64,000 nucleotides of DNA from Candidatus Caldarchaeum sp. (GCA_038885755.1 JAVZZH010000003.1:1-64000), one strand, 5' to 3'. Counted from the first letter of the stretch, positions 1 to 64,000 are shown. Numbers and translations are program-made. Notes: generated from the letters alone by a model not told the origin.

Positions 1-560
1 GCTGTCTCGCAGTGGGGGCAGACGGGCACTACTCGGTGGCTTTCGACGAGGTCTCCGCTTTCGTAGGCTTTCTTGAGCAGGTGCCAGACGTGCTCCATGT
101 ATTCCTCCCTACGGGTTTCGTAGGCGTTGTCGTAGTCGAGCCAGAGCCCGAGCCTCTCGCTGGCTCTCCGCCAGTGATAAAGGTAGTGGTCGACGACTTT
201 GTTGGCTTCCTCCACGAAGCGCTCAAGCCCGATCTTTTCGATGTCCCGCTTGCTCGTTATCCCCAGCCGTTTCTCAACCTCTATCTCCGTCGGCAGCCCC
301 TGACAGTCCCATCCAGCCCTCCGCCAGACGTTGAAGCCCTGCATGGTTTTATACCGTAGGACGATGTCCTTGTAAACCCTGCCCCTCGTATGCCCGATGT
401 GCATGTACCCGTTCACGGTCGGAGGCCCCTCCAGAAAAGAGAAGAGAGGCCCGTTCTTGTTCAGCTCCTCCACCTTCCTGAGGATGTCGAGCTTCTTCCA
501 CCTCTCCATCACAGCTTGCTCGACCGCTTGCGGTGAATATCTGCGTCCCAGCTCAATCAT
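1..560 (-). CDS. ileS: Isoleucine--tRNA ligase, N-terminal part (runs off window start)
   Basis: Manual translation from ATG at 560: MIELGRRYSPQAVEQ...FLEGPPTVNGYMHIGH...RAGWDCQGLPTE. HIGH motif and GWD.xGLP.E are typical of IleRS. Not in the ORF track. Confidence 0.93.
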   Translation of the reverse strand, partial: MIELGRRYSPQAVEQAVMERWKKLDILRKVEELNKNGPLFSFLEGPPTVNGYMHIGHTRGRVYKDIVLRYKTMQGFNVWRRAGWDCQGLPTEIEVEKRLGITSKRDIEKIGLERFVEEANKVVDHYLYHWRRASERLGLWLDYDNAYETRREEYMEHVWHLLKKAYESGDLVESHRVVPVCPHCET

Positions 561-658
561 CCGTTCCTGAGGAAACTGGAGTTAGTTTGCGCTCTTTAAA
601 TGTTTGTCAACCTATTTGGGGAGAAAACGTTTTAGCTTTCGTCGACATACCTACGATC

Positions 659-1150
659 ATGACCCGGGTGCTCGACGACCTGCCGGTTTTCCCGAGACCG
701 AAAGACCACGGCCATGTCCATCGACTACGTATAACAGGCTGTGTGGAGAAGCCTCTGGAGCTGACGGTCGACGACGTTCTAAACCTGCCTCCAGACCGTG
801 TGTCGTTTGACTTCGCGTGCTTGGAGGGCTGGGTCGTCCCCGACACGGACTGGGTTGGAGTAAAGGTTGAAACTCTGCTGAAACTCGCCGGGGTTCTGCC
901 TGAAGCCAACTACGCGGTCTTCAAGTCGGGAGACTTCACCGAGTGCTTCTCCTTGGCTGAAACCCATGACATGCTGGTTGCGTACATGCATCGTGGACAA
1001 CGCCTTACACCAGAGCATGGCGGACCGTTCCGCCTAGTTTTTCCACGGCAGAAATGCTACCAGAGCATAAAATGGCTCGAGGAGATAGAGTTGACCAGCA
1101 GCAGCGTCGAGGGGACGGCGTACAGGACGGCGCTGGCTAGGATTAAATGA
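659..1150 (+). CDS. Sulfite oxidase-family molybdopterin-binding oxidoreductase (single domain)
   Basis: FDFACLEGW, W.GV, L.PEHGGPFRLVFP and KWL..IE motifs. ATG 659 preferred over the ORF-track start at 533, which overlaps ileS. Confidence 0.85.
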   Translation: MTRVLDDLPVFPRPKDHGHVHRLRITGCVEKPLELTVDDVLNLPPDRVSFDFACLEGWVVPDTDWVGVKVETLLKLAGVLPEANYAVFKSGDFTECFSLAETHDMLVAYMHRGQRLTPEHGGPFRLVFPRQKCYQSIKWLEEIELTSSSVEGTAYRTALARIK

Positions 1151-1736
1151 GTTTCTCTATCTCTTTGACCATTTCTTCAGCCGGCATCTCCGGGGTTAAA
1201 ATCTTCCGGAGGACCAAGCTCCTGTCGCCTACGTAGATCACCGCCGAATGGATCGCGTAAGAGCCTTCGCCGGCCTGCTCCAACGGCCTTGCATGGTATT
1301 TCTGCCAGACGCTTGCTAACTCTTCCCATGTCCCCGTTAGAGCCACGATGCTCGGGCTGAAGCCTGCAACATATTTTTCCAGAGTCTTGGGATCGTCTCT
1401 CTGGGGGTCGGTTGTTATGAAAATCATCACAACCTCGTAGGCCCTGCTGCCCAGAAGCCTCTCAATCTCGGCGTACTTCTTCAAAGCCATCGGACATACG
1501 TCTGGACAGCTTGTGTAGCCGAAGAAGACCAGCACCACTTTCCCACGGAAAGAATCAAGGCTCACAACTTCCCCACGGGTGTTTTTGAGGCTGAAGCTAG
1601 GTAGAGGCCGGCCGCTGGCTATGTAGTCTCTACCATCCTCCCCTATGCTGTCTCCGCCCCTTGGGTAGAAAAAGAAAAATAATGATGCGAGTATTATGGC
1701 GAACAGCGGAGCGGCGAGAAGTTTCTTATCTTTCAT
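1143..1736 (-). CDS. SCO1/SenC copper chaperone
   Basis: N-terminal TM helix, FFGYTSCPDVCP (CxxxC), TDP.RD and conserved His in IHSA. Confidence 0.93.
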   Translation of the reverse strand: MKDKKLLAAPLFAIILASLFFFFYPRGGDSIGEDGRDYIASGRPLPSFSLKNTRGEVVSLDSFRGKVVLVFFGYTSCPDVCPMALKKYAEIERLLGSRAYEVVMIFITTDPQRDDPKTLEKYVAGFSPSIVALTGTWEELASVWQKYHARPLEQAGEGSYAIHSAVIYVGDRSLVLRKILTPEMPAEEMVKEIEKLI

Positions 1737-3183
1737 TCTTTTTCGACGACCTTTCGCCTACGAAAATGAGAAGCGACAGCGCACCCAGTCCTCCGACGAA
1801 AACAACCAAGGCTGTTAGGTCAACCGTGAAACCCAGCCCCCCGCCTCCGGCAGAGATGCCTGCTGCCTGATAAGCCACGATGACCCCCTTCATGTATGGA
1901 TGTACGCCGCAGATATACTGGTATTCTCCCTCCTTCTCGATCTTGAAGCTGAACTGCTCCGCGTTTTTCAACAACTGCGAGGCGAAAGAGACTGGGCCCT
2001 GAACGACTGCGACGTTGTGCTGGCCCGTGATCTCCCCCGCGCCTATGCTCAGCACGTCTTCGTTGACCCAGACGACTGTCGACCCAACGGGAACTCTCGA
2101 TATCTTAGGGTAGAAGCTGTTTCCAACCATCTGTATCACGACTCTCTCGCCTGGGAAGAATGTTCGGGGTTCGTCCTGCGAGGTCGGCTCGAAAGGTGCT
2201 ACGACACGCCTTACTTTCCCATCGGGTGTTTGTGAAGGGCCTTGAGGCAGGACCGTAGGTGTACGTGTTGCGTTGACTGATGACGCTATTAACCCGACAG
2301 CTCCCTTGATGGCTTGCGTGCCGAAGGCGTGAGACACTATGAGGAAGTTGCCTTCAGCGGGCACACGCCACTCGATGACGTACGAGTCCGTCGGGCCGAC
2401 AGTCACGGTCTGCAGGCCCACCACCACGTTGTTGGGGTTGCCTCCCTGGTAGGAATATTCCCAGATCCCTCCGACGGCGTGGAAGCTGGACGTCAGGCTT
2501 GGCCCTACGTTGAGGAAGTAGAACCTGACGTAGTCTCCTGGCCGGGCTTGTATGGGCTCGCCCACGTAGCGAAACACTTTACCGTTGAACATCACGTAGG
2601 CTGCTTTGCCGTCGAAGAAGTCTCGACCGTTCAGGTAAACTTCGTGCTGGACGAGGTAGATTTTTATGTCAGGCTCCCGGCCCAGCTGACGTTCAAGAAG
2701 ATAACTGCCACTCTTAGGCTCCACCACAACCATGCCGTACATCCCGGCAAGAGTGTGTGTGAGAATCCCATGCCCTCCCGGGGCGCAGTGGTACATGTAA
2801 ACTCCAGGGAAATCAGCCTTGAAAACCAGCCTACCCTCTCCGCCGGGAGCGATGTTGCCGACAAACTTGGATGTCTGCGTGTTCGCAGCATGTATCGAAA
2901 GACCGTGGGTATACTTGCCTTGATTCTTAACAATTATTTCAACAACATCTCCTTCCTGGACTAAGATCAACGGCCCGGGAGACGTTCCGTTGAAAACGAA
3001 AGCCCTGAACACTATGCCTTCGTCGATCACTACGTCGGCTTCATCCGCAATCAGCACGAAGGTTTTGTCTGGCTTGGCGTTGGGAGGCGGGTTGCCCGGC
3101 ACGCCCGGAGCATACTCAAAAGCCGAGGCCGACGTCAGAGCCAACAATACTGCGATGACGAACAAGACACGAACAGGCTTCAT
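1726..3183 (-). CDS. nirK: Copper nitrite reductase with extra C-terminal cupredoxin domain and TM anchor
   Basis: Signal peptide; HGLSIH, YHCAPG...H...GMYG, SSFHAVG and VSH copper/catalytic motifs; C-terminal HNV...YICGVHPYM type-1 Cu site; hydrophobic tail. Confidence 0.88.
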   Translation of the reverse strand: MKPVRVLFVIAVLLALTSASAFEYAPGVPGNPPPNAKPDKTFVLIADEADVVIDEGIVFRAFVFNGTSPGPLILVQEGDVVEIIVKNQGKYTHGLSIHAANTQTSKFVGNIAPGGEGRLVFKADFPGVYMYHCAPGGHGILTHTLAGMYGMVVVEPKSGSYLLERQLGREPDIKIYLVQHEVYLNGRDFFDGKAAYVMFNGKVFRYVGEPIQARPGDYVRFYFLNVGPSLTSSFHAVGGIWEYSYQGGNPNNVVVGLQTVTVGPTDSYVIEWRVPAEGNFLIVSHAFGTQAIKGAVGLIASSVNATRTPTVLPQGPSQTPDGKVRRVVAPFEPTSQDEPRTFFPGERVVIQMVGNSFYPKISRVPVGSTVVWVNEDVLSIGAGEITGQHNVAVVQGPVSFASQLLKNAEQFSFKIEKEGEYQYICGVHPYMKGVIVAYQAAGISAGGGGLGFTVDLTALVVFVGGLGALSLLIFVGERSSKKNER

Positions 3184-3208
3184 GGATATAATAGCTGATG
3201 CGTGTTTT

Positions 3209-3274
3209 AAAAATCACTTATGCAACAGTGTTGCATCATGCCTCAGCATGATTTAAATGTTCTGAGTGATTTTT
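3209..3274. promoter_or_regulatory. Divergent nirK/regulator promoter with palindromic operator
   Basis: Perfect 8-1-8 palindrome ATGCAACA-G-TGTTGCAT (3220-3236) flanked by inverted AAAAATCACT (3209-3218) and AGTGATTTTT (3265-3274); TTTAAA TATA-like elements. Confidence 0.65.
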
Positions 3275-3315
3275 TGCATGTTCATGATTTAAGGTGGTGC
3301 TTCTGTCTCAAAATC

Positions 3316-3963
3316 ATGGTTTTAACCCGCCAAATCCTTAGACTGCTGGACAGCTTGAGAGCCTCGCCGAACCAGCTCGCGGTGGTGGTCAAGAACAGCA
3401 ATTGCAAGGTTGTCCAGATGCTTCTGTCCAAGAATTTAGAAGGTACCTTCAGAAACATCAGGGTGGGCGAGAATACATCGAGCCACCTCATACATCTCTC
3501 CAAACCAGTCGACGTAAGAGATGTTTATACACCGGACACGTCGGTTTACACGATGGGCCGCAGCTTTCTGTGGATAGACGGGCCGAGCTGCACGGCCTGC
3601 AAGACTCTGTCTAAGAACTCCGCTATCCCTACCAACGTGATGTTCATAAAAGGTGTCGGCGTGATATTCTCGTTCCTGACACCCGGACCCATGGTTTCGA
3701 AGAAGATTGTTGAAAGCATGAAGGCTGAGGGGCTTGAGGTTGATGTTCTCAGAAGGTCTTCACTGAACTTACGGCAAGTTTTGACAGAGAAACAAAGCGA
3801 TGTGCTTTTCACAGCCATCTCGATGGGTTATTTCTCGCCACAGAGAGAGGCCAGTCTGACGGACATCGCTGAGAAGCTGGGGCTTTCGAAGTCCACCGTC
3901 TCGAGGCATCTGAGGGCGGCGGTCAGGAAGCTGGCGCTGTCCATTCCTGCTAAAACCCTATAG
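3316..3963 (+). CDS. Bat/HTH_10-type transcriptional regulator
   Basis: C-terminal LTEKQ..VL..A..MGYF..PQR.ASL.DIAEKLGLSKSTVS.HLR.A; CTAC motif. ATG 3316 preferred over the upstream ORF-track start. Confidence 0.88.
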   Translation: MVLTRQILRLLDSLRASPNQLAVVVKNSNCKVVQMLLSKNLEGTFRNIRVGENTSSHLIHLSKPVDVRDVYTPDTSVYTMGRSFLWIDGPSCTACKTLSKNSAIPTNVMFIKGVGVIFSFLTPGPMVSKKIVESMKAEGLEVDVLRRSSLNLRQVLTEKQSDVLFTAISMGYFSPQREASLTDIAEKLGLSKSTVSRHLRAAVRKLALSIPAKTL

Positions 3964-4459
3964 GCGTGCCCATCCTGCCGTGGAAAACGAGGGACTCGAC
4001 AGGCTGTCTGTTTTTACGGCCTAGAACTTTCCTCCTGGGGTAGCCGAACCCGACCACGCACGCTATGTGGTAGTCGGACGGTATGCCGAACTTCATCCTC
4101 ATAGCTTTCTCGTCGTATCCAGTGTAGATCCGGGAGCCGACTCCACGGTTCCAAGCGGCCAGCTGCATGTATGTTATTACTCGGCCTGCGTCGAGGAGAT
4201 GCCATGGATACTTTGGCGATGTCAAGACTATGACGGCGAATGAGCAGCCCGAGACCCATTTGCCGGACAGGCTTATCTCCGCGAGAGTCTTCAAGTCTTC
4301 TGGCGCGTCTACGTATATGAACCTCCAGTGCTGGCTGTTGAGCCCGCTCGGGGACAGCCTCGCCGCCTCGAATATCTCTTTCACAACCTCCTTCGGAACA
4401 GCCCTAGCGTCGTACTCCTTCAGCTCAAGCTTGGTCCTGATAGCTTCGAGGACATCCAT
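3950..4459 (-). CDS. Nitroreductase family protein
   Basis: AARLSPSGLNSQHWRF, MQLAAW..GVGS and GFGYP motifs. Confidence 0.9.
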   Translation of the reverse strand: MDVLEAIRTKLELKEYDARAVPKEVVKEIFEAARLSPSGLNSQHWRFIYVDAPEDLKTLAEISLSGKWVSGCSFAVIVLTSPKYPWHLLDAGRVITYMQLAAWNRGVGSRIYTGYDEKAMRMKFGIPSDYHIACVVGFGYPRRKVLGRKNRQPVESLVFHGRMGTPIGF

Positions 4460-4494
4460 GAGGATAGTCGGCGGCGAGGGTATAAAAAGTCTAT

Positions 4495-5505
4495 CTACAT
4501 CTCAGCCATGAACCGCCACAGCTCGTCCTGAACATGCCCCTTAAGCTTCTGCTCGCCGTCCTCGCTGAAGATTCGCATGCCTTTTCTCCGCTCCACAATC
4601 CTGCCGATGACGCTTGCTCCCGTCTTTTGAACGACTCGCCTCCTGAGCTTGCGTGCCGTGGCCAGCAACGTCCCCGAGCTGATGAGCTTGAGCGGGTCGA
4701 TATCCAGCGCCTTGGTTATCCGAGCAACCAGAGGGTCTATCAAAACCTTCGACCTGTCTACGTAGAAGCCGACGGACGAAGCCTGAGCCATCTCGTACAG
4801 CCCTCCCAGCAGCCCTCCCTCAGTCGGGTCGTGCATGGCTGAGACGCCTGCTCTTGCAAAAGCCAAAGCCTCCTCGACCACGCTGGTCTTTCTTATCAGG
4901 CCCGCAGCCCGCCTGATAGACTCTGGGTCTAGTTTCTTCTTCCTCAGGAGCGTCGGATAGTCTGAGGCTATGATGGAGACCCCCTCGAGCCCCACTGACT
5001 TTACCATCAGTATGTAGTCGCCGGGACGCGCCCCGCTGCTGGTTATCAGCCTGCCGGCGGCGAGCCTACCTATCATGTGTCCAACTACTGTGGGAGATGC
5101 GACGAACGGAGCTATCTCGGAGTGGCCGGTCACTACCGCTGTTTTTAGGCGGCGGCACGCCGAGCTGATTTGTCTGACGATTCTGGAGAGGTCTCCAGTC
5201 CCGCTTCTCTCCGGCAGCAGTATTGTTGAAGAGAACCAGAGAGGCCTAGCTCCTGAAACAGCTACGTCGTTGGCTGACGCGTGGACAGCCAGCCATCCTA
5301 CAAACTGCTTCGAACCCGTGATCGGGTCTGTCGACAGGACGTAGACGTCTTTAGATGCTTTAACGGCCCCCGCGTCTTCGCCGAACCCCGGCCACAGAAC
5401 AACGTCCCCACGCATATATCCCCTGTGCCTGAGAACGTATCTTTTCAGGACATGCTCCGGCAGCTTTCCCACCGGCAGAGGCCTTGTCATCGTTTCATCC
5501 TTCAA
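4495..5505 (-). CDS. AIR synthase-related (HypE/ThiL-like) protein
   Basis: GEDAG, STDPITG, ANDVA, GHSE and MHDPTEGGL motifs. Confidence 0.88.
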   Translation of the reverse strand: MKDETMTRPLPVGKLPEHVLKRYVLRHRGYMRGDVVLWPGFGEDAGAVKASKDVYVLSTDPITGSKQFVGWLAVHASANDVAVSGARPLWFSSTILLPERSGTGDLSRIVRQISSACRRLKTAVVTGHSEIAPFVASPTVVGHMIGRLAAGRLITSSGARPGDYILMVKSVGLEGVSIIASDYPTLLRKKKLDPESIRRAAGLIRKTSVVEEALAFARAGVSAMHDPTEGGLLGGLYEMAQASSVGFYVDRSKVLIDPLVARITKALDIDPLKLISSGTLLATARKLRRRVVQKTGASVIGRIVERRKGMRIFSEDGEQKLKGHVQDELWRFMAEM

Positions 5506-6100
5506 GGGCCTGCATTATCTGGCTGGCCTTCCTTGCGTCGGAGGCGTTTTGAACCCGGGTCAAGAACCTCAGCTTGTCGTCGAAGACCCGGAAGCTCTGG
5601 GCAGAGATGTAAAGGACGTTGTTGACGCGTTTGACAAGGTCTGCGATATGCATGTCGGGGTTCTCCTTCATGGCTTTGAGGAACGGCTCCACCCTGTAGG
5701 ATGCGGGCATGAACTCGGGCTTGTCGAAGAAAGGGCGCGGAATCCCCGCCGAGAACCTCGAGACGATGCTGCGGAGAAAGCTCGTTATGTCTTTGTTGAT
5801 GAAGGGGGTGTCGCACGGCAGCACCAACACCCCCTGAGCTCCGGCCTTGTTGAAGACAGGCTCCAGCTGAAAACGCATGTCAAGTTTTTCATCAACAGCC
5901 TCCTCCAGCTCGGCGCTGTACTCGTCGGCCAAGACACGGTAGTCCTCCATGCTATCTCTGCTCGACAGTATGAATATGGACTTGGAGTCGTCTGGAACCG
6001 AGTCGAGAACATATTCTATCATCGGCCTGTTGTTTATCTTCAGCAAGCCCCTCCTGCCAGAGGGCCCCATGTTGGCGAAAACAGCGGTGATGTAGTCCAT
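5495..6100 (-). CDS. MobA-like NTP transferase (degenerate N-terminal motif)
   Basis: GLLKINNRPMIEYV and VLPCDTPFI; lacks the usual LAGG motif. Confidence 0.7.
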   Translation of the reverse strand: MDYITAVFANMGPSGRRGLLKINNRPMIEYVLDSVPDDSKSIFILSSRDSMEDYRVLADEYSAELEEAVDEKLDMRFQLEPVFNKAGAQGVLVLPCDTPFINKDITSFLRSIVSRFSAGIPRPFFDKPEFMPASYRVEPFLKAMKENPDMHIADLVKRVNNVLYISAQSFRVFDDKLRFLTRVQNASDARKASQIMQALEG

Positions 6101-6102
6101 GA

Positions 6103-7050
6103 CTATTTTCCCAGCTTCTCCCTCAGCTTCTGGTTCAGGAGTGGGAGTATTTTGTAGAGGTCTCCGACGAACAGGTAGTCGGATTCGGCGGCTATTGGTG
6201 CGTTGGGGTCTGTGTTGACCGCTATGACAGTCCTCGAGTCCCTCATACCGACTAAATGCTGCACCTGCCCTGAAATGCCTAGAGCTAGGTAGAGCTTAGG
6301 CCTCACCCTCTTGCCCGAAAGACCTATGTGCCTTTCCTCGCTCAGCCACTTAAGGTCTCCTGAGATAGGCCTGCTGCATCCCACCTCAGCACCTAGAAGT
6401 CGGGCGAGTTCCTCAGCCATGGCTAGGTCCTCCTTCTTCTTGAACCCTCTTCCGACTGCGACAATCACGTCAGCCTTCTCCAGCTCCACGTGAGAGGTCT
6501 CAGGCTTGATGAACTCGACGAACTCCAGCGCAGGTGTTGAGACAGACACGTCAAGCTTCTCCACAACTGGTTCAGCCCTCACTTCTTCACCTAGTTCGGC
6601 TGATGCTTTGAGGCTCACGACACACGGGCTCTGCTTGAGCAGCATCTTAGACGCATACCCCCCGCCCAGCACAAGCCTCCTAGCCACAAGCCCTCCGGAA
6701 CTCATCTCCAGCGAGAAACATTCGGGGGCGTACGGAGCTCCAAGCCGTTGAGCAGCCCGCGCAGCTAACTCATTACCTGTTTTGGAGGCCCATACTGCGA
6801 GGACGTCGGAGGATGTTTTCACGACCAGCTCCGCCAAAGCGGCTGAGGCGGAGGGCTCTCCAGCCGTCCAAACACTGCTGGGGAGAAGCCACACCCGCTC
6901 AACCCCGGCTCTTCCCAGCAATTCAGCCTCTTTAGGCGAAAGCTCGTTGAACGACGCAGCTGACACATCCACTCCCGGCAGGCTTTTCTTCAAGTAGGCC
7001 GCCGCCCCGGCAGCCTGTTCCGCTTTCTCCGAGAAGACCACAGCCTTCAT
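6103..7050 (-). CDS. etfA: Electron transfer flavoprotein alpha subunit
   Basis: VAVGRG, VGCSRP, IGLSGK.V.PKLY.ALGISGQVQH..GM and AVNTDPNAPI. Confidence 0.95.
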   Translation of the reverse strand: MKAVVFSEKAEQAAGAAAYLKKSLPGVDVSAASFNELSPKEAELLGRAGVERVWLLPSSVWTAGEPSASAALAELVVKTSSDVLAVWASKTGNELAARAAQRLGAPYAPECFSLEMSSGGLVARRLVLGGGYASKMLLKQSPCVVSLKASAELGEEVRAEPVVEKLDVSVSTPALEFVEFIKPETSHVELEKADVIVAVGRGFKKKEDLAMAEELARLLGAEVGCSRPISGDLKWLSEERHIGLSGKRVRPKLYLALGISGQVQHLVGMRDSRTVIAVNTDPNAPIAAESDYLFVGDLYKILPLLNQKLREKLGK

Positions 7051-7832
7051 CTCTTCAAAACCCCCAGCCCGAGTATAGTTTCAGCAAGCCTCTCGGCGAG
7101 CTCCTCCGGCTTACCATCATAGACCTGCCTACGCCTCTCCGTCTTCAAAGCCCTAACCTCAAGGATTTCAGTCTTCGGGGCGAGCATGTCGTCTGTGAGC
7201 CCCAGCTCGTCTCGTTTCACCTCGACGAGCGGCTTCTTCTGAGAAGCTCTGATCATCAGTAGGCTCGGGAGACGTGGAGTGTTGATCTCGAGCCCCACCG
7301 TTGCGACAGCCGGGGTCTTGCAGGAAACGACTTTCACACCATCCTCCAGAGACTTCCAAGCCTTGACCGCTCCGCCGAGCCATTCGAGCTTGTTGACGTA
7401 AGAGACATGGGGTACGTTGAAGATCTCCGCCAGCCTAGGCCCTGTCTGGTAAGCGTTTTCATCGAGAGACGCTTCTCCACACAGGATGAGGTCCCAATTC
7501 CCAACACGCCTCTCTATAATCCTAGACAGGACCAGAGCGGTCACGTATCCGTCGGCCTTCATCATGGCTGGGTCGGAGAAAACATAGGCTTCGTCAGCCC
7601 CCATCGCCAGACATTCTCTGACGAGCATGGGCTTGACATCGGCCCCCGCCGTCGCCACTACAACCCTGCCGCCGTGCTTCTCCTTAATCCTCACGGCTTC
7701 CTCGAGCGCGTTGAGGTCAAAGTCGCTGTTCTTAGCTTGGGCCTGAGTCGTTAAAGGAGCCTGAGTCTCGGGATGCGGTTTGAGCTGGTAGACGTCGACG
7801 GTCTGCTTCACGCACACAACTATGTCAGGCAT
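7047..7832 (-). CDS. etfB: Electron transfer flavoprotein beta subunit
   Basis: IVVCVKQ, D.NALEEA, LAMGAD, LILCGEAS.D and NTPRLP. Confidence 0.95.
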   Translation of the reverse strand: MPDIVVCVKQTVDVYQLKPHPETQAPLTTQAQAKNSDFDLNALEEAVRIKEKHGGRVVVATAGADVKPMLVRECLAMGADEAYVFSDPAMMKADGYVTALVLSRIIERRVGNWDLILCGEASLDENAYQTGPRLAEIFNVPHVSYVNKLEWLGGAVKAWKSLEDGVKVVSCKTPAVATVGLEINTPRLPSLLMIRASQKKPLVEVKRDELGLTDDMLAPKTEILEVRALKTERRRQVYDGKPEELAERLAETILGLGVLKR

Positions 7833-8131
7833 GGCTCAAACCAGAGTGTCAGCGGCGACTAAAATACTGTATCCGAATCGCTTGTCTAACACGTTTACCG
7901 GCTTTCCGTGAGCGGTTCATCGGAAGGCTTCCCTCAGCTCCTCCCTAGCTTTTTTAAGACATGTTTTCTTGAAGCGTATGGCTGTGAACAAAGCATTTCA
8001 GAAAAAGCTCTGACCCTAACACTCACCTCCACCGTAAGGGTCTGATGAAACACCGTAGAGGGCTGAAGCAGGAGTTGTTATTCTGCATCAAAAACTGAAT
8101 ATGGTTAGAAAAAGGTTCGGGCGTGCAGTCT

Positions 8132-10147
8132 TTAGATAGATTCAGCCACGACCTCTGCGATGTCCTTGACCCTAATTTTATCCTCCACATTCATCACTCT
8201 GGCTGCGTCGCCGAACATCTGCATGCAGTAGGGGCATTCGACGGCCAGTACGTCGGCCTTGGTCTCCAACGCTTCCTTCAACCGGATGATGCTCTCACGG
8301 TCATTCCGCTTAACCTCATACCAGTAGGTGCTTCCACCGGCTCCGCAGCAGAAGCTTTTAACCCCTCTCCTCCCCATCTCCACAAAGTTCCCAGAGCCTG
8401 CGACCTGAGTGAGGGCGTACCTCGGCTCTTCAAAGACGCCGTTGACTCTACCGATATAGCAGGAGTCGTGGAGCGTAAGCTTTTCCCTCAAAGGTTTGGA
8501 GGGCTTTAACCTGCCGGACTTGAGGAGCTCGCCGATTACCTGGGTGTGATGGAAAACTTCGAGCTTCAGGCCGAATTCAGGATATTCTTTCTTGAAGGTG
8601 TTGTAGCAGTGGGGGCAGTGGACGATCATTTTCCGGACGCTCAGCTTCTTGAGCACCTCTGCGTTAGCCATGGCCATTTCCTGAAACCGTCCCTCCTCCC
8701 CTACACGCCTAGCCGGGTCGCCGTTGCAAGACTCGTCCATGCCCAGCACTGCGAATGACACTCCTGCTTTGAGCAGTATCTGTGCCATGCTCTTCACTAT
8801 CGACCGGCTTCGAGCGTCGTAGGTTGACGCACAGCCGATCCAGTAGAGGTACTCGGCTTCAGGGTTCTCATGGATCGTTTTGACACCCATCGACGCCAAC
8901 TCCTCCAGCAGCCGCTGCTTCTCGGACGGGTCTATGCCGTAGGGGTTTCCGTACCGCGCGAGGTTTGTGAGCATCGTCGTCTTCCTCTTGTCCAGCCTCC
9001 CCTCAAGCGTGAGCGCACGCCTCATCTCGAGAATGTAGTCCATGGGTCTTATCAGAACGGGGCAAGCCTCGACGCAGGCGTGGCAAGTAGTGCAAGCCCA
9101 CACCTCATCCTCTTCTACGACGCCCGAGCTGAAGACATCCTTCTCCAACCCGTCCTCAGACCACATCAAACCCTTCAGCTTCTGCACGACGTTCCTAGGA
9201 GATAACGGCGTGCCAGCCCAGAATGCCGGGCATGCGGCCTCACATCTTCCGCAGTCGGTGCAGGCGTCCAGAGCGAGTCGCTGCGTCCAGCTTACCTCCT
9301 TGAGGGTTCTGAAGCCGAGCTTGAGCTCTGCTGACGGGTCTAGCTCGTCTATCTTGAAGGGTGTCGTCATCTTTCCAAGCGGCTGCTGGAGTGGTGCGTT
9401 GACAGCGATGTTGAGCAGGGTTGAGAACATGTGCCCTAGCGATGAGTAGGGTATGAGGGCCACCATGGCGAAAGCTACGAATGCATGGCTCCACCAGACA
9501 CCGACGTACAGGGTTCTTACAGCTTCTTCCGTCAAAGAATCCTCGAAAACAGAGGACACCGCTTTCCCGACGAAGCTCCATCCACCCCAAGGCCGAGGCT
9601 CAACGGCCAGCCTCAACCCCTCCAACAGATAACCCGACACTCCTATGAAAAGCAGGCCAGCCAGAGTCATCAGGTATTCTGTCTTGAAGCGTAAACGCTT
9701 GTCAGGAGCCACCAGCCTACGGTACATCAGAATGCATAGACCGGCGAGCAAGGCCAGCCCCATAAAGTCTAGCGATAACTCATAGAACAGGTAAAAATCC
9801 CCCCTCAGGAGTCTCAGCTCAAAGAACCTCAGTATGTCGTAGTCTAGGAAGACCAGCGAAGTACCTATGAACAACGCTATGATGCCCGAGTAGATTAGGA
9901 CGTGCATCAATCCAGCCAGCCTTTCTAAGACGACTTTACGCTGCAGAAGACCGTACTTGACGAGCGGTGTTAATCCATTCAACACAAGCCTGAAATCGGC
10001 TGGGCTGCGAAATCCTATTCTCCGCAGCCTGTAAGCTACGCCGTAGATGAAGACGGCTGCGAAAGGCAGCAACACCAGATACATCACGACGTCTGTGCCG
10101 GGGGGCATCATCGCGTAGGTTTCTCGAACAGGCTCCAAAAGCTGCAC
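8132..10147 (-). CDS. Membrane-bound Fe-S oxidoreductase (FadF/HdrDE-like, probable ETF:quinone oxidoreductase)
   Basis: NarI-like TM region, two CxxCxxCxxxCP ferredoxin motifs and two CCG domains; adjacent to etfAB. Confidence 0.88.
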   Translation of the reverse strand: MQLLEPVRETYAMMPPGTDVVMYLVLLPFAAVFIYGVAYRLRRIGFRSPADFRLVLNGLTPLVKYGLLQRKVVLERLAGLMHVLIYSGIIALFIGTSLVFLDYDILRFFELRLLRGDFYLFYELSLDFMGLALLAGLCILMYRRLVAPDKRLRFKTEYLMTLAGLLFIGVSGYLLEGLRLAVEPRPWGGWSFVGKAVSSVFEDSLTEEAVRTLYVGVWWSHAFVAFAMVALIPYSSLGHMFSTLLNIAVNAPLQQPLGKMTTPFKIDELDPSAELKLGFRTLKEVSWTQRLALDACTDCGRCEAACPAFWAGTPLSPRNVVQKLKGLMWSEDGLEKDVFSSGVVEEDEVWACTTCHACVEACPVLIRPMDYILEMRRALTLEGRLDKRKTTMLTNLARYGNPYGIDPSEKQRLLEELASMGVKTIHENPEAEYLYWIGCASTYDARSRSIVKSMAQILLKAGVSFAVLGMDESCNGDPARRVGEEGRFQEMAMANAEVLKKLSVRKMIVHCPHCYNTFKKEYPEFGLKLEVFHHTQVIGELLKSGRLKPSKPLREKLTLHDSCYIGRVNGVFEEPRYALTQVAGSGNFVEMGRRGVKSFCCGAGGSTYWYEVKRNDRESIIRLKEALETKADVLAVECPYCMQMFGDAARVMNVEDKIRVKDIAEVVAESI

Positions 10148-10233
10148 ACCCTCAGACTATCTTAACTCGTGGAATTTAATAGTTGCATCACAAATCAAAT
10201 TATGTTTATCAATACCCACTTAGTCTAAGCATC

Positions 10234-11562
10234 ATGACTGAGGGGGATAAGCTGGGGGAGGTTGCTGTCAAAGCAGCCCCCTTCTACGGCGGTAAGCTGG
10301 AGGTCGTCCCCAAGATCCCCGTCAGGTCTTTGAAGGACTTCGCCGTGTGGTATACTCCGGGAGTTGCCGCTGTCTGCAAAGCCATAGCAAGCAGCCCCGG
10401 CGTGAGCTTCGACTACACATGGCGGTGGAACGCCATAGCAGTCGTAACCAACGGCACGAGAGTCCTCGGCCTCGGCGACATAGGGCCCGAAGCAGCTCTT
10501 CCGGTGATGGAGGGAAAAGCCCTGATCTTCAAGTTTCTCGGCGGAGTAGACGCGTTCCCAATCTGCCTAAACACACGAGACCGGAACAAATTCGTAGAAG
10601 TCGTCAAGACACTCGAGCCGGGCCTCGGTGGAGTAAACCTCGAAGACATATCTTCGCCCGACTGCTTCTACATCTTGGACAGGCTGCGTCAGGAGATGTC
10701 TATACCTGTCTGGCACGACGACCAGCTCGGCACTGCGGGAGCTACTCTCGCAGGTCTCTACAACGCTCTGAAGATCACTGACAGGAAGCTTTCAAAATCT
10801 GTCGTTGTTCTTTTCGGCGCTGGAGCTGCGAACATAGCTACCGCCAGGCTGTTGGAGAAGGCGGGGGCTGACATGTCGAAGATGATGCTTGTGGACAGCA
10901 TGGGAATACTTCACGCCGAGAGGGAGGACATGGATGAGCTGATGCTCAAAAACCCGTGGAAGTACGAGCTCGCCCTCAAGACTAACAGGAGCAAGGTTTC
11001 GGGCCAGCTTGCCGACGCTCTCGAGGGGGCTGACGTGCTGATCGCGGCCGCAACTCCCGGCCCTGGTTTGATTAAGAAGGAATGGGTTAGAAGGATGGCG
11101 GATAGGCCTGTCGTCTTCCTCCTAGCTAACCCTGTTCCGGAGATGTGGCCCTGGGAGGCTAAGGAGGCTGGAGCCGCCGTAGTGGCTACGGGGAGAAGCG
11201 ACTTCCCAAACCAAGTAAACAACAGCCTTGTGTTTCCGTCGGTTTTCAGAGGCTCTCTCGACGTCAGAGCGAGGACGATCACGGACGGCATGGTGTTGAA
11301 GGCTGCGGAGGCCTTGGCTGGCTTCATCCCAGACGATAGACTCTCCCCCGACAACATACTTCCGACGATGGAAGACTGGGAGGTCTACGTCCACGTAGCT
11401 GCTTCGGTGGCGGAGCAGGCGTCGGCCGAGAACGTAGCCAGAAGGCCCTTGAGCTACGACGAGGAGTTCGCTAGGGCGAGGAGGACGATAGAAAGGTCTA
11501 GAAAGGTATTAATGTCGCTGATGGAGATGCGGTTCATCAAACCTCTGCCGCAGGTCGATTAG
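10234..11562 (+). CDS. NAD(P)-dependent malic enzyme
   Basis: YTPGVA, VLGLGDIG, PVMEGKA, NLEDI, HDDQ.GT and TGRSDFPNQVNN; ATG at 10234. Confidence 0.95.
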   Translation: MTEGDKLGEVAVKAAPFYGGKLEVVPKIPVRSLKDFAVWYTPGVAAVCKAIASSPGVSFDYTWRWNAIAVVTNGTRVLGLGDIGPEAALPVMEGKALIFKFLGGVDAFPICLNTRDRNKFVEVVKTLEPGLGGVNLEDISSPDCFYILDRLRQEMSIPVWHDDQLGTAGATLAGLYNALKITDRKLSKSVVVLFGAGAANIATARLLEKAGADMSKMMLVDSMGILHAEREDMDELMLKNPWKYELALKTNRSKVSGQLADALEGADVLIAAATPGPGLIKKEWVRRMADRPVVFLLANPVPEMWPWEAKEAGAAVVATGRSDFPNQVNNSLVFPSVFRGSLDVRARTITDGMVLKAAEALAGFIPDDRLSPDNILPTMEDWEVYVHVAASVAEQASAENVARRPLSYDEEFARARRTIERSRKVLMSLMEMRFIKPLPQVD

Positions 11563-11563
11563 C

Positions 11564-12034
11564 ATGGGTGGAGTTGTCTTCAGGAAAGCTGAGAAAAGAG
11601 ACCTCCCCAAGCTGGTGGAGCTGAACATAAGGCTCAAACGCTTGAACGAAGAGTTTGACCCCCTGCTGCGTGTGAGAAGCGACATAGCGGAGACATCCCG
11701 CACGTATTTCGAGCAAGCCATCGACGCCCCAGACTCTCTCGTGATAGTCGCCGAGGACGAGGGGAAAGTAGTGGGCTTCATCAAAGCGGACATTAAGGAG
11801 AGAAGGTTCTACGACCCTCCCATGGAGGGAAACATAGTCGAGTTCTACCTACTCCCCGAGTACAGGAGGAAAGGCGTCGGAGCTCTGCTGCTGGACCATG
11901 CGATTAAAGCTTTAAAGGAAAAGGCTGACATAATAACCGCCGAGTTTCCTGCACTGAACGAGATAGCGGTGGAGTTCTATGCACGTCTCGGTTTCAGAGG
12001 GATAGTGAGCATTTACGCCCGTGAAAGCACTTGA
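11564..12034 (+). CDS. GNAT acetyltransferase
   Basis: PEYRRKGVG acetyl-CoA motif and N..A..FY.RLGF. Confidence 0.9.
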   Translation: MGGVVFRKAEKRDLPKLVELNIRLKRLNEEFDPLLRVRSDIAETSRTYFEQAIDAPDSLVIVAEDEGKVVGFIKADIKERRFYDPPMEGNIVEFYLLPEYRRKGVGALLLDHAIKALKEKADIITAEFPALNEIAVEFYARLGFRGIVSIYAREST

Positions 12035-12105
12035 GAAAGCGTCGACAAACAGCTTAACGAATTAGGAAAAAATTTAATGGGCTCTGTTTCGGATAAAGTT
12101 CTCCG

Positions 12106-12810
12106 ATGTCTCTCGGCGGAGTCGTTCAAACACTGATTATCGCCTGCAGCGTGTTTTCGCTGGTCTACCTTATCAACTACGTCTACCTTGCGTTCATCTC
12201 GGCAGTCATCCATAACAAGCCAAGACAGGCAACACCCCTCACATGGCCTTCAGTATCAATCCACATCCCCGTCTACAACGAGAGATACGTCGTGCAGAGA
12301 ATAATAAAGGCTGTTTCGGAGCTCGATTATCCGGAGGAGAGGCTTCAAATAGTTGTCATCGACGACTCCGACGACGACACCCCTGAGCTCGTCAAGGAGG
12401 CTGCTGAAAAGTTCCTGAAACCCGGTGTTGAGTTTCTCCATCTCAGGAGAGATTCTAGGCAGGGATTTAAGGGAGGGGCTCTTCAGGAAGCGCTCAGCCG
12501 AACTGAGGCCGGGTTCATCGCCGTTTTCGACGCAGACTTCATCCCTCCCAAAGATTTCCTGAAAAAGGCCTTGAGCTGCCTGCTCGCCGACGACAGAATA
12601 GGAGCGGTGCAGGCACGGTGGGAACACATAAACAGAGCCGACTCTGCGCTAACTAGGGGACAGGCTCTGAACCTCGACCTTCACTTCGAGGTCGAGCAGC
12701 AGGCAAGGTCTTCCATGGCGTATTTTCTGAATTTCAACGGCACAGCTTGTCTCGATGCCAGCAGCAGAATGGGCTGGATGATGGTTAGGATGAGGCAGCT
12801 TACTGCGTAG
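12106..12810 (+). pseudogene. Truncated family-2 glycosyltransferase (cellulose synthase-like)
   Basis: IPVYNE, DDS.D, GFKGGAL, FDADF and VQARW are present, but similarity stops at FNGTA (~12748). The TED/QxxRW motifs and C-terminal TM helices are missing. Confidence 0.72.
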
Positions 12811-13046
12811 GGTGGGCAGAGGAACGGGCAGCTCACCGAGTTGAAGCTCGATATGGGTTTTAGACCGAAAAGGTAAGCCGCGAACTCAGACGGCTGTATG
12901 CCTATCGAGGGCCCTGTCAAAAGCGAAAGAACAAGTAGTGAAGCGACCGCAGCTAAGCTGTCCCGCTTGAGGAGCCCGCAACAGCATCCATCCTAAGACG
13001 ACACGAAGACATTGTACCGAGGCGAATCCATGAAGGGTTTGGATGT

Positions 13047-13868
13047 TTAGTCGGATGATGTTGGCCGGTTTTCTTGCTCCTCGTATTCTTCTTCGAGGGT
13101 TTTGATTATTTCCTTGAGTCTTTCGTCTTTCTCGACGAGGTTGTTTACCTTGCTGGTGAAGATTGTTGCTTCTACGTAGAGGCGGCTAAGGTTGAACGGT
13201 GTTTCGATTATCGAAGATAGTTTTTCGAGGACGGCGAGGACGACTCTAGGGTTTGCGATGTTTAGATAGCTGGGCACATGTCCCCAGACCGACAAAGCCT
13301 CGTATCCACGGTCGCCGCTGTTCTTGATGATGTAGCTGTGCATGGAGGCTGGCCCGGTGTAGTTGGATGGTCTCAGGCCTTCATGCATGCATTTGGCGTA
13401 AAACCGCTCGCTGGTTGTGAGGAAGGTTATCCGGACTGGTTTTGTGTGGGGCGTGTTGTCGACGAGGCCTCCGATTGTGACGACAGTTTTTGCGCCAAAC
13501 CCATCCATCAGCTCGAACAATGCTTCGACGAACTCACTCCATCCACGGCTCAGCTCGTAGCCGCTCACAAGAATCAAGTCCCTCTCGCCTTTTACGGCGT
13601 AGTATACCTCGAAGGAGGGCATCTCAAGATGCTTGATGAAGCCGCCCTCGATGACCACGTATGGCCTGTGCTGCGTGTGGTCCAGAAGGTCGCCGACGTC
13701 AACATAACCGAGACGAGCCGAGTTCTCAGCATCCCGGAGATACAGCAGGGACAAGGTTGAGACATTTCCGGCGTCAGCCCATCCACCGAACCCGACAACC
13801 ACCACAGGCCGCTTGAGCGATGGCCATTCAACCAACCGCAACCTACTCAAACCAACCACTAACATCAC
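13047..13868 (-). CDS. PAC2 family (proteasome assembly chaperone-like) protein
   Basis: GFGGWADAG, D....RP, PHTKP, Y.GP and WGHVPSY..NPR. Confidence 0.88.
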   Translation of the reverse strand: MMLVVGLSRLRLVEWPSLKRPVVVVGFGGWADAGNVSTLSLLYLRDAENSARLGYVDVGDLLDHTQHRPYVVIEGGFIKHLEMPSFEVYYAVKGERDLILVSGYELSRGWSEFVEALFELMDGFGAKTVVTIGGLVDNTPHTKPVRITFLTTSERFYAKCMHEGLRPSNYTGPASMHSYIIKNSGDRGYEALSVWGHVPSYLNIANPRVVLAVLEKLSSIIETPFNLSRLYVEATIFTSKVNNLVEKDERLKEIIKTLEEEYEEQENRPTSSD

Positions 13869-13947
13869 CGCGAAGCTTTAAACACATTCCTGAACATCAA
13901 ACCCTAGTTTTAACAAAGGTTCGGTGGAAACAAGTTTAAAAACAGCG

Positions 13948-14700
13948 TCACCTGCTTAGTGCTGTAATTTTCTTTAATAGTTGAGCTGCCCGTCTAATCT
14001 CGTCAGGGTTGGGTAGGTCGCTTACAAAAACTTTGTGAAAGCCTCCGCGGTGAAACGCCGCAGCTAAATTGTCCACAATAAGCAAAGGCCTCAAAAACCC
14101 CAAACTCCTCCTGTACAAACCTATTCCATTAGAGATGTCCACAACCTTCCCGTACAAAGCATCTACCACGTTTGAGACTTCCTCATGACTAATCCGTGAA
14201 GGTGGTTTAGACGACAAGATCGTTGAAAGCCCGTGTTTATCGATGACATCAGTGAAGGCATCTATGAAATCTTCAGATATCGACGCGGTTTGAGGAGCGT
14301 TGAATTTCCTCCAGCTTTTGAAGTCAACCATGAAGTTTGGCCCCCGCATGGCCATGTGGTGCCAGAGTATTGCGGTCATGCACTCGGTTTTCCAGCAGAC
14401 GTCTCTAATGGATAAGCTGGCTGCTGCTGCGGAGTAATATTCATGCTTTGGGAATGAAAGTTTTGCTTGATACTCGTCCGCTGCTTTACCATAGTCATGG
14501 AAAGCAACTGTAGCTTTCAAACCCAGTGATACCTCCTCTTCAGTGGTTCCGAAGAGGGTGGCTAAGTTTTTAGCAACACCCGCTTTAATGAAATGGTCGT
14601 CGAGCAAATCCAGACATAGGTTTATGTGGTCTATGAGTGTCTCATGCTCGGACGCCATAGGCATCAAGTAGGTAATCCTCCTCCGGGATGACAAATCCAT
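13948..14700 (-). CDS. cas3'': CRISPR Cas3'' HD nuclease (true start probably ~14658-14664)
   Basis: L.DH, FHDYGKA...YQ, HE..S, WHH and D..AA motifs; directly downstream of the helicase. Confidence 0.92.
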   Translation of the reverse strand: MDLSSRRRITYLMPMASEHETLIDHINLCLDLLDDHFIKAGVAKNLATLFGTTEEEVSLGLKATVAFHDYGKAADEYQAKLSFPKHEYYSAAAASLSIRDVCWKTECMTAILWHHMAMRGPNFMVDFKSWRKFNAPQTASISEDFIDAFTDVIDKHGLSTILSSKPPSRISHEEVSNVVDALYGKVVDISNGIGLYRRSLGFLRPLLIVDNLAAAFHRGGFHKVFVSDLPNPDEIRRAAQLLKKITALSR

Positions 14701-16294
14701 ACACCGAGTCGCAGAGAAGCCTCAACCCCGGCCGACTCATATACGCGTATTCTTTAGCCGTCTTGTCAACTATTTTAACATCACCGTTATCGTCCATTTT
14801 AATTGCTCTGGCGTTAGGATGCCTCTTGACAAGCCGGCTTAACTCCGTAGTGTAATGGTTTTCAGCGCTTAGGTCGTTCACGTCTGCGGCAACGTAAACC
14901 ATAACCATGTCGTCTTCGATGAAATCCGAGGCTTGAGAAGGAACAGCCAAAGGATTGATTATTTGATTCACCAATAGGTTGTTCGGCGGCGGCAGCGGGT
15001 CGACGTGAACAGAGTCAACGAGAGCACTGTACCCAGTTCCTTTATCTGCATGTGGTAAACGCCACTCGACACTGCCTTCTTCCAAAGCCTTCTCCAGCTT
15101 TTCCACCGTCGACTGAACCATGTCCTTGGAATATGGCCCAAAACTGTCGTCCTTCACTATCACTATCTCCCCCTCATCATCCTCATCCCTTCTCGCGACT
15201 CTCCCAGCCCTCTGCACCAAAGAGCTGGCTGGGGCAGCCTCTGTGATCAACAGCTGGGCCGAGAGGTTCACACCGGCTTCAACGACCTGCGTAGCAACTA
15301 GAAGCCATCGTTCAGTCCTCAGCTTTTCAAGAGTCTGCAGACGATCCCTCCTCGTCATTCGACCGTGTAGAAGACAAGTGTTTTCCGAACCGATTAGAGA
15401 GTAAACTTTCTTGGCGTTTTCGACTGTGTTTACAACAATTAAGACACGGTTCCATCTACATTCCTTCAACTTTTCTCTAACAAAGTCTGCCATCGGCTGC
15501 TTGACAATGGAGGTATTGATTTTCTTGTTTCTGACGATGTTCTCGTAATCCTTGTCGATCAGGTTTTCTCCGTAAACGAATTCTTTGTATGGAATTTTAG
15601 ATTCGCTAGCCGCATGTCTAGCTGCCTCCCTTAGTTTCTTAGACATGGTTGCGGTTATGAGCATTACGGGGATCTTGAGCTTGGTCAAACCATGAAGCAC
15701 TGACGGAAACCGTAAGAGATAGCTGGAGTCCAAGTCTTTTCTCTCAATCAAAAGCTGCGGCTCATCTATGAAAACAAAGGACTCGAAAACAGCTCCCCGG
15801 CCTATCTCGAAGTGTCCATAGGTTTTCCATCCCGATGAGCGGCTGTAGAGAGATGGGCATAGAATCTTTTCCATTTCCGCTGGTGGAATTTTAATAAGAT
15901 GAAGCAGGAAAGTCTCGAAAGTGACAAACACGAGTTTTTTGTTTAGGAAAGGAGAACCAGCGACACCCATCATTTGGGCAGCTACGTAGTTTTGTGCTCT
16001 TTCAAAACCGAGTTTTTTGAGGTTTTTCAGCGTAGTTTGGTGGGCATCTTCGATAATGCTCCTCAAAGGTAGAACGTGGAGTGAGCGTAGATAATTGTCT
16101 GTGTTCAACAAAGACGCCAAGCCGCAGACTACGGGGAAAGCAGTCTTGCCGTAGCCCGTGGGAAGCTGCACAACATTCAAACCATATTCAAGCTCATTTA
16201 GAACATACTCTATTAACGGTCTCGACCTTGTGTAAAAACCGGTCTTCAATAGACCAATGTAAACCTCTGACTCAATACGAGGTGAGTGCGTCAT
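14642..16294 (-). CDS. cas3': CRISPR Cas3' SF2 helicase
   Basis: LPTGYGKT, FIDEPQ, ITAT, VNTV, LHGR, VATQVVEAGV and QRAGRVAR. Confidence 0.95.
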   Translation of the reverse strand: MTHSPRIESEVYIGLLKTGFYTRSRPLIEYVLNELEYGLNVVQLPTGYGKTAFPVVCGLASLLNTDNYLRSLHVLPLRSIIEDAHQTTLKNLKKLGFERAQNYVAAQMMGVAGSPFLNKKLVFVTFETFLLHLIKIPPAEMEKILCPSLYSRSSGWKTYGHFEIGRGAVFESFVFIDEPQLLIERKDLDSSYLLRFPSVLHGLTKLKIPVMLITATMSKKLREAARHAASESKIPYKEFVYGENLIDKDYENIVRNKKINTSIVKQPMADFVREKLKECRWNRVLIVVNTVENAKKVYSLIGSENTCLLHGRMTRRDRLQTLEKLRTERWLLVATQVVEAGVNLSAQLLITEAAPASSLVQRAGRVARRDEDDEGEIVIVKDDSFGPYSKDMVQSTVEKLEKALEEGSVEWRLPHADKGTGYSALVDSVHVDPLPPPNNLLVNQIINPLAVPSQASDFIEDDMVMVYVAADVNDLSAENHYTTELSRLVKRHPNARAIKMDDNGDVKIVDKTAKEYAYMSRPGLRLLCDSVYGFVIPEEDYLLDAYGVRA

Positions 16295-17468
16295 AGACAG
16301 CTGTTAGAAATCTTTCTTCTCTCAAAGGACTGTTCTCTGGACTCGAGCGAGCCATCATGTAAACCACTTCTGAGGCAGACCGGGTTTTGACGGCGGCGTC
16401 GTACAACGCCTTGCTGAGCCTGTTGCACAAACTGAAGTCGCCGAACCTTTCGGAACAATACCTGTTGTTACTGCTAAGCTGAGTCAGTGTGCATTTGAGG
16501 AACTGAATTAATACAGACTCGGCATGCTCCGATAACGATATCCTCTCAACGAAAGGAGCTAGGATCGAGACATTAATCGGTGTTTTCTCGAGAAGTGAAA
16601 AGTTCCTCCCCGTAAACTGGACTCTGTTAAAAATGACGGGAGGAGCCTCGAGTAGGGAAAGCCCCGACTGTTTAGTTTGCTGCTTAAGGTATAGTGCGAG
16701 AAGCATGGAGTATGCATGGTGAAGGTCGGGTCGTATCCGTAGGTCGTAAGCAACGTTGAGATATTTTTGTATGACGGTCGCTCCCCTGATGTTCTTGGTC
16801 AGCGCCGCGACGTAGTTTAGCCAGTTAAGGTCGGTTGCGGCCCTAAGAATTACCTCTTCAGGAACGGTGGAAAAAATCATCTCCCCTTCGGAATAAATTG
16901 AATAGGAGATAAGAAAACCGGCCATCACTAACGCAACCCATCGCTCATCCATCTTAATGTCCTGCTGAGCCCTTAAATCATCGAACTGTTTACCATACTT
17001 GTACTTCTCAATTTTTAACGGCTGAAAACCTGAAAACGCTGACTCTGCGTCGCCAAAAATTATTGAGTTGGGTGAATGATTTACTTGGCCGAGGCTCTGT
17101 TCCCACTGAGCTTGATTTTTTAACAGGTCTCTCATGGCCCAATCACTCAAAGCAACGCCGTAGTCGACGTACGTGTCGTTGCAACTAAGACCGAGTTTCT
17201 TCTTTATTTTGCCCATTACCTGCATGTCGTTGTAATGTGGCCTTATCTTCGGAAGCTGGTTCTTGTCCTGAACAGAAGCTTGGGCAGCAGCAAATACGTT
17301 ATATAGGGAAGACACGCCTCCAGCCACGACCGCTTCAGCCTCTCTGACCTCAAGCGTTCCTCCCCCCGAGCTTGTTGCGAAGGCCAAGGGAGTTAGAGCT
17401 GTTAACAAGAGCTCTCGTCCCAAAGTCCCGTGAGGAAAGAGTTTCAAAATTATTTGACTGCCTACCAT
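16272..17468 (-). CDS. cas8a: Type I-A large subunit Cas8a
   Basis: Position between cas5 and cas3' and size (398 aa); no diagnostic motif recognised. Confidence 0.7.
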   Translation of the reverse strand: MVGSQIILKLFPHGTLGRELLLTALTPLAFATSSGGGTLEVREAEAVVAGGVSSLYNVFAAAQASVQDKNQLPKIRPHYNDMQVMGKIKKKLGLSCNDTYVDYGVALSDWAMRDLLKNQAQWEQSLGQVNHSPNSIIFGDAESAFSGFQPLKIEKYKYGKQFDDLRAQQDIKMDERWVALVMAGFLISYSIYSEGEMIFSTVPEEVILRAATDLNWLNYVAALTKNIRGATVIQKYLNVAYDLRIRPDLHHAYSMLLALYLKQQTKQSGLSLLEAPPVIFNRVQFTGRNFSLLEKTPINVSILAPFVERISLSEHAESVLIQFLKCTLTQLSSNNRYCSERFGDFSLCNRLSKALYDAAVKTRSASEVVYMMARSSPENSPLREERFLTAVYDALTSY

Positions 17469-18223
17469 GGGACCAAAACCTCTTCACCAGCCTTGTAGAC
17501 AAAACCTCCCACTGGTTTAACCCTCACAACGGATACCCTCCTATTCATTATGTCGTAGGGCACGACAACCTGAACTGTAGGCTTGCCTATGTATCTCCCG
17601 ATGGAGCTTGCTCTCCAGTCTACAACGTTGGCGACTGTGTATACGCCGTCTAATGGTTTACCGTTTGAAAGAGGAAAGTAATATCTAGTTTCTGCGACGT
17701 CTGTTTCTATTTTTTCAACATCTCCAAACTCCACGTTTCTAACGGAGACAATACTCTCTCTCGCTCCAACCCGTGATATCGCCCATGCAGAGGTTAGGAG
17801 GTCAGCCGTCCAGCCATTACCTAAAACACCACGGGCAGTATCCTCATCCACCAAAAACACTATGTTTAGCTCACTGACTCCATCATCAACTGGTCCGCAG
17901 TAGATTTTGCCAACCGCAGCCGCATCCGCCAGAATCTGTTTCTCATCAACGTCGAAGGAGAAGATTTTACTGAGATCACTGTATTCGGACAGAGAGATAT
18001 TCTGTGATACAAAAACTCCTTTGAAAATGGGTCTGATTATGTCTGCGGAGCTTTTATCGTCAACGGTCTCGGGCCAATTTTTCATCAGTGCAAGAGGTAG
18101 GGCTACAGCCCCTATGACGGTGGTCGGCGGGACAACCCTCAGAGCTGGACGGCTTTTGGTGAATGCATGGTAGTTTAGGAGAAGCCCCCAGTGCGTTTCG
18201 GCGTCAATTCTCAAGTATTTCAT
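17462..18223 (-). CDS. cas5: Type I-A Cas5
   Basis: HWG, PPTTVIGA and AW.ISRVGARES.VSV. Confidence 0.92.
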   Translation of the reverse strand: MKYLRIDAETHWGLLLNYHAFTKSRPALRVVPPTTVIGAVALPLALMKNWPETVDDKSSADIIRPIFKGVFVSQNISLSEYSDLSKIFSFDVDEKQILADAAAVGKIYCGPVDDGVSELNIVFLVDEDTARGVLGNGWTADLLTSAWAISRVGARESIVSVRNVEFGDVEKIETDVAETRYYFPLSNGKPLDGVYTVANVVDWRASSIGRYIGKPTVQVVVPYDIMNRRVSVVRVKPVGGFVYKAGEEVLVPW

Positions 18224-19299
18224 GGCTTCTGTGAAAGCACGTGCTCAGCCACTCTGTCCATTAGTTCTTCGAAGGATTGAGTGCTGACGACACCGTTCGG
18301 CAGTGGCTTTTCCTTGCTAAAGCCAAAAATCGCTACATCCTCGGCGGCGTTAAAATTTTCAAGCATCTTCAGCATCGCGTCTTTCCTTTTAACCGTGTCG
18401 TCTACAAAGGTTGCATAATGCGGTGGGCTGACTACAAACGGCCTGAATTTCGAAACGGCTGCAACGACAGTGAGAATATCTTCAACGGGTAAGTACCTGC
18501 TTCTTTTAGCGCCGAATCCGCCTCCTGTGAAAAGCCTCGAGATAGCAATCAAACTAATCTTCACTCTCGACAGTCTGTCGTCTACAGCGTCCTCAATTTT
18601 TATTGTGCTCGTCCGCCCTATTTTGTCAAGGTTCAGGTTGAATGTTAATCCGTAAACAGCTGAGGCCAGCTCGACGTAGTATATCATTTGACCCGCTCGC
18701 TCAGCCGCCGATGGCTCGCTTCCTTGACTTTGGCCCTTACCGGCCTGGCTTTCCTTCGACTCACTGATCATATGCCTCACGTGGAACTGGCTCTCGATGG
18801 CTGTCGCCTCCAACCCGTCGAAGACCGGAACGGCGTATCCTACCTGAAAACAGGAAGTCCTTTTGACTGGAACCCCCTCCGCTATCAGGAACCCGCCTAC
18901 GTCCGCGATTAGGCTGCTCCGTACTACCTCTTTCTCGATCTCGTGCTTGATGTCGGATGTGTCTTTCTGTTTTTTAGATTCCTTCGCTTGGCTGATTAAT
19001 TCTTTCAGCGTTTCGGTCATGTGCTTCATGTCGGCGAATTTGATGAATTCACCGCGACGAGACCATTCGTCTAGAGGTGCTTTGTCGCCGTAGAGGTTCA
19101 ATGCTTCCTCCACCAAGGCTTGCTGGTATCCGTGTCCAATGCTTTCTCCACTTATCGCCGGCACGTATAGAAGCCTGAACCCGGAGCTTGACGGTATAAC
19201 TATGGGAGCTTTTCTGTGTTTGGATACGTTTCCGATGCTTTCAACCATGTTAAGGGCTTCGACGTTGCAGAGGAACCTCAGCCCCAGAGAAATATGCAT
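18220..19299 (-). CDS. cas7: Type I-A Cas7 (Csa2)
   Basis: NVEALNMVES.GN, VPAISGESIGHGYQ, DVGGFL, KRTS, QFHVR and GAKRSRYLP. Confidence 0.96.
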   Translation of the reverse strand: MHISLGLRFLCNVEALNMVESIGNVSKHRKAPIVIPSSSGFRLLYVPAISGESIGHGYQQALVEEALNLYGDKAPLDEWSRRGEFIKFADMKHMTETLKELISQAKESKKQKDTSDIKHEIEKEVVRSSLIADVGGFLIAEGVPVKRTSCFQVGYAVPVFDGLEATAIESQFHVRHMISESKESQAGKGQSQGSEPSAAERAGQMIYYVELASAVYGLTFNLNLDKIGRTSTIKIEDAVDDRLSRVKISLIAISRLFTGGGFGAKRSRYLPVEDILTVVAAVSKFRPFVVSPPHYATFVDDTVKRKDAMLKMLENFNAAEDVAIFGFSKEKPLPNGVVSTQSFEELMDRVAEHVLSQKP

Positions 19300-19638
19300 C
19301 TATTCCTCACTTCCGCTCTTGTGGGGATATGCGAGCGAGAGCCCGGCCAGAACTTTCGCGGCGCTGAGGTCTCTGTGGAAAAGGTCCACCACCTCTCTGA
19401 CCACAGACTCTGAGGGTAGATGCACTTTCTCCCCTGAGTCTGCGGCGCTGCGAGCCTCCCTCATCGCCTCTTGCAGAGCTGTTTCTGCAATGAAGTTGTT
19501 GAAGGCGTTGGCAAGCCTGTCTACGTATCCATACCTGCTCTCCATCACGAAATAGCGGAGTGTTCGAGCCACATCCATCAAACAGCTCCATTCTCTTTCT
19601 GTGAACCTTGAACCCTGTTTTGTGGACGTAGGGTCCAT
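19300..19638 (-). CDS. csa5: Type I-A small subunit Csa5 (Cas11)
   Basis: YGYVDRLANA...AL.EA.R; first gene of the interference operon. Confidence 0.88.
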   Translation of the reverse strand: MDPTSTKQGSRFTEREWSCLMDVARTLRYFVMESRYGYVDRLANAFNNFIAETALQEAMREARSAADSGEKVHLPSESVVREVVDLFHRDLSAAKVLAGLSLAYPHKSGSEE

Positions 19639-19679
19639 GCTTTTAATGCGTTAGGTCTGGTAATAAGCGTTTCTATGTT

Positions 19680-19727
19680 ATTGGAAAGTTTCCAATCCGC
19701 CGGAAACTATAAAGACAGCTTGGAAAC
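19680..19727. promoter_or_regulatory. Palindromic operator in the csa5/csa3 divergent promoter (probable Csa3 site)
   Basis: Perfect ATTGGAAA-G-TTTCCAAT (19680-19696) plus extra GGAAAC half-sites near 19702 and 19722. Confidence 0.7.
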
Positions 19728-19739
19728 AAATACAGAATC

Positions 19740-20396
19740 GTGGGAAAGACCATTTTGGTGACGCTCGGCTACACTGAATGGCCGGTGGTTTCTTCGCTTC
19801 TCAAACACGGGCTGGAGCACGGCGATAAAGTAGCCACGGTCATCCCATCGAGAAGCGATCCAAGGTCCCAAGCGACGCTTTCAGAGATAAGAAGCTTTCT
19901 TTCAAAATTTGTCGTGGATGTTGAGCTTGAATCTGTTCCTGTCGACGTCCATGATTTCGAAAAGTCCGTAATCACTCTGGTTGGGTATCTAAGGAAGGAA
20001 GCGGCGAGCGGCAGGAGGCTTGTGGTGAACTTGAGCGGCGGCATGAAGATTCTAGTCCTCGAGGTCTTCACAGCCCTGTTTCTCTCCCATGTCGAGAATG
20101 TTCAGGCTGAGATAATCACCGAGGACAAGGTTGAGGTATCCCTGCCGGCTTTGTGGAGGACGGGGTCTGTGGCCATGCTGCGAGACACGGACCTTAGGAT
20201 TCTTGAGCTATGCATGCGGAGTCAAAACGTTGTTTCCATCGCTAAAGGTTTGAAAAAGCCTGTCTCGACGACTTATCGATGGGTGAGAAGGCTGGAGAGA
20301 GCTGGCTTCGTCCAGACGATCAAGAGGGACAGAGGGCGTTTTGTCCAGATCACCGGGTTGGGGAGAATCGTTTTTGAGGCCTCTAGGGCGGGTTGA
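19740..20396 (+). CDS. csa3: Csa3 CARF-wHTH transcriptional regulator
   Basis: LVTLGY, VNLSGGMKIL and C-terminal wHTH (IAK.L.KP.ST.YR.V..LE..GFV). Confidence 0.92.
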   Translation: MGKTILVTLGYTEWPVVSSLLKHGLEHGDKVATVIPSRSDPRSQATLSEIRSFLSKFVVDVELESVPVDVHDFEKSVITLVGYLRKEAASGRRLVVNLSGGMKILVLEVFTALFLSHVENVQAEIITEDKVEVSLPALWRTGSVAMLRDTDLRILELCMRSQNVVSIAKGLKKPVSTTYRWVRRLERAGFVQTIKRDRGRFVQITGLGRIVFEASRAG

Positions 20397-20437
20397 AGTT
20401 TTTGAAAAAGTTTTTCCCCCTCTCTACATCGCTTTGA

Positions 20438-21331
20438 GTGGGGCGGATGGTTGTAAGTTATTGTTTGAAAATGGTCAGCCTGCGCCCGTTGGAGGTTAGG
20501 TTTTTCTCTGGATACGCTGTCCGGGGAGTCTTTTTTCACGCCCTCAAGTCTGTCGACCCTGAGTTTGCGACAAAAGTTCACGAGCAGAGGCTTCTGAGCC
20601 CCTACAGCGTATCACCGATAGAAACCGTGAGGGGGAGAAGTTTTTTCTACGGCGTGATCAATCCAGGTGTCCCGTTCCAGTTCAGGATTAATGCGTTGGA
20701 TGATAAGGTTGCGGATGTTTTCGGCAGGTTTCTGCTTTCGGGCGAGGTCCCTAGGATAGTGGTCGGCGGTGTTGAAGTTTCGTTGAACGAGGTTTCTGTT
20801 GTTAACTGGGCTCGCGATACGCATGATAGGGATGAGGAATCGTCAAGGTTTGAGGTTGTGTTCCAGTCGCCGACTTTCTTCCGCAGTACTCAGAAAGGGG
20901 TTGGGTTTTTCAGGTCGCTGTTGCCCAGGCGCTTACGCCCCAAGGTCAGGCCGGTCTACCGCTACGTGATCGTGCCGGACCCTTACCTGTTCTTCCGCAA
21001 CCTTGCAAGGCTGTACAGGCAGTTTGGCTATGGGAATTTCCGCTACAAGTCTTTCTCCGAATGGCTTCTGGAAGGTGGCGTGGCTTTGGAAACATACAGC
21101 AGGCTGCGCGCTTACAAGGTCTACGAAAGTAATGGCAGGTGGTCTCGCGGGTTTGTTGGAAGAGCTGTTTTCAGCATTCCGTCAGACCTGTATGACGGGA
21201 AGATGGCGAGGATTTCCTCTTCACTTCTGCGGTTTTCGTTTTTTAGCAACGTTGGCGGCAACCGGACGGCGGGGTTCGGAGTGGTTAGCCATCGTTTTCT
21301 GAACGATCGAGGAGGTGCGGGGAGTGAGTGA
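20438..21331 (+). CDS. cas6: Cas6 crRNA endoribonuclease
   Basis: PYSVSP, F.SPT.FR, P.P...F..L and C-terminal G-loop NVGGNRTAGFG. Confidence 0.92.
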   Translation: MGRMVVSYCLKMVSLRPLEVRFFSGYAVRGVFFHALKSVDPEFATKVHEQRLLSPYSVSPIETVRGRSFFYGVINPGVPFQFRINALDDKVADVFGRFLLSGEVPRIVVGGVEVSLNEVSVVNWARDTHDRDEESSRFEVVFQSPTFFRSTQKGVGFFRSLLPRRLRPKVRPVYRYVIVPDPYLFFRNLARLYRQFGYGNFRYKSFSEWLLEGGVALETYSRLRAYKVYESNGRWSRGFVGRAVFSIPSDLYDGKMARISSSLLRFSFFSNVGGNRTAGFGVVSHRFLNDRGGAGSE

Positions 21332-22286
21332 GCTGGTTATCGACAAGCCGGGTTCTTATCTAGGGGTTAGGAAGGGGTTGTTCTATTTGAAGTCTCGCGA
21401 TGGTTCGAGGGTTGAGTTGCCGCCGGTGAGTCTTTCGCATATTTCGATAAGATGCCGTGGTGTTGGTGTTTCGGCTGATGCTTTGAAGCTTGCTGCGAGG
21501 TTTGGTGTCGAGTTGACTGTTTATCACCGCGGCAGGCCTGTCAGCAGGGTTTTGCATGCTTTGAAGGGCGGGGGTGTGTTGACGAGGCTTGCGCAGATTG
21601 AGGCTGTTCGGGATGGAAGGGGGCTTGAGGTTGCGAGGGAGATTGTTTCAGCGAAGCTTCACAACCAGCGTTTGGTAATCTATCAAAGGGCTCAGTATTT
21701 TCTGGCGAGGAACATGCCTGTCGGTAAAGAGCTTATGGTTTTTGCGGACCGGATTGCTGAGGCAGGTCGTTCTTTGTTGAGCGCTTCTTCTCTTGACAGC
21801 GTAAGGGCTTATGAGGCTCAGGGTGCTTTGAGTTATTGGTCTGGTTTTTCCCTTGTTTTGCCTAGGGAGCTTGGCTTCGTGGGGCGTATTGCGTGGTCTC
21901 CGGATGATGTGTTCAACAAGGCTTTGAACATCGGGTACGGAGTTTTGCGGAGCAGGGTTTGGAGCGCGGTTCTTTCCGCGAATCTGGATCCGTTTGTCGG
22001 GTTTCTTCATCAGCCTCGTGGCAGGCATATGTGTCTGGTTAGTGATTTGATGGAGGAGTTCCGCCCGGGTGTGGTCGATAGGACTATCATGATGATGGCT
22101 GTTGAGAAAATTGAGGCCTTGCTGGATGAGAGGTTGTTTGAAAGGAATGTTGTTTCGGCGGTTGTTCAGACCCTTCAGCGTAGAGACCGGTTTTTTGAGA
22201 GGGCGGTTGTGGAGCAGGCTAGGCGTTTGGCTTCTTTTTTGAGAGGTGAAGTGGAGAGGTATGTGGGTTTCAGGATGAGGTGGTGA
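21315..22286 (+). CDS. cas1: Cas1 (start possibly GTG 21324)
   Basis: EAQGA..YW, N.ALN.GY..L, LDPFVGFLH and LVSDLMEEFR. Confidence 0.96.
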   Translation: MRGVSELVIDKPGSYLGVRKGLFYLKSRDGSRVELPPVSLSHISIRCRGVGVSADALKLAARFGVELTVYHRGRPVSRVLHALKGGGVLTRLAQIEAVRDGRGLEVAREIVSAKLHNQRLVIYQRAQYFLARNMPVGKELMVFADRIAEAGRSLLSASSLDSVRAYEAQGALSYWSGFSLVLPRELGFVGRIAWSPDDVFNKALNIGYGVLRSRVWSAVLSANLDPFVGFLHQPRGRHMCLVSDLMEEFRPGVVDRTIMMMAVEKIEALLDERLFERNVVSAVVQTLQRRDRFFERAVVEQARRLASFLRGEVERYVGFRMRW

Positions 22287-22289
22287 TGG

Positions 22290-22589
22290 TTGTCGACTCA
22301 GCCTGCTTTTATTCTTGTGATTTATGATGTTTCGGATGATTCGAGGCGGTGTGAGCTGGCTGCTGCTTTGAAGAGGCTTGGGCTTACACGTGTTCAGCGG
22401 AGCGCCTTCATCGGCCCGTGTAGCTCTGCCTTGATAAGCGATGTCAAGAATGTTTCGAGGAAGATTATCGATTACGAGACTGATAATGTTCAGATCTATC
22501 CTTTGACGCCTGCTTCTTATCGTTTGAGAGTTGTTGTTGGGAGGGAGTTGCGTGGCGAGGATGATGTGGCTGGTGGTTTTTTGGTTTGA
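22290..22589 (+). CDS. cas2: Cas2
   Basis: LVIYDVSDD.RR and RVQRSAFIG. Confidence 0.95.
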   Translation: MSTQPAFILVIYDVSDDSRRCELAAALKRLGLTRVQRSAFIGPCSSALISDVKNVSRKIIDYETDNVQIYPLTPASYRLRVVVGRELRGEDDVAGGFLV

Positions 22590-23194
22590 GCGAGGATGAT
22601 GAGCTTCTTCCTGTTGGGTTTGTGAAGAATTTCTATTTCTGTGAGCAGATTCCCTACATTAATTTGGTTCTGCGTGTTTTTGAGCCTGAAACGGATAGCA
22701 TGGTTTTTGGTCGTGAGCGCCATCTCCGTTTTCATTCGCAGTATCTGCCTCGCGGCATCGGGGTTGTTAACGTTGAGACGGATGTTAAACTTTTTAGCAG
22801 GAGGCTTGGGTTGTCGGGTGTTTTGGATGCTTTGGTTCATGCCGTTCATGGTGAGCTTGTTCCTTGCGAGTTTAAGCATTCGGGGCTGGTGAGGGGGAGG
22901 CCTCAGCTGAAGGATGTTGTTCAGCTCGCTGCTTACGCCATGCTTGTTGAGGATGTTTATGGCCGTGTCGTGAAAAGAGGTGTGTTGTTTTACAGCGAAG
23001 GCGGGAGTAAGCATGTTGTTTATGTTGACGAGTCTTTGCGTAGGCTTGTGAAGAGGGCTGTTGATGCGATGCGTGTGATGATGGCTTCGGAGAGACCGCC
23101 TAGGAGTAGGAGCTTGGATAAGTGTGGTGTTTGTTGGTATAGTAGGGTGTGCTGGGGTGGGCCTGTTGATAAGTTTTTCGGTAGACGTAGGTAA
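22586..23194 (+). CDS. cas4: Cas4
   Basis: YFC, LSG.LD, E.K, QLAAYA and CxxCxYxxxC Fe-S cysteines. Confidence 0.94.
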   Translation: MSEDDELLPVGFVKNFYFCEQIPYINLVLRVFEPETDSMVFGRERHLRFHSQYLPRGIGVVNVETDVKLFSRRLGLSGVLDALVHAVHGELVPCEFKHSGLVRGRPQLKDVVQLAAYAMLVEDVYGRVVKRGVLFYSEGGSKHVVYVDESLRRLVKRAVDAMRVMMASERPPRSRSLDKCGVCWYSRVCWGGPVDKFFGRRR

Positions 23195-23285
23195 ATAGTT
23201 AAATAGTACCAGTTAACATTTCATAACTGAAAACGGCGCAAGCCAGAACGCCGTAAAACCCCGAAAAACAGCAAAAACAGACTCG
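23195..23285 (+). promoter_or_regulatory. CRISPR leader
   Basis: A-rich non-coding 91 bp between the cas4 stop and the first repeat; the degenerate repeat lies at the opposite end. Confidence 0.8.
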
Positions 23286-24522
23286 GTGATCCCGCAAGAG
23301 GGAATTGAAAGTTTCTTTACAGCTAGTGAATCAACGCCATGCAATAGCGGTGATCCCGCAAGAGGGAATTGAAAGGCGGTGCTCTCGCCAGTCATCAAAA
23401 TAATGTAGTCGAACAAGTGATCCCGCAAGAGGGAATTGAAAGCGTTTTTGTTGGCTGGCTAGGCTAGGTGGCTTTATTCTGCTTCTTTGTGATCCCGCAA
23501 GAGGGAATTGAAAGGCCTACTCCCCATTCCTCCCCCACCCCTGATCACGCAGCCAAGTGATCCCGCAAGAGGGAATTGAAAGTCACAAGCATATTCACAA
23601 TACTTCATCGCCCATCACCTCACCAGTGATCCCGCAAGAGGGAATTGAAAGACACGACATAACGACTAGCTCAAGACACAATAAGTGATCCCGCAAGAGG
23701 GAATTGAAAGTTCGGCCATGTCTGGAGTTAGCACTTTTGGCGCGTGTTGTGATCCCGCAAGAGGGAATTGAAAGTCAGTTATTCGGTCCACCACCCACTG
23801 GATGCCAGCCTGTATGTGATCCCGCAAGAGGGAATTGAAAGTAAAAATCTAACCCCGCCAAACCCCCCGGCATGTAGTCGCCCCAGTGATCCCGCAAGAG
23901 GGAATTGAAAGTTCACTTATGATGGTTAGGCTGGTTTCTTCATCACATTTAGTGATCCCGCAAGAGGGAATTGAAAGTTTAACCTCCTGCTCCAAGTCCT
24001 CCGGCAGCTGCTCAGACATGTGATCCCGCAAGAGGGAATTGAAAGCGAGACGACGCAGGCCGATGCACGAGGTTTGGAGGAGAAAAGTGATCCCGCAAGA
24101 GGGAATTGAAAGGATAGATACTCTGACTTTCAGCGAGGCTGGATAATGTGCTCGCCGTGATCCCGCAAGAGGGAATTGAAAGTGTCCTCGTTTCCACTCC
24201 TCAAGGTGGGTAAAGATCCAGTAGTGATCCCGCAAGAGGGAATTGAAAGATAACGTTGCATACGAAAAACAGTTGCGATTGCCATTCTTCAGTGATCCCG
24301 CAAGAGGGAATTGAAAGATTATCCCGAGGCCTATCCTCCTGTGTCGGAGGTTTTCTCTGTGATCCCGCAAGAGGGAATTGAAAGTGTGACCCTGACCCTC
24401 CAGCCGCAGGGGTTGACGTTCGAGGGGGTGATCCCGCAAGAGGGAATTGAAAGACCACTAGGATGATTAGGGCCAGTATCGGTGCGCTCAGTCCCTGTGA
24501 ACCCGCGAGAAGGAATTGAAAG
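23286..24522 (+). CRISPR. CRISPR array: 19 repeats (GTGATCCCGCAAGAGGGAATTGAAAG, 26 bp) and 18 spacers of 33-46 bp
   Basis: Repeats counted by eye, starting at 23286, 23350, 23417 ... 24428. The terminal copy (24497-24522) has 3 mismatches (GTGAACCCGCGAGAAGGAATTGAAAG). The ATTGAAAG 3' end gives + orientation. Confidence 0.99.
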
Positions 24523-24528
24523 GCAGGC

Positions 24529-26223
24529 CTAGCCGGCCCCCTGCCCAGCCCTAATCCTCTCCATCCTCTCGTCCGACAACTTCTCAAACAACGGCTTCGG
24601 CCTGCCGACACGCTTACCCGGCGCCAGACGCCACGGCCTGTCGCCCAGCCACGACACGCCCTCCAACGGCTCCGACAACATGTTGAGGATGCGCTCGGCT
24701 GTGCTGGGGGTGAACGGGTGGAGAAGGAGAGCGAGAGCCTTGACAGCCTGCGCCGCCACGTAAACCACCGCCGAAGCCTCCTGCCTTCCTGTCTTGACCA
24801 GCCTCCACGGCTCCCTCCTGTTGAGGTAGACGTTCCCCTCGCGAGCCAGCTGCGTCACGGCCTCGAGAGCCTGCCTCAGCCTGACCTCCGACAGCAAAGC
24901 CCCCACCTCCGCGAACATCTTCTCGACAACTTCAAGCATAGCCCTGTCCTCGTCGGCCAGCACACCCGGCTCAGGAATAACGCCGTCGAAGAAACTCACC
25001 ACAAACGTCAGAACACGGTGGACGAAGTTGCCCAAACTATCGTTGAGGTCAGCGTTCACAACGGCCTGCAGCCCGTCGTAGCTGAAGCTCGAATCACCCA
25101 TCTCGGGCCTTATCTTCACCAAGTAGTACCGCCACACATCCGGCTCAAGCATCTTGACAGCTTGGTCGAGCCAAATACCCACGCCCTGACTCTTGGAAAA
25201 CTTCCTACCCTCAAACGTCAGGTACTCTGTGGCGGAGACGATGTGGGGCAGGACGTAGGGCTCGTGGGTTGCCATTAGGAGGGCGGGCAGGATGACCGTG
25301 TGGAACGGGATGTTGTCCTTCCCGATGAAGTAGGCCGTGCGGGTTGAGCTGTCGAGCCAGAAGCTCTTCCACAGCTCCGGCGTCCCACGCCTGTAAGCCC
25401 ACTCAACAGTAGCAGAAACATACCCGAGCACAGCCTCAAACCAGACATAGATCGTCTTGTTCCCGGCGTTGGGGAAAGGAGCTGGAATCCCCCACAAATT
25501 ATCCCTAGTCACAGCCCGTGGCTTCAACCCCTCCCTAATCCAGCTGAGGCTGAAGTTCCTAACCTTGTCAGGCAAGGCCGTGTTAGACACAAGCCAGCTC
25601 CTCAGCCTGTCGGAAAACCTCGGCAAGTCAAAGAACCAGTGAACGCTGCTCTCGACGACGGGTTTTTCGCCGCAGATGCTGCAGCGCGGCTCCACGAGGT
25701 CGGGAGGGTCCAGCACCCTGCCGCACGCCTCGCACTGGTCGCCGCGGGCTCTCAGGTAGCCGCACGAGGGGCAGGTGCCTGTGACGAACCTGTCGGGCAG
25801 GAACCTGCCGCAGTTCCGGCAGTAGAGCTGGCTCGTCTCCTGCTCGTAGATGTAGCCGTTGTCGTAGACCTTCATGAAGAGGTCTCTGCAGAAGTTGATG
25901 TGGATGGGGTTGTGGGTGCGGGTGTAGTTGTCGAAGGAGATGCTGAATTTGCTGAAAAGCTCGACGACGAGGGCGTGGTTCCGGTCGGTTATCTCGCGCG
26001 GGCTGACGCCTTTCTTAGCCGCCTCGACTTCGATGGGCGTGCCGTGCTCGTCGGATCCGCTGACGAAGACGACTTCATGCCCCGCCAGCCTAAGATATCT
26101 TGCGAAAACGTCCGCCGAGAGCTCAGACCCTATCAACGTCCCTAGATGGGGAACGGTGTTGATGTAAGGCCACGCACCGCAGACAACCCACTTGCCTAGC
26201 TCCGACCACCTAAGCATCACCAA
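24529..26223 (-). CDS. metG: Methionine--tRNA ligase
   Basis: AWPY.N..PHLG, SGSDEHG, zinc knuckles, YVWFEA, IGKDNIPFH and KFSKS. Confidence 0.97.
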   Translation of the reverse strand: MVMLRWSELGKWVVCGAWPYINTVPHLGTLIGSELSADVFARYLRLAGHEVVFVSGSDEHGTPIEVEAAKKGVSPREITDRNHALVVELFSKFSISFDNYTRTHNPIHINFCRDLFMKVYDNGYIYEQETSQLYCRNCGRFLPDRFVTGTCPSCGYLRARGDQCEACGRVLDPPDLVEPRCSICGEKPVVESSVHWFFDLPRFSDRLRSWLVSNTALPDKVRNFSLSWIREGLKPRAVTRDNLWGIPAPFPNAGNKTIYVWFEAVLGYVSATVEWAYRRGTPELWKSFWLDSSTRTAYFIGKDNIPFHTVILPALLMATHEPYVLPHIVSATEYLTFEGRKFSKSQGVGIWLDQAVKMLEPDVWRYYLVKIRPEMGDSSFSYDGLQAVVNADLNDSLGNFVHRVLTFVVSFFDGVIPEPGVLADEDRAMLEVVEKMFAEVGALLSEVRLRQALEAVTQLAREGNVYLNRREPWRLVKTGRQEASAVVYVAAQAVKALALLLHPFTPSTAERILNMLSEPLEGVSWLGDRPWRLAPGKRVGRPKPLFEKLSDERMERIRAGQGAG

Positions 26224-26235
26224 GCGATAGGATGG

Positions 26236-26934
26236 TTAAAAACTTATGCAGCCGACAACATCCAAAACCTCCAGCAGCGAGGACACGGTGTAGTCGGGCC
26301 TTACTGGACAGGGCCTGCCACCCCTCCTGTCCACGAGCACGGCGGCAAGCCCAGCGGCCTTGGACCCAGCCACGTCGTTGACCGGGTCATCCCCCACCAT
26401 CAAGCAGTCTCTCGGACGCAGGCCCAGAAGGCTAACGGCCTCGAGGAAAGGCCTTGGGCTCGGCTTGGCTTCAGGCGTGTCCTCGCCAGCCACGACGACC
26501 ACGTCGAAGAAACGCTCCAGCCCCGACATGCCCAGCCTCCATCTCTTCATTCCGGGAAGGCCGTCGGTGTTGGTTATCAGGCCGAGGCGTTGATGCTTCT
26601 CCAGCTCAGCCAGTACCTTTACAGCGTCGGGGAAAGGCTTTCCGCTGCTGTACTCCTCCCAGTAGGCGAGCGTCCATGAACGCAGCACGCCTGCCTCAGG
26701 CCTTCCGTCGAACCCCAGCTCCCTCAGCACATGGATCCACACAACGTCCCTGTCGTAAACCCCCTGCATCTCCACAACCCTCTCGACACGCCTGACGACG
26801 CTGAAAACCTCCTCAGCATCCACGTCGCCGCCTAGAAAACCCGCAATCAACTCAGCAGCCCTCCTCTGAGCCTTCGGAAGAACGCTCAACGAGTCGACCA
26901 AAGTGTTGTCGAAGTCGAAGAAGACCGCCTTCAA
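26236..26934 (-). CDS. HAD-family hydrolase
   Basis: FDFDNTL, ITN, KP.P..F and VGDD..ND. Confidence 0.92.
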   Translation of the reverse strand: MKAVFFDFDNTLVDSLSVLPKAQRRAAELIAGFLGGDVDAEEVFSVVRRVERVVEMQGVYDRDVVWIHVLRELGFDGRPEAGVLRSWTLAYWEEYSSGKPFPDAVKVLAELEKHQRLGLITNTDGLPGMKRWRLGMSGLERFFDVVVVAGEDTPEAKPSPRPFLEAVSLLGLRPRDCLMVGDDPVNDVAGSKAAGLAAVLVDRRGGRPCPVRPDYTVSSLLEVLDVVGCISF

Positions 26935-27123
26935 CCATCCACTCCAGCGAAAACGAGAATATTAACCGAAAACATCGTCGGCAACGCCTAACCACGGCAA
27001 ACCAGAGATGCTCGAAGACGGAATCACTCATAGGCGTGGTCGGTGCTTCAAGCCCAAACCGGTTTGGGGAAGCGCTCTGGAACCACTTTCCGTAAGCCAA
27101 AACATGCGACGATACAGCTTCTC

Positions 27124-28032
27124 CTACATCACACCGCTCAGCCTAAGCCTCGCGTTCTCCCGGCCGTCGGCCGGTTTGCGGAAAATGTAGAGATGTTCGT
27201 GGACGATCTTATGGAAACCATACACATCAAACTTCTGCGCACGCCATCTTTCTCTCGTGGTCTTCATGTTGTGCTGCAGTTTGATGATGTCGTCTGCGAG
27301 CTTGAAGCCGGCTTCGAGAAATATGTTCATGACTCTCGCCGATATGGGAACGTAGTGTCTGTGCCTGCGTGTGTCGCCGACGAGGATGCCGCAGTACCTC
27401 CCCGGCTTGAGGACTCTGAAGCATTCCGACGCAACCTCTTTCATCTTCGAGAGATAGTCGTCCAGCTTCTTCATAGCCGACAAGTCTGCTTGGTGGAGTG
27501 TTTTCGTGTAGGGTATGATGTTCCAGTACGGCGGGTGTGTGGCTATGAGGTCGATGCTGTTGTCCGGTATCGCGTCTAAGTGAGCGGCGTCGCCGTGGTA
27601 TACGTGGATTTCTACGGGTTTCTCCATGTCCTGAGGCCGGTAGCTAAAGTTGACCCTGTCCATGGATAGAATGCATGCATCGTAGCTGATGTCCACGCCG
27701 ACGGCGTTGCGGCCCAATAGCTTGGCCTCCACCAACGTCGTGCCCGAACCGACCATTTGGTCGAGCACCCATTCCCCCGGCCTGCTGTACTTGATGATGA
27801 GGTTCCGCGGGATGTAGGGGCTCCAGTTTCCACGGTAGTCGCCCGAATGCGTCGCCCAGCCACCCCTGTCGGGAAAGCTCCACACAGTAGTGGTTTCAGG
27901 AACGTAATCCGGAGAGGGGCCGTAGGAGGTTATTCGGCGGGGTTTCCCAACCTCTATCCTAACGTCTTCAACCCGGACATAGCTGTTCTTCCGGACGTAT
28001 TCACGGTACTCCTCCCATGTAATCAGCCGCAT
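27124..28032 (-). CDS. Orphan amino (N4/N6) DNA methyltransferase
   Basis: VLDQMVGSGTT SAM motif precedes THPPY; E..RVLKPG. ATG 28032 preferred over 28089. Confidence 0.82.
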   Translation of the reverse strand: MRLITWEEYREYVRKNSYVRVEDVRIEVGKPRRITSYGPSPDYVPETTTVWSFPDRGGWATHSGDYRGNWSPYIPRNLIIKYSRPGEWVLDQMVGSGTTLVEAKLLGRNAVGVDISYDACILSMDRVNFSYRPQDMEKPVEIHVYHGDAAHLDAIPDNSIDLIATHPPYWNIIPYTKTLHQADLSAMKKLDDYLSKMKEVASECFRVLKPGRYCGILVGDTRRHRHYVPISARVMNIFLEAGFKLADDIIKLQHNMKTTRERWRAQKFDVYGFHKIVHEHLYIFRKPADGRENARLRLSGVM

Positions 28033-28193
28033 CGCGGAGGGCTTTCGGGCTGAACCACCGCCGTGGCCGGCATCCTCCACGTCCTGCACAAGCTTGACTA
28101 AGCTGTCTTGCTTAAGAATTCTCGCCGGGCGTCAAACACCCGTTCAACCAGCCAGCACGAAAGACTTCGTCGAAGGCGTCGGGCTGCCCGTGT

Positions 28194-28562
28194 TCAACAG
28201 GCCTCCGCGCAGGTATGGGTTTTTGCCTTGTTGTCTCGGTTTATGAGCCACTTGAGCCCCCAGCTTCTCAGCCCCTCGAGGATGGGTTTGAGTTCCTCCG
28301 CCATCGGTGTGAGGGAGTAGGAGACGGCGAACGGCTGGAGGCTGACGACATTTCTCTGGACGAGGCCACGGGCCTGAAGATTCTTCAAAGTCCGGGACAA
28401 GGTCTTCGAATTAAGCATCGGCACCAGACGCAGCAGCTCGTTGAACCCCTTAGGCGACGACGCGAGATAACTGATGACAACCAGCGACCATATGCTGCCG
28501 ATGACCCTGGCCGCAGCGGCCATCGGACAGACATTCTCGACATCAGGCTTCTGCTCAGTCAT
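28194..28562 (-). CDS. HxlR-family winged-helix regulator
   Basis: CPM..A..VIG..W, FNEL, KTLS.TLK.L and YSLT...EL. Confidence 0.92.
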   Translation of the reverse strand: MTEQKPDVENVCPMAAAARVIGSIWSLVVISYLASSPKGFNELLRLVPMLNSKTLSRTLKNLQARGLVQRNVVSLQPFAVSYSLTPMAEELKPILEGLRSWGLKWLINRDNKAKTHTCAEAC

Positions 28563-28633
28563 CTAGTTACCTCGACACCGCATACTGATTAAAATACTTG
28601 CCATCCCCTGCTTGATGGCGAGGTGCAGGAAGC

Positions 28634-29110
28634 ATGGCTCTGCTCGACTTCATGGCTGCATATCTGGATGCAGGCCTGCTGGTTTTGAGAGTGTTTCTAG
28701 GATTCATCATGCTGGTTCACGGGATGCCGAAGCTGGCGGGGCAGGCGAGGCCGCAGATGAGGAACGCCATGGCTCAGCTAGGGGTTCCGGGGCCCTTGTT
28801 CGACATGGTCGGCCTGCTCGAAGTCGTCGGCGGAATCGCCCTCCTCGTCGGAGGCTTGACACGCGTTGCCGCTCTGCTCTTCTCCCTGATGATGGTGGGC
28901 ACGATCATCCTCTACTTGACGAAGCTGGGCAGGACTGTTCCACCGCCCGAGATGCTGGTTCAGATGGTCGCGGGCTCTCGTCGGGTAATGCGCGGGTTCG
29001 TCTCCGGGGTCGGTGGATGGGAATTCGACCTCCTAATCCTCGGCTCGGCGGTTCTGCTGTTCATCACGGGGGCGGGAGCCTACTCCGTCGACGCCCTGCT
29101 CCGCATCTAA
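28634..29110 (+). CDS. DoxX-family membrane protein
   Basis: LRV.LG....HG.PK, E..GG..LL.G..TR and GAGAYSVD. Confidence 0.92.
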   Translation: MALLDFMAAYLDAGLLVLRVFLGFIMLVHGMPKLAGQARPQMRNAMAQLGVPGPLFDMVGLLEVVGGIALLVGGLTRVAALLFSLMMVGTIILYLTKLGRTVPPPEMLVQMVAGSRRVMRGFVSGVGGWEFDLLILGSAVLLFITGAGAYSVDALLRI

Positions 29111-29160
29111 ACCACCCTCTTCAACAAAACCAAGGCCCGCCAGTTTCATGGAGAAGAATA

Positions 29161-29232
29161 AGCCGGGGAGGGGATTTGCACCCCTGTAGAGCGGCTCTGC
29201 AGGCCGCCGCCTAGCTGCTCGGCCACCCCGGC
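29161..29232 (-). tRNA. tRNA-Cys (GCA), intronless, CCA not encoded
   Basis: Reverse complement GCCGGGGTGGCCGAGCAGCTAGGCGGCGGCCTGCAGAGCCGCTCTACAGGGGTGCAAATCCCCTCCCCGGCT folds as a cloverleaf; anticodon stem GCGGC/GCCGC with loop CTGCAGA; discriminator U. Confidence 0.95.
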
Positions 29233-29302
29233 CCGCTCGAACAACTCCACGCCTGTTTATGACGTTATCGTCCAGTGGAGAAAGGCATTCCCCGGCCTGT
29301 GT

Positions 29303-29521
29303 TCAGGCTTTGCTGTGTTTTGGTGGTTTTGTCGTAGCCATGACGTATCCGACGAATCCCGCTACGAGCAGAAGTCCGAGCGAGACTATCAGGGCGGCGA
29401 GCCTGACGGCGTCATCCGGGTTGAGGAAGGGGATCAAGCCCGCCCACCAAGCCGTGTAGAAACCAGATCCAGCCGCCGACAGAAGCATCAGCAGGAAGCC
29501 GAGCAGCCTAGCCGTGTTCAC
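29303..29521 (-). CDS. Small two-TM archaeal membrane protein
   Basis: Two hydrophobic helices and a GY.MATT.PP ending resembling conserved small archaeal proteins (from memory). Confidence 0.7.
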   Translation of the reverse strand: MNTARLLGFLLMLLSAAGSGFYTAWWAGLIPFLNPDDAVRLAALIVSLGLLLVAGFVGYVMATTKPPKHSKA

Positions 29522-29612
29522 GTCCTGAACACGGTGTAAGCCATAATTTAGAGGCGGATTCCCCGGCTGCTGGGAGGCATGTTTTTAAGCTCATCCGACA
29601 TGTTTCTCCGGG

Positions 29613-30044
29613 TTGTCTTCTGACAGGAGGCGTGTCGAGGCTGAGCTGCGCGGCAGGAGTTTGGACGTCTTCCTGTACGTGATGAGGGCTGGCAGGCCTG
29701 TGGGTGTTCGGGATGTGCAGAGAGGGCTGGGGCTTTCAAGCCCGAGCGTGGCGTATCATCATCTTGAAAAGCTTCACTCTCTAGGCGTGCTGCAGAAGGA
29801 TGAGAAAGGGTCGTACACAGCGGTCGAGAAAGTGGACGTCTCCGTGCTGAATTCGTTCATCTTGGTCGGCAGATGGCTGCTGCCCAGAATGTCGTTCTAC
29901 GCGGCTCTGTTCACAACCTTTACCGCACTCTACCTAGCCACCCACCTCTCCTCGCCAGACCCCTACGCACTAACACTAGGCCTCGCGGCGTCAGCGGCCA
30001 CTCTCTACGAAGCAGTCCGGACGTGGCGGAAGAAACCATGGTGA
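29613..30044 (+). CDS. Winged-helix regulator with C-terminal TM helices
   Basis: GVRDVQR.LGLSSPSVAYHHLEKL...G wHTH followed by two hydrophobic segments. Confidence 0.85.
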   Translation: MSSDRRRVEAELRGRSLDVFLYVMRAGRPVGVRDVQRGLGLSSPSVAYHHLEKLHSLGVLQKDEKGSYTAVEKVDVSVLNSFILVGRWLLPRMSFYAALFTTFTALYLATHLSSPDPYALTLGLAASAATLYEAVRTWRKKPW

Positions 30045-30090
30045 GAAGCTGTTCTAGTCCGTGGACTTATGAGGAGGCGTGTAGAAAGCC

Positions 30091-30339
30091 TTGTCGGTGA
30101 AGGCTTTCAGATCCATAGCCTTGGGTGTTTTCGCGGCACTGGCCCTATTCAGCGTCATATACCTCTCCGAGCCTGTGAACGTTGAAAAGGCTGAGGCCCT
30201 CGCAACTCCAGCCATACGCATCCAAGCCGGTGAGCAGGCCGACGAACCCATGCTCTACCTAACGGTAAGCTCGGCATCGCTGGCCACGGCCACAGCAATC
30301 TTCCTAGCCCTGTTTCTACGGATGCGGCGAACCTCCTAG
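30091..30339 (+). CDS. Small two-TM hypothetical protein
   Basis: Two hydrophobic helices; follows the wHTH gene on the same strand; start uncertain. Confidence 0.55.
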   Translation: MSVKAFRSIALGVFAALALFSVIYLSEPVNVEKAEALATPAIRIQAGEQADEPMLYLTVSSASLATATAIFLALFLRMRRTS

Positions 30340-30513
30340 CACCAATCTGCAGCATTCCATGAAGAACCTACGCCGAGGATTTGAATAGCCTAGGCTCCAA
30401 TTCATGGCCGTTGAAGCTGGAGAACGTCAGCCTGCGAAAAAGCGGAGTGGTTTTTCTAGTTGGCGGCTGCGGCGGAGACCGGGAGGAAATGAGAAAGGGT
30501 TGTTCACAGATTT

Positions 30514-32235
30514 CTACGCGGGAATTTTCATGGTTTTGTAATGTTGTCTGAGCTTGTTGAAGTCCGTTCCTTTTGTTTTGATGCTTGTGTAGGTTTTTGC
30601 TTTGTCGATGGCTCTTTCGTATTCCCTGCCGAGGTGTCTGAAGTATTTCTCGATCCTATCCACCCAGAACCTTGCTCCGGTGTTTAGGAGGGTTGTGGTT
30701 AGTATGCGGAAGAGGAAGTTGTCTTTGGCGATTTTGAAGGCGATGGCTTCGGCCATTCTTTTTGTGTTTCGCCAGCAGACGTAGATTAGTGCGGCTTGGG
30801 CGGGTGTGAGGTTGGCGTAGACGTCTGTGAGCACGTTCGTCCCCCGCAGGCTGCCGAGGTTGACGAGCGCCATGGGGGTGACGGTGAAGTAGAGGTTGAG
30901 GGACGCCATGTAGTTGATGAGGCCTATTGTGTCCCAGCTGTCCTCGTCGGTTTCCCCCTCCTGACCTAGGATGATCGTGTAGGCGGGGATCCAGTAGGCG
31001 GCGTTGTAGACCTTCTGCGCCTCGACGACTATCTCCGCCCAAGTGCCGTCGACGCCGACCTTCAGAGGCTTGGCCTTGTTGACCATGTGTCTGAGGACAA
31101 GCCTGTCGCTCCCCGTCTCCAGCCCGATCTGGACGCCGATGTGCTTGTCGGGCCCCGCCCTAACTATCTTCGAGACGCCGAACGCCGCTTCAGGGTCCGC
31201 GGCGACGGGTGCTAGCGTCGCATGCATGGGGTTGGCCTTGACGACGTAAGGCATGATCGTGCGGTAGAGGGTGAAGATGGCTTCTTTGTTGGGCCAGAAC
31301 TGCGGGTCTCGGACCATGTAAGCCCACTGGTTGTCGGTCACTAACCATGCGTTGTCTATGCCTGCTCGGAGGTTTACTTTCACTTCCTCCAGAACTTTTT
31401 CCGGTGGATAGTAGCGGAGAGGCCTCGTCGTGACCTCGCAGAAGTCGCAGTCGATCCCGCATCCCCGCATGATTTCGGCCTGCCCGCTGATGGCTGGGTT
31501 GACTATGGTGGGTATGTCGTCGATTTTGGGGAGTCTGTAGCGGGATGCGGGGTTTCGGCAGATGAACCTGCCTTCAGGGTCTCGGACGTAGCGGATGAAG
31601 GGCCTGCCGTGGGCGTCGAAGGTGGTTGTTTTGTGGCCGTGCATGAAAATGGTGTTGTCTAGGCTGTCTTCGGCGAGCTGCTCGAACAGGAGGTGGATTA
31701 CATCGTCCATCTCTCCTTGGACGACGTGGTCTATGCCAAGCCTTCCAAGCTCCTCCTTACGGTGCTCGAACTCCCACTCGCCCGACCCGCCGACGACAAC
31801 CTTCGCCCTGCTGCCCGTGTTCTTCTTCGCCACCGCTATCCTTCTCATCAAGTCCTCGAACTCCTTCGCAACCCACGACTTCTCACGACCGGCGTTGTTG
31901 AACATCAGCGTCAACGGCCCCAGCCCGAGAGGGTCCATCGTGTTCACACCTATGACCTTCGTGTCGGAGCCGATGAACCTTGAGACGAACCTTGGATGCG
32001 CGACAACGGTCTTGAGCTTCGACCTCTTAACGAGACAGGCCTCGACCTTCCTTATGGCGTAAGGTGCTAGGAGAGCTCTTCCAGCCTCGTCGTAGGGAGC
32101 GTCTGGTAGAGCGAGGTAGTGGTAGACCGGGGAAGGCACGAATTTGACGGGTGCGCACGGGAGGAAGCTGAGGAGGGGGAAGTCGTGAAACCGGTGGCCC
32201 AGCGAAGGGTCGAAGGTAAGGACTACCTGGACCAT
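30514..32235 (-). CDS. B12-binding radical SAM enzyme, GDGT ring synthase (Grs)-like
   Basis: VVLT.D, APYAIRKVEA, TMDPLGLGP, VVVGG.G.W and EIMRGCGIDCDFC (CxxxCxxC); ATG 32235. Confidence 0.78.
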   Translation of the reverse strand: MVQVVLTFDPSLGHRFHDFPLLSFLPCAPVKFVPSPVYHYLALPDAPYDEAGRALLAPYAIRKVEACLVKRSKLKTVVAHPRFVSRFIGSDTKVIGVNTMDPLGLGPLTLMFNNAGREKSWVAKEFEDLMRRIAVAKKNTGSRAKVVVGGSGEWEFEHRKEELGRLGIDHVVQGEMDDVIHLLFEQLAEDSLDNTIFMHGHKTTTFDAHGRPFIRYVRDPEGRFICRNPASRYRLPKIDDIPTIVNPAISGQAEIMRGCGIDCDFCEVTTRPLRYYPPEKVLEEVKVNLRAGIDNAWLVTDNQWAYMVRDPQFWPNKEAIFTLYRTIMPYVVKANPMHATLAPVAADPEAAFGVSKIVRAGPDKHIGVQIGLETGSDRLVLRHMVNKAKPLKVGVDGTWAEIVVEAQKVYNAAYWIPAYTIILGQEGETDEDSWDTIGLINYMASLNLYFTVTPMALVNLGSLRGTNVLTDVYANLTPAQAALIYVCWRNTKRMAEAIAFKIAKDNFLFRILTTTLLNTGARFWVDRIEKYFRHLGREYERAIDKAKTYTSIKTKGTDFNKLRQHYKTMKIPA

Positions 32236-32329
32236 CTCTAGTCCTAACGAAAGCAACCGGTATATAAGGCGTTTGAAGCCTTCACGCTAACGTTTTAAAG
32301 CCTGTTTAGAGCGGTTTCAAGCGACAGGC

Positions 32330-33172
32330 TTGAAAACTTTGACCGCCGGCTACGCCTTGTCAGCCGTCAACTCGTTTGTCTTCACAGCTCCGACCGTGAT
32401 GGTCTACCCTGCTCTGGTCCTCTACCCTGTCTCGATAATCCTACGGGGACTTGGGTGGTGGAGGCTTAGAAGACGCGTCGGATCGGTCGGCGGCCTCGGC
32501 GTCGTTGTCTGGGCTCTGGGGTTGACGTGCTTCGGGTTCGTCGTAGCAGGGTTTCTGGAGGTCTTCGGGCAGGCCCTGTTCATAGCGCTGGCCGTCTGGG
32601 TTGTTTACTCGGTGGTCGAAGCCGTGGTCTACGTTGCTGCTGCACGCATCCTAAACACGAGGCTGCTCTACTTCTCTCCCGTGAGCTTGGTCGGCGTTGC
32701 TTCGCTAAGCTTGACCGTGATGTCTCTAGGACAGGGCCCCGACCTGCTGTCAACAATCATCGCACCCACGCTGTACATCACGACCGCCGCCCTGTTCACG
32801 TCAGCAGCCTTAAGCGCGGCAGCGCTAGCCCGTGTATCAACCGAGGTAGAAAGCCCTCAACCACGTCCGCTGCCAAGCTCATGGAGTGCCACGACTTACA
32901 CAACGCCGCAGACGCCTCGCGCGGTCGAGGTCGCGCTGCAGACAGTAAGGGCGGGAACCGCGCTAAGATGCCCTCGATGCAAGTCCACCGCCCCGCTGAC
33001 GGCCTCCAGATGCAGCTCATGCGGCTATGCTTTTGAGAGATCAAGCCGTGGGCTTCGCTGCCCCACCTGCTCCGCCCCGTTCTCCAAGGCCATGAAGCTC
33101 CCGACTCAGGGCTTCTTCATCTGCACTTACTGCTCCACGGTGATGAAGGTGCCTGTGAGAAAACAAACCTAG
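32330..33172 (+). CDS. Multi-TM protein with C-terminal zinc ribbons
   Basis: About 6 TM helices, a P/T-rich linker and four CxxC pairs. Confidence 0.75.
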   Translation: MKTLTAGYALSAVNSFVFTAPTVMVYPALVLYPVSIILRGLGWWRLRRRVGSVGGLGVVVWALGLTCFGFVVAGFLEVFGQALFIALAVWVVYSVVEAVVYVAAARILNTRLLYFSPVSLVGVASLSLTVMSLGQGPDLLSTIIAPTLYITTAALFTSAALSAAALARVSTEVESPQPRPLPSSWSATTYTTPQTPRAVEVALQTVRAGTALRCPRCKSTAPLTASRCSSCGYAFERSSRGLRCPTCSAPFSKAMKLPTQGFFICTYCSTVMKVPVRKQT

Positions 33173-33175
33173 CCT

Positions 33176-34504
33176 TCACGACAGCCATCTCTTTATTACT
33201 TCAGGCCCGACCTCAGCCAAGTTGTATCTTACGTAGACCTCGCCGTCTCCAAGCTTCACGATTTCGGTGATGTCTTTGAGGAAGCCGCTGTGAGCTATGA
33301 AGTTCCTCTCCATGTTGGATGAGCCGTGGACGCCGAAAACCTCTTTAAGAAGTTTGAAATCCCCCGCCGGAATACTCTCCGCAGCCTTTTTTATCTGCTC
33401 AACCTCGAACTCCAGCCTCCTCGCATTAGGCTTGAACCACTCTAGGCTTCCGTAAACCTTTTTGACGAAGAATTCCTGCAGGTCGTCGAGCTTAACTCCC
33501 TTCTCGGTCATGTTCTTCCTAGCCTCCTCAACTATCTTCATCAAAGACCCTGTCAAAGCTAGGGCGTTGAGCACGTCCCTCAAAAGCCGTGGGTCAAACC
33601 TTCTTCTAAAAACCTTGACGAAACGGTCATGACTTATCTCTGGCTGGATGTAGCTCGAAACCGAGTCGCAGACCTGCTTCTCTAACTCACGTATTTCGCT
33701 GGGTTTGAAAAACTTGACGATTTCGTCGTAGTAGACGGGGAGCGGCGTGTTGTATACAAGGCAGTTGAACAGCCGTCGCCCGGTCATCAGAACGTGTTTC
33801 AGATTTTTCTTTGAGCTTGTGTCCGTCAAGCCGATCTCCTCGGGCCTGTTAATACCTTGGATCTGCTGCTCCGTCAGCGGGTACTGGTTGAGGATGCGTG
33901 TTCTGACCTCTGAGAGCTCGACCTTCACCTCCTCTCCCTCCTGCTTAGGCTGCGGGAAGAAAGCTATCGAATGACTGGGTTCTCCGCTTGAAGCTTCTCC
34001 TGCGTAGTAGTTTGACAGTTTTTGGTACGTGAGGACGTTGTACAGCACTCTGACCGCTATGGCTCCGTAGATGTTGAGCCCGCTCGAGACGTCTAAAAGA
34101 AGCTCGTGTCCTTCTCTGACGACCTCCAGCATGATGAGGAACAAAGCCGTCTCTATGTGTGTAAACTCGCCCTCGAACACGAAGCTGCAGCCATGTTCGT
34201 GAAACCTGCCCACGCTAGGCAGAACCCTGAGCGACAAGCATTCAACGTCCTCGCCCAACTTCTCAACCTCTTTCCGAACCCTCTCAGACAACATCTGCCC
34301 GTCCTCAATCATCTTCAGAGCCTCCTCCTTGGAGGATGACAGCGTTGTCGCAAGGCTTTCAGGGATGAGAAGCAGCGGCCTGCCCTGTAGAATTTTAGAG
34401 AGGGCGATGCTCGAGATCTTCGAGGTTTCTTTCTTACCGTCCAAGCTGAAGCATACCCCTCTATATTTCCCAGGGACGCCCAATATCTGCAGAATAACCT
34501 TCAA
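33176..34504 (-). CDS. csx1: Csx1 CARF-HEPN ribonuclease
   Basis: ILG.P..Y, LIPESL, LDVSSGLN (DxTHG variant), NTPL and HEPN RNFIAH followed by SGF. Confidence 0.88.
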   Translation of the reverse strand: MKVILQILGVPGKYRGVCFSLDGKKETSKISSIALSKILQGRPLLLIPESLATTLSSSKEEALKMIEDGQMLSERVRKEVEKLGEDVECLSLRVLPSVGRFHEHGCSFVFEGEFTHIETALFLIMLEVVREGHELLLDVSSGLNIYGAIAVRVLYNVLTYQKLSNYYAGEASSGEPSHSIAFFPQPKQEGEEVKVELSEVRTRILNQYPLTEQQIQGINRPEEIGLTDTSSKKNLKHVLMTGRRLFNCLVYNTPLPVYYDEIVKFFKPSEIRELEKQVCDSVSSYIQPEISHDRFVKVFRRRFDPRLLRDVLNALALTGSLMKIVEEARKNMTEKGVKLDDLQEFFVKKVYGSLEWFKPNARRLEFEVEQIKKAAESIPAGDFKLLKEVFGVHGSSNMERNFIAHSGFLKDITEIVKLGDGEVYVRYNLAEVGPEVIKRWLS

Positions 34505-34569
34505 GCCGCTGTAGATGGTTGATGATCCACCGGATAAAAGGCTTTAAAGGGGCTGGGCCTCAGTTTCCC

Positions 34570-35322
34570 GTGCTCCGCTGCCTAGCCACGATGGGCACAA
34601 GCCCTCCAGTCGTCTCCGAGTTTGTCGACTACGTCATGAAGACGGAGAGGCTTGATGAGATAGAGATCTTGGCTACGTCTGAGCAGTCAGTCGTCGAGTA
34701 GGCTGTGTTTGCGGAGGCTGCGTTGAGGGATAGGTATCCAAGGCTCCGTGTGTCGACGACTGTTCTGGGTTTTACAGACATCCTAGACGAGTCGGGTAAT
34801 CTCGAGTTCATGGAGGCTGCTGCGAAGGCGTTGGCTAGGCTGAGGAGGGATGGGGGAAGGGTTTATGTCTGCTTGGCTGGTGGGCGGAAGGAAATGGTTG
34901 CGTCGCTCGTCCTGCTGGCTCAGCTTACGGACGTGGAAGCTTTGTACCACGTCGTGGCGCCCGACATAAAGTCCATCAACGTCACGCTGGAGCAGATAAG
35001 AAGCCACATCTCAAACCTAGCCCGGAGCAGCAACCCGGTCGAATACTACAGGCAGAACAAGGACGTTCTAGAGCCTGTGATGTACCCGCCGGCCCAGAGC
35101 TACAGCGTCGTAAGAGTCCCGGTCCTGCCGTATCCCAGCGCTTACCTCAACCTGCTGAAGCATATGTTTTCGCGGGAATATGTGGACGGGCGTCAGCTGA
35201 GGGTTGACGAAGCGTTCCTGAAGCGTCTGCGGGGGGCTGGGTTTGTGAGGATTGCGGGAAACAGGGTTGTAGTAACAGATGAGGGCCGGCTTTTCTACAC
35301 ACATGTGCTGAAGCATCTGTGA
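34570..35322 (+). pseudogene. crn1: Crn1 (Sso2081/Csx14-like) CARF ring nuclease with in-frame TAG at 34699-34701
   Basis: ATMGTSPPVV.E N-terminus and CLAGGRKEM motif lie in one frame, separated by a single TAG; C-terminal wHTH-like segment. Confidence 0.8.
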
Positions 35323-35344
35323 GAAAAGGATTCGGTGAATGTAT

Positions 35345-36244
35345 CTAGCTTGACTTTCTACGATAGTAGTCTATGACTCTTCGGAGGCCTTCCTCAAGGC
35401 TTACTCTGGGAGCGTAGCCTATTGTTTGGCTGATCTTTTCTATCGACGGTATGCTTTTCATGGGTTTTGACTCGGCTGGCGTTCTAGGGGGTAGTGTCTG
35501 GAGCTCGGACGACGAGCCTGTCATCTGCTTGATCTTCTCCGCCAGCTGCCTCACCGACAGGGCTCCCCCCGTGCCTACGTTGAAGGCTTCGCCTACTGCT
35601 TTCTCGTTGGTCAGGCAGAGTTGGACTGCGTGGCAGAGGTTGTCGACGTGGTAAGGGTCTGTTATGTCCGCTCCGCCGTTGTAGAGCGGGATGGGCTTGT
35701 TCTCGAGGCATGAGGTTATGAAGCGTGGAACCATCTTGACCACGGGCTCGTATTCGCCGAATGCTTTCCAAGGCCGTAGGACCACCGCCGGAACTCCGTG
35801 GTTTCTATGGTAGCTCCAGACAGCTTGCTCGAGGGCCACTTTAGAAAAGTCGTACACCGTTCTGGGGGCTGGAGGGTCTGTCTCGACGACGGGTGTTTTC
35901 TCCGGAGCTCCATAGTAGTTGGCTGACGAGAAGACGACGACACGCGCCAGACCACTTCTCCTCGCCGCCTCCAAGACGTTCAGAGTGCCGACGCAGTTGA
36001 CGGAGAAACATCTGTAAGGGTTTTTCAAAGACTCGGCTATGTCGGCGACGGCGGCTAGGTGGACGCATGCTTCGGGCTTGATTTCTTCAAACACCTTGAG
36101 GACGGAGTCGTGATCCGTCACGTCCAAGCGTAGGTCAGACCCGTCGGCTACGTCGGCTCCGACTACTTCGAACCCCCTGCCTCTCAGGTACTCGGTTAGG
36201 TGGCGTCCTACGAAGCCTCTAGCTCCCGTGACGAGAACCCTCAA
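35345..36244 (-). CDS. NAD-dependent epimerase/dehydratase
   Basis: VTGARGFVG, HLAA, SSA..YG and YxxxK. Confidence 0.93.
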   Translation of the reverse strand: MRVLVTGARGFVGRHLTEYLRGRGFEVVGADVADGSDLRLDVTDHDSVLKVFEEIKPEACVHLAAVADIAESLKNPYRCFSVNCVGTLNVLEAARRSGLARVVVFSSANYYGAPEKTPVVETDPPAPRTVYDFSKVALEQAVWSYHRNHGVPAVVLRPWKAFGEYEPVVKMVPRFITSCLENKPIPLYNGGADITDPYHVDNLCHAVQLCLTNEKAVGEAFNVGTGGALSVRQLAEKIKQMTGSSSELQTLPPRTPAESKPMKSIPSIEKISQTIGYAPRVSLEEGLRRVIDYYRRKSS

Positions 36245-36341
36245 CCCGCACCATCCTCTCCGTGCTTGGGCGTGGATGTCTTTTAAAAACCCTTGCAGGC
36301 ACGAGCCTTAAAATACCCGTCGGGGATTGTTATCGGAGAGC

Positions 36342-37673
36342 ATGTCGGCTTTCTCTTCGCTGGGGAAGACGTTGAAGGAGGCTTTTCAGAGGTTTCTCGC
36401 CTCGCCTTCAGCTGACAGGAATGCTGTTGAGGAGCTTGTGCGAGGTGTTCAGCGCTCGTTGTTGATGGCTGACGTCAAGGTGGAGCTGGTCAGCAGGCTC
36501 TCGGAGAGGATTAAGGAGAGGGCGTTGGCTGAAAAACTTCCTCCGGGCGTGAGCAGGAAGGACCACGTCGCTAAGATCGTTTACGAGGAGCTTACGTCGC
36601 TGCTGGGCAGAAAGCCGGTGAAACCCTTCCCCGACGGCAAAAAACCCTACGTCGTCATGCTGCTCGGAATTCAGGGGACGGGGAAGACGACCACTGCGGC
36701 CAAGCTGGCCAACTACCTCAAGGCAAGCGGCCACAAGGTTGGCGTTGTCTGCGCCGACACTTACAGGCCCGCCGCCTACGTCCAGCTGCAGCAGCTGCTG
36801 AAGCCGAGAGGAGTTGAGGTTTACGGGGAGCCGGGCGTCAGCGACCCCGTCGAAATAGCGCGCAGAGGGGTTGAGTTCTTCAGGACCATGGGCGTGGACT
36901 TCATCATAGTGGACACAGCAGGTAGGCACAGGAGTCAGGAGGAGTTGATGGATGAGATGAGGAGGCTGGGGAAGGCTATTCAGCCCGATGAGAACATCCT
37001 CGTCATAGACGGGACGATCGGGCAGCAGGCGGGTGTTCACGCAGCTGCTTTCCACGAAGCGGCTCCCGTAGGCTCGATCATCGTCACGAAGCTGGATACT
37101 TCTGCGAAGGGCGGTGGCGCGCTTTCGGCTGTCGCCGAAACAGGTGCTGTCGTGAAGTTCATAGGAGTGGGTGAGGCGGTGGAGGACTTTGAGCCGTTCA
37201 ACCCGGGCGGCTATGTGGCCTCCCTGCTTGGAATGCCTGACATCGAGAGCCTTGTCGAGAGGGTGAGGACAGCCGAGGTTGAGATGGATGAGGAGCGTAT
37301 GAAAACAATTCTGACGGGAAGGTTCACGCTGGAGGACATGGTCAACCAGCTGAGCAGCCTGACCAAGCTAGGGCCTCTCAAGAAAATACTCGGCAAGCTC
37401 TCGCTGCCCGGCGTGGACGCCTTGTCCGACACCGAGTTCGAGAAGGCGGAGGAGAGGATCAAGAAGTGGACGGCGGTAGTCAAGTCGATGACGGCGGAGG
37501 AGAAGCAGGAGCCGGCCATCATAGACAGCTCGAGAATCAGGAGGATCGCCCGCGGAGCCGGCGTCTCGGAGAGAGATGTCCGGGAGCTTCTCAAAAGCTA
37601 CCAAGCTTCCCGTAAGATGATGAAGGACAGGAAGATTCGTCAAATCCTCCGGCAGGGTAGGGGGCTAGCCTAG
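36342..37673 (+). CDS. srp54: Signal recognition particle protein SRP54
   Basis: [28 protein letters not shown] and M-domain SMT..E...SRI.RIARG.G. Confidence 0.97.
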
Positions 37674-38984
37674 TTGAAATCCATCGCCCAGCTGGCCGTC
37701 GAGCTGCTCAAGTCAGGGGCTCTCTGCGACTATTGTCTAGGCCGTCAGTTCGCAAGGCTGGGCTACGGTCTTTCGAACAGGGAGAAGGGTAGGGCGCTTA
37801 AGGTGGCGTTGTTGATGGAGGCGGTCAAGAACAGGGATGAAGGGCTTGTCAAGCTGCTGGCCGAGAACGGGGGAGTGGAGGAGGCTGCTCTCCAGCTGGG
37901 GCTGAGCAAGCCTGAAGGGTTTGTCTGCAGCGTCTGCGGCGGCTCTCTGTCCGAGAAGAACCTGCGCGAAATCGCTGATATGGTTGTGAAGATGCTGGAA
38001 GGCTACGAGTTTACGACATTCTTGGTGGGGGCCTCGGTCCCCTCCGAGGTGAGGGAGAGGGAGGACAGCCTGCGGGCGGCGCTCGGGCTTTCCGAAGCCG
38101 AGGACATCAAGAACGACGCGACGAGAGAGGTTGGAAAGCTGCTGGCAGCCATCACGGGGAAGAAAGCAGACCACGCTCATCCAGACATAACCATCGTCGT
38201 CGACATCTTCTCAAAGACCTGCAGAATAATCTCAAACCCTCTGTTCCTCAAGGGCAGGTACCTGAAACACAGCCGGCAGCTGCCGCAGTCGCCGTGGTCC
38301 TGCAGGAGATGCTGGGGGAAGGGATGCCATTCATGCGGGTTTACGGGGCGCGAGTATCCCACGAGCGTGGCCGAGCTTGTGGGAGAGCCTGCGAGGAGGC
38401 TTTTCCAAGCCGAGAGGTACAAGTTCCACGCAGCTGGGCGAGAGGATGTCGACGCCCTTGTCAAGCATGAAGGCCGGCCGTTCGTGCTTGAGCTGAGCAG
38501 GCCGAGGGTGAGGTCTGTACCGTTCAAAGTTGTCGAAGAAACCATCAACGAAGAGGCTCGCGGACTGGTCGAGGTTAGAATAGAGTCGCTGGCCAGCAGG
38601 AAGGAGGTGAGAACGCTTAAGTCAACCTCTGCGTTGACGAGCAAAACCTACGAGGTGAGAGCTTTCTTCGAGGACGAGCTGGACGCTGAGCGGGTCAGGA
38701 GGCTGGAGGAGTTTTTCAGGAACCGAGTGGTTGAGCAGAGAACACCTACCCGTGTTCTCGGACGCAGGAGCGACAGGCTGCGGCGTAAGATGGTCTACTG
38801 GGTTGAGGCGACCTTGGTAGAGGGCAGGGAGGCGGTGTTCAAGATACGCTGTCAGGGCGGCCTGTACGTCAAGGAGCTTGTGACCGGAGATTCCGGCCGA
38901 ACAGTTCCGAGCTTCGCCGAGCTGCTGCAAGCCGTCCCCACACGCCTAGAGCTCACCGTCCTGGCGGTCGAGACTCAGCCGTAA
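37674..38984 (+). CDS. pus10: tRNA pseudouridine(54/55) synthase Pus10
   Basis: CDYCLGR, GRYLK, FHAAGREDVD, QRTP.RV and GGLYVKEL..GD.GRT.PS. Confidence 0.95.
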   Translation: MKSIAQLAVELLKSGALCDYCLGRQFARLGYGLSNREKGRALKVALLMEAVKNRDEGLVKLLAENGGVEEAALQLGLSKPEGFVCSVCGGSLSEKNLREIADMVVKMLEGYEFTTFLVGASVPSEVREREDSLRAALGLSEAEDIKNDATREVGKLLAAITGKKADHAHPDITIVVDIFSKTCRIISNPLFLKGRYLKHSRQLPQSPWSCRRCWGKGCHSCGFTGREYPTSVAELVGEPARRLFQAERYKFHAAGREDVDALVKHEGRPFVLELSRPRVRSVPFKVVEETINEEARGLVEVRIESLASRKEVRTLKSTSALTSKTYEVRAFFEDELDAERVRRLEEFFRNRVVEQRTPTRVLGRRSDRLRRKMVYWVEATLVEGREAVFKIRCQGGLYVKELVTGDSGRTVPSFAELLQAVPTRLELTVLAVETQP

Positions 38985-39028
38985 ATGCTTTTATCATAGT
39001 AGATAAGTAGTTTCTGCGGTAAGCGGGA

Positions 39029-39322
39029 ATGGCCACCTCCAGAGGCTTCAGGAGAAAGTCTAGAGGATATCTTCTAAGGCCCAGAGGGTCTAGGAGCGGG
39101 CCTACTCCCGACATCTACCTAAGGGAGTACAGCGTCGGAGACAGGGTTTACATCACGATAAACCCCAGCGTGCAGAAAGGCTCGCCGCACAGGAGATACC
39201 ACGGAAGGGTGGGGGAGGTGGTGGAGAAGCGTGGAAGGGGATACATCGTCGCCGTCAAAGTCGGGAACAAGGAGAAAAAGCTCTCTCTCCTGCCCGACCA
39301 CATCAGCGGAGTAGTGGTTTAA
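39029..39322 (+). CDS. rpl21e: Ribosomal protein L21e
   Basis: S.G.RR..R and KG.PHRRYHG..G. Confidence 0.96.
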   Translation: MATSRGFRRKSRGYLLRPRGSRSGPTPDIYLREYSVGDRVYITINPSVQKGSPHRRYHGRVGEVVEKRGRGYIVAVKVGNKEKKLSLLPDHISGVVV

Positions 39323-39325
39323 CGG

Positions 39326-39682
39326 ATGGCTAGACGAATAGTCTCCAGAACAGAGGTCCCTATCGCATACGTCGCAGACCTTCTAGAGAAGCAGCAGCCC
39401 AACCTCACCACGCTGCAGGCTCGTGTGCTGCAGTACTGCAGGAAATACACGAAGCTGCAGGCGGACCAGGCTGAGAAACTCGTCGAAAAACTTGTCAACG
39501 AGGTTGGTTTGACGAGGAGGGAGGCTGTGCAAGTGGCTGATATTTGTCCGACGACGGTTGACGAGCTGCGGGCTGTGCTGAGCGGATACAAGAGGCTAGT
39601 CTCGTTTCTTCTCTTCTCCGAGGAGAAGATGAAGACAGTTATCAGCCTCGTCGAAGACGCTCTCAACAACCGGCTAAAGTGA
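39326..39682 (+). CDS. rpo4: RNA polymerase subunit Rpo4 (F)
   Basis: A.Q.ADICP.T.DELRA.L; conserved position between rpl21e and DUF655. Confidence 0.92.
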   Translation: MARRIVSRTEVPIAYVADLLEKQQPNLTTLQARVLQYCRKYTKLQADQAEKLVEKLVNEVGLTRREAVQVADICPTTVDELRAVLSGYKRLVSFLLFSEEKMKTVISLVEDALNNRLK

Positions 39683-40287
39683 GAGCAGAGAAAACCATGC
39701 AGCGTCAAAAACGTTACGAAGATTATGGATATGTTTTAGACGTCTTCCCAGCCGCTCAACACCGTAGGGGCGGGCAGAGGTTCGTCCACGACAAGAACGA
39801 ATACGTGGTGCAGCTTCTCGGCGAGGACTTCTTCACCCTGCTCGAGGTAGCTGTCAACGAGAAGTTCAAGCCTAAGCTGGGGACACGTATCTACATAGGC
39901 CGTGATGTTCCAAGGGAGATTATGAGGATCTTGAGACGCATTGGTTTTGACGAGTTGACCGAGACGGCGGTGTCCAACCTCGAGCCGGCGATACGAAAAG
40001 TGGTAGAGGAGAACCCGCAGCGGTTCATCGACTTCATAAACAACAGCGGCCTTCTAACGCCGAGGCTGCACGCGCTGGAGCTGATACCTGGAGTGGGGAA
40101 GAAGATGCTCCAAAAGTTTTTACAGGAACGCGACGCAGCGAGGTTCCAGAGCTTCGAGGATGTCAAGAACCGTACAGGCCACCCCAACCCAGTTGAAGCC
40201 TTCTGCAAGCGGATACTTCAGGAGCTTAAAGATAAGGAGGAAAAATACAGGATGTTTGTCAGAGAGCCTTCGAGGGAGGAGTTTTAA
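39679..40287 (+). CDS. DUF655 HhH nucleic-acid-binding protein
   Basis: YE.Y.YVLD, GEDFFTLLE and R.HALELIPG.GKK. Confidence 0.92.
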   Translation: MRAEKTMQRQKRYEDYGYVLDVFPAAQHRRGGQRFVHDKNEYVVQLLGEDFFTLLEVAVNEKFKPKLGTRIYIGRDVPREIMRILRRIGFDELTETAVSNLEPAIRKVVEENPQRFIDFINNSGLLTPRLHALELIPGVGKKMLQKFLQERDAARFQSFEDVKNRTGHPNPVEAFCKRILQELKDKEEKYRMFVREPSREEF

Positions 40288-41081
40288 CGTCCCTTGAACT
40301 GCGGCTCTCTCTTCTCGTAGAACCTCGCGCGAATACCCTCCTTCAGGTCCTCTGTATGAAACATGAGTATCGATTCTTTCAGCTGGTACTCCATCCCCTC
40401 GTCAACCGGCATCTCGCCGCCCAGGTTCACGCAGGCCTTCGTAGCGCCCACAGCAAGCGGAGCGTTCTTGTTTATGCGCCTCGCCAAGGCCAGCGCCTCC
40501 TCCATCAGCTTCTCGTGTGGGACGACTTTGTTGACGAAGCCGAGACGATACCCCTCCTCAGCTGAAACCCATTCACCGGTGAACAGGAAGTATTTGGCCC
40601 AGTATTTGCTGAGGAAGCGTGGAAGCCGAACTGTTATGCCTGCGCCCGGGCTAACCCCTATCGAGACCTCCGGGAGGCCGAACTTAGCGTTCTGACTAGC
40701 TACGACGAGGTCGACGGCTTGGATTACCTCTATGTTGCAGAACCCGTTGACGGCTGCTATGATGGGCTTCCTCATCTTCTCCATGAAACGCCAGACATCG
40801 AGGTTGAACCTGTTGAACTTCTCTATCTCAGGTATTTTGCCGGCTTCGACGTTCGCCAGAAATTCCTTGGCGTCGCCGCCCGAGCAGAAGGCTTTGTCCC
40901 CCGCCCCCGTTATGATGATTGACCAGACCTCTGGGTCTTCGGCAGCCTTGTGCAGGGCGTCGTTGAACTCGGTCAGCATGGCAACGCTCATCGCGTTCCG
41001 GGCTTCGGGCCTGTTGAAAGTTATGACGGCCACCTTGTCCTCGGGACGCTTCTCATAGATTATGTTCTTGTACTCGATCAC
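40284..41081 (-). CDS. Enoyl-CoA hydratase/isomerase family
   Basis: NRPE.RNA, AFCSGGD, KP.IAAVNG and FGLPEV..G. Confidence 0.93.
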   Translation of the reverse strand: MIEYKNIIYEKRPEDKVAVITFNRPEARNAMSVAMLTEFNDALHKAAEDPEVWSIIITGAGDKAFCSGGDAKEFLANVEAGKIPEIEKFNRFNLDVWRFMEKMRKPIIAAVNGFCNIEVIQAVDLVVASQNAKFGLPEVSIGVSPGAGITVRLPRFLSKYWAKYFLFTGEWVSAEEGYRLGFVNKVVPHEKLMEEALALARRINKNAPLAVGATKACVNLGGEMPVDEGMEYQLKESILMFHTEDLKEGIRARFYEKREPQFKGR

Positions 41082-41328
41082 GGAATCAGTGTTCCACTGG
41101 ATGTTTTAAACCTTTATACGGGCTTTTTCCTGCGTCTGGATGTGGAAGCGTTGCTTGGATTGTCTCCAAGAAGTTCGGCGGGATCACGGCTCTGAACATC
41201 CCCCTGTTCGTCTCAGCTACAGCCGTCAACACGGAGAAGAGCTGTACACCAGCAGGTTCGTTGAGAGAACCGGCGGCTATACCCATGTATGCTGAAAACC
41301 TATTAGCTGTTGTTTTTCATGGCTGAAT

Positions 41329-42561
41329 GTGTTGGAGCCGCTCAAGGGTGTAAAGGTTGTTGAAGTAGGCACGGCTATAGCCGCGCCGCTCTGCACGTTG
41401 CTTCTCTCGGAGATGGGTGCCGAGGTTGTCAAGGTTGAGAACACGAGCAGAGGCGATGACGCGAGGTTTATGGGTAAGCTTGTGAACGGCGAGAGCCTTT
41501 ACTTCTTCCACTACAACAAGAACAAGAGAAGCTTGGCCGTCGACCTTAAGACGGAGAAGGGCCGTGAAATCCTCGCCAAGCTCGTCGAGGGCTCGGACGT
41601 GTTCGTCGAGAACTTCAGGCCGGGGGTGATGAAGAGGCTGGGATTGTCGTACGAGGACTTGAGGAAAATCAACAAACGGCTGGTTTACTGCTCCGTCTCG
41701 GGCTTCGGCCAGACAGGGCCCTACTCGGAGCTGGCGGGCTACGACATAGTTGTACAGGCTATGTCGGGATTGATGTCGGTGACAGGCTTTCCGGATGGGG
41801 AGCCTCTCCGCGCAGGCATACCCGTCGCAGACATTCTGGCCGCCGTCAACGCGGCTATGGCTGTCTGCGCAGCTCTCTTCCAGAGGGAGAGGACGGGTGA
41901 GGGAACGTATATCGATGTTTCGCTTTTCGAGGCAGGGGTTGCGGCGATGGGCCAGTGGATAAGCACCTACGTGGGAAGCGGCGAGCTTCCGACGAGGTAC
42001 GGCAACAAGTATCCGGCGATAGCTCCCTACGAGGTGTTCAAGGCCTCTGACGGCTGGCTGGTTGTAGGAGTAGGCAACGAGAAGCACTGGCGGCAGCTGT
42101 GCTCTGTGCTGGGCAGGATGGACCTGCTGGAGGACCCGAGGTTCAGAGACAACCAGAGCAGGATAAAACCCTCGAACAGGGAGGCTTTGGAGGAGGAGTT
42201 GAACAGGATTTTCCCCGTCCGGACCGTGAAGGAGTGGGTTGAGCTACTCCAGCGCTCCGGAGTACCGTCGGGGCCCGTCAACACAGTCAAAGACCTTCTA
42301 GAAGACCCTCACGTCAAGGCCCGCGGCGTTCTGGCGAAGGTTGAACATCCACGGCTGGGCGTGATGACCGCCGTTAGGTCTGCGCCTTTCCAAGCCTGTG
42401 GACAAGCTTTCTACAGGCCGTCTCCTCTCCACGGCCAGCACACGGAGGAGGTGTTGAAACAGCTGGGGTACAGCAGCGCGGAGGTTGAGGAGCTTGAGAG
42501 GCTGGGCGTCGTGAAGCTGTTCAGGCCGTCGGATAAACAATATATTAACCCGCAGGGATGA
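41329..42561 (+). CDS. CaiB/BaiF family III CoA-transferase
   Basis: GAEVVKVE, NK.KRS..VDLK, ENFRPG, SGFGQTGP and GYD..VQAMSG. Confidence 0.95.
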   Translation: MLEPLKGVKVVEVGTAIAAPLCTLLLSEMGAEVVKVENTSRGDDARFMGKLVNGESLYFFHYNKNKRSLAVDLKTEKGREILAKLVEGSDVFVENFRPGVMKRLGLSYEDLRKINKRLVYCSVSGFGQTGPYSELAGYDIVVQAMSGLMSVTGFPDGEPLRAGIPVADILAAVNAAMAVCAALFQRERTGEGTYIDVSLFEAGVAAMGQWISTYVGSGELPTRYGNKYPAIAPYEVFKASDGWLVVGVGNEKHWRQLCSVLGRMDLLEDPRFRDNQSRIKPSNREALEEELNRIFPVRTVKEWVELLQRSGVPSGPVNTVKDLLEDPHVKARGVLAKVEHPRLGVMTAVRSAPFQACGQAFYRPSPLHGQHTEEVLKQLGYSSAEVEELERLGVVKLFRPSDKQYINPQG

Positions 42562-42567
42562 GTCGGC

Positions 42568-43386
42568 GTGAACACCGTGGAGGATGTTATTCAGGCTCTT
42601 CTGTCGGCTAAGGTTTACGACCTCGGCCAGCCCTACTTCAACGGCATGCCCGTCCACCCCGAAGACCCGCCCTACTCGATGGTGATATACAGGTATCATC
42701 AGTTCACCAAGCAGTTGTTCGAGAAGGTTGCGCCCGGTTTCTCGGACTCGATGGAGCTTGTGATAACCAGCATGCATTCAGGAACTCACATAGATGCGAA
42801 ATGCCACATGGCTCGGGACGGGCTTCTCCACCAAGGAGTCAAGGCGAACGAGATAGTCAAGCACACGGGCTACACTCGCTACGGAACCGAGGAGATACCG
42901 CTCTACGTGAAACGAGCCGTGCTGTTTGACGTGCCAGCTTCGAAGGGCCTCGACATCCTTCCTCCGCGATACGGGATAACCGCTGAAGACCTCGAGAAAT
43001 GCCTCGAGCTCGAGGGCGTCAAGCTGAACGAGGGAGACGTGGCTCTGGTCAGGACAGGCTATTCACGCTTCTTCACGACAGACAAGGAGAAGTACCTCCA
43101 CGACTTCGCAGGCATAACCGAGGACAGCGCTAGATGGCTCATCGACAGACGGATATCTCTGCTGGGCATAGACAACCTAGCCATGGCGGTGCCCAAACCC
43201 TTCAACGTCCACCTAATGTTCCTGGTCGACGCAGGCATACATGTGATGAAGAGCCTCTACCTCGAAGAGTTGGCGAGGGACAGGATGTATGTCTCGGCTG
43301 TTGTGGTTGCTCCTTTGAAGGTCGTGGGTGGTACGGGTTCCTTGGTGAGGCCTGTGGCTCTTGGTTTTAGGGAAAAAGTTAAGTGA
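42568..43386 (+). CDS. Cyclase family (kynurenine formamidase-like) hydrolase
   Basis: HSGTHIDA..H, VRTG, GIDN and PLK..GGTGS.VRP. Confidence 0.9.
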   Translation: MNTVEDVIQALLSAKVYDLGQPYFNGMPVHPEDPPYSMVIYRYHQFTKQLFEKVAPGFSDSMELVITSMHSGTHIDAKCHMARDGLLHQGVKANEIVKHTGYTRYGTEEIPLYVKRAVLFDVPASKGLDILPPRYGITAEDLEKCLELEGVKLNEGDVALVRTGYSRFFTTDKEKYLHDFAGITEDSARWLIDRRISLLGIDNLAMAVPKPFNVHLMFLVDAGIHVMKSLYLEELARDRMYVSAVVVAPLKVVGGTGSLVRPVALGFREKVK

Positions 43387-43409
43387 TGAAGCGTTTAGGA
43401 TAGCTTGAT

Positions 43410-43745
43410 TTGGTGGACAAACCGATAAGACGGCTGTTCTGGTGGCTGCTGCTCGGAACTAAGGGAGGGCCGACGAGGCTGTTGATACTCATGCTTTTGA
43501 GGAACGGGGCGGCCAACGCCAACAAAATAGCCTCCACTCTACAGCTAAACTACAAAACAGTCCAGCATCACCTAGAAGTCATGCTCGAGAACGGGTTCGT
43601 CGAGGCTGAAGGGCAGCGTTACGACATCAAGTACAGGCTAGCCCCCATAGTCCTCGAGAACATGGACGTCCTAGAATCAATCATTCAGGAAGCTCTGTCG
43701 TCGAAACAGGCCAAGGCGAACCTCGTATGGGACCGCTCTGGCTGA
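43410..43745 (+). CDS. ArsR-like winged-helix regulator
   Basis: WWLL.GTKGG.TR and NAN.IA..L.LNYKTVQHHL.V. Confidence 0.9.
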   Translation: MVDKPIRRLFWWLLLGTKGGPTRLLILMLLRNGAANANKIASTLQLNYKTVQHHLEVMLENGFVEAEGQRYDIKYRLAPIVLENMDVLESIIQEALSSKQAKANLVWDRSG

Positions 43746-44011
43746 CGAACATCATCATATCCATAATGATAATCCTCGCCCTAATGTACTCGCTGAGGAA
43801 CTACCTGCTGACGAGAAGGCTTGCACGGACCAAGTTCACCAACGCCCTCGTAGCGCTCACAGCAATCTTCCTCATCCAGCACATGTACGCCGCCTACATG
43901 TTTTACATGCTTTCGTGGAGCGAGGGCACCGAGATAGCCTATCCGCTGCTGATGCTAAACTTGCTCGGCTTCGCAGGGTTCAGCATCTTCGTCTACTTGT
44001 CGAGGGCGTAG
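43727..44011 (+). CDS. Small three-TM protein coupled to the wHTH gene
   Basis: Hydrophobic helices; overlaps the wHTH stop. Confidence 0.75.
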   Translation: MGPLWLTNIIISIMIILALMYSLRNYLLTRRLARTKFTNALVALTAIFLIQHMYAAYMFYMLSWSEGTEIAYPLLMLNLLGFAGFSIFVYLSRA

Positions 44012-44955
44012 AGCCAGCACTTCACAGTAGACCTGCCAGCCTCGACGTCGGAGGGTTTTTCAACCACGCACCTGTCGAAGACCTGAGGGCAGCGTGGATG
44101 GAACCTACATCCAGTAGGAGGGTTGGACAGGTCTGGCGGAGCCCCTGAGATGTACTCGATCGTCCTCGGGCCTCTCAGCCTTGGAATGGACTTCAGAAGC
44201 TTCTGCGTGTAGGGGTGCAGCGGCGTGGCGAGAACGTCGTCAGAACTTCCGTACTCGACAACCTCCCCCGCATACATCACAGCCACCGAGTCAGCTATGT
44301 CGCTAACCAACGCCAAGTCATGCGTTATGAAGATCATCGAGAGACCCAGCTCTCTCTTCAGCTTCTTCAGAAGGTTCATGACCTGTGTTTGGATGGAGAC
44401 GTCGAGGGCTGAGGTCGGCTCGTCGAGAATCACGAGCTGGGGGTTCATAACGAGGGCCATAGCTATCATGGCTCTCTGCTTCATGCCCCCGCTAAGCTCA
44501 TGCGGATACCTGTCGGCAATCTCCTCAGACAGCCCGACCTGCTTGAAAAGCCTCCCGACGGTCTTCAAAGCCTCCTCAAGCTTGACCCCCTCCTTGAATA
44601 CGAGAGGTTCGGCTACTTGAAGGCCTATCTTGAGCACGGGGTTGAAGCTGTTCATCGCTCCTTGGAAGACCATCGAGATTACTTTCCAACGTATTTCGCT
44701 GTCGAATTTCTTGGCGTCGAGGGAGAAGACGTCAACTCCGTGCAGGAAGGCTTTGCCCTCGAAGTGCGAAACGTTGCTCGGAAGCATCCTCATCAACGCC
44801 AGCCCCGTGCTCGTCTTCCCGCAGCCTGACTCGCCCACCAAGCCCAGAGCCTCAGCCTCTCCAACCCTGAACCCAACTCCGTCAACAGCCTTCACAACCC
44901 TGCCAGCCGACGAATAGTAGACCTTCAGCCCCTCGACACGAAGAACTTCAGCCAA
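43993..44955 (-). CDS. dppD: Oligo/dipeptide ABC transporter ATPase
   Basis: GESGCGKT, YPHELSGGMKQR, DEPTSALD, HPYT and GCRFHPRCP. Confidence 0.93.
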   Translation of the reverse strand: MAEVLRVEGLKVYYSSAGRVVKAVDGVGFRVGEAEALGLVGESGCGKTSTGLALMRMLPSNVSHFEGKAFLHGVDVFSLDAKKFDSEIRWKVISMVFQGAMNSFNPVLKIGLQVAEPLVFKEGVKLEEALKTVGRLFKQVGLSEEIADRYPHELSGGMKQRAMIAMALVMNPQLVILDEPTSALDVSIQTQVMNLLKKLKRELGLSMIFITHDLALVSDIADSVAVMYAGEVVEYGSSDDVLATPLHPYTQKLLKSIPRLRGPRTIEYISGAPPDLSNPPTGCRFHPRCPQVFDRCVVEKPSDVEAGRSTVKCWLYALDK

Positions 44956-46360
44956 CCCTTCTCAGCCTCGGGTTTACAACGGGTTCGAGACCTAGAGATA
45001 TCAGCACAAAGGTGAACGCGGTCAGGACGATCAGCAGGCCCGGCGGAAGAACCCACCACCAAAGCCCTAGGTTCATCCCACCGCTGCGGAAAGCATACTC
45101 GAGGATCTGGCCCCAGCTGGGCAGAGACGGGTCTCCCAGCCCGAGGAAGCTGAGCCCAGCCTCCGCTAGGATGGCTGAGGGTGTTGAGAATATCATCTGC
45201 GAGACGAGGAAGGGCGCTATCTGGGGTGTGATGTGTTTAAGAAGTATTCTCCTCCGGGGTACTCCAAGAGATTCAGCGGCTTCGACGTACTGCGCCGTCC
45301 TCGCCTGCAGGACTATTGACCTCACTATTACGGCTAGGCCTGACCAGCCGAAGGCCACGAGGATGAGGATTATGATCCATATGCTTGGCTTGAAGATGAA
45401 CGTGAAGAAGATGAGGAGGGGGAGAAGGGGTATGTTGTTGAGGACGTCGCAGGCCCTCTGAATGGCTTCGTCAACCCTGCCGCCCAAGTAGCCGCTGACC
45501 ATGCCGACGGACGAGCCTACGGCGGTCGTCAAAACCGCGGTCGCAACACCTATCAACAAGGCGACGGGAAAGCCGAACAACAACCCGGTCGCAAGGTCTC
45601 TGCCCAGCCTGTCGGTCCCGGCAAGCCCGTAGACCCTTCCGCCTGCGACAAACACCACACGCCCCACCACGTCGTCCGGACTGGCTCTCAAAACCCTCAC
45701 CCTCAAAACATAGTCCCCCGGAAGCGGGGCGAACCCTCCTCCCGACGGAGTTCCAAACAAAGCCCTCTCAACCCCCTCTCTCAGAACAAGCTCCGGCGAC
45801 ACTTTCACGCCGTAAGCCCGCTCGAGCTGCTGGCTGAGCTGCTGGCTTGCCTGAACGTCTCCGCTGACGTAGGCCCTGAGAGGTGTTTCATAGTTCCGCC
45901 GGTAGGGAGGAGTTTCTCCAGAGGCTGGCGGTGATGGGGTGATGGTGTAGAACAGGACCAGGGTTCCGTCGGGCCTCTGCAGCTCGAAAAGTATCACGGG
46001 CGGGCGTTCGGCGTACTTTATGCTGGCTGCTGATACTGAAACGAAGCTGGGGAAGCTGTCGTAGCGGTAGCTGAAGACAGCTGAGGCCTCGTCTCCGACG
46101 TTCTCCAAGACTATGGACACGTGGCGTGGAAGGGGCTTGGCGGTGAAGAGGTTCACCCACTCGGGAGCTGATTCTTTGGGGTTGTCAGCCCAGTAGGCCG
46201 GGTTATTCCAGTACCTTGTTCCGAAGTCGAGGGGATAGGTTGAGACGACGTAGGCCGACGCAATCACCTGCAGAGTCAAGAGGAACACGCCCGCCTTGGA
46301 GGTCTTCGACATCCAGAAGACTGACCAGCCTCCCCGCTGGGCCAACGTAGGCTCAACCAC
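44948..46360 (-). CDS. dppC: Oligo/dipeptide ABC permease with large extracellular loop
   Basis: GTD..GRD, YVEAA..LG (EAA), EAGLSFLGLG..SWG and WWW..PPG. Confidence 0.9.
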   Translation of the reverse strand: MVEPTLAQRGGWSVFWMSKTSKAGVFLLTLQVIASAYVVSTYPLDFGTRYWNNPAYWADNPKESAPEWVNLFTAKPLPRHVSIVLENVGDEASAVFSYRYDSFPSFVSVSAASIKYAERPPVILFELQRPDGTLVLFYTITPSPPASGETPPYRRNYETPLRAYVSGDVQASQQLSQQLERAYGVKVSPELVLREGVERALFGTPSGGGFAPLPGDYVLRVRVLRASPDDVVGRVVFVAGGRVYGLAGTDRLGRDLATGLLFGFPVALLIGVATAVLTTAVGSSVGMVSGYLGGRVDEAIQRACDVLNNIPLLPLLIFFTFIFKPSIWIIILILVAFGWSGLAVIVRSIVLQARTAQYVEAAESLGVPRRRILLKHITPQIAPFLVSQMIFSTPSAILAEAGLSFLGLGDPSLPSWGQILEYAFRSGGMNLGLWWWVLPPGLLIVLTAFTFVLISLGLEPVVNPRLRRVG

Positions 46361-46387
46361 CCCACGGTATTTGAGCGTGATCCGGCG

Positions 46388-47266
46388 TCAAGGCCTCCAC
46401 CCGCTCAGAAGGAGCAGGGTGTAGGAGACAGCCAGCACGTCAGCCGTCGCAGCCGGCTTAAACCCAGCTCGGAGAACTCTACCAGCCATGTCCTCGAAAG
46501 CCCTCCTACCCCTGTCTGTGTGGAACCCTCCTTGGTCCAGAACCCTGCGGGCCATCCTTGACAGAGTTCTCGCCGCATGCCTGCCGAACATTCTAGAGAC
46601 ATGGCTGTCAGGTAGGTGGCTCATGATGTTGAGGAACGTGTTTACGCCGGCTGTGTTGAGGTCATGTTGAGCGAGCTGTTTCCTCAAGTGTTTGTATCCG
46701 TGTATGAAGCTGGCACGGTAAGACGTGGTGTACTCGGCCGCCACCACCTCCATGCTTCCGTAGGGCTTGAAAGCCTCCTGAACCCCAATCCTCCTCTCAG
46801 CGATCCTACGGTAGGTCTTCTCATCAAACACGTCCAAGTAAGCTACACGGCCCAAATGCCCGGGGTTCACCGTTCGGACAGCCTTGAAGATCATCAGAGT
46901 CTCAGCGGCGTTGATTTTCTTCAGAACTTCCCCAACCCTCTTCCGGAGGTTGCTGAAGTCTCTGCAAGACCCTGCGGCTTTCGCGACAGGCGTGAGGAGG
47001 AGGACTGCGCCCAGATGAGTGTTCCCACCCCTCTGCCACGAAAGCATGTCTCGGCAAGCATTCAGCACAACACCGCCGACAGACCGTCCTGCCGCAGCGT
47101 CGCGGAAGTGTTTGTAAAGGGCGGTGGCTGATGCTATGAATTGGGCGTATTGTTCGCCGTGTGAAGACCGGTCGACAAGCCCGGGTTTCGGCGTCGTAGC
47201 CAGCTCGAGCAACAGCCCGGCCGTGCAGCATCTCGCAACGTCATCGGGCGTGAGCGTCATCTTCAA
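46388..47266 (-). CDS. citG: CitG-like triphosphoribosyl-dephospho-CoA synthase family
   Basis: LE....KPGLVDR, NTHLG..LL, PDSH..R and P..TAD. Confidence 0.85.
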   Translation of the reverse strand: MKMTLTPDDVARCCTAGLLLELATTPKPGLVDRSSHGEQYAQFIASATALYKHFRDAAAGRSVGGVVLNACRDMLSWQRGGNTHLGAVLLLTPVAKAAGSCRDFSNLRKRVGEVLKKINAAETLMIFKAVRTVNPGHLGRVAYLDVFDEKTYRRIAERRIGVQEAFKPYGSMEVVAAEYTTSYRASFIHGYKHLRKQLAQHDLNTAGVNTFLNIMSHLPDSHVSRMFGRHAARTLSRMARRVLDQGGFHTDRGRRAFEDMAGRVLRAGFKPAATADVLAVSYTLLLLSGWRP

Positions 47267-48096
47267 AGAACGAAGTACACCGTGAAGCCGAAGAATAGAG
47301 CGGTGAGGATCGTAAGCGGAAGCCCGGGGAAGACCGGTCTCTGCCTAGCAAGCCTGAGCGTAGCAGCGTACCCGGTCAGCAAACCTGCGACCGCAGCCGC
47401 GGCGGGTACCGTGCCTAGGTTTGTCATGGCGAATGAGTAGAGAACCGTGTAGAAGAAAAGGTCGCCAAGACCTATCGCGACGCCTCTGAAGTCTACCACT
47501 AATCCCTTGAGGGTGCTGGTGTCAACCTCGCCCAACGTGCGTAGATGTCCTTTGAACACGACGAGCAAGTCGTAAACCGATATCGCCACAAGCATAACCA
47601 GCGAAGTCCAGAAAGGAATGGAGGACCCTATTATCACTCCCGAGGCTGATGCGACGTATGAGCAGGCTAGGAGACCCGCGGTCTCCGATTTGGAGACGAC
47701 TGCTAGGGCGGCTGCTGCGGAGAACGCTGTGGAAAGGGCTAGCATCGCTTCCAAGCTGAGGTCGGTGAGCAGAATCATGTAAAACATACACGTGGTTAAG
47801 GCGACTAGGCTGAAGACCGTTATGACTAGGGTGCGGACAAGCCTCCTGAACCTTAGCAAGGCTATCAACGCAAAACTTCCGACGAACATCGCGGCAACAA
47901 CCATGAGAGAGTTTATGTAGGGAGCGGGGGTCAAGAGCAGCGACGGCCCCTCCTCCACTTTCTCGGGGATTGGAGTGATGACGGGCTGGGGTAGGAAAAC
48001 TCCTTCAACAACCATCTGGAAAAACAACGCCATCGATAGGGTGAGAGCTACGGGCGCCAGCCTCACAGCATACTCGCTCAAAGCCCCTAAACTCAT
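47263..48096 (-). CDS. Presenilin-family (GxGD) intramembrane aspartyl protease
   Basis: About 9 TM helices; YD (SVYD), GLGDLFFY and PAL-like PGLP motifs. Confidence 0.88.
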   Translation of the reverse strand: MSLGALSEYAVRLAPVALTLSMALFFQMVVEGVFLPQPVITPIPEKVEEGPSLLLTPAPYINSLMVVAAMFVGSFALIALLRFRRLVRTLVITVFSLVALTTCMFYMILLTDLSLEAMLALSTAFSAAAALAVVSKSETAGLLACSYVASASGVIIGSSIPFWTSLVMLVAISVYDLLVVFKGHLRTLGEVDTSTLKGLVVDFRGVAIGLGDLFFYTVLYSFAMTNLGTVPAAAAVAGLLTGYAATLRLARQRPVFPGLPLTILTALFFGFTVYFVL

Positions 48097-48149
48097 CTCT
48101 TCCGCCCTGTAATCTCGACGATATAACTACTTATATACATCCATCCCCG

Positions 48150-48911
48150 TTGAGTCTCGTGGTCGAAAAAGCTCATCTGCGGTTCACGTCATCCGGCATA
48201 AACGGGCTCGACGTCCTGCTGGAGGGGAAAGGATTCCCGGCTGGTTCTAACATAGTGGTGATGGGGTCGCCGGGCTCCGGTAAGACAACCTTCGGCCTGC
48301 AGTTTCTGAGCTATGGATGCAGAAACGGTGAGAACGGTGTTTACGTCACCTTGGACGAAAGGCCCGATAACGTCATCAGGAACGCCCAACGGATAGGAAT
48401 AGACTTGAGGCCCTTCATCGTGGAGAACGCTCTCGCAGTGGTTGACGCGTCACCCATCAGGACAATCCCGGGCCAAGTAAAGATAGGCAACATCTCGATC
48501 GGCAGGAAGGAGTTTTCCTTGACGGCTTTAGTGGCTGCTGTGGTTAACCATGCACGCGACATCGACGCCAAACGCATAGTCGTCGACTCGCTGACGTCGT
48601 TCTTCCTACAGTATCCACGGGGAGCTGAGAGGCGGATAGCCTTCATGGATTTCCTGGAGGGCATAGCTCCCCTCGAATGCACTTCGCTGTTCCTCACAGA
48701 GCTTAGGATGAGCGGCTTGGAAAGAGTATACCAGTTTGAGGAATTCCTCGCAGACGGCGTCATCATAATGAGGAAGTATGTGAAGAACTCATCAATAATC
48801 CGATCTATCCAGGTTGAGAAGATGAGGGGGGTGGACCACAACGTTGACGCTCATCCCTACCGGTTTGGGCCGGGAGGGATAGAGGTTTACCCGACTGAGA
48901 AGGTAATCTAG
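48150..48911 (+). CDS. Single-domain KaiC/RAD55-like ATPase
   Basis: SSGI.GLD, GSPGSGKTT, Y.T.DE, RIVVDS, ADGVI and KMRG..H. Confidence 0.92.
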   Translation: MSLVVEKAHLRFTSSGINGLDVLLEGKGFPAGSNIVVMGSPGSGKTTFGLQFLSYGCRNGENGVYVTLDERPDNVIRNAQRIGIDLRPFIVENALAVVDASPIRTIPGQVKIGNISIGRKEFSLTALVAAVVNHARDIDAKRIVVDSLTSFFLQYPRGAERRIAFMDFLEGIAPLECTSLFLTELRMSGLERVYQFEEFLADGVIIMRKYVKNSSIIRSIQVEKMRGVDHNVDAHPYRFGPGGIEVYPTEKVI

Positions 48912-48921
48912 CTCGTTGAAT

Positions 48922-50394
48922 CTATAGAAGCGTGGCTTTGAAACTGCATCTGTCGGCACCCATAGCCCTGCAGGTCATCTCGAAGCAGTCCACCTTAGTT
49001 TTCAAACACACCGAAAGCACTCCAATCACCACTGCGGAAACGAACTTGTCGCAGAACGGCGAGTCAGAACTCACGCCTTCACACAGGCGACAGTTCTTAA
49101 CGTCGAAAACCCAGCTGTTCCTAGTCGAGTTTGTGAACGACACATCCAAACCCCATCCAGCTTTCAGGGTCAAGGCGACCAGCTTAGGCACGTGCTTCGC
49201 TTCAAACCTTCCAGCACTACTCCCCTCGAGACGTCTAACGTATTCTAGAGCCGTCTTCCTGGCGGACAGCTGGCCGAAATAGTAGGTCGCCGCACGTGCG
49301 TCGGCTAGAAAGTCGGGCCTCTTGGCTGAAGTGTATTCAATCACTCTCCTCATGGCCTCCAAGACCGCTAGATGAGCCTCAAGCGGAACCATCTGCACTT
49401 TCTTCCCGATAAAAATCCGCGGAATAAACGCAAGCCTCAACACAATTCTAGTCGGAATGAGCAGGAAAAACCTGCTCCGCAGCCTCAGCCCTGTCCTGGC
49501 TTTCCCAGAAGGCTCGGGGTCAACCTCCTTGACCTTCACGACCCCGCTGGCTATCCATCCAGCTAGCTTTTCCTCAATCTCAGGCCAGACATCGGGGTAA
49601 AGGCTCTTGAACGTCGAGAGCCTGCTGCCCTCAAGCCCCGTCAAAACCACGTAGTCGGAAAGAGGCATTACGTCCGGGCCCACGTCGCCCAGCGTGAAGA
49701 CAAGCCTGTCCTCCTTACTCTCCAGCATCTTCTTGATCGACTCTAGGGAGACAGGGCCCGACGGCAGGTCTTCGAGGAGGACGCCGTTCCACTCTATCAG
49801 CAGTTTGTCATGAATAATCTCGTACCTTATGTTCTTGAGATGGAACTGGGGGTCGCACCCCCTTATCGGCATCATGTAGTAGACAAACTGGCTGTCGTTC
49901 CTAGCCACGGATAAGTCGATGACCGAGTCGACTATCGCCCTAGCCTTCTTCTCAAACTCTGTGAACGTGTTCTTTGGGATGAGGTAGAACTCCACAGTTT
50001 TGGACATGAAAACATCCTTCTGCCAGATCTCAAACAACTTCAGCACCTCGTCAGGGTTGTGTCTCACAAGCAGCTCGGGCAGGTATGTGTGGAGGAGGAT
50101 CTTTCCCCTCTCCTGCCTCCTCCTCTGGTTGACGTGAATAGACAGGTCCTGCAACCCTTCCGTCGACACCACAGCCTGCCCGGAGCCTGATTGGTGATAA
50201 CGTGCTGAGACGACTTCGACGACGCTATCCCACCGCTTCTTCAACAACGCCCTGAGAAAAGCACGAGCTTCGCTGAAAGTCTCGTCAGCAACCAACACAG
50301 TCATACCGGGCCTCAGCTTGACAATCTGGTCAAAAACCGAGTGGCCAGTCGTCGAGAGAAGCTCCGCGTCTTTCTTCACGCTAGCGCTATCCAT
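48922..50394 (-). CDS. Degenerate RecA/KaiC-like domain fused to a C-terminal V4R domain
   Basis: N-terminal TTG...FD...RPG.TVLV without a Walker A lysine; C-terminal C.LC...FC...G......E.TC.A.G...C.F V4R pattern. Confidence 0.72.
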   Translation of the reverse strand: MDSASVKKDAELLSTTGHSVFDQIVKLRPGMTVLVADETFSEARAFLRALLKKRWDSVVEVVSARYHQSGSGQAVVSTEGLQDLSIHVNQRRRQERGKILLHTYLPELLVRHNPDEVLKLFEIWQKDVFMSKTVEFYLIPKNTFTEFEKKARAIVDSVIDLSVARNDSQFVYYMMPIRGCDPQFHLKNIRYEIIHDKLLIEWNGVLLEDLPSGPVSLESIKKMLESKEDRLVFTLGDVGPDVMPLSDYVVLTGLEGSRLSTFKSLYPDVWPEIEEKLAGWIASGVVKVKEVDPEPSGKARTGLRLRSRFFLLIPTRIVLRLAFIPRIFIGKKVQMVPLEAHLAVLEAMRRVIEYTSAKRPDFLADARAATYYFGQLSARKTALEYVRRLEGSSAGRFEAKHVPKLVALTLKAGWGLDVSFTNSTRNSWVFDVKNCRLCEGVSSDSPFCDKFVSAVVIGVLSVCLKTKVDCFEMTCRAMGADRCSFKATLL

Positions 50395-50433
50395 CAGCCG
50401 CAGTATCTCCGGCCCGCCGGCTATTAACGCTTC

Positions 50434-51141
50434 CTAGGAGTGCTTCGCCCGGGACAGAGCTATCAAAGAACCGCCCATCATCCTCTCCTCAACCTCAACA
50501 TGTCTGAAGAAGGTTTCTAGCAGAGACTTGAACTCGCTGTTCCTCGGAAGCTTGTCGTATGTTTTGTGGATGGAGTAGACTTTCAGCCCCGGCGGGCCAA
50601 CCCTCAAGAAAGCCAGCAGAGGCGCCACGGTCCTCCAGTAGAGGGATATCGCGATGTTTTTGAGACGGTTGTCGGGCTTGCCTAGGTCCACGACGACCAG
50701 CTTGCCGTTGGAGGTCATGACACGCCTGACCTCGTCCAAGGCCTTTTTCATGTCCCGGGCGTCCCTCAGCGAGAAACCCATCAGAACGCTGTCGAAGACA
50801 TCGTCCCTGAAAGGTGTTCTCTCAAAGTCGCCCAGAACAGGGTGAGTGTTCCAGCTCGAACCAGACCTTGACAGCATCTCCGGCAGTATGTCGAGCATCA
50901 CCACATCCCGCACACCGGGCTGCTGCTCGAGCAGCACCGTCGTGAAGACCCCGTTGCCTGCGCCGGCGTCCAGCACCAGCTCGTCCAACCCCACACGCCC
51001 GCATACAGCCCTTACCCTCAGCCTCCTGTCCAAGCCGAGAGAAATCATTCTGTTGACTTTGTCGTAGAAGGGGGCGATGGTCTTGATGGACTGCATGACC
51101 TCGGGCCAGACACGCCCCAAGCCTAGAGACTTTTCCTCCAT
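50434..51141 (-). CDS. UbiE/MenG-family SAM methyltransferase
   Basis: IA..YD..N..ISLG.D, VLDAGAGNG and PF.D..FD...GF.LR. Confidence 0.88.
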   Translation of the reverse strand: MEEKSLGLGRVWPEVMQSIKTIAPFYDKVNRMISLGLDRRLRVRAVCGRVGLDELVLDAGAGNGVFTTVLLEQQPGVRDVVMLDILPEMLSRSGSSWNTHPVLGDFERTPFRDDVFDSVLMGFSLRDARDMKKALDEVRRVMTSNGKLVVVDLGKPDNRLKNIAISLYWRTVAPLLAFLRVGPPGLKVYSIHKTYDKLPRNSEFKSLLETFFRHVEVEERMMGGSLIALSRAKHS

Positions 51142-51182
51142 CGCCGCGTAATTCTCTGCTGCAGAGATTTAAACGACGTGTT

Positions 51183-51935
51183 GTGTGGATTTATTCGATG
51201 AGGGATAGGGCTGGCGAGGCTGTTGAGCTTCTGCAGAGCAGTTTGGGGCTGAACAGGTATCAGGCTAGGGCTTACTTGGCTGTGGTGATGGGGTGCAGGA
51301 AGGCGAAGGACGTGGCTGGTAGGGCGGGCATACCGATAACGAGAGTCTACGACACGCTTCAAAGCTTGGCTGAGATGGGGCTTGTCATGAAGACGGAGAA
51401 GGGATACAGGCCGCTGGAGCCGTCCCACGCCCTGACGAACCTTTTCCAGAGAGAGCAGAGAGCTTTGGAGAAACATCTTGAGGCTAGGAGGAGGGGTTTG
51501 GAGAGGCTTGTGGGGTTGATGTCTTTCTACATGAAAACGGAGGAGGATGAGGCTGACACAGCTCTGCTTAAAGGGCTTGAGCCTGTTGTGGTCAAGACGA
51601 TGGAGGTCTGCGGGCGTGGGTCGACGCTCGTCTTCGCCGTCAGGAAAGCCGTCAAGCTCAAGCAGATATTCAGGGAAGCTGTTGAGAAGAACCGTTCGAA
51701 AAACATCGTCTTCATAGTTCATTCTTCAGTGACGTTAAACGGCGAGGACAGAGAGTTCTTCACCAAGCTCGGGGCGAGAGTCGTGCAGAGTCCAGCGGTC
51801 TTGGTCGACATGCTTGTGTCTGACGCTGGCGAGGCGTTGGTAGGGCTTCCGCTCGACGACGAGCCTGTAGTCGTCTGGGTGAGGCACCGGGGTTTCGCAG
51901 GATCCCTCCTGCAGGCTTTGCTGGAGAGTTTTTAG
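51183..51935 (+). CDS. TrmB-family regulator
   Basis: LGL..YQA.AY and A.IP..RVYD.L.SL..MGLV. Confidence 0.9.
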   Translation: MWIYSMRDRAGEAVELLQSSLGLNRYQARAYLAVVMGCRKAKDVAGRAGIPITRVYDTLQSLAEMGLVMKTEKGYRPLEPSHALTNLFQREQRALEKHLEARRRGLERLVGLMSFYMKTEEDEADTALLKGLEPVVVKTMEVCGRGSTLVFAVRKAVKLKQIFREAVEKNRSKNIVFIVHSSVTLNGEDREFFTKLGARVVQSPAVLVDMLVSDAGEALVGLPLDDEPVVVWVRHRGFAGSLLQALLESF

Positions 51936-52501
51936 GGCGGAGGCGGAGGAGGTGGTGGGGAAGGAGCCCCTGCTCCGGGCTGTATCTGGAAGAAGGCCAC
52001 GGCGAGCAGTATGTAGGCCACGAGAGCGACCAAAGCTCCGACCAGCACGATGGTGAGCAACGCACCGATAAACAGCAGGAGGCCGGCCGTCCTGAACATT
52101 TTTATGCCCAGCGTGTCGCCGACGAGGTTGAGTGATTTTCTCAGGAAGAAGCTTGACACGACTGCGAAGACCCAAACAACGGCTAGGCTGATTAAGATCG
52201 TTGTGAGCAGGAGGCCGAAGTTGGGGACCGACGGGCCAGCGCCTCCACCTAGGACGGCTAACAACCCTACACCTCCCGCGACAACCCCCGCAACGGCGCC
52301 CACTATGCCTACAACCGTGGCTATCAGGGCGTTCCTGAAGATCTCGCCTTGCTGCACGGCTTCCGAGATGTACTTCAGGGCTAGGAGGACTAGGATGAAG
52401 CCGACGATGCTCAGGACGAAACCGATGCTGGGAACGATCGAGAGGAAAAGCATGACGGAGCCGACTCCGCCGAGTAGCCGGGCTTGAGAGATATCAGCCA
52501 T
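51932..52501 (-). CDS. DUF996-like membrane protein with poly-Pro tail
   Basis: A..LGGVGS, G.ILVL.A...IS, F.TAG....IGA.L.I..VG and AVAFF; ATG 52501. Confidence 0.82.
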   Translation of the reverse strand: MADISQARLLGGVGSVMLFLSIVPSIGFVLSIVGFILVLLALKYISEAVQQGEIFRNALIATVVGIVGAVAGVVAGGVGLLAVLGGGAGPSVPNFGLLLTTILISLAVVWVFAVVSSFFLRKSLNLVGDTLGIKMFRTAGLLLFIGALLTIVLVGALVALVAYILLAVAFFQIQPGAGAPSPPPPPPPP

Positions 52502-52535
52502 GCCTCTCACCTCTCCTAGTCTGTTATAAGCTTTT

Positions 52536-53195
52536 CTAAAGCTCCTCCACGACACCCTTCTCCTGCACGATGATAACCTTGTCGGCGAGGTCGACGAACA
52601 ACCCCGTCTCCAAGACGCCCGGAATTCTTCTCAAGCCACTGTTAAGCCCAGCCGGGTCCTCAACCACGCCGAACGCAACATCCAAGATGTAGTTGCCGTT
52701 ATCGGTCACGACCGGCCCGTTCTTACCCGTCGACGTGCGTAGAACCGGAACCGCGCCATCCTCCTTGAGAACCTTGACGACGTAGCCGACGGCGAAGGGA
52801 AGAACCTCCAGAGGAACGGGCTTGTCAAGCTTGCTGGAGAGCTTGTCATATGTTCCGGCGAATATCCTCTTCCTCGAAGCAGCGGCTAGAACCTTTTCAC
52901 GCATCAACGCTGCTCCGCCGCCTTTAATCATGCTGCGGCTGCTGTCCACTTGGTCGAAGCTGTCGATGTAGAGGTCTGGATGTGGATGTCTGTCGAGCGA
53001 CGTGATGGGGAGCCCTGCTTTGGCTGATTCGAGATAGGTTTGGGACGAGGCGGGTATGACTTCAACGGATTTACCTGAGTTCGCTATCTCGATTATCATC
53101 AGCGAGACCGTTGAGCCGCTGCCCAGCCCCACCACCATGCCGTCCTCAACGTAGGCAGCAGCAGCCTTGGCTGCCTCAAGCCTCAGCTCCGTCAT
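52536..53195 (-). CDS. rpiA: Ribose-5-phosphate isomerase A
   Basis: VGLGSGST, IKGGGAA..REK, TDNGN.I.D and PGV.E.GLF. Confidence 0.96.
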   Translation of the reverse strand: MTELRLEAAKAAAAYVEDGMVVGLGSGSTVSLMIIEIANSGKSVEVIPASSQTYLESAKAGLPITSLDRHPHPDLYIDSFDQVDSSRSMIKGGGAALMREKVLAAASRKRIFAGTYDKLSSKLDKPVPLEVLPFAVGYVVKVLKEDGAVPVLRTSTGKNGPVVTDNGNYILDVAFGVVEDPAGLNSGLRRIPGVLETGLFVDLADKVIIVQEKGVVEEL

Positions 53196-53478
53196 CGTCC
53201 TCACCCTCGACAACCCTCAAAACCTTCTCCTCAAACATCCTCACCCTCTCCTCAGCCTCCAGAACAAGCTTCGAGAAACGGGTTTCAACCTGCTCCGGAA
53301 GGTCGGAGGGCTGCAGCACAACCACCTGCTTCACAGGCTGCGACGCCTCTGTTCTCCTCCTCGACACAGCGTAAGCCGCCCCTAATGCGGTGGAAGCCAC
53401 GAATGCAGCCACGACTAAAGCCAAGTCCTCAAGCAATCCCGCCCAGACAGCCTCAACCCAGTCTATAAGCGTTAACAA
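53176..53478 (-). CDS. Hypothetical single-TM protein with coiled coil
   Basis: Hydrophobic helix then an E/R-rich helix; overlaps the rpiA start; start uncertain. Confidence 0.5.
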   Translation of the reverse strand: MLTLIDWVEAVWAGLLEDLALVVAAFVASTALGAAYAVSRRRTEASQPVKQVVVLQPSDLPEQVETRFSKLVLEAEERVRMFEEKVLRVVEGEDDDGAEA

Positions 53479-53553
53479 ACCTAGGACGGCTGGAAAATAC
53501 CGTCGTGCTCGGCGCCGAAATACCTCAATATACCGGCCGTAGTCTTAGGATAC

Positions 53554-54081
53554 GTGAAGGCTTTGGAGGTTGTCGGCCGCAAGAATTCCGGCAAAACAAC
53601 CTTGGTGGAGTATTTTGTGGAGAGGTTTACACGGGACGGCTTCAGGGTTGCTGCTGTCAAGCACATACACCACAGCTTCACCATCGACACTGAGAACAAG
53701 GATACTTGGAGGATGGCTCGGAGCGGTGCGTGGCTTGTGGCCAGCGTTTCGCCCAACGAGACGGCTGTGATGTTCCACGACCCGAGCGAATGGGAGCAGA
53801 AGGTCGAACGGCTCATGAGGATAATGGATGAGGAGATGGTTGACGTAGCTGTCTTCGAAGGGTTCCACATGCTTCTAGGCGGGAGGGGGGACGTTCACAA
53901 AATCATCACCGTCAAAGAAAGCCAAGACCTAGAGTATTTTCTCAACACTCTGAAACCACCCGTGATAGCCGTGGTCGACATCTCTGGACGGCTCGCATGC
54001 AAAACAGACCTTCCATTCTTCACGCCACCTCTGTCGGAAGACCTCTACCAGCTGGCTAGGAGAGTGCTCGGGCTTGCGTAA
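53554..54081 (+). CDS. mobB: Molybdopterin-guanine dinucleotide biosynthesis protein B
   Basis: G.KNSGKTTL, VKH.HH..ID...KDTWR...GA and EGF. Confidence 0.93.
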   Translation: MKALEVVGRKNSGKTTLVEYFVERFTRDGFRVAAVKHIHHSFTIDTENKDTWRMARSGAWLVASVSPNETAVMFHDPSEWEQKVERLMRIMDEEMVDVAVFEGFHMLLGGRGDVHKIITVKESQDLEYFLNTLKPPVIAVVDISGRLACKTDLPFFTPPLSEDLYQLARRVLGLA

Positions 54082-54949
54082 GCCTGCGGGAGTTGTTCTC
54101 GCCGGAGGTGTTTCGAAGCGGTTTGGGGGAGATAAGGCGATGGCGTTAGTGGCTGGGGAGCCGATTGTCAGGAGGGTTTCCCGGACACTGCATGAAGCGG
54201 TTGGAGAGGTTTACCTGTCCGTCAAAACAACGGAAAGAGGAGCCGTGCTCATGGAGGCATCCCGCCCCTACGTGACGGGTTTTCTGGTTGACGAGTTCCA
54301 GCTCGGCCCCGTCAGCGGTATTTTGACGGCTGCCAAACAACTCGAAGCCGAGACTCTGCTGACCACATCCGTCGACGTCCCGCTGCTTAGGCCTGAAACG
54401 CTGAAAAACCTGCTGAACCACCTCCGAGACACGGGAGCCGAAGCCGCCTCCGTTGTATGGGCTGACGGAAACGTCGAAACCCTGATACAAGCAATAACCA
54501 GAAAAACCGTCATCCGGTATGCTGAAAGGTTTTTAGGAGCACGGGCCTCGTCCTGCAGGCCTTCAGACTTGCTCCGTGCAGCCACCGCTCTTCTGCTTGT
54601 CCACGTATCACGGTTAACAAAGGACCCGACCGAGTTCGCCAACATAAACACGCCCGAAGACCTTGAGAAGCCGAGGCCACGGGTCAGCTCGAAAAACCTC
54701 GTCCGGGATAACCTCGTCCTCCGCGAATGCAGCCCTTTATTCGTAAGGGCTGTGGAGCAGCAGGAACACGGCAGCCACTACGAAGCAGGCGTCAGCTACT
54801 TCACAGAAGCTTGTTCATACATGCGATACGGAGTATGCCGTCTCTCAGCCCACGCCTTCGACGACTCGGCGCAGATGTTCAAGCAGGCTGGGATGGTTGA
54901 CTGGACGAGCCTCGCCGAGCAGCTGGCGGAGTTGATGGTTAAAAATTGA
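54074..54949 (+). CDS. mobA: Molybdenum cofactor guanylyltransferase with helical C-terminal extension
   Basis: LAGG.S.RFGGDKA, GP.SG, D.PLL and NINTPEDL. Confidence 0.88.
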   Translation: MRKPAGVVLAGGVSKRFGGDKAMALVAGEPIVRRVSRTLHEAVGEVYLSVKTTERGAVLMEASRPYVTGFLVDEFQLGPVSGILTAAKQLEAETLLTTSVDVPLLRPETLKNLLNHLRDTGAEAASVVWADGNVETLIQAITRKTVIRYAERFLGARASSCRPSDLLRAATALLLVHVSRLTKDPTEFANINTPEDLEKPRPRVSSKNLVRDNLVLRECSPLFVRAVEQQEHGSHYEAGVSYFTEACSYMRYGVCRLSAHAFDDSAQMFKQAGMVDWTSLAEQLAELMVKN

Positions 54950-54979
54950 TTTTAATTGTGGTGTTTAAGTGTATGGGTC

Positions 54980-55246
54980 ATGGCTAAGGTGTTGATGGTT
55001 GTCCGAATTCTTCCAAGCGATTCTGACATGGACTTGGACAGCCTTCTCGAACGTGTGAAGAGTGGTCTTCCAGCCGAGGTGGTTGTTAGCGATAGCCGGA
55101 GGGAGGAGATTGGGTTCGGGCTTGAGGCTTTGGTTGTCGGGTTTCTTATGCCCGAGGTTTCCGGTTTGGGCGAGTCGCTGGAGAGGTACTTGGCGTCCGT
55201 GGACGGCGTAGGAGAGGTCGACGTAGTCGCGGCCACCCGTGTCTAG
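54980..55246 (+). CDS. ef1b: Elongation factor 1-beta
   Basis: V....ILP...D.D and EEIGFGL.AL. Confidence 0.93.
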   Translation: MAKVLMVVRILPSDSDMDLDSLLERVKSGLPAEVVVSDSRREEIGFGLEALVVGFLMPEVSGLGESLERYLASVDGVGEVDVVAATRV

Positions 55247-56385
55247 TGGTTCACCGGCCCGCTCTCCTCAACTTCCTGCATTAAGGCGGACAACCTACGC
55301 AGAGCAGCTACCTTCTCGCCGTCGCCTATCCTCGCCTTCATGACCGCATCCCTCAGCACATCCGCGGCCTCAACCATCGCCCTCCTGTCCACGTAGTAAG
55401 GCCTGCCGCTCTTCGTCCCGAACGCATAAGCGTACTTGACAGGGTCATGCCATGAAACGCTCGAGCCGTAAACCAAGCACGCAACGTAAGCAAGGCCGCG
55501 AACAGTAGCCGGCCCGATGCCGCTTATGGTCAAAAGCTCCTCAAACCCACGCACGTTCTTAGCCCTCCGTAAAGCCGTCTCCTCAAACCTCTTGGGCGGG
55601 AGAAGGGTCTCAGGCATCCTCTCAACGACAAACTTTACATCCTCGTCGAGAAGCGTCTGCTTCTTCATCAAAGCCTTCGCACGGTTCAAGTCCTCGTTCA
55701 GCCTGCTGGGAGGAGTGTCGGAGAGCATCTCCAAGACCGTTTTACGTGTCTCAGCAGACTTCCTGCTCGTCATGTCGAGCACAACTTCCTCCACCCTGTC
55801 GCTCACGATGCTGGCGTGCGGCTCCTCGACACCGACACGCCTCTCGCTCGACCAGTGGTACCTCCTAGCTGTTCGGGCTCTGGTGTTCATCCCCTGATTT
55901 ACAACAGCCCACTTCCCAGTCTCCGAGACTATCGTGGAGTGGAAGTAGATGTCATGCGAGTCTTGGACGGCTGCGTCGTCAACGGAGCATGTAAGCTTGA
56001 TGACTCGCCGTACCTCGCCGACGTCTCGCACGCCTATCTCGCTGAGCGTTTTAGCGGCTTCAAGCTGAGCCATCCTCATCTCGCTCCCCTTACCTCCCAG
56101 AACCCTCACAGGGATGTCTGTGCCCGCCAACCCCTGCTTGACAGCCCTCAGCGTAACAGTTGTCTGGCCGCTGGTGTCCCATTCGAAGCCCAAGACGCAT
56201 GCGAGCGAAGTGAGCCAGAACGGGTCTGCAAACCTCTCGACAACCACGTCGGGGCCATGCTCGTTGGACAGGGCCCTCACAACCTCTCTGCCCAGCTCCA
56301 CCATCTCCCTGAAGTGGGGGACGAACCCCTCAGCCAGCCACAGAGTAGCCGAGCCCGAGCGCCACATCCGTCCCAAAAACAACAC
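55243..56385 (-). CDS. DUF763 family protein
   Basis: G.A.L.L, DPFW...ACVLG..W..SG.TT, D..AVQD, QGMN...ARRYHW and DPVKY..A.G.K.G.PY. Confidence 0.9.
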   Translation of the reverse strand: MLFLGRMWRSGSATLWLAEGFVPHFREMVELGREVVRALSNEHGPDVVVERFADPFWLTSLACVLGFEWDTSGQTTVTLRAVKQGLAGTDIPVRVLGGKGSEMRMAQLEAAKTLSEIGVRDVGEVRRVIKLTCSVDDAAVQDSHDIYFHSTIVSETGKWAVVNQGMNTRARTARRYHWSSERRVGVEEPHASIVSDRVEEVVLDMTSRKSAETRKTVLEMLSDTPPSRLNEDLNRAKALMKKQTLLDEDVKFVVERMPETLLPPKRFEETALRRAKNVRGFEELLTISGIGPATVRGLAYVACLVYGSSVSWHDPVKYAYAFGTKSGRPYYVDRRAMVEAADVLRDAVMKARIGDGEKVAALRRLSALMQEVEESGPVNH

Positions 56386-56499
56386 GATGAAATTATTTAT
56401 TGTTTAAAGCTCGTCCCGATGTATGCACTTATATAACCCGGACGCCAATAAATGCACAGTGAACCCCGACAACATCGTCTCGGTTCACATACTCTGCAG

Positions 56500-56826
56500 G
56501 CCTCGCGACTGCCGGGTTTAGAGGGATGCGGGCTCGGAGAAAATCACATTCAAGACCTTGAGCCACAAGACGCTGAAATGGATCGGAATGCTTACGATGA
56601 GGGGGGAGATGTTCCTGAAGGCAGGTCTGGAGAATGGGTTCTTCGACCATCCTAGGAAGACATTCGTCAGGAATCTAGAGTGAAGTTCCTCGAGCAACAC
56701 CTAGGGAGCTGGGTTCGTCTGTTCAGCCAGCATGTGGAGAAGAACGCTGAAAAACCTGCCTACGTGCTTTGGTGCCGCATCCTCGTCGAGTATCTAGAGC
56801 TTGCAACGACGTGGGTTAATGTTTAA
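56500..56826 (+). pseudogene. Decayed TorD/DmsD-family chaperone remnant
   Basis: After TAG 56653-55 the frame reads EDIRQESRVKFLEQHLGSWVRLFSQHVEKNAEKPAY. Another upstream frame reads RV*RDAGSE...SH..LKWIGML, resembling the FY..AG...DH..EL.FM..L region. Confidence 0.55.
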
Positions 56827-56864
56827 GAGGAGCCGTTAACAAGCCTGAGCAGGAGTGGTGAAGC

Positions 56865-57176
56865 TTGGAGTACATCTACGCAGCCCTTCTTCTCCACAAA
56901 GCAGGCAAGAAAGTAGACGAGGACAACCTCAAGAAAGTAGTTGAGGCAGCAGGCCTTTCCCCCGACATGTCCAAGATCAAGTCTCTGACAGCATCCCTGT
57001 CCGAGATAAACATAGACGAGGTCCTCAAGCAGGCTGCTGCAGCCCCCGTAGCTCCAGCCGCCCCGGCACCGGCTCCGGCTGCCCCGGCTGCCGCTCCAGC
57101 TGAAAAGCCTAAGGAAGAGAAGAAGGAGGAGGAGAAGGAGGAAGCTCTTTCGGGCTTGAGCGCTCTGTTCGGTTGA
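56865..57176 (+). CDS. rpl12p: Ribosomal stalk protein P1/L12
   Basis: [11 protein letters not shown], Ala/Pro hinge and EEE...GLSALFG. Confidence 0.97.
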
Positions 57177-57255
57177 CTTGGCGTGAGGCTTTAGGCCTGC
57201 CAAGGCTTAAGTTTAGGAGTCTCGATAGAGAAGGAAACAACCCGGGGTATGCGTC

Positions 57256-59979
57256 ATGCCGTTCGACGAGGCTGAGTACAGGCTGGACTTCTTCCTGTCT
57301 AACTCGTTCGTCAGAAAACAGTGCAGGGTCTGCGGCGAGTTTTTCTGGACTCTCGACGCCGGGAGGGAGACGTGCGGTGAATCGCCGTGCGTCGAGTACA
57401 GTTTTCTCGAAAGGCCTTATTCGAAGGTAAGGCTGTCTGTGAGGGAGTCGAGGCGCAGGTTTATAGACTTCTTCGCCGAAAGAGGCCACCAGCCCGTAAA
57501 ACCCTACCCCATCGTAGCGAGGTGGAGGACAGACCTCTTCCTCACAGACGCATCCATCGTCGACTTCCAGCCGTGGGTGACGGACGGCATAGCGCCTCCC
57601 CCGGCGAATCCTCTCGTCGTGAGCCAGCCGTGCGCAAGGCTCGTCGACTTGGACAAGATCGGGCTTACTTTCGGCCGCCACCTCACGGTCTTCGAGATGG
57701 GCGGTCATCACGCCTTCAACTACCCCGACAGGAAGGTTTACTGGAAGGATGAGACGACGGCTTACTGCCACGAGTTCATGACGGAGGTGTTGGGAGTCTC
57801 TCCGTCCGAGTTGGTCTACAAGGAATCGTGGTGGTCCGGCGGAGGGAACGAGGGGCCTTGTCTAGAGGTGGTGGCGGGCGGGCTTGAGGTCGCCACACTC
57901 GTCTTCATGCAGTTCAAAACTCTCGACGGCGGCAGAGTGGAGACGCCGATAAAAACCGTCGACACAGGCTACGGGATCGAGAGGCTGGCGTGGTTTACTC
58001 AGGGAACTCCCAGCGCCTTCGAGGCGATCTACGGAGACCTCGTCTGGAAGGTGGGTGATATGCTGGGAGTCAACAGGCCTCCAGCCAGTCTCTTGACCAA
58101 GTACGCTAGGCACACGGGCCACGTTGTTCCGAAGGCCGGTGTGTCTGTGGCTGAGCTCAGGAGGCGTGTCGCCGAGCTGGCTGGCGTAAGCCTCGACGAC
58201 GTCATCTCCCACATTCAGCCTTACGAGAGGCTTTGCAGCAGCATAGACTACAGCAGGGCTATCGCCTTCATCGTTTCCGAGGGCGTTGTCCCCAGCAACG
58301 TCAAGACAGGCTACCTCGCAAGGCTTCTGATACGCAGGGCCTTCAGACTGCTCAAAACATTTCAGGCGGAGGACCGTCTCCTCGACCTCGTAAACCTCCA
58401 GATAGACTTCTGGAAAAGCGATTTCCCCCACTTGGAAGAGATGAGGGACGAAGTGCTTGAGATAGTCGGCCACGAGGTCAGCAAGTTCCGTGAAACGCTT
58501 TCGAGAGGAGTTGAGGCTATTTCGAAAGAGTTGAGAAGCCTCGGCAGAGAGCTGTCAGTCGACAAGCTGATCAAGTACTACGACGACAAAGGCATAACGC
58601 CTGACGTGGTTGCGGACATAGCTGCGAAGGCCGGGTTGACGGTTTCCATACCTGAGAACTTCTACGAGCTCGTGGCAGCCCGACACATCCGTGAAACACC
58701 TCAGGAGAAACCCGACGACCTGAAGATGGATGTGAGCAAGTATCCTCCGACCGTTAAGCTCTACTACGAGCAGCCTTGGAGCTTCACGTTCAAAGCCCGT
58801 GTGCTGGGCGTTGAAAACAGCTACGTCATCCTCGACGCCACTCTCTTCTACCCTGAGGGAGGAGGGGCTGTGGGAGACAGAGGCTTCTTGGTGTTCAGCG
58901 GCAGACAAGCCGCCGTGGTTGACACAAAAAGCATCGGCGACGTGGTTGTTCACAAGCTCGATGGCCCTCTTCCGGAGGCCGGGGAGGAGGTTGAGGGCTT
59001 TGTCGACGCCGAGCACAGGCTGGGAGTCGTCCGCCACCACACCGCAACCCACATACTTCTAGGGGCTGTGAGGAGGGTTCTGGGCAGGCATGCTTGGCAG
59101 GCTGGGGCTCGGAAGGAGGCTGACAAAGGCCGGCTGGATGTCTACCATCACAAGAGGATTACGCCGGAGCAGGTTCGTGAGATAGAGAACCTAGCCAACA
59201 AGGTCGTCGCCAGACGTATCCCGGTGCTGATAAAGTGGCAGGAGAGGAACAAGGCTGAGGAGGCTTACGGGTTCACGCTCTACCAAGGCGGTGAGGTGCC
59301 GCTGGGAAACATCAGAGTGGTCGAGATAGTCGGCTGGGATGTGGAGGCGTGCGGAGGGCTTCACTGCGAAAACACAGAGGACGTCGGGCTCATAAAGGTC
59401 GTGTCGACGGGACGCATACAGGACGGCGTTGAACGCCTAATCTTCACGGCGGGGCCCGTGTCCCTAGCCAGATACCAGCAGCTAGAGGAAGACCTCCAGA
59501 GGGTTGCTGAAACCATCCAGAGCCCCGTCGAAGACGTTGTGAAGAAGGTTGAGGAGCTCAGCGACCAGCACAAAGCCTTGAGGAAAACCTTCAAAAAGCT
59601 GATGGACAGCTACGTTGTTCTGAAAGCAGCTGAGCTCCGCAGCATAGCGATACCTGTTGAGAAAGCTTTGCTGTACATTTCGGAGGAGGAGTTCGACGAC
59701 GAAGAATACTTGACGAAGCTGGCGGCTGAGGTTGTGAAGACTGATAAGCCGTCGCTGGCCCTAGTCTACGCGGGCTCTCCCACGTCCAAGATAGCGTGTG
59801 TTGTCAACGAGCAAGCTGTCGAGAAAGGCTACCGTGCTGGGACAATAGCCCGGCTTGTCTGCGAGGCCGCTGGCGGCAAGGGAGGCGGTACGGATACGCT
59901 GGGCCGTGGAGCCGCTCCGAGAGAGCCGCTCACGACAGTAATCTCGGACATAACCAAGCTCGTCAAGCCGAGCCCGTAG
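57256..59979 (+). CDS. alaS: Alanine--tRNA ligase
   Basis: ASI.DFQP, FEMGGHHAFN, ATLVFMQ, DTGYG.ER, HTATH, CGG.H and GKGGG. Confidence 0.97.
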   Translation: MPFDEAEYRLDFFLSNSFVRKQCRVCGEFFWTLDAGRETCGESPCVEYSFLERPYSKVRLSVRESRRRFIDFFAERGHQPVKPYPIVARWRTDLFLTDASIVDFQPWVTDGIAPPPANPLVVSQPCARLVDLDKIGLTFGRHLTVFEMGGHHAFNYPDRKVYWKDETTAYCHEFMTEVLGVSPSELVYKESWWSGGGNEGPCLEVVAGGLEVATLVFMQFKTLDGGRVETPIKTVDTGYGIERLAWFTQGTPSAFEAIYGDLVWKVGDMLGVNRPPASLLTKYARHTGHVVPKAGVSVAELRRRVAELAGVSLDDVISHIQPYERLCSSIDYSRAIAFIVSEGVVPSNVKTGYLARLLIRRAFRLLKTFQAEDRLLDLVNLQIDFWKSDFPHLEEMRDEVLEIVGHEVSKFRETLSRGVEAISKELRSLGRELSVDKLIKYYDDKGITPDVVADIAAKAGLTVSIPENFYELVAARHIRETPQEKPDDLKMDVSKYPPTVKLYYEQPWSFTFKARVLGVENSYVILDATLFYPEGGGAVGDRGFLVFSGRQAAVVDTKSIGDVVVHKLDGPLPEAGEEVEGFVDAEHRLGVVRHHTATHILLGAVRRVLGRHAWQAGARKEADKGRLDVYHHKRITPEQVREIENLANKVVARRIPVLIKWQERNKAEEAYGFTLYQGGEVPLGNIRVVEIVGWDVEACGGLHCENTEDVGLIKVVSTGRIQDGVERLIFTAGPVSLARYQQLEEDLQRVAETIQSPVEDVVKKVEELSDQHKALRKTFKKLMDSYVVLKAAELRSIAIPVEKALLYISEEEFDDEEYLTKLAAEVVKTDKPSLALVYAGSPTSKIACVVNEQAVEKGYRAGTIARLVCEAAGGKGGGTDTLGRGAAPREPLTTVISDITKLVKPSP

Positions 59980-60826
59980 CTTTAGCCAACGCCGTCGCCT
60001 GCGACACAGCCCTAGCGATCATCAACGGCACCGTCTCGCTGCTGTAGTACCCGGCCTCGACAGCCAGAGCAGCTGCTTCACGGCTTGCCTTGACTAGCAG
60101 GGTCGGCAGTGTTTCAGGCGAGACGTAGGCTGTGTTGATGGCCAGCAGCAGCGCTTGGCTGAAGGCGTTAACCAGCTCCTTCGACACCTTGTCGAGGTCG
60201 ATGAGCAGGTCGGGGCCCTCTATGATGACGCCGTCCTCGTAAGCCCGTGTGATGGTGATTCCACGCAGCACGGACTTTATGTCGAGCTTGACCAGAAGGC
60301 TCGCTAGGAGCTGGGAGATTTCATCACCCTTCTTAGCCACGAGGGTGTCCTTGGCTATCCAGACCTGACCGCCCTCGATCCTCGTAGGGATCCGCAGTTT
60401 GCCGAAGTCGCTGAGTATCGGGCCGGGAGGTAGACCCGTGTTCGTCTCGGGAACCCATACATCGAAGTCAGCCTTCTCACCTGCCTTTGCATACATCGGC
60501 ACCTTGCTCTTCTCAAGCATCAAAGCCAGCTTGAAGCTGTTAACGTTGCTGAACAGGAAGCCTATGGGGCCCTTCGCATCCGCAACAAGCCTCTCCAAGT
60601 CAGGCTTGCCGGCCAGCCTGCAAGCCTTGAGGAACAGCGTCTTCTTCAGCACACGGCCATCGCAGACACCCCTCAGCTTCTTCCTCATCTCATGCACCGT
60701 GTTAGCCCTCACCCCGGTCAGGTCGAAGACAGCCACGACCCGGTATTTCTTGATGAGCTCCGCAGCCTCCTCGACCAGCTTAGCCTTCTTGACCAGCGCA
60801 GGCCTCGCAACCGTCTTCACAGCCAT
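59963..60826 (-). CDS. rpl10: Ribosomal protein L10/P0
   Basis: R..LRG, AKAG, TG.PPGP and IPT.I..G...I.KD. Confidence 0.95.
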   Translation of the reverse strand: MAVKTVARPALVKKAKLVEEAAELIKKYRVVAVFDLTGVRANTVHEMRKKLRGVCDGRVLKKTLFLKACRLAGKPDLERLVADAKGPIGFLFSNVNSFKLALMLEKSKVPMYAKAGEKADFDVWVPETNTGLPPGPILSDFGKLRIPTRIEGGQVWIAKDTLVAKKGDEISQLLASLLVKLDIKSVLRGITITRAYEDGVIIEGPDLLIDLDKVSKELVNAFSQALLLAINTAYVSPETLPTLLVKASREAAALAVEAGYYSSETVPLMIARAVSQATALAKATGSA

Positions 60827-60876
60827 GACCAGACCTCTCCAGCCTGATATCTTGGCAAAACCCTAGTTAATAACTC

Positions 60877-61536
60877 CTACAGCTCGACTTTTACGGGCTT
60901 TCCACGGGTGGCTTTGAGGTAAACGCTTTTGACGCTTCTCTGCCTCTTCTCCAGCTTCTCGACAACCCTGTTGAACACGGCTTCGGCGTTTTCAGCTATC
61001 TTCTCGTCGCTGTCCTCCTCGAGACCTACGAGGCACGCAACCTGCTGGTTTTTTCTCAGCTGAACCTGCACGCTGTTGGCAAATCGTTTCACCAACCTTT
61101 GAAAATCTGACCCGGGAGGGATGGGTATCGGTGTTTTACCGCGTGAGCCAAGAGCAGCTCCCAAAGCTCTCGCAGCAAGCCCCATCAAAGCCGGCTCAAC
61201 CAGCACAAAGTCGTACTGGGAGGCGATCTTCTTAGCCTCCTTCTTCTTCCCAACAAGCGGCTCCAGCTCCTCCCTGCTTAAAACCTTCGACACACCCTCT
61301 GTCCGGCCGGCTTCGAGAGCTAGGTTGCCCGAAGCAACCACGAGTATCTTCCTCTTCTTACGCCCCAAGTCGTTGGGCAGCTCAACGACTTCTGTGAAAC
61401 GGTTCTGAGGCTTCGACAGGTCTACCCCCGTGATGTTAACGATCATCTCGATCGATTGCTTGAACTTGGAAGGCATCATCCTCTCCCTAACCTGCTTGAC
61501 GGCGTTGACAAACTTCGAACTGACGGCACGCATCAA
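60877..61536 (-). CDS. rpl1: Ribosomal protein L1
   Basis: F.QS.E..VN..G.DL, LG.RGK.P and Y.K.T.G.PV. Confidence 0.95.
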   Translation of the reverse strand: MMRAVSSKFVNAVKQVRERMMPSKFKQSIEMIVNITGVDLSKPQNRFTEVVELPNDLGRKKRKILVVASGNLALEAGRTEGVSKVLSREELEPLVGKKKEAKKIASQYDFVLVEPALMGLAARALGAALGSRGKTPIPIPPGSDFQRLVKRFANSVQVQLRKNQQVACLVGLEEDSDEKIAENAEAVFNRVVEKLEKRQRSVKSVYLKATRGKPVKVEL

Positions 61537-62030
61537 TTCTTATCACCTAGGTAGCTGTCATACTTGCCGTTCTCAACCTGCTTGACAACCTCCTTAGCGG
61601 GCATTCCATCAACCTTGACCCCCATGCTCACGCAGGTGCCGAGGATCTCCTTGACAGCAGCCTTCAACGTCTTAGACCTCATGTCTGGCAGTTTCTTGCT
61701 AGCGATACTGACGATGTCGGAGAACTTGACGTCGGCCACGAAATCCTTGCCCGCGGTGCCGGAGCCCTTAGATATGCCGGCCGTGCTCGCTATGAGCGCA
61801 GCCGTGCTCGGCGTGCCGACCCTGACCGTGAACCTCTTCGTGTCGGTGTCGACGACTATCTCGACAGGAACACGCATCCCCATGTATTCGCCCGTCTGCT
61901 TGTTGACCTCTTCAGCCACTGCCAGAACATTCAACCCCAGCGGTCCCAGCGCAGGCCCTAGAGGAGGGCCGGCAGTGACCTTACCGCCTTCCACGAGAAA
62001 CCTGAAGGTTTTTTCACCCATCCTATCCAA
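61533..62030 (-). CDS. rpl11: Ribosomal protein L11
   Basis: GG..T.GPPLGPALGPLG and K...GTC.SMG. Confidence 0.97.
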   Translation of the reverse strand: MDRMGEKTFRFLVEGGKVTAGPPLGPALGPLGLNVLAVAEEVNKQTGEYMGMRVPVEIVVDTDTKRFTVRVGTPSTAALIASTAGISKGSGTAGKDFVADVKFSDIVSIASKKLPDMRSKTLKAAVKEILGTCVSMGVKVDGMPAKEVVKQVENGKYDSYLGDKN

Positions 62031-62057
62031 CTGCTGCCAACGGCTTACTCATAAATG

Positions 62058-62957
62058 CTACGTCTTCGACACAGGCCTTACGGCGTCTATGGAGATTGAT
62101 ATGGGTAGCTGGAAAGCAGCCTCACGCAGTTCCAGCGTGACCTCCCTCTTCGCCTTCTCCACCCTGATGACCTTGCCTGTGATGCCCTTGAGAGGCCCTG
62201 AGACTATTTCCACTACTTGGCCCGTCTCTATCAAGTCTATCAAGGGTTTTTCGACTAGGTGGGGGGCTATCGTCTCGAGGCTGACAGTCATCGGCGGCCT
62301 TGCTTTGACGTTCCGTATGTTCTGAAGGACGTCGGCCACCACCTCACGCCGTGTCGTCTCCACGAAGACGTATCCCTTCAGAGCTGGAAGAATGAGGACG
62401 GATGCGACGGGAACCTTCTCGAACAGCTTGAACAACGGTACGAACTCTTCCCTTCTACGCCCGCCTCCAGAGTAAACCCAAGCCTCCATCTCCTCGTTTC
62501 CGTCATAGGAGTAGAACCAGTTGTAGCCCCCCTCCTCCTTCTGCGTCTTCAGCAACACCAGAGCATACCTGCCCCCCCGTTTAAGCTCCACCGGCGTCGG
62601 AAAGTTGAGGTCAGCCCAGCCCTCCACCCTGAGAAGCAGAGGGTCATAACGCGCCTCTCCCAGCCACTGCTCCGACAGCTCCCCCTCCTCTCCAACCGAA
62701 TGAATCCTAGCACGGAGAGGCTCCGACGGCTCGCCCGACTTGCTGATGTAAACCGAGACTCTCTCGACGGCGGTGGTCTTGGGCGATGTGAAGAAAACCG
62801 CCAGATGCTCCTCGTCAGACACTCGTGCAGCGCCCTTAGCCTCCTTGACGAAGTCTAGGAAGACTCCGTGGAACCTAGACTCGAGAATGCCGGCTACCGA
62901 CCTCTCCTGCCCGACCGTGGTCTTTACCGCGAAATACTTCATCTCGGCCTTAACCAA
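62058..62957 (-). CDS. spt5: Transcription elongation factor Spt5/NusG with ~150-aa internal insertion
   Basis: YFAVKTT.GQE..VA and LKGYVFVE (NGN) plus G..VEIVSGP.KG..G.V (KOW); conserved secE-spt5-rpl11 context. Confidence 0.93.
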   Translation of the reverse strand: MVKAEMKYFAVKTTVGQERSVAGILESRFHGVFLDFVKEAKGAARVSDEEHLAVFFTSPKTTAVERVSVYISKSGEPSEPLRARIHSVGEEGELSEQWLGEARYDPLLLRVEGWADLNFPTPVELKRGGRYALVLLKTQKEEGGYNWFYSYDGNEEMEAWVYSGGGRRREEFVPLFKLFEKVPVASVLILPALKGYVFVETTRREVVADVLQNIRNVKARPPMTVSLETIAPHLVEKPLIDLIETGQVVEIVSGPLKGITGKVIRVEKAKREVTLELREAAFQLPISISIDAVRPVSKT

Positions 62958-62999
62958 CCCGGGATAACTTTTTCTCAGTCCATTATAAAGTATAGGGGT

Positions 63000-63170
63000 T
63001 CAGCCTACTTGGAAAGCAATGGCTATGAAACGGATTAGGAAGGCTATCAAGCCGATTATGCTGAGGCCGAGGAGCGTCATGCGCAGAGTTATGGAGTATT
63101 CTTTCCAGGTTGGTTTTTTCGCCATCTTGAAAAGCGTGACGACCGACTTTATGAAGCTCACCAGCCCCAT
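63000..63170 (-). CDS. secE: Protein translocase SecE/Sec61-gamma
   Basis: Manual translation MGLVSFIKSVVTLFKMAKKPTWKEYSITLRMTLLGLSIIGLIAFLIRFIAIAFQVG; below the ORF-track size cutoff. Confidence 0.93.
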   Translation of the reverse strand: MGLVSFIKSVVTLFKMAKKPTWKEYSITLRMTLLGLSIIGLIAFLIRFIAIAFQVG

Positions 63171-63204
63171 CCAGCTAAGGCTTTAAACCAGCTGGCTTTA
63201 TAGT

Positions 63205-64000
63205 TTATCCTCTACCGCCTCCAAGCAAGAAGTAGAGCAGAGAAGCCTCCGTGTGCATCCTGTTCTCAGCCTGGTCGTATATTACTGATTGAGGGCCGTA
63301 GGCTACTTCAGGGGTGACCTCCTCGTTCAAACGCATCGGCATGCAGTGCATGAACTTGGCGGACGGCTTGGCTAGCGCCATCAACTCCCTGTTCACTTGG
63401 TAGTTAGGCATGAAGGCCTCAAGCTTCCTCGCCCGCTCCTCGTCTTGGCCCATCGAGACGAAGACGTCGGTGTATACAAAGTCGGCATCGGCCACTGCTT
63501 CACGCGGGTCGTCGGTCAGAACAACCTCGCCCCCAGACCTTCCAGCCGCGCGGACCGCCTTCTCAACCTCCTCCGGGGCCGGCCTGTACTGAGGTGGAGT
63601 GGCGACCCATATCCTCATCCCCAACAGGGCTGACGCCTGCATCAGAGAAACGCAGACGTTGTTGCCGTCTCCGACGAAGGCTATCTTCGACTTGAAAGGC
63701 GTCTTGGAGAACTCTAAGACAGTCATAACGTCTGCAAGAGCTTGGCAGGGATGATGCCTGTCGCTCAGCGCATTTATCACGGGTATTCTACCGTTGCCGC
63801 TCAACTTCACCAAGTCTTGATGGCTGAACACACGAGCCACTAAGGCGTCTACGTACCTGCCCATCACCTTGCCCGTGTCCTCCACGGTCTCGCCTCTGCC
63901 AAGCTGCAGGTCTCCCCAGCCGAGGTAGAAGGAGTCGCCTCCCAACTTCGACACAGCCGACTGGAACGACACTCTTGTCCGTGTGGAAGGCTTCTGGAAG
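63205..64000 (-). CDS. argF: Ornithine carbamoyltransferase (5' end outside window)
   Basis: FQKPSTRTRVSF at the window edge, HPCQALAD, VGDGNNV, YTDV..SMG, FMHCMP and DQAENR.H. Confidence 0.96.
   Translation of the reverse strand, partial: FQKPSTRTRVSFQSAVSKLGGDSFYLGWGDLQLGRGETVEDTGKVMGRYVDALVARVFSHQDLVKLSGNGRIPVINALSDRHHPCQALADVMTVLEFSKTPFKSKIAFVGDGNNVCVSLMQASALLGMRIWVATPPQYRPAPEEVEKAVRAAGRSGGEVVLTDDPREAVADADFVYTDVFVSMGQDEERARKLEAFMPNYQVNRELMALAKPSAKFMHCMPMRLNEEVTPEVAYGPQSVIYDQAENRMHTEASLLYFLLGGGRG

Follow-up and report, generated by a model that had tools for sequence, protein, structure and literature searches.

Archaeal Spt5 is regarded as a minimal NGN+KOW form, and the closest known accessory domains are the domains II of bacterial NusG, which are situated in the b2-b3 hairpin. 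According to the published description of the Mj Spt4/5 complex (Hirtreiter et al., 2010; PMC2896526), residues A4, Y42 and L44 of Mj Spt5 line the pocket for the RNAP clamp coiled coil, opposite the Spt4 surface, E46 bonds S39 of Spt4, and helices a1 and a3 of the NGN domain are touched by Spt4 helix a4. For the bacterial proteins, published descriptions give the inserted domains as large, positively charged and located in a beta loop (PMC2995049), the domain II of T. maritima as binding dsDNA at 0.04 uM and as unrelated to the extra domain of A. aeolicus (PMC5224480), and the Aquifex NusG mini-domain as lying “at a position similar to Spt4” (PMC3382729, legend).

Here we analyzed a window of 64,000 nucleotides from Candidatus Caldarchaeum sp. 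(GCA_038885755.1 JAVZZH010000003.1:1-64000), in which the spt5 gene encodes a protein of 299 aa with a large domain inside the NGN domain. In the literature covered (Spt5/NusG with Aigarchaeota/Caldarchaeum, NGN insertions and lectin, within main texts open without subscription), no description of such an Spt5 insert was found. The first genome paper of the lineage (PMC3082918) contains zero occurrences of Spt5, NusG and Spt4, and the accessible part of a 2026 survey of elongation-factor domains in 40 archaeal proteomes (PMC13289920) does not mention the insert. The gene, its parts and its neighbors are as follows.

62058..62957, minus strand: spt5, 299 codons plus stop, with a TTG start and an ATG at codon 6
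62874..62957, minus strand: N-terminal part of NGN (strand b1 and helix a1), aa 1-28, from the profile alignment to Mj Spt5 and the AF2 model (strand 7-13, helix 18-28)
62412..62873, minus strand: inserted lectin-like/DUF4082-type beta-sandwich, aa 29-182, from sequence homology, the AF2 model and fold matches
62250..62411, minus strand: C-terminal part of NGN (b2, b3, a2, b4, a3), aa 183-236, with Y196, F198 and E200, from Pfam, alignment and superposition
62061..62249, minus strand: linker and KOW domain, aa 237-299, from Pfam and fold matches
63000..63170, minus strand: secE, 56 aa, upstream of spt5 (PF00584, E 6.6e-6)
61533..62030, minus strand: rpl11 (L11), downstream of spt5 (PF00298 and PF03946, E about 1e-21)

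The identity of the interrupted protein is supported by both gene context and domain content. The ORF occupies the Spt5 slot in the gene order secE-spt5-rpl11, where the original prediction had placed a split NGN domain, and this assignment is borne out by matches that fall into two stretches for Pfam Spt5-NGN (PF03439; E 7.1e-13, 48.8 bits against a cut-off of 22.4, the best stretch pairing aa 181-229 with profile positions 31-79) as well as for the NCBIfam archaeal Spt5 equivalog TIGR00405 (102.1 bits against 69.95). The KOW domain (PF00467) is recognized at aa 246-274 with 24.1 bits against a cut-off of 22.3. In a six-frame search of the window's own genome (G000; 86.5% complete), TIGR00405 scored 90.5 bits at this locus, which is the single Spt5 found there.

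A profile of the window's protein and 25 homologs was aligned with the solved Mj Spt5 (E 7.8e-33), profile positions 9-31 corresponding to Mj 3-25 and positions 182-302 to Mj 25-145. By this alignment the insertion is clean at Mj residue 25, where helix a1 has ended and b2 is about to begin, with zero NGN residues missing, in agreement with the earlier proposal of an insertion after helix 1. The two NGN halves in the model (within residues 5..236) superpose together on the Mj NGN domain (3lpe_A; Z 13.8, rmsd 1.6, 83 of 84 residues aligned), and the KOW part matches KOW structures at Z 8-9.7. The pocket residues have alignment equivalents as well, namely A10 (Mj A4), Y196 (Mj Y42) and F198 (Mj L44), and E200 corresponds to the Spt4-bonding Mj E46; all 26 homologs share Y196 and E200, and A10 does not vary in a nine-sequence alignment. 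In addition, the family to which the window belongs has an Spt4 gene (PF06093) in 18/18 genomes, scoring 50 bits in the window's own genome, and its product is a normal zinc ribbon of 63 aa. Since the NGN and KOW domains, the clamp-pocket residues, the Spt4-contacting Glu and the Spt4 gene have all been kept, the insert-bearing Spt5 should still act as a normal Spt4/5 elongation factor, and both RNAP binding and elongation stimulation would be expected.

The insertion proved to be a property of the whole family. A six-frame Spt5 search of 76 genomes of the window's class found a split, long Spt5 in 18/18 genomes of the family, which cover four genera and include the window's own genome, versus 0/58 genomes of three sister families. 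Matches in the family begin at profile positions 10-28 and lie within open frames of 302-376 aa; those in all 58 sister-family genomes begin at position 1, are contiguous and lie within frames of 130-257 aa. A profile of the insert alone identified one locus per family genome, which was always Spt5 (18/18), and gave no match in two of the sister families, with 19 and 4 genomes; from the third, with 35 genomes, two yielded weak matches (E 5.5e-4 and 1.2e-3) to a non-Spt5 frame of 548/549 aa. The 549-aa surface protein of the sister genomes G042 and G043 is a candidate for the type of protein that donated the insert. All 17 loci retrieved from relatives match the insert at E <= 3.7e-49. A word-index search gave 25 homologous protein clusters of 281-324 aa with 43-94% identity, all of which align through the insert and whose named sources are Spt5 of Candidatus Caldarchaeum, Aigarchaeota or Nitrososphaerota. 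At the level of the phylum, no further NGN insertion was seen among the 150 matches listed and the five lowest-scoring genomes of a sample of 301 genomes, in all of which the domain is contiguous; the other Spt5 genes of class and phylum have a single unbroken profile match in open frames of about 147-257 aa. Within its own genome no second copy of the insert was found, the insert profile matching the Spt5 locus alone at E <= 1. Two records that might have been stand-alone copies of the domain, P0033 (173 aa) and P0027 (235 aa), were rejected as truncated or frameshifted Spt5 records.

When the C-terminal half was used in a word-index search limited to proteins of 164-524 aa, 20 long forms of the lineage and 4 short ones came up, and the nearest insert-less Spt5 proteins found have 166-169 aa and 53-59% identity across that half, one of them belonging to Candidatus Geocrenenecus dongiae. 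The alignment shows about 20 residues at the insert site in these relatives, for which AlphaFold predicts a beta-hairpin (strands 30-35 and 38-44) between helix a1 (18-29) and strand b2 (49-53), at pLDDT 82-88 in this region and from six sequences only. The sandwich may have been inserted into, or may have grown out of, a hairpin of the type predicted in the insert-less relatives.

The insert is neither an assembly product nor, as far as the signatures go, a removable element. At least parts of the stretch occur in 13 public sequencing runs of 8 studies, labelled hot-spring metagenomes, and contigs from four runs of three studies are free of joints and indels. The junction at 62411/62412 is spanned by DNA contigs (X1 records 5 and 6; X5 records 14 and 15), as is that at 62873/62874 (X5 record 16), which disposes of the danger of misassembly raised with the original prediction. 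A contig of 4108 nt from a metatranscriptomic library (X8 record 20) covers all of 61900-63100, and two further contigs of RNA origin run across the junction at 62411/62412 (X7 records 18 and 19, for which gaps in cover along the gene carry no meaning); DNA carry-over is possible in both cases. These contigs run through the insert without a skip and the insert is present in all 18 family genomes, neither of which fits removal before the mature protein. The absence of an intein signature, also claimed earlier, was upheld, in that the ORF has no HINT or homing-endonuclease Pfam match, the boundaries read ...H-G-V... and ...K-V-P-V-A, so that the insert begins with G-V and ends with V-P in place of the Cys/Ser/Thr start of an intein and its His-Asn end with Cys/Ser/Thr next to it, and the fold is a beta-sandwich. 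At the codon level, the median dN/dS (Nei-Gojobori, 11 unsaturated pairs) rises from 0.026 in KOW and 0.041 in NGN to 0.118 (range 0.056-0.349) in the insert, which is therefore about three times less tightly constrained than the Spt5 core. Purifying selection on its codons shows the insert to be translated; in an essential protein, such selection could reflect the mere need to stay folded.

The AF2 model of the protein, based on an alignment of 26 sequences, has a mean pLDDT of 86.2 and a pTM of 0.62, the latter leaving the arrangement of the domains uncertain. Ten-residue blocks have pLDDT values of 89-95 between residue 31 and approximately 150, and of 81-94 onward to 180, and DSSP assigns nothing but strands between residues 32 and 180. 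The original prediction had placed the insert at 62418..62867, equivalent to residues 31-180, and had compared it to jelly-roll sandwiches of surface or ligand-binding proteins; the position stands with boundaries slightly widened to residues 29-182 (62412-62873), and the confidently predicted all-beta sandwich agrees well with that comparison. A fold search, carried out by means other than Foldseek with residues about 30-183, gave as matches the S. aureus phage phi812 baseplate (9euf_0; Z 16.7, rmsd 2.2, 150 residues aligned), a PBCV-1 capsid protein (8h2i_bG; Z 15.9), the tail tip of mycobacteriophage Bxb1 (9d93_Pa; Z 14.4), the lectin-like domain of C. difficile Cwp84 (4ci7_A; Z 14.2, rmsd 2.6, 142 residues aligned, model 27..181) and a cyanophage capsid protein (9jwb_Z; Z 12.1). 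The PHR domains of MYCBP2 and BTBD2 (3gbw, 3no8) matched at Z 10.8-10.9, and several carbohydrate-binding modules (CBMs) at Z 8-11.

Sequence comparison led to the same group of domains. Queried with the insert, phmmer found 17 matches at E <= 1e-3 among 1.84 billion representatives, five of which are Spt5 or Spt5 fragments and none of which is NusG. The other 12 are proteins of 337-1806 aa in which the matching stretch recurs 2-6 times (E 7.4e-9 to 4.6e-4), including DUF4082 proteins of Archangium and large proteins of Chloroflexota; eight bear DUF4082 and/or Lectin_like in Pfam, and several also bear phage-tail (Sipho_Gp37, SPP1_Dit, Sipho_tail) or beta-helix domains. In 11 of these 12 proteins, which are not an independent sample, having been picked by the phmmer search, the insert profile delimits 29 repeat domains. 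F56 (86%), W114 (90%), Y131 (97%) and Y145 (66%) of the insert recur in these domains. Conservation specific to the Spt5 inserts involves K60, P80, L81, D105-P106-L107-L108, R127, L175 and E180. A Trp found in 88% of the Spt5 inserts and in 76% of the other domains is replaced by R167 in the window's protein. With 12.3-13.9 bits against 28.4, the window's insert stays under the gathering score of Pfam DUF4082, and among the 26 homologs at E <= 0.1, eight match Lectin_like (best E 9.4e-4), four match DUF4082 (best E 2.5e-4) and one matches PHR faintly (E 0.068). The insert is a divergent relative of the DUF4082/Lectin_like superfamily and not a member of the Pfam family. This kinship does not imply carbohydrate or ligand binding, as a common fold does not show function. 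As leads only, the clusters nearest to the insert in a protein atlas were unnamed Bacteroidota proteins of 169 aa (0.93) and a cluster of Lectin_like (0.88).

The position of the insert on the elongation complex can be argued from topology together with the published descriptions of Mj Spt4/5. As the insert follows the end of helix a1 and precedes b2, its insertion point, viewed against the published contacts, would lie on the Spt4 side of the NGN domain and away from the polymerase pocket, and the insert should therefore project outward beside Spt4. The insert is acidic in all 26 homologs (net charge -1 to -12, pI 4.6-6.4) and the NGN and KOW domains are basic; a net acidic charge still leaves room for a basic patch locally, given that K60 and R127 are conserved. 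Because it is acidic, compared with the positively charged bacterial domains, the insert is probably not a general nucleic-acid binder. A rough argument from simple up-down connectivity, using the strand order of the AF2 model without coordinates, would place the loops with P80-L81 and with DPLL close to NGN, where the sandwich has its N and C termini nearby, and those with K60 and R127 at the opposite end. On the side of the polymerase, a comparison of open-frame and match lengths revealed no large indel peculiar to the family, either in Rpo2 or in the N-terminal part of Rpo1: Rpo2 frames have 1117-1153 aa in the family, apart from a probably cut one of 986 aa in genome G008, and 1117-1130 aa in two sister families, apart from probably cut ones of 708-1107 aa, and the Rpo1 N-terminal match has an equal span in all families.

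Taken together, a DUF4082/Lectin_like-type sandwich sits in the a1-b2 loop, where a short hairpin is predicted in the nearest insert-less relatives, and we propose that the NGN/KOW core and Spt4 would go on working as the usual elongation factor, and that the sandwich would project from the elongation complex next to Spt4. The acidic sandwich would then be an accessory module for protein docking or for stabilization of the complex, and not a nucleic-acid clamp. As a whole, this reading of a real, translated and family-wide insertion with the core kept and an outward docking or stabilizing module is, by a modest measure, probable. The docking or stabilizing role itself is the most likely role, which we put forward with low confidence, and the present analysis of sequences and models identified no partner, ligand or activity for the insert. 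A more daring version, which we consider quite unlikely, would make the sandwich an archaeal counterpart to the extra regions of eukaryotic Spt5, that is, a docking platform by Spt4 and upstream DNA that recruits a basic partner to the elongating polymerase, be it a protein of chromatin, a factor of the ribosome or of termination, or a regulator particular to the lineage, in which the distal K60 and R127 loops would bind the partner and the DPLL and P80-L81 loops would anchor the domain to NGN or Spt4.

The main rival to a docking or stabilizing module is a passenger domain, captured once in a tolerant hairpin and kept because misfolding of an essential protein would be costly, with no specific activity of its own. 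The roughly threefold faster evolution of the insert relative to the core agrees with such a domain, as do the sister families that do without it, the missing co-variation in Rpo2 and the N-terminal part of Rpo1, and the loss of an otherwise conserved Trp (R167) in the window's protein. Against this, the insert has been kept throughout the 18 genomes and four genera, down to 43% identity and with decay or loss in none of them, and the Spt5-specific invariant residues K60, P80, L81, D105-P-L-L108 and R127 are not explained by the fold family, so that we judge a mere passenger unlikely. That the insert is an artefact or a removable element, be it a misassembly, an intein or an intron lost before the mature protein, is close to negligible in probability: we found no point in its support, and it is opposed by the presence of the insert in 18 independent assemblies, the joint-free contigs, the missing HINT and homing-endonuclease matches, the predicted sandwich that folds confidently and continuously with NGN, and the codon-level selection. 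Misassembly, intron, intein and fusion artefact can therefore be set aside on account of the 18 assemblies, the unbroken contigs and the purifying selection.

Two further readings give the insert a more definite task. In one of them it would be an analog of bacterial NusG domain II, binding upstream DNA, another nucleic acid or RNAP and steadying the elongation complex in heat. The bacterial reports describe domain II of T. maritima as likewise situated within NGN, binding both dsDNA and RNAP and proposed as a thermal adaptation (PMC5224480), and the Aquifex mini-domain as placed similarly to Spt4 (PMC3382729); moreover, the sequencing runs that hold the insert are from hot-spring metagenomes. 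This analogy is nevertheless improbable in view of the large and positively charged bacterial domains compared with the acidity of all 26 inserts, of sister families in the same order that have no insert, and of best fold matches that are not nucleic-acid binders. The other reading, a sensor in which the lectin-like module binds a carbohydrate or small ligand and ties elongation to a metabolic signal, draws on the CBMs and the Cwp84 lectin-like domain among the fold neighbors and on sequence relatives bearing Lectin_like or DUF4082. Considering that DUF4082, which is no more than named in the two papers found on it, has no known binding-site residues, that no glycan ligand is obvious in the cytoplasm and that fold likeness does not prove function, we regard a sensor as very improbable.

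Several implications follow for the study of archaeal transcription. A core elongation factor appears to tolerate a large insertion on what is probably its Spt4 face, and an extracellular-type module has been taken into the cytoplasmic transcription machinery, of which this is a clear case. As the extra domains of T. maritima and A. aeolicus are unrelated to each other, the archaeal insert would be the third independent acquisition within NGN, beside those of Thermotoga and Aquifex NusG. As a discrete and removable domain, it would provide a natural handle on docking at the outer face of the archaeal elongation complex. For annotation, the split Spt5 is a clean marker at the family level (18/18 versus 0/58). 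The finding should be a moderate surprise to a specialist in transcription, and its value hinges on what the insert binds.

Compared with known systems, the protein resembles archaeal Spt5 (TIGR00405; Mj 4zn1/3lpe, P. furiosus 3p8b) in its NGN and KOW domains, gene slot, pocket residues and Spt4 partner gene, and differs from it in its doubled length, 154 residues having been added between a1 and b2. The closest known kind of insertion is domain II of Thermotoga and Aquifex NusG (T. maritima 2xhc, A. aeolicus 1m1g), from which the insert differs in domain of life and charge and probably also in fold and site. To judge from the published descriptions, the two are alike as accessory globular domains within NGN, in occurring in some thermophiles and in lying on the Spt4-equivalent side, whereas the archaeal insert is an acidic lectin-like sandwich right after helix a1 and domain II is positively charged, binds nucleic acid and is located in a beta loop. 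The structures 2xhc and 1m1g were matched through their NGN and KOW parts only (Z 9.4-9.7, rmsd about 10), and the positive charge of domain II stands against a net charge of -1 to -12 in the insert. By sequence homology, by its F/W/Y/Y core and by its fold (Z 14-17, rmsd 2.2-3.1, 142-150 residues), the insert belongs beside DUF4082 (PF13313), Lectin_like (PF18560), Cwp84 (4ci7) and the phage proteins 9euf and 9d93. However, those domains are repeats in large secreted, surface or virion proteins, whereas here a single copy resides in a cytoplasmic transcription factor, is sub-threshold in Pfam and has its own invariant DPLL, R127 and K60. The PHR domains of MYCBP2 and BTBD2 are beta-sandwiches of similar size and intracellular examples of the fold class, and they match the insert more weakly than the lectin-like and phage domains.

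A candidate source for the domain inserted in the window's Spt5 was observed in a sister family (f4) of the same class, the Spt5 of which lacks the insert. Two weak matches to the insert profile were located in this family, each in a 548/549-aa frame that does not encode Spt5:

G043:C4:24794-25072, weak insert-profile match, non-Spt5 frame (family f4, genus g11)
G042:C38:2725-3003, weak insert-profile match, non-Spt5 frame (family f4, genus g11)

In addition, a public protein of 549 aa (P0037) contains two copies of the insert-type domain and a Lectin_like match and, as judged by eye, an apparent signal peptide and C-terminal anchor. P0037 and the two genomic frames may represent the same kind of protein and a candidate donor type for the insert. 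Two shorter public records, P0033 (173 aa) and P0027 (235 aa), were considered as stand-alone domain proteins and rejected, as both are truncated or frameshifted Spt5 proteins of the window's lineage, with the record start or end falling inside the insert; records of this type in public protein collections could be misread as stand-alone domain proteins.

Variations were also observed within the insert. One sub-lineage, with three Spt5 proteins of 323-324 aa (P0021, P0022 and P0024) and the locus L013, carries an extra acidic stretch of ~17-20 residues within the insert, giving inserts of 173-175 aa with a net charge of -10 to -12. Residue 167 of the window's protein (62457-62459) is Arg, as in its closest relative, P0002. 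Among Spt5 inserts, 88% retain Trp at the equivalent position, as do 76% of the related domains outside Spt5; R167 in these two proteins is a core position relaxed locally. The start of the window's Spt5 (62942-62957, minus strand) is ambiguous, with TTG at the head of the 299-aa frame and ATG as codon 6; some homologues start at the position matching M6 (294 aa).

Upstream of secE, one further frame was noted, which by eye looks like a carbamoyltransferase-type enzyme:

63205-63999, minus strand, ORF continuing past the window end

Elsewhere in the genome, the rpoA1 model (867 positions) matched the RNAP largest subunit at G000:C1:28547-31105. The A' and A'' parts appear to form a single reading frame in the window's class, because the rpoA1 matches lie in open frames of ~1254-1383 aa in 43/43 genomes with a match (this genome and its relatives).

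At the insertion site itself, an additional beta-hairpin is predicted between a1 and b2 (residues 30-44) in P0041, an insert-less Spt5 from a sister lineage, whereas Spt5 of M. jannaschii lacks this hairpin.
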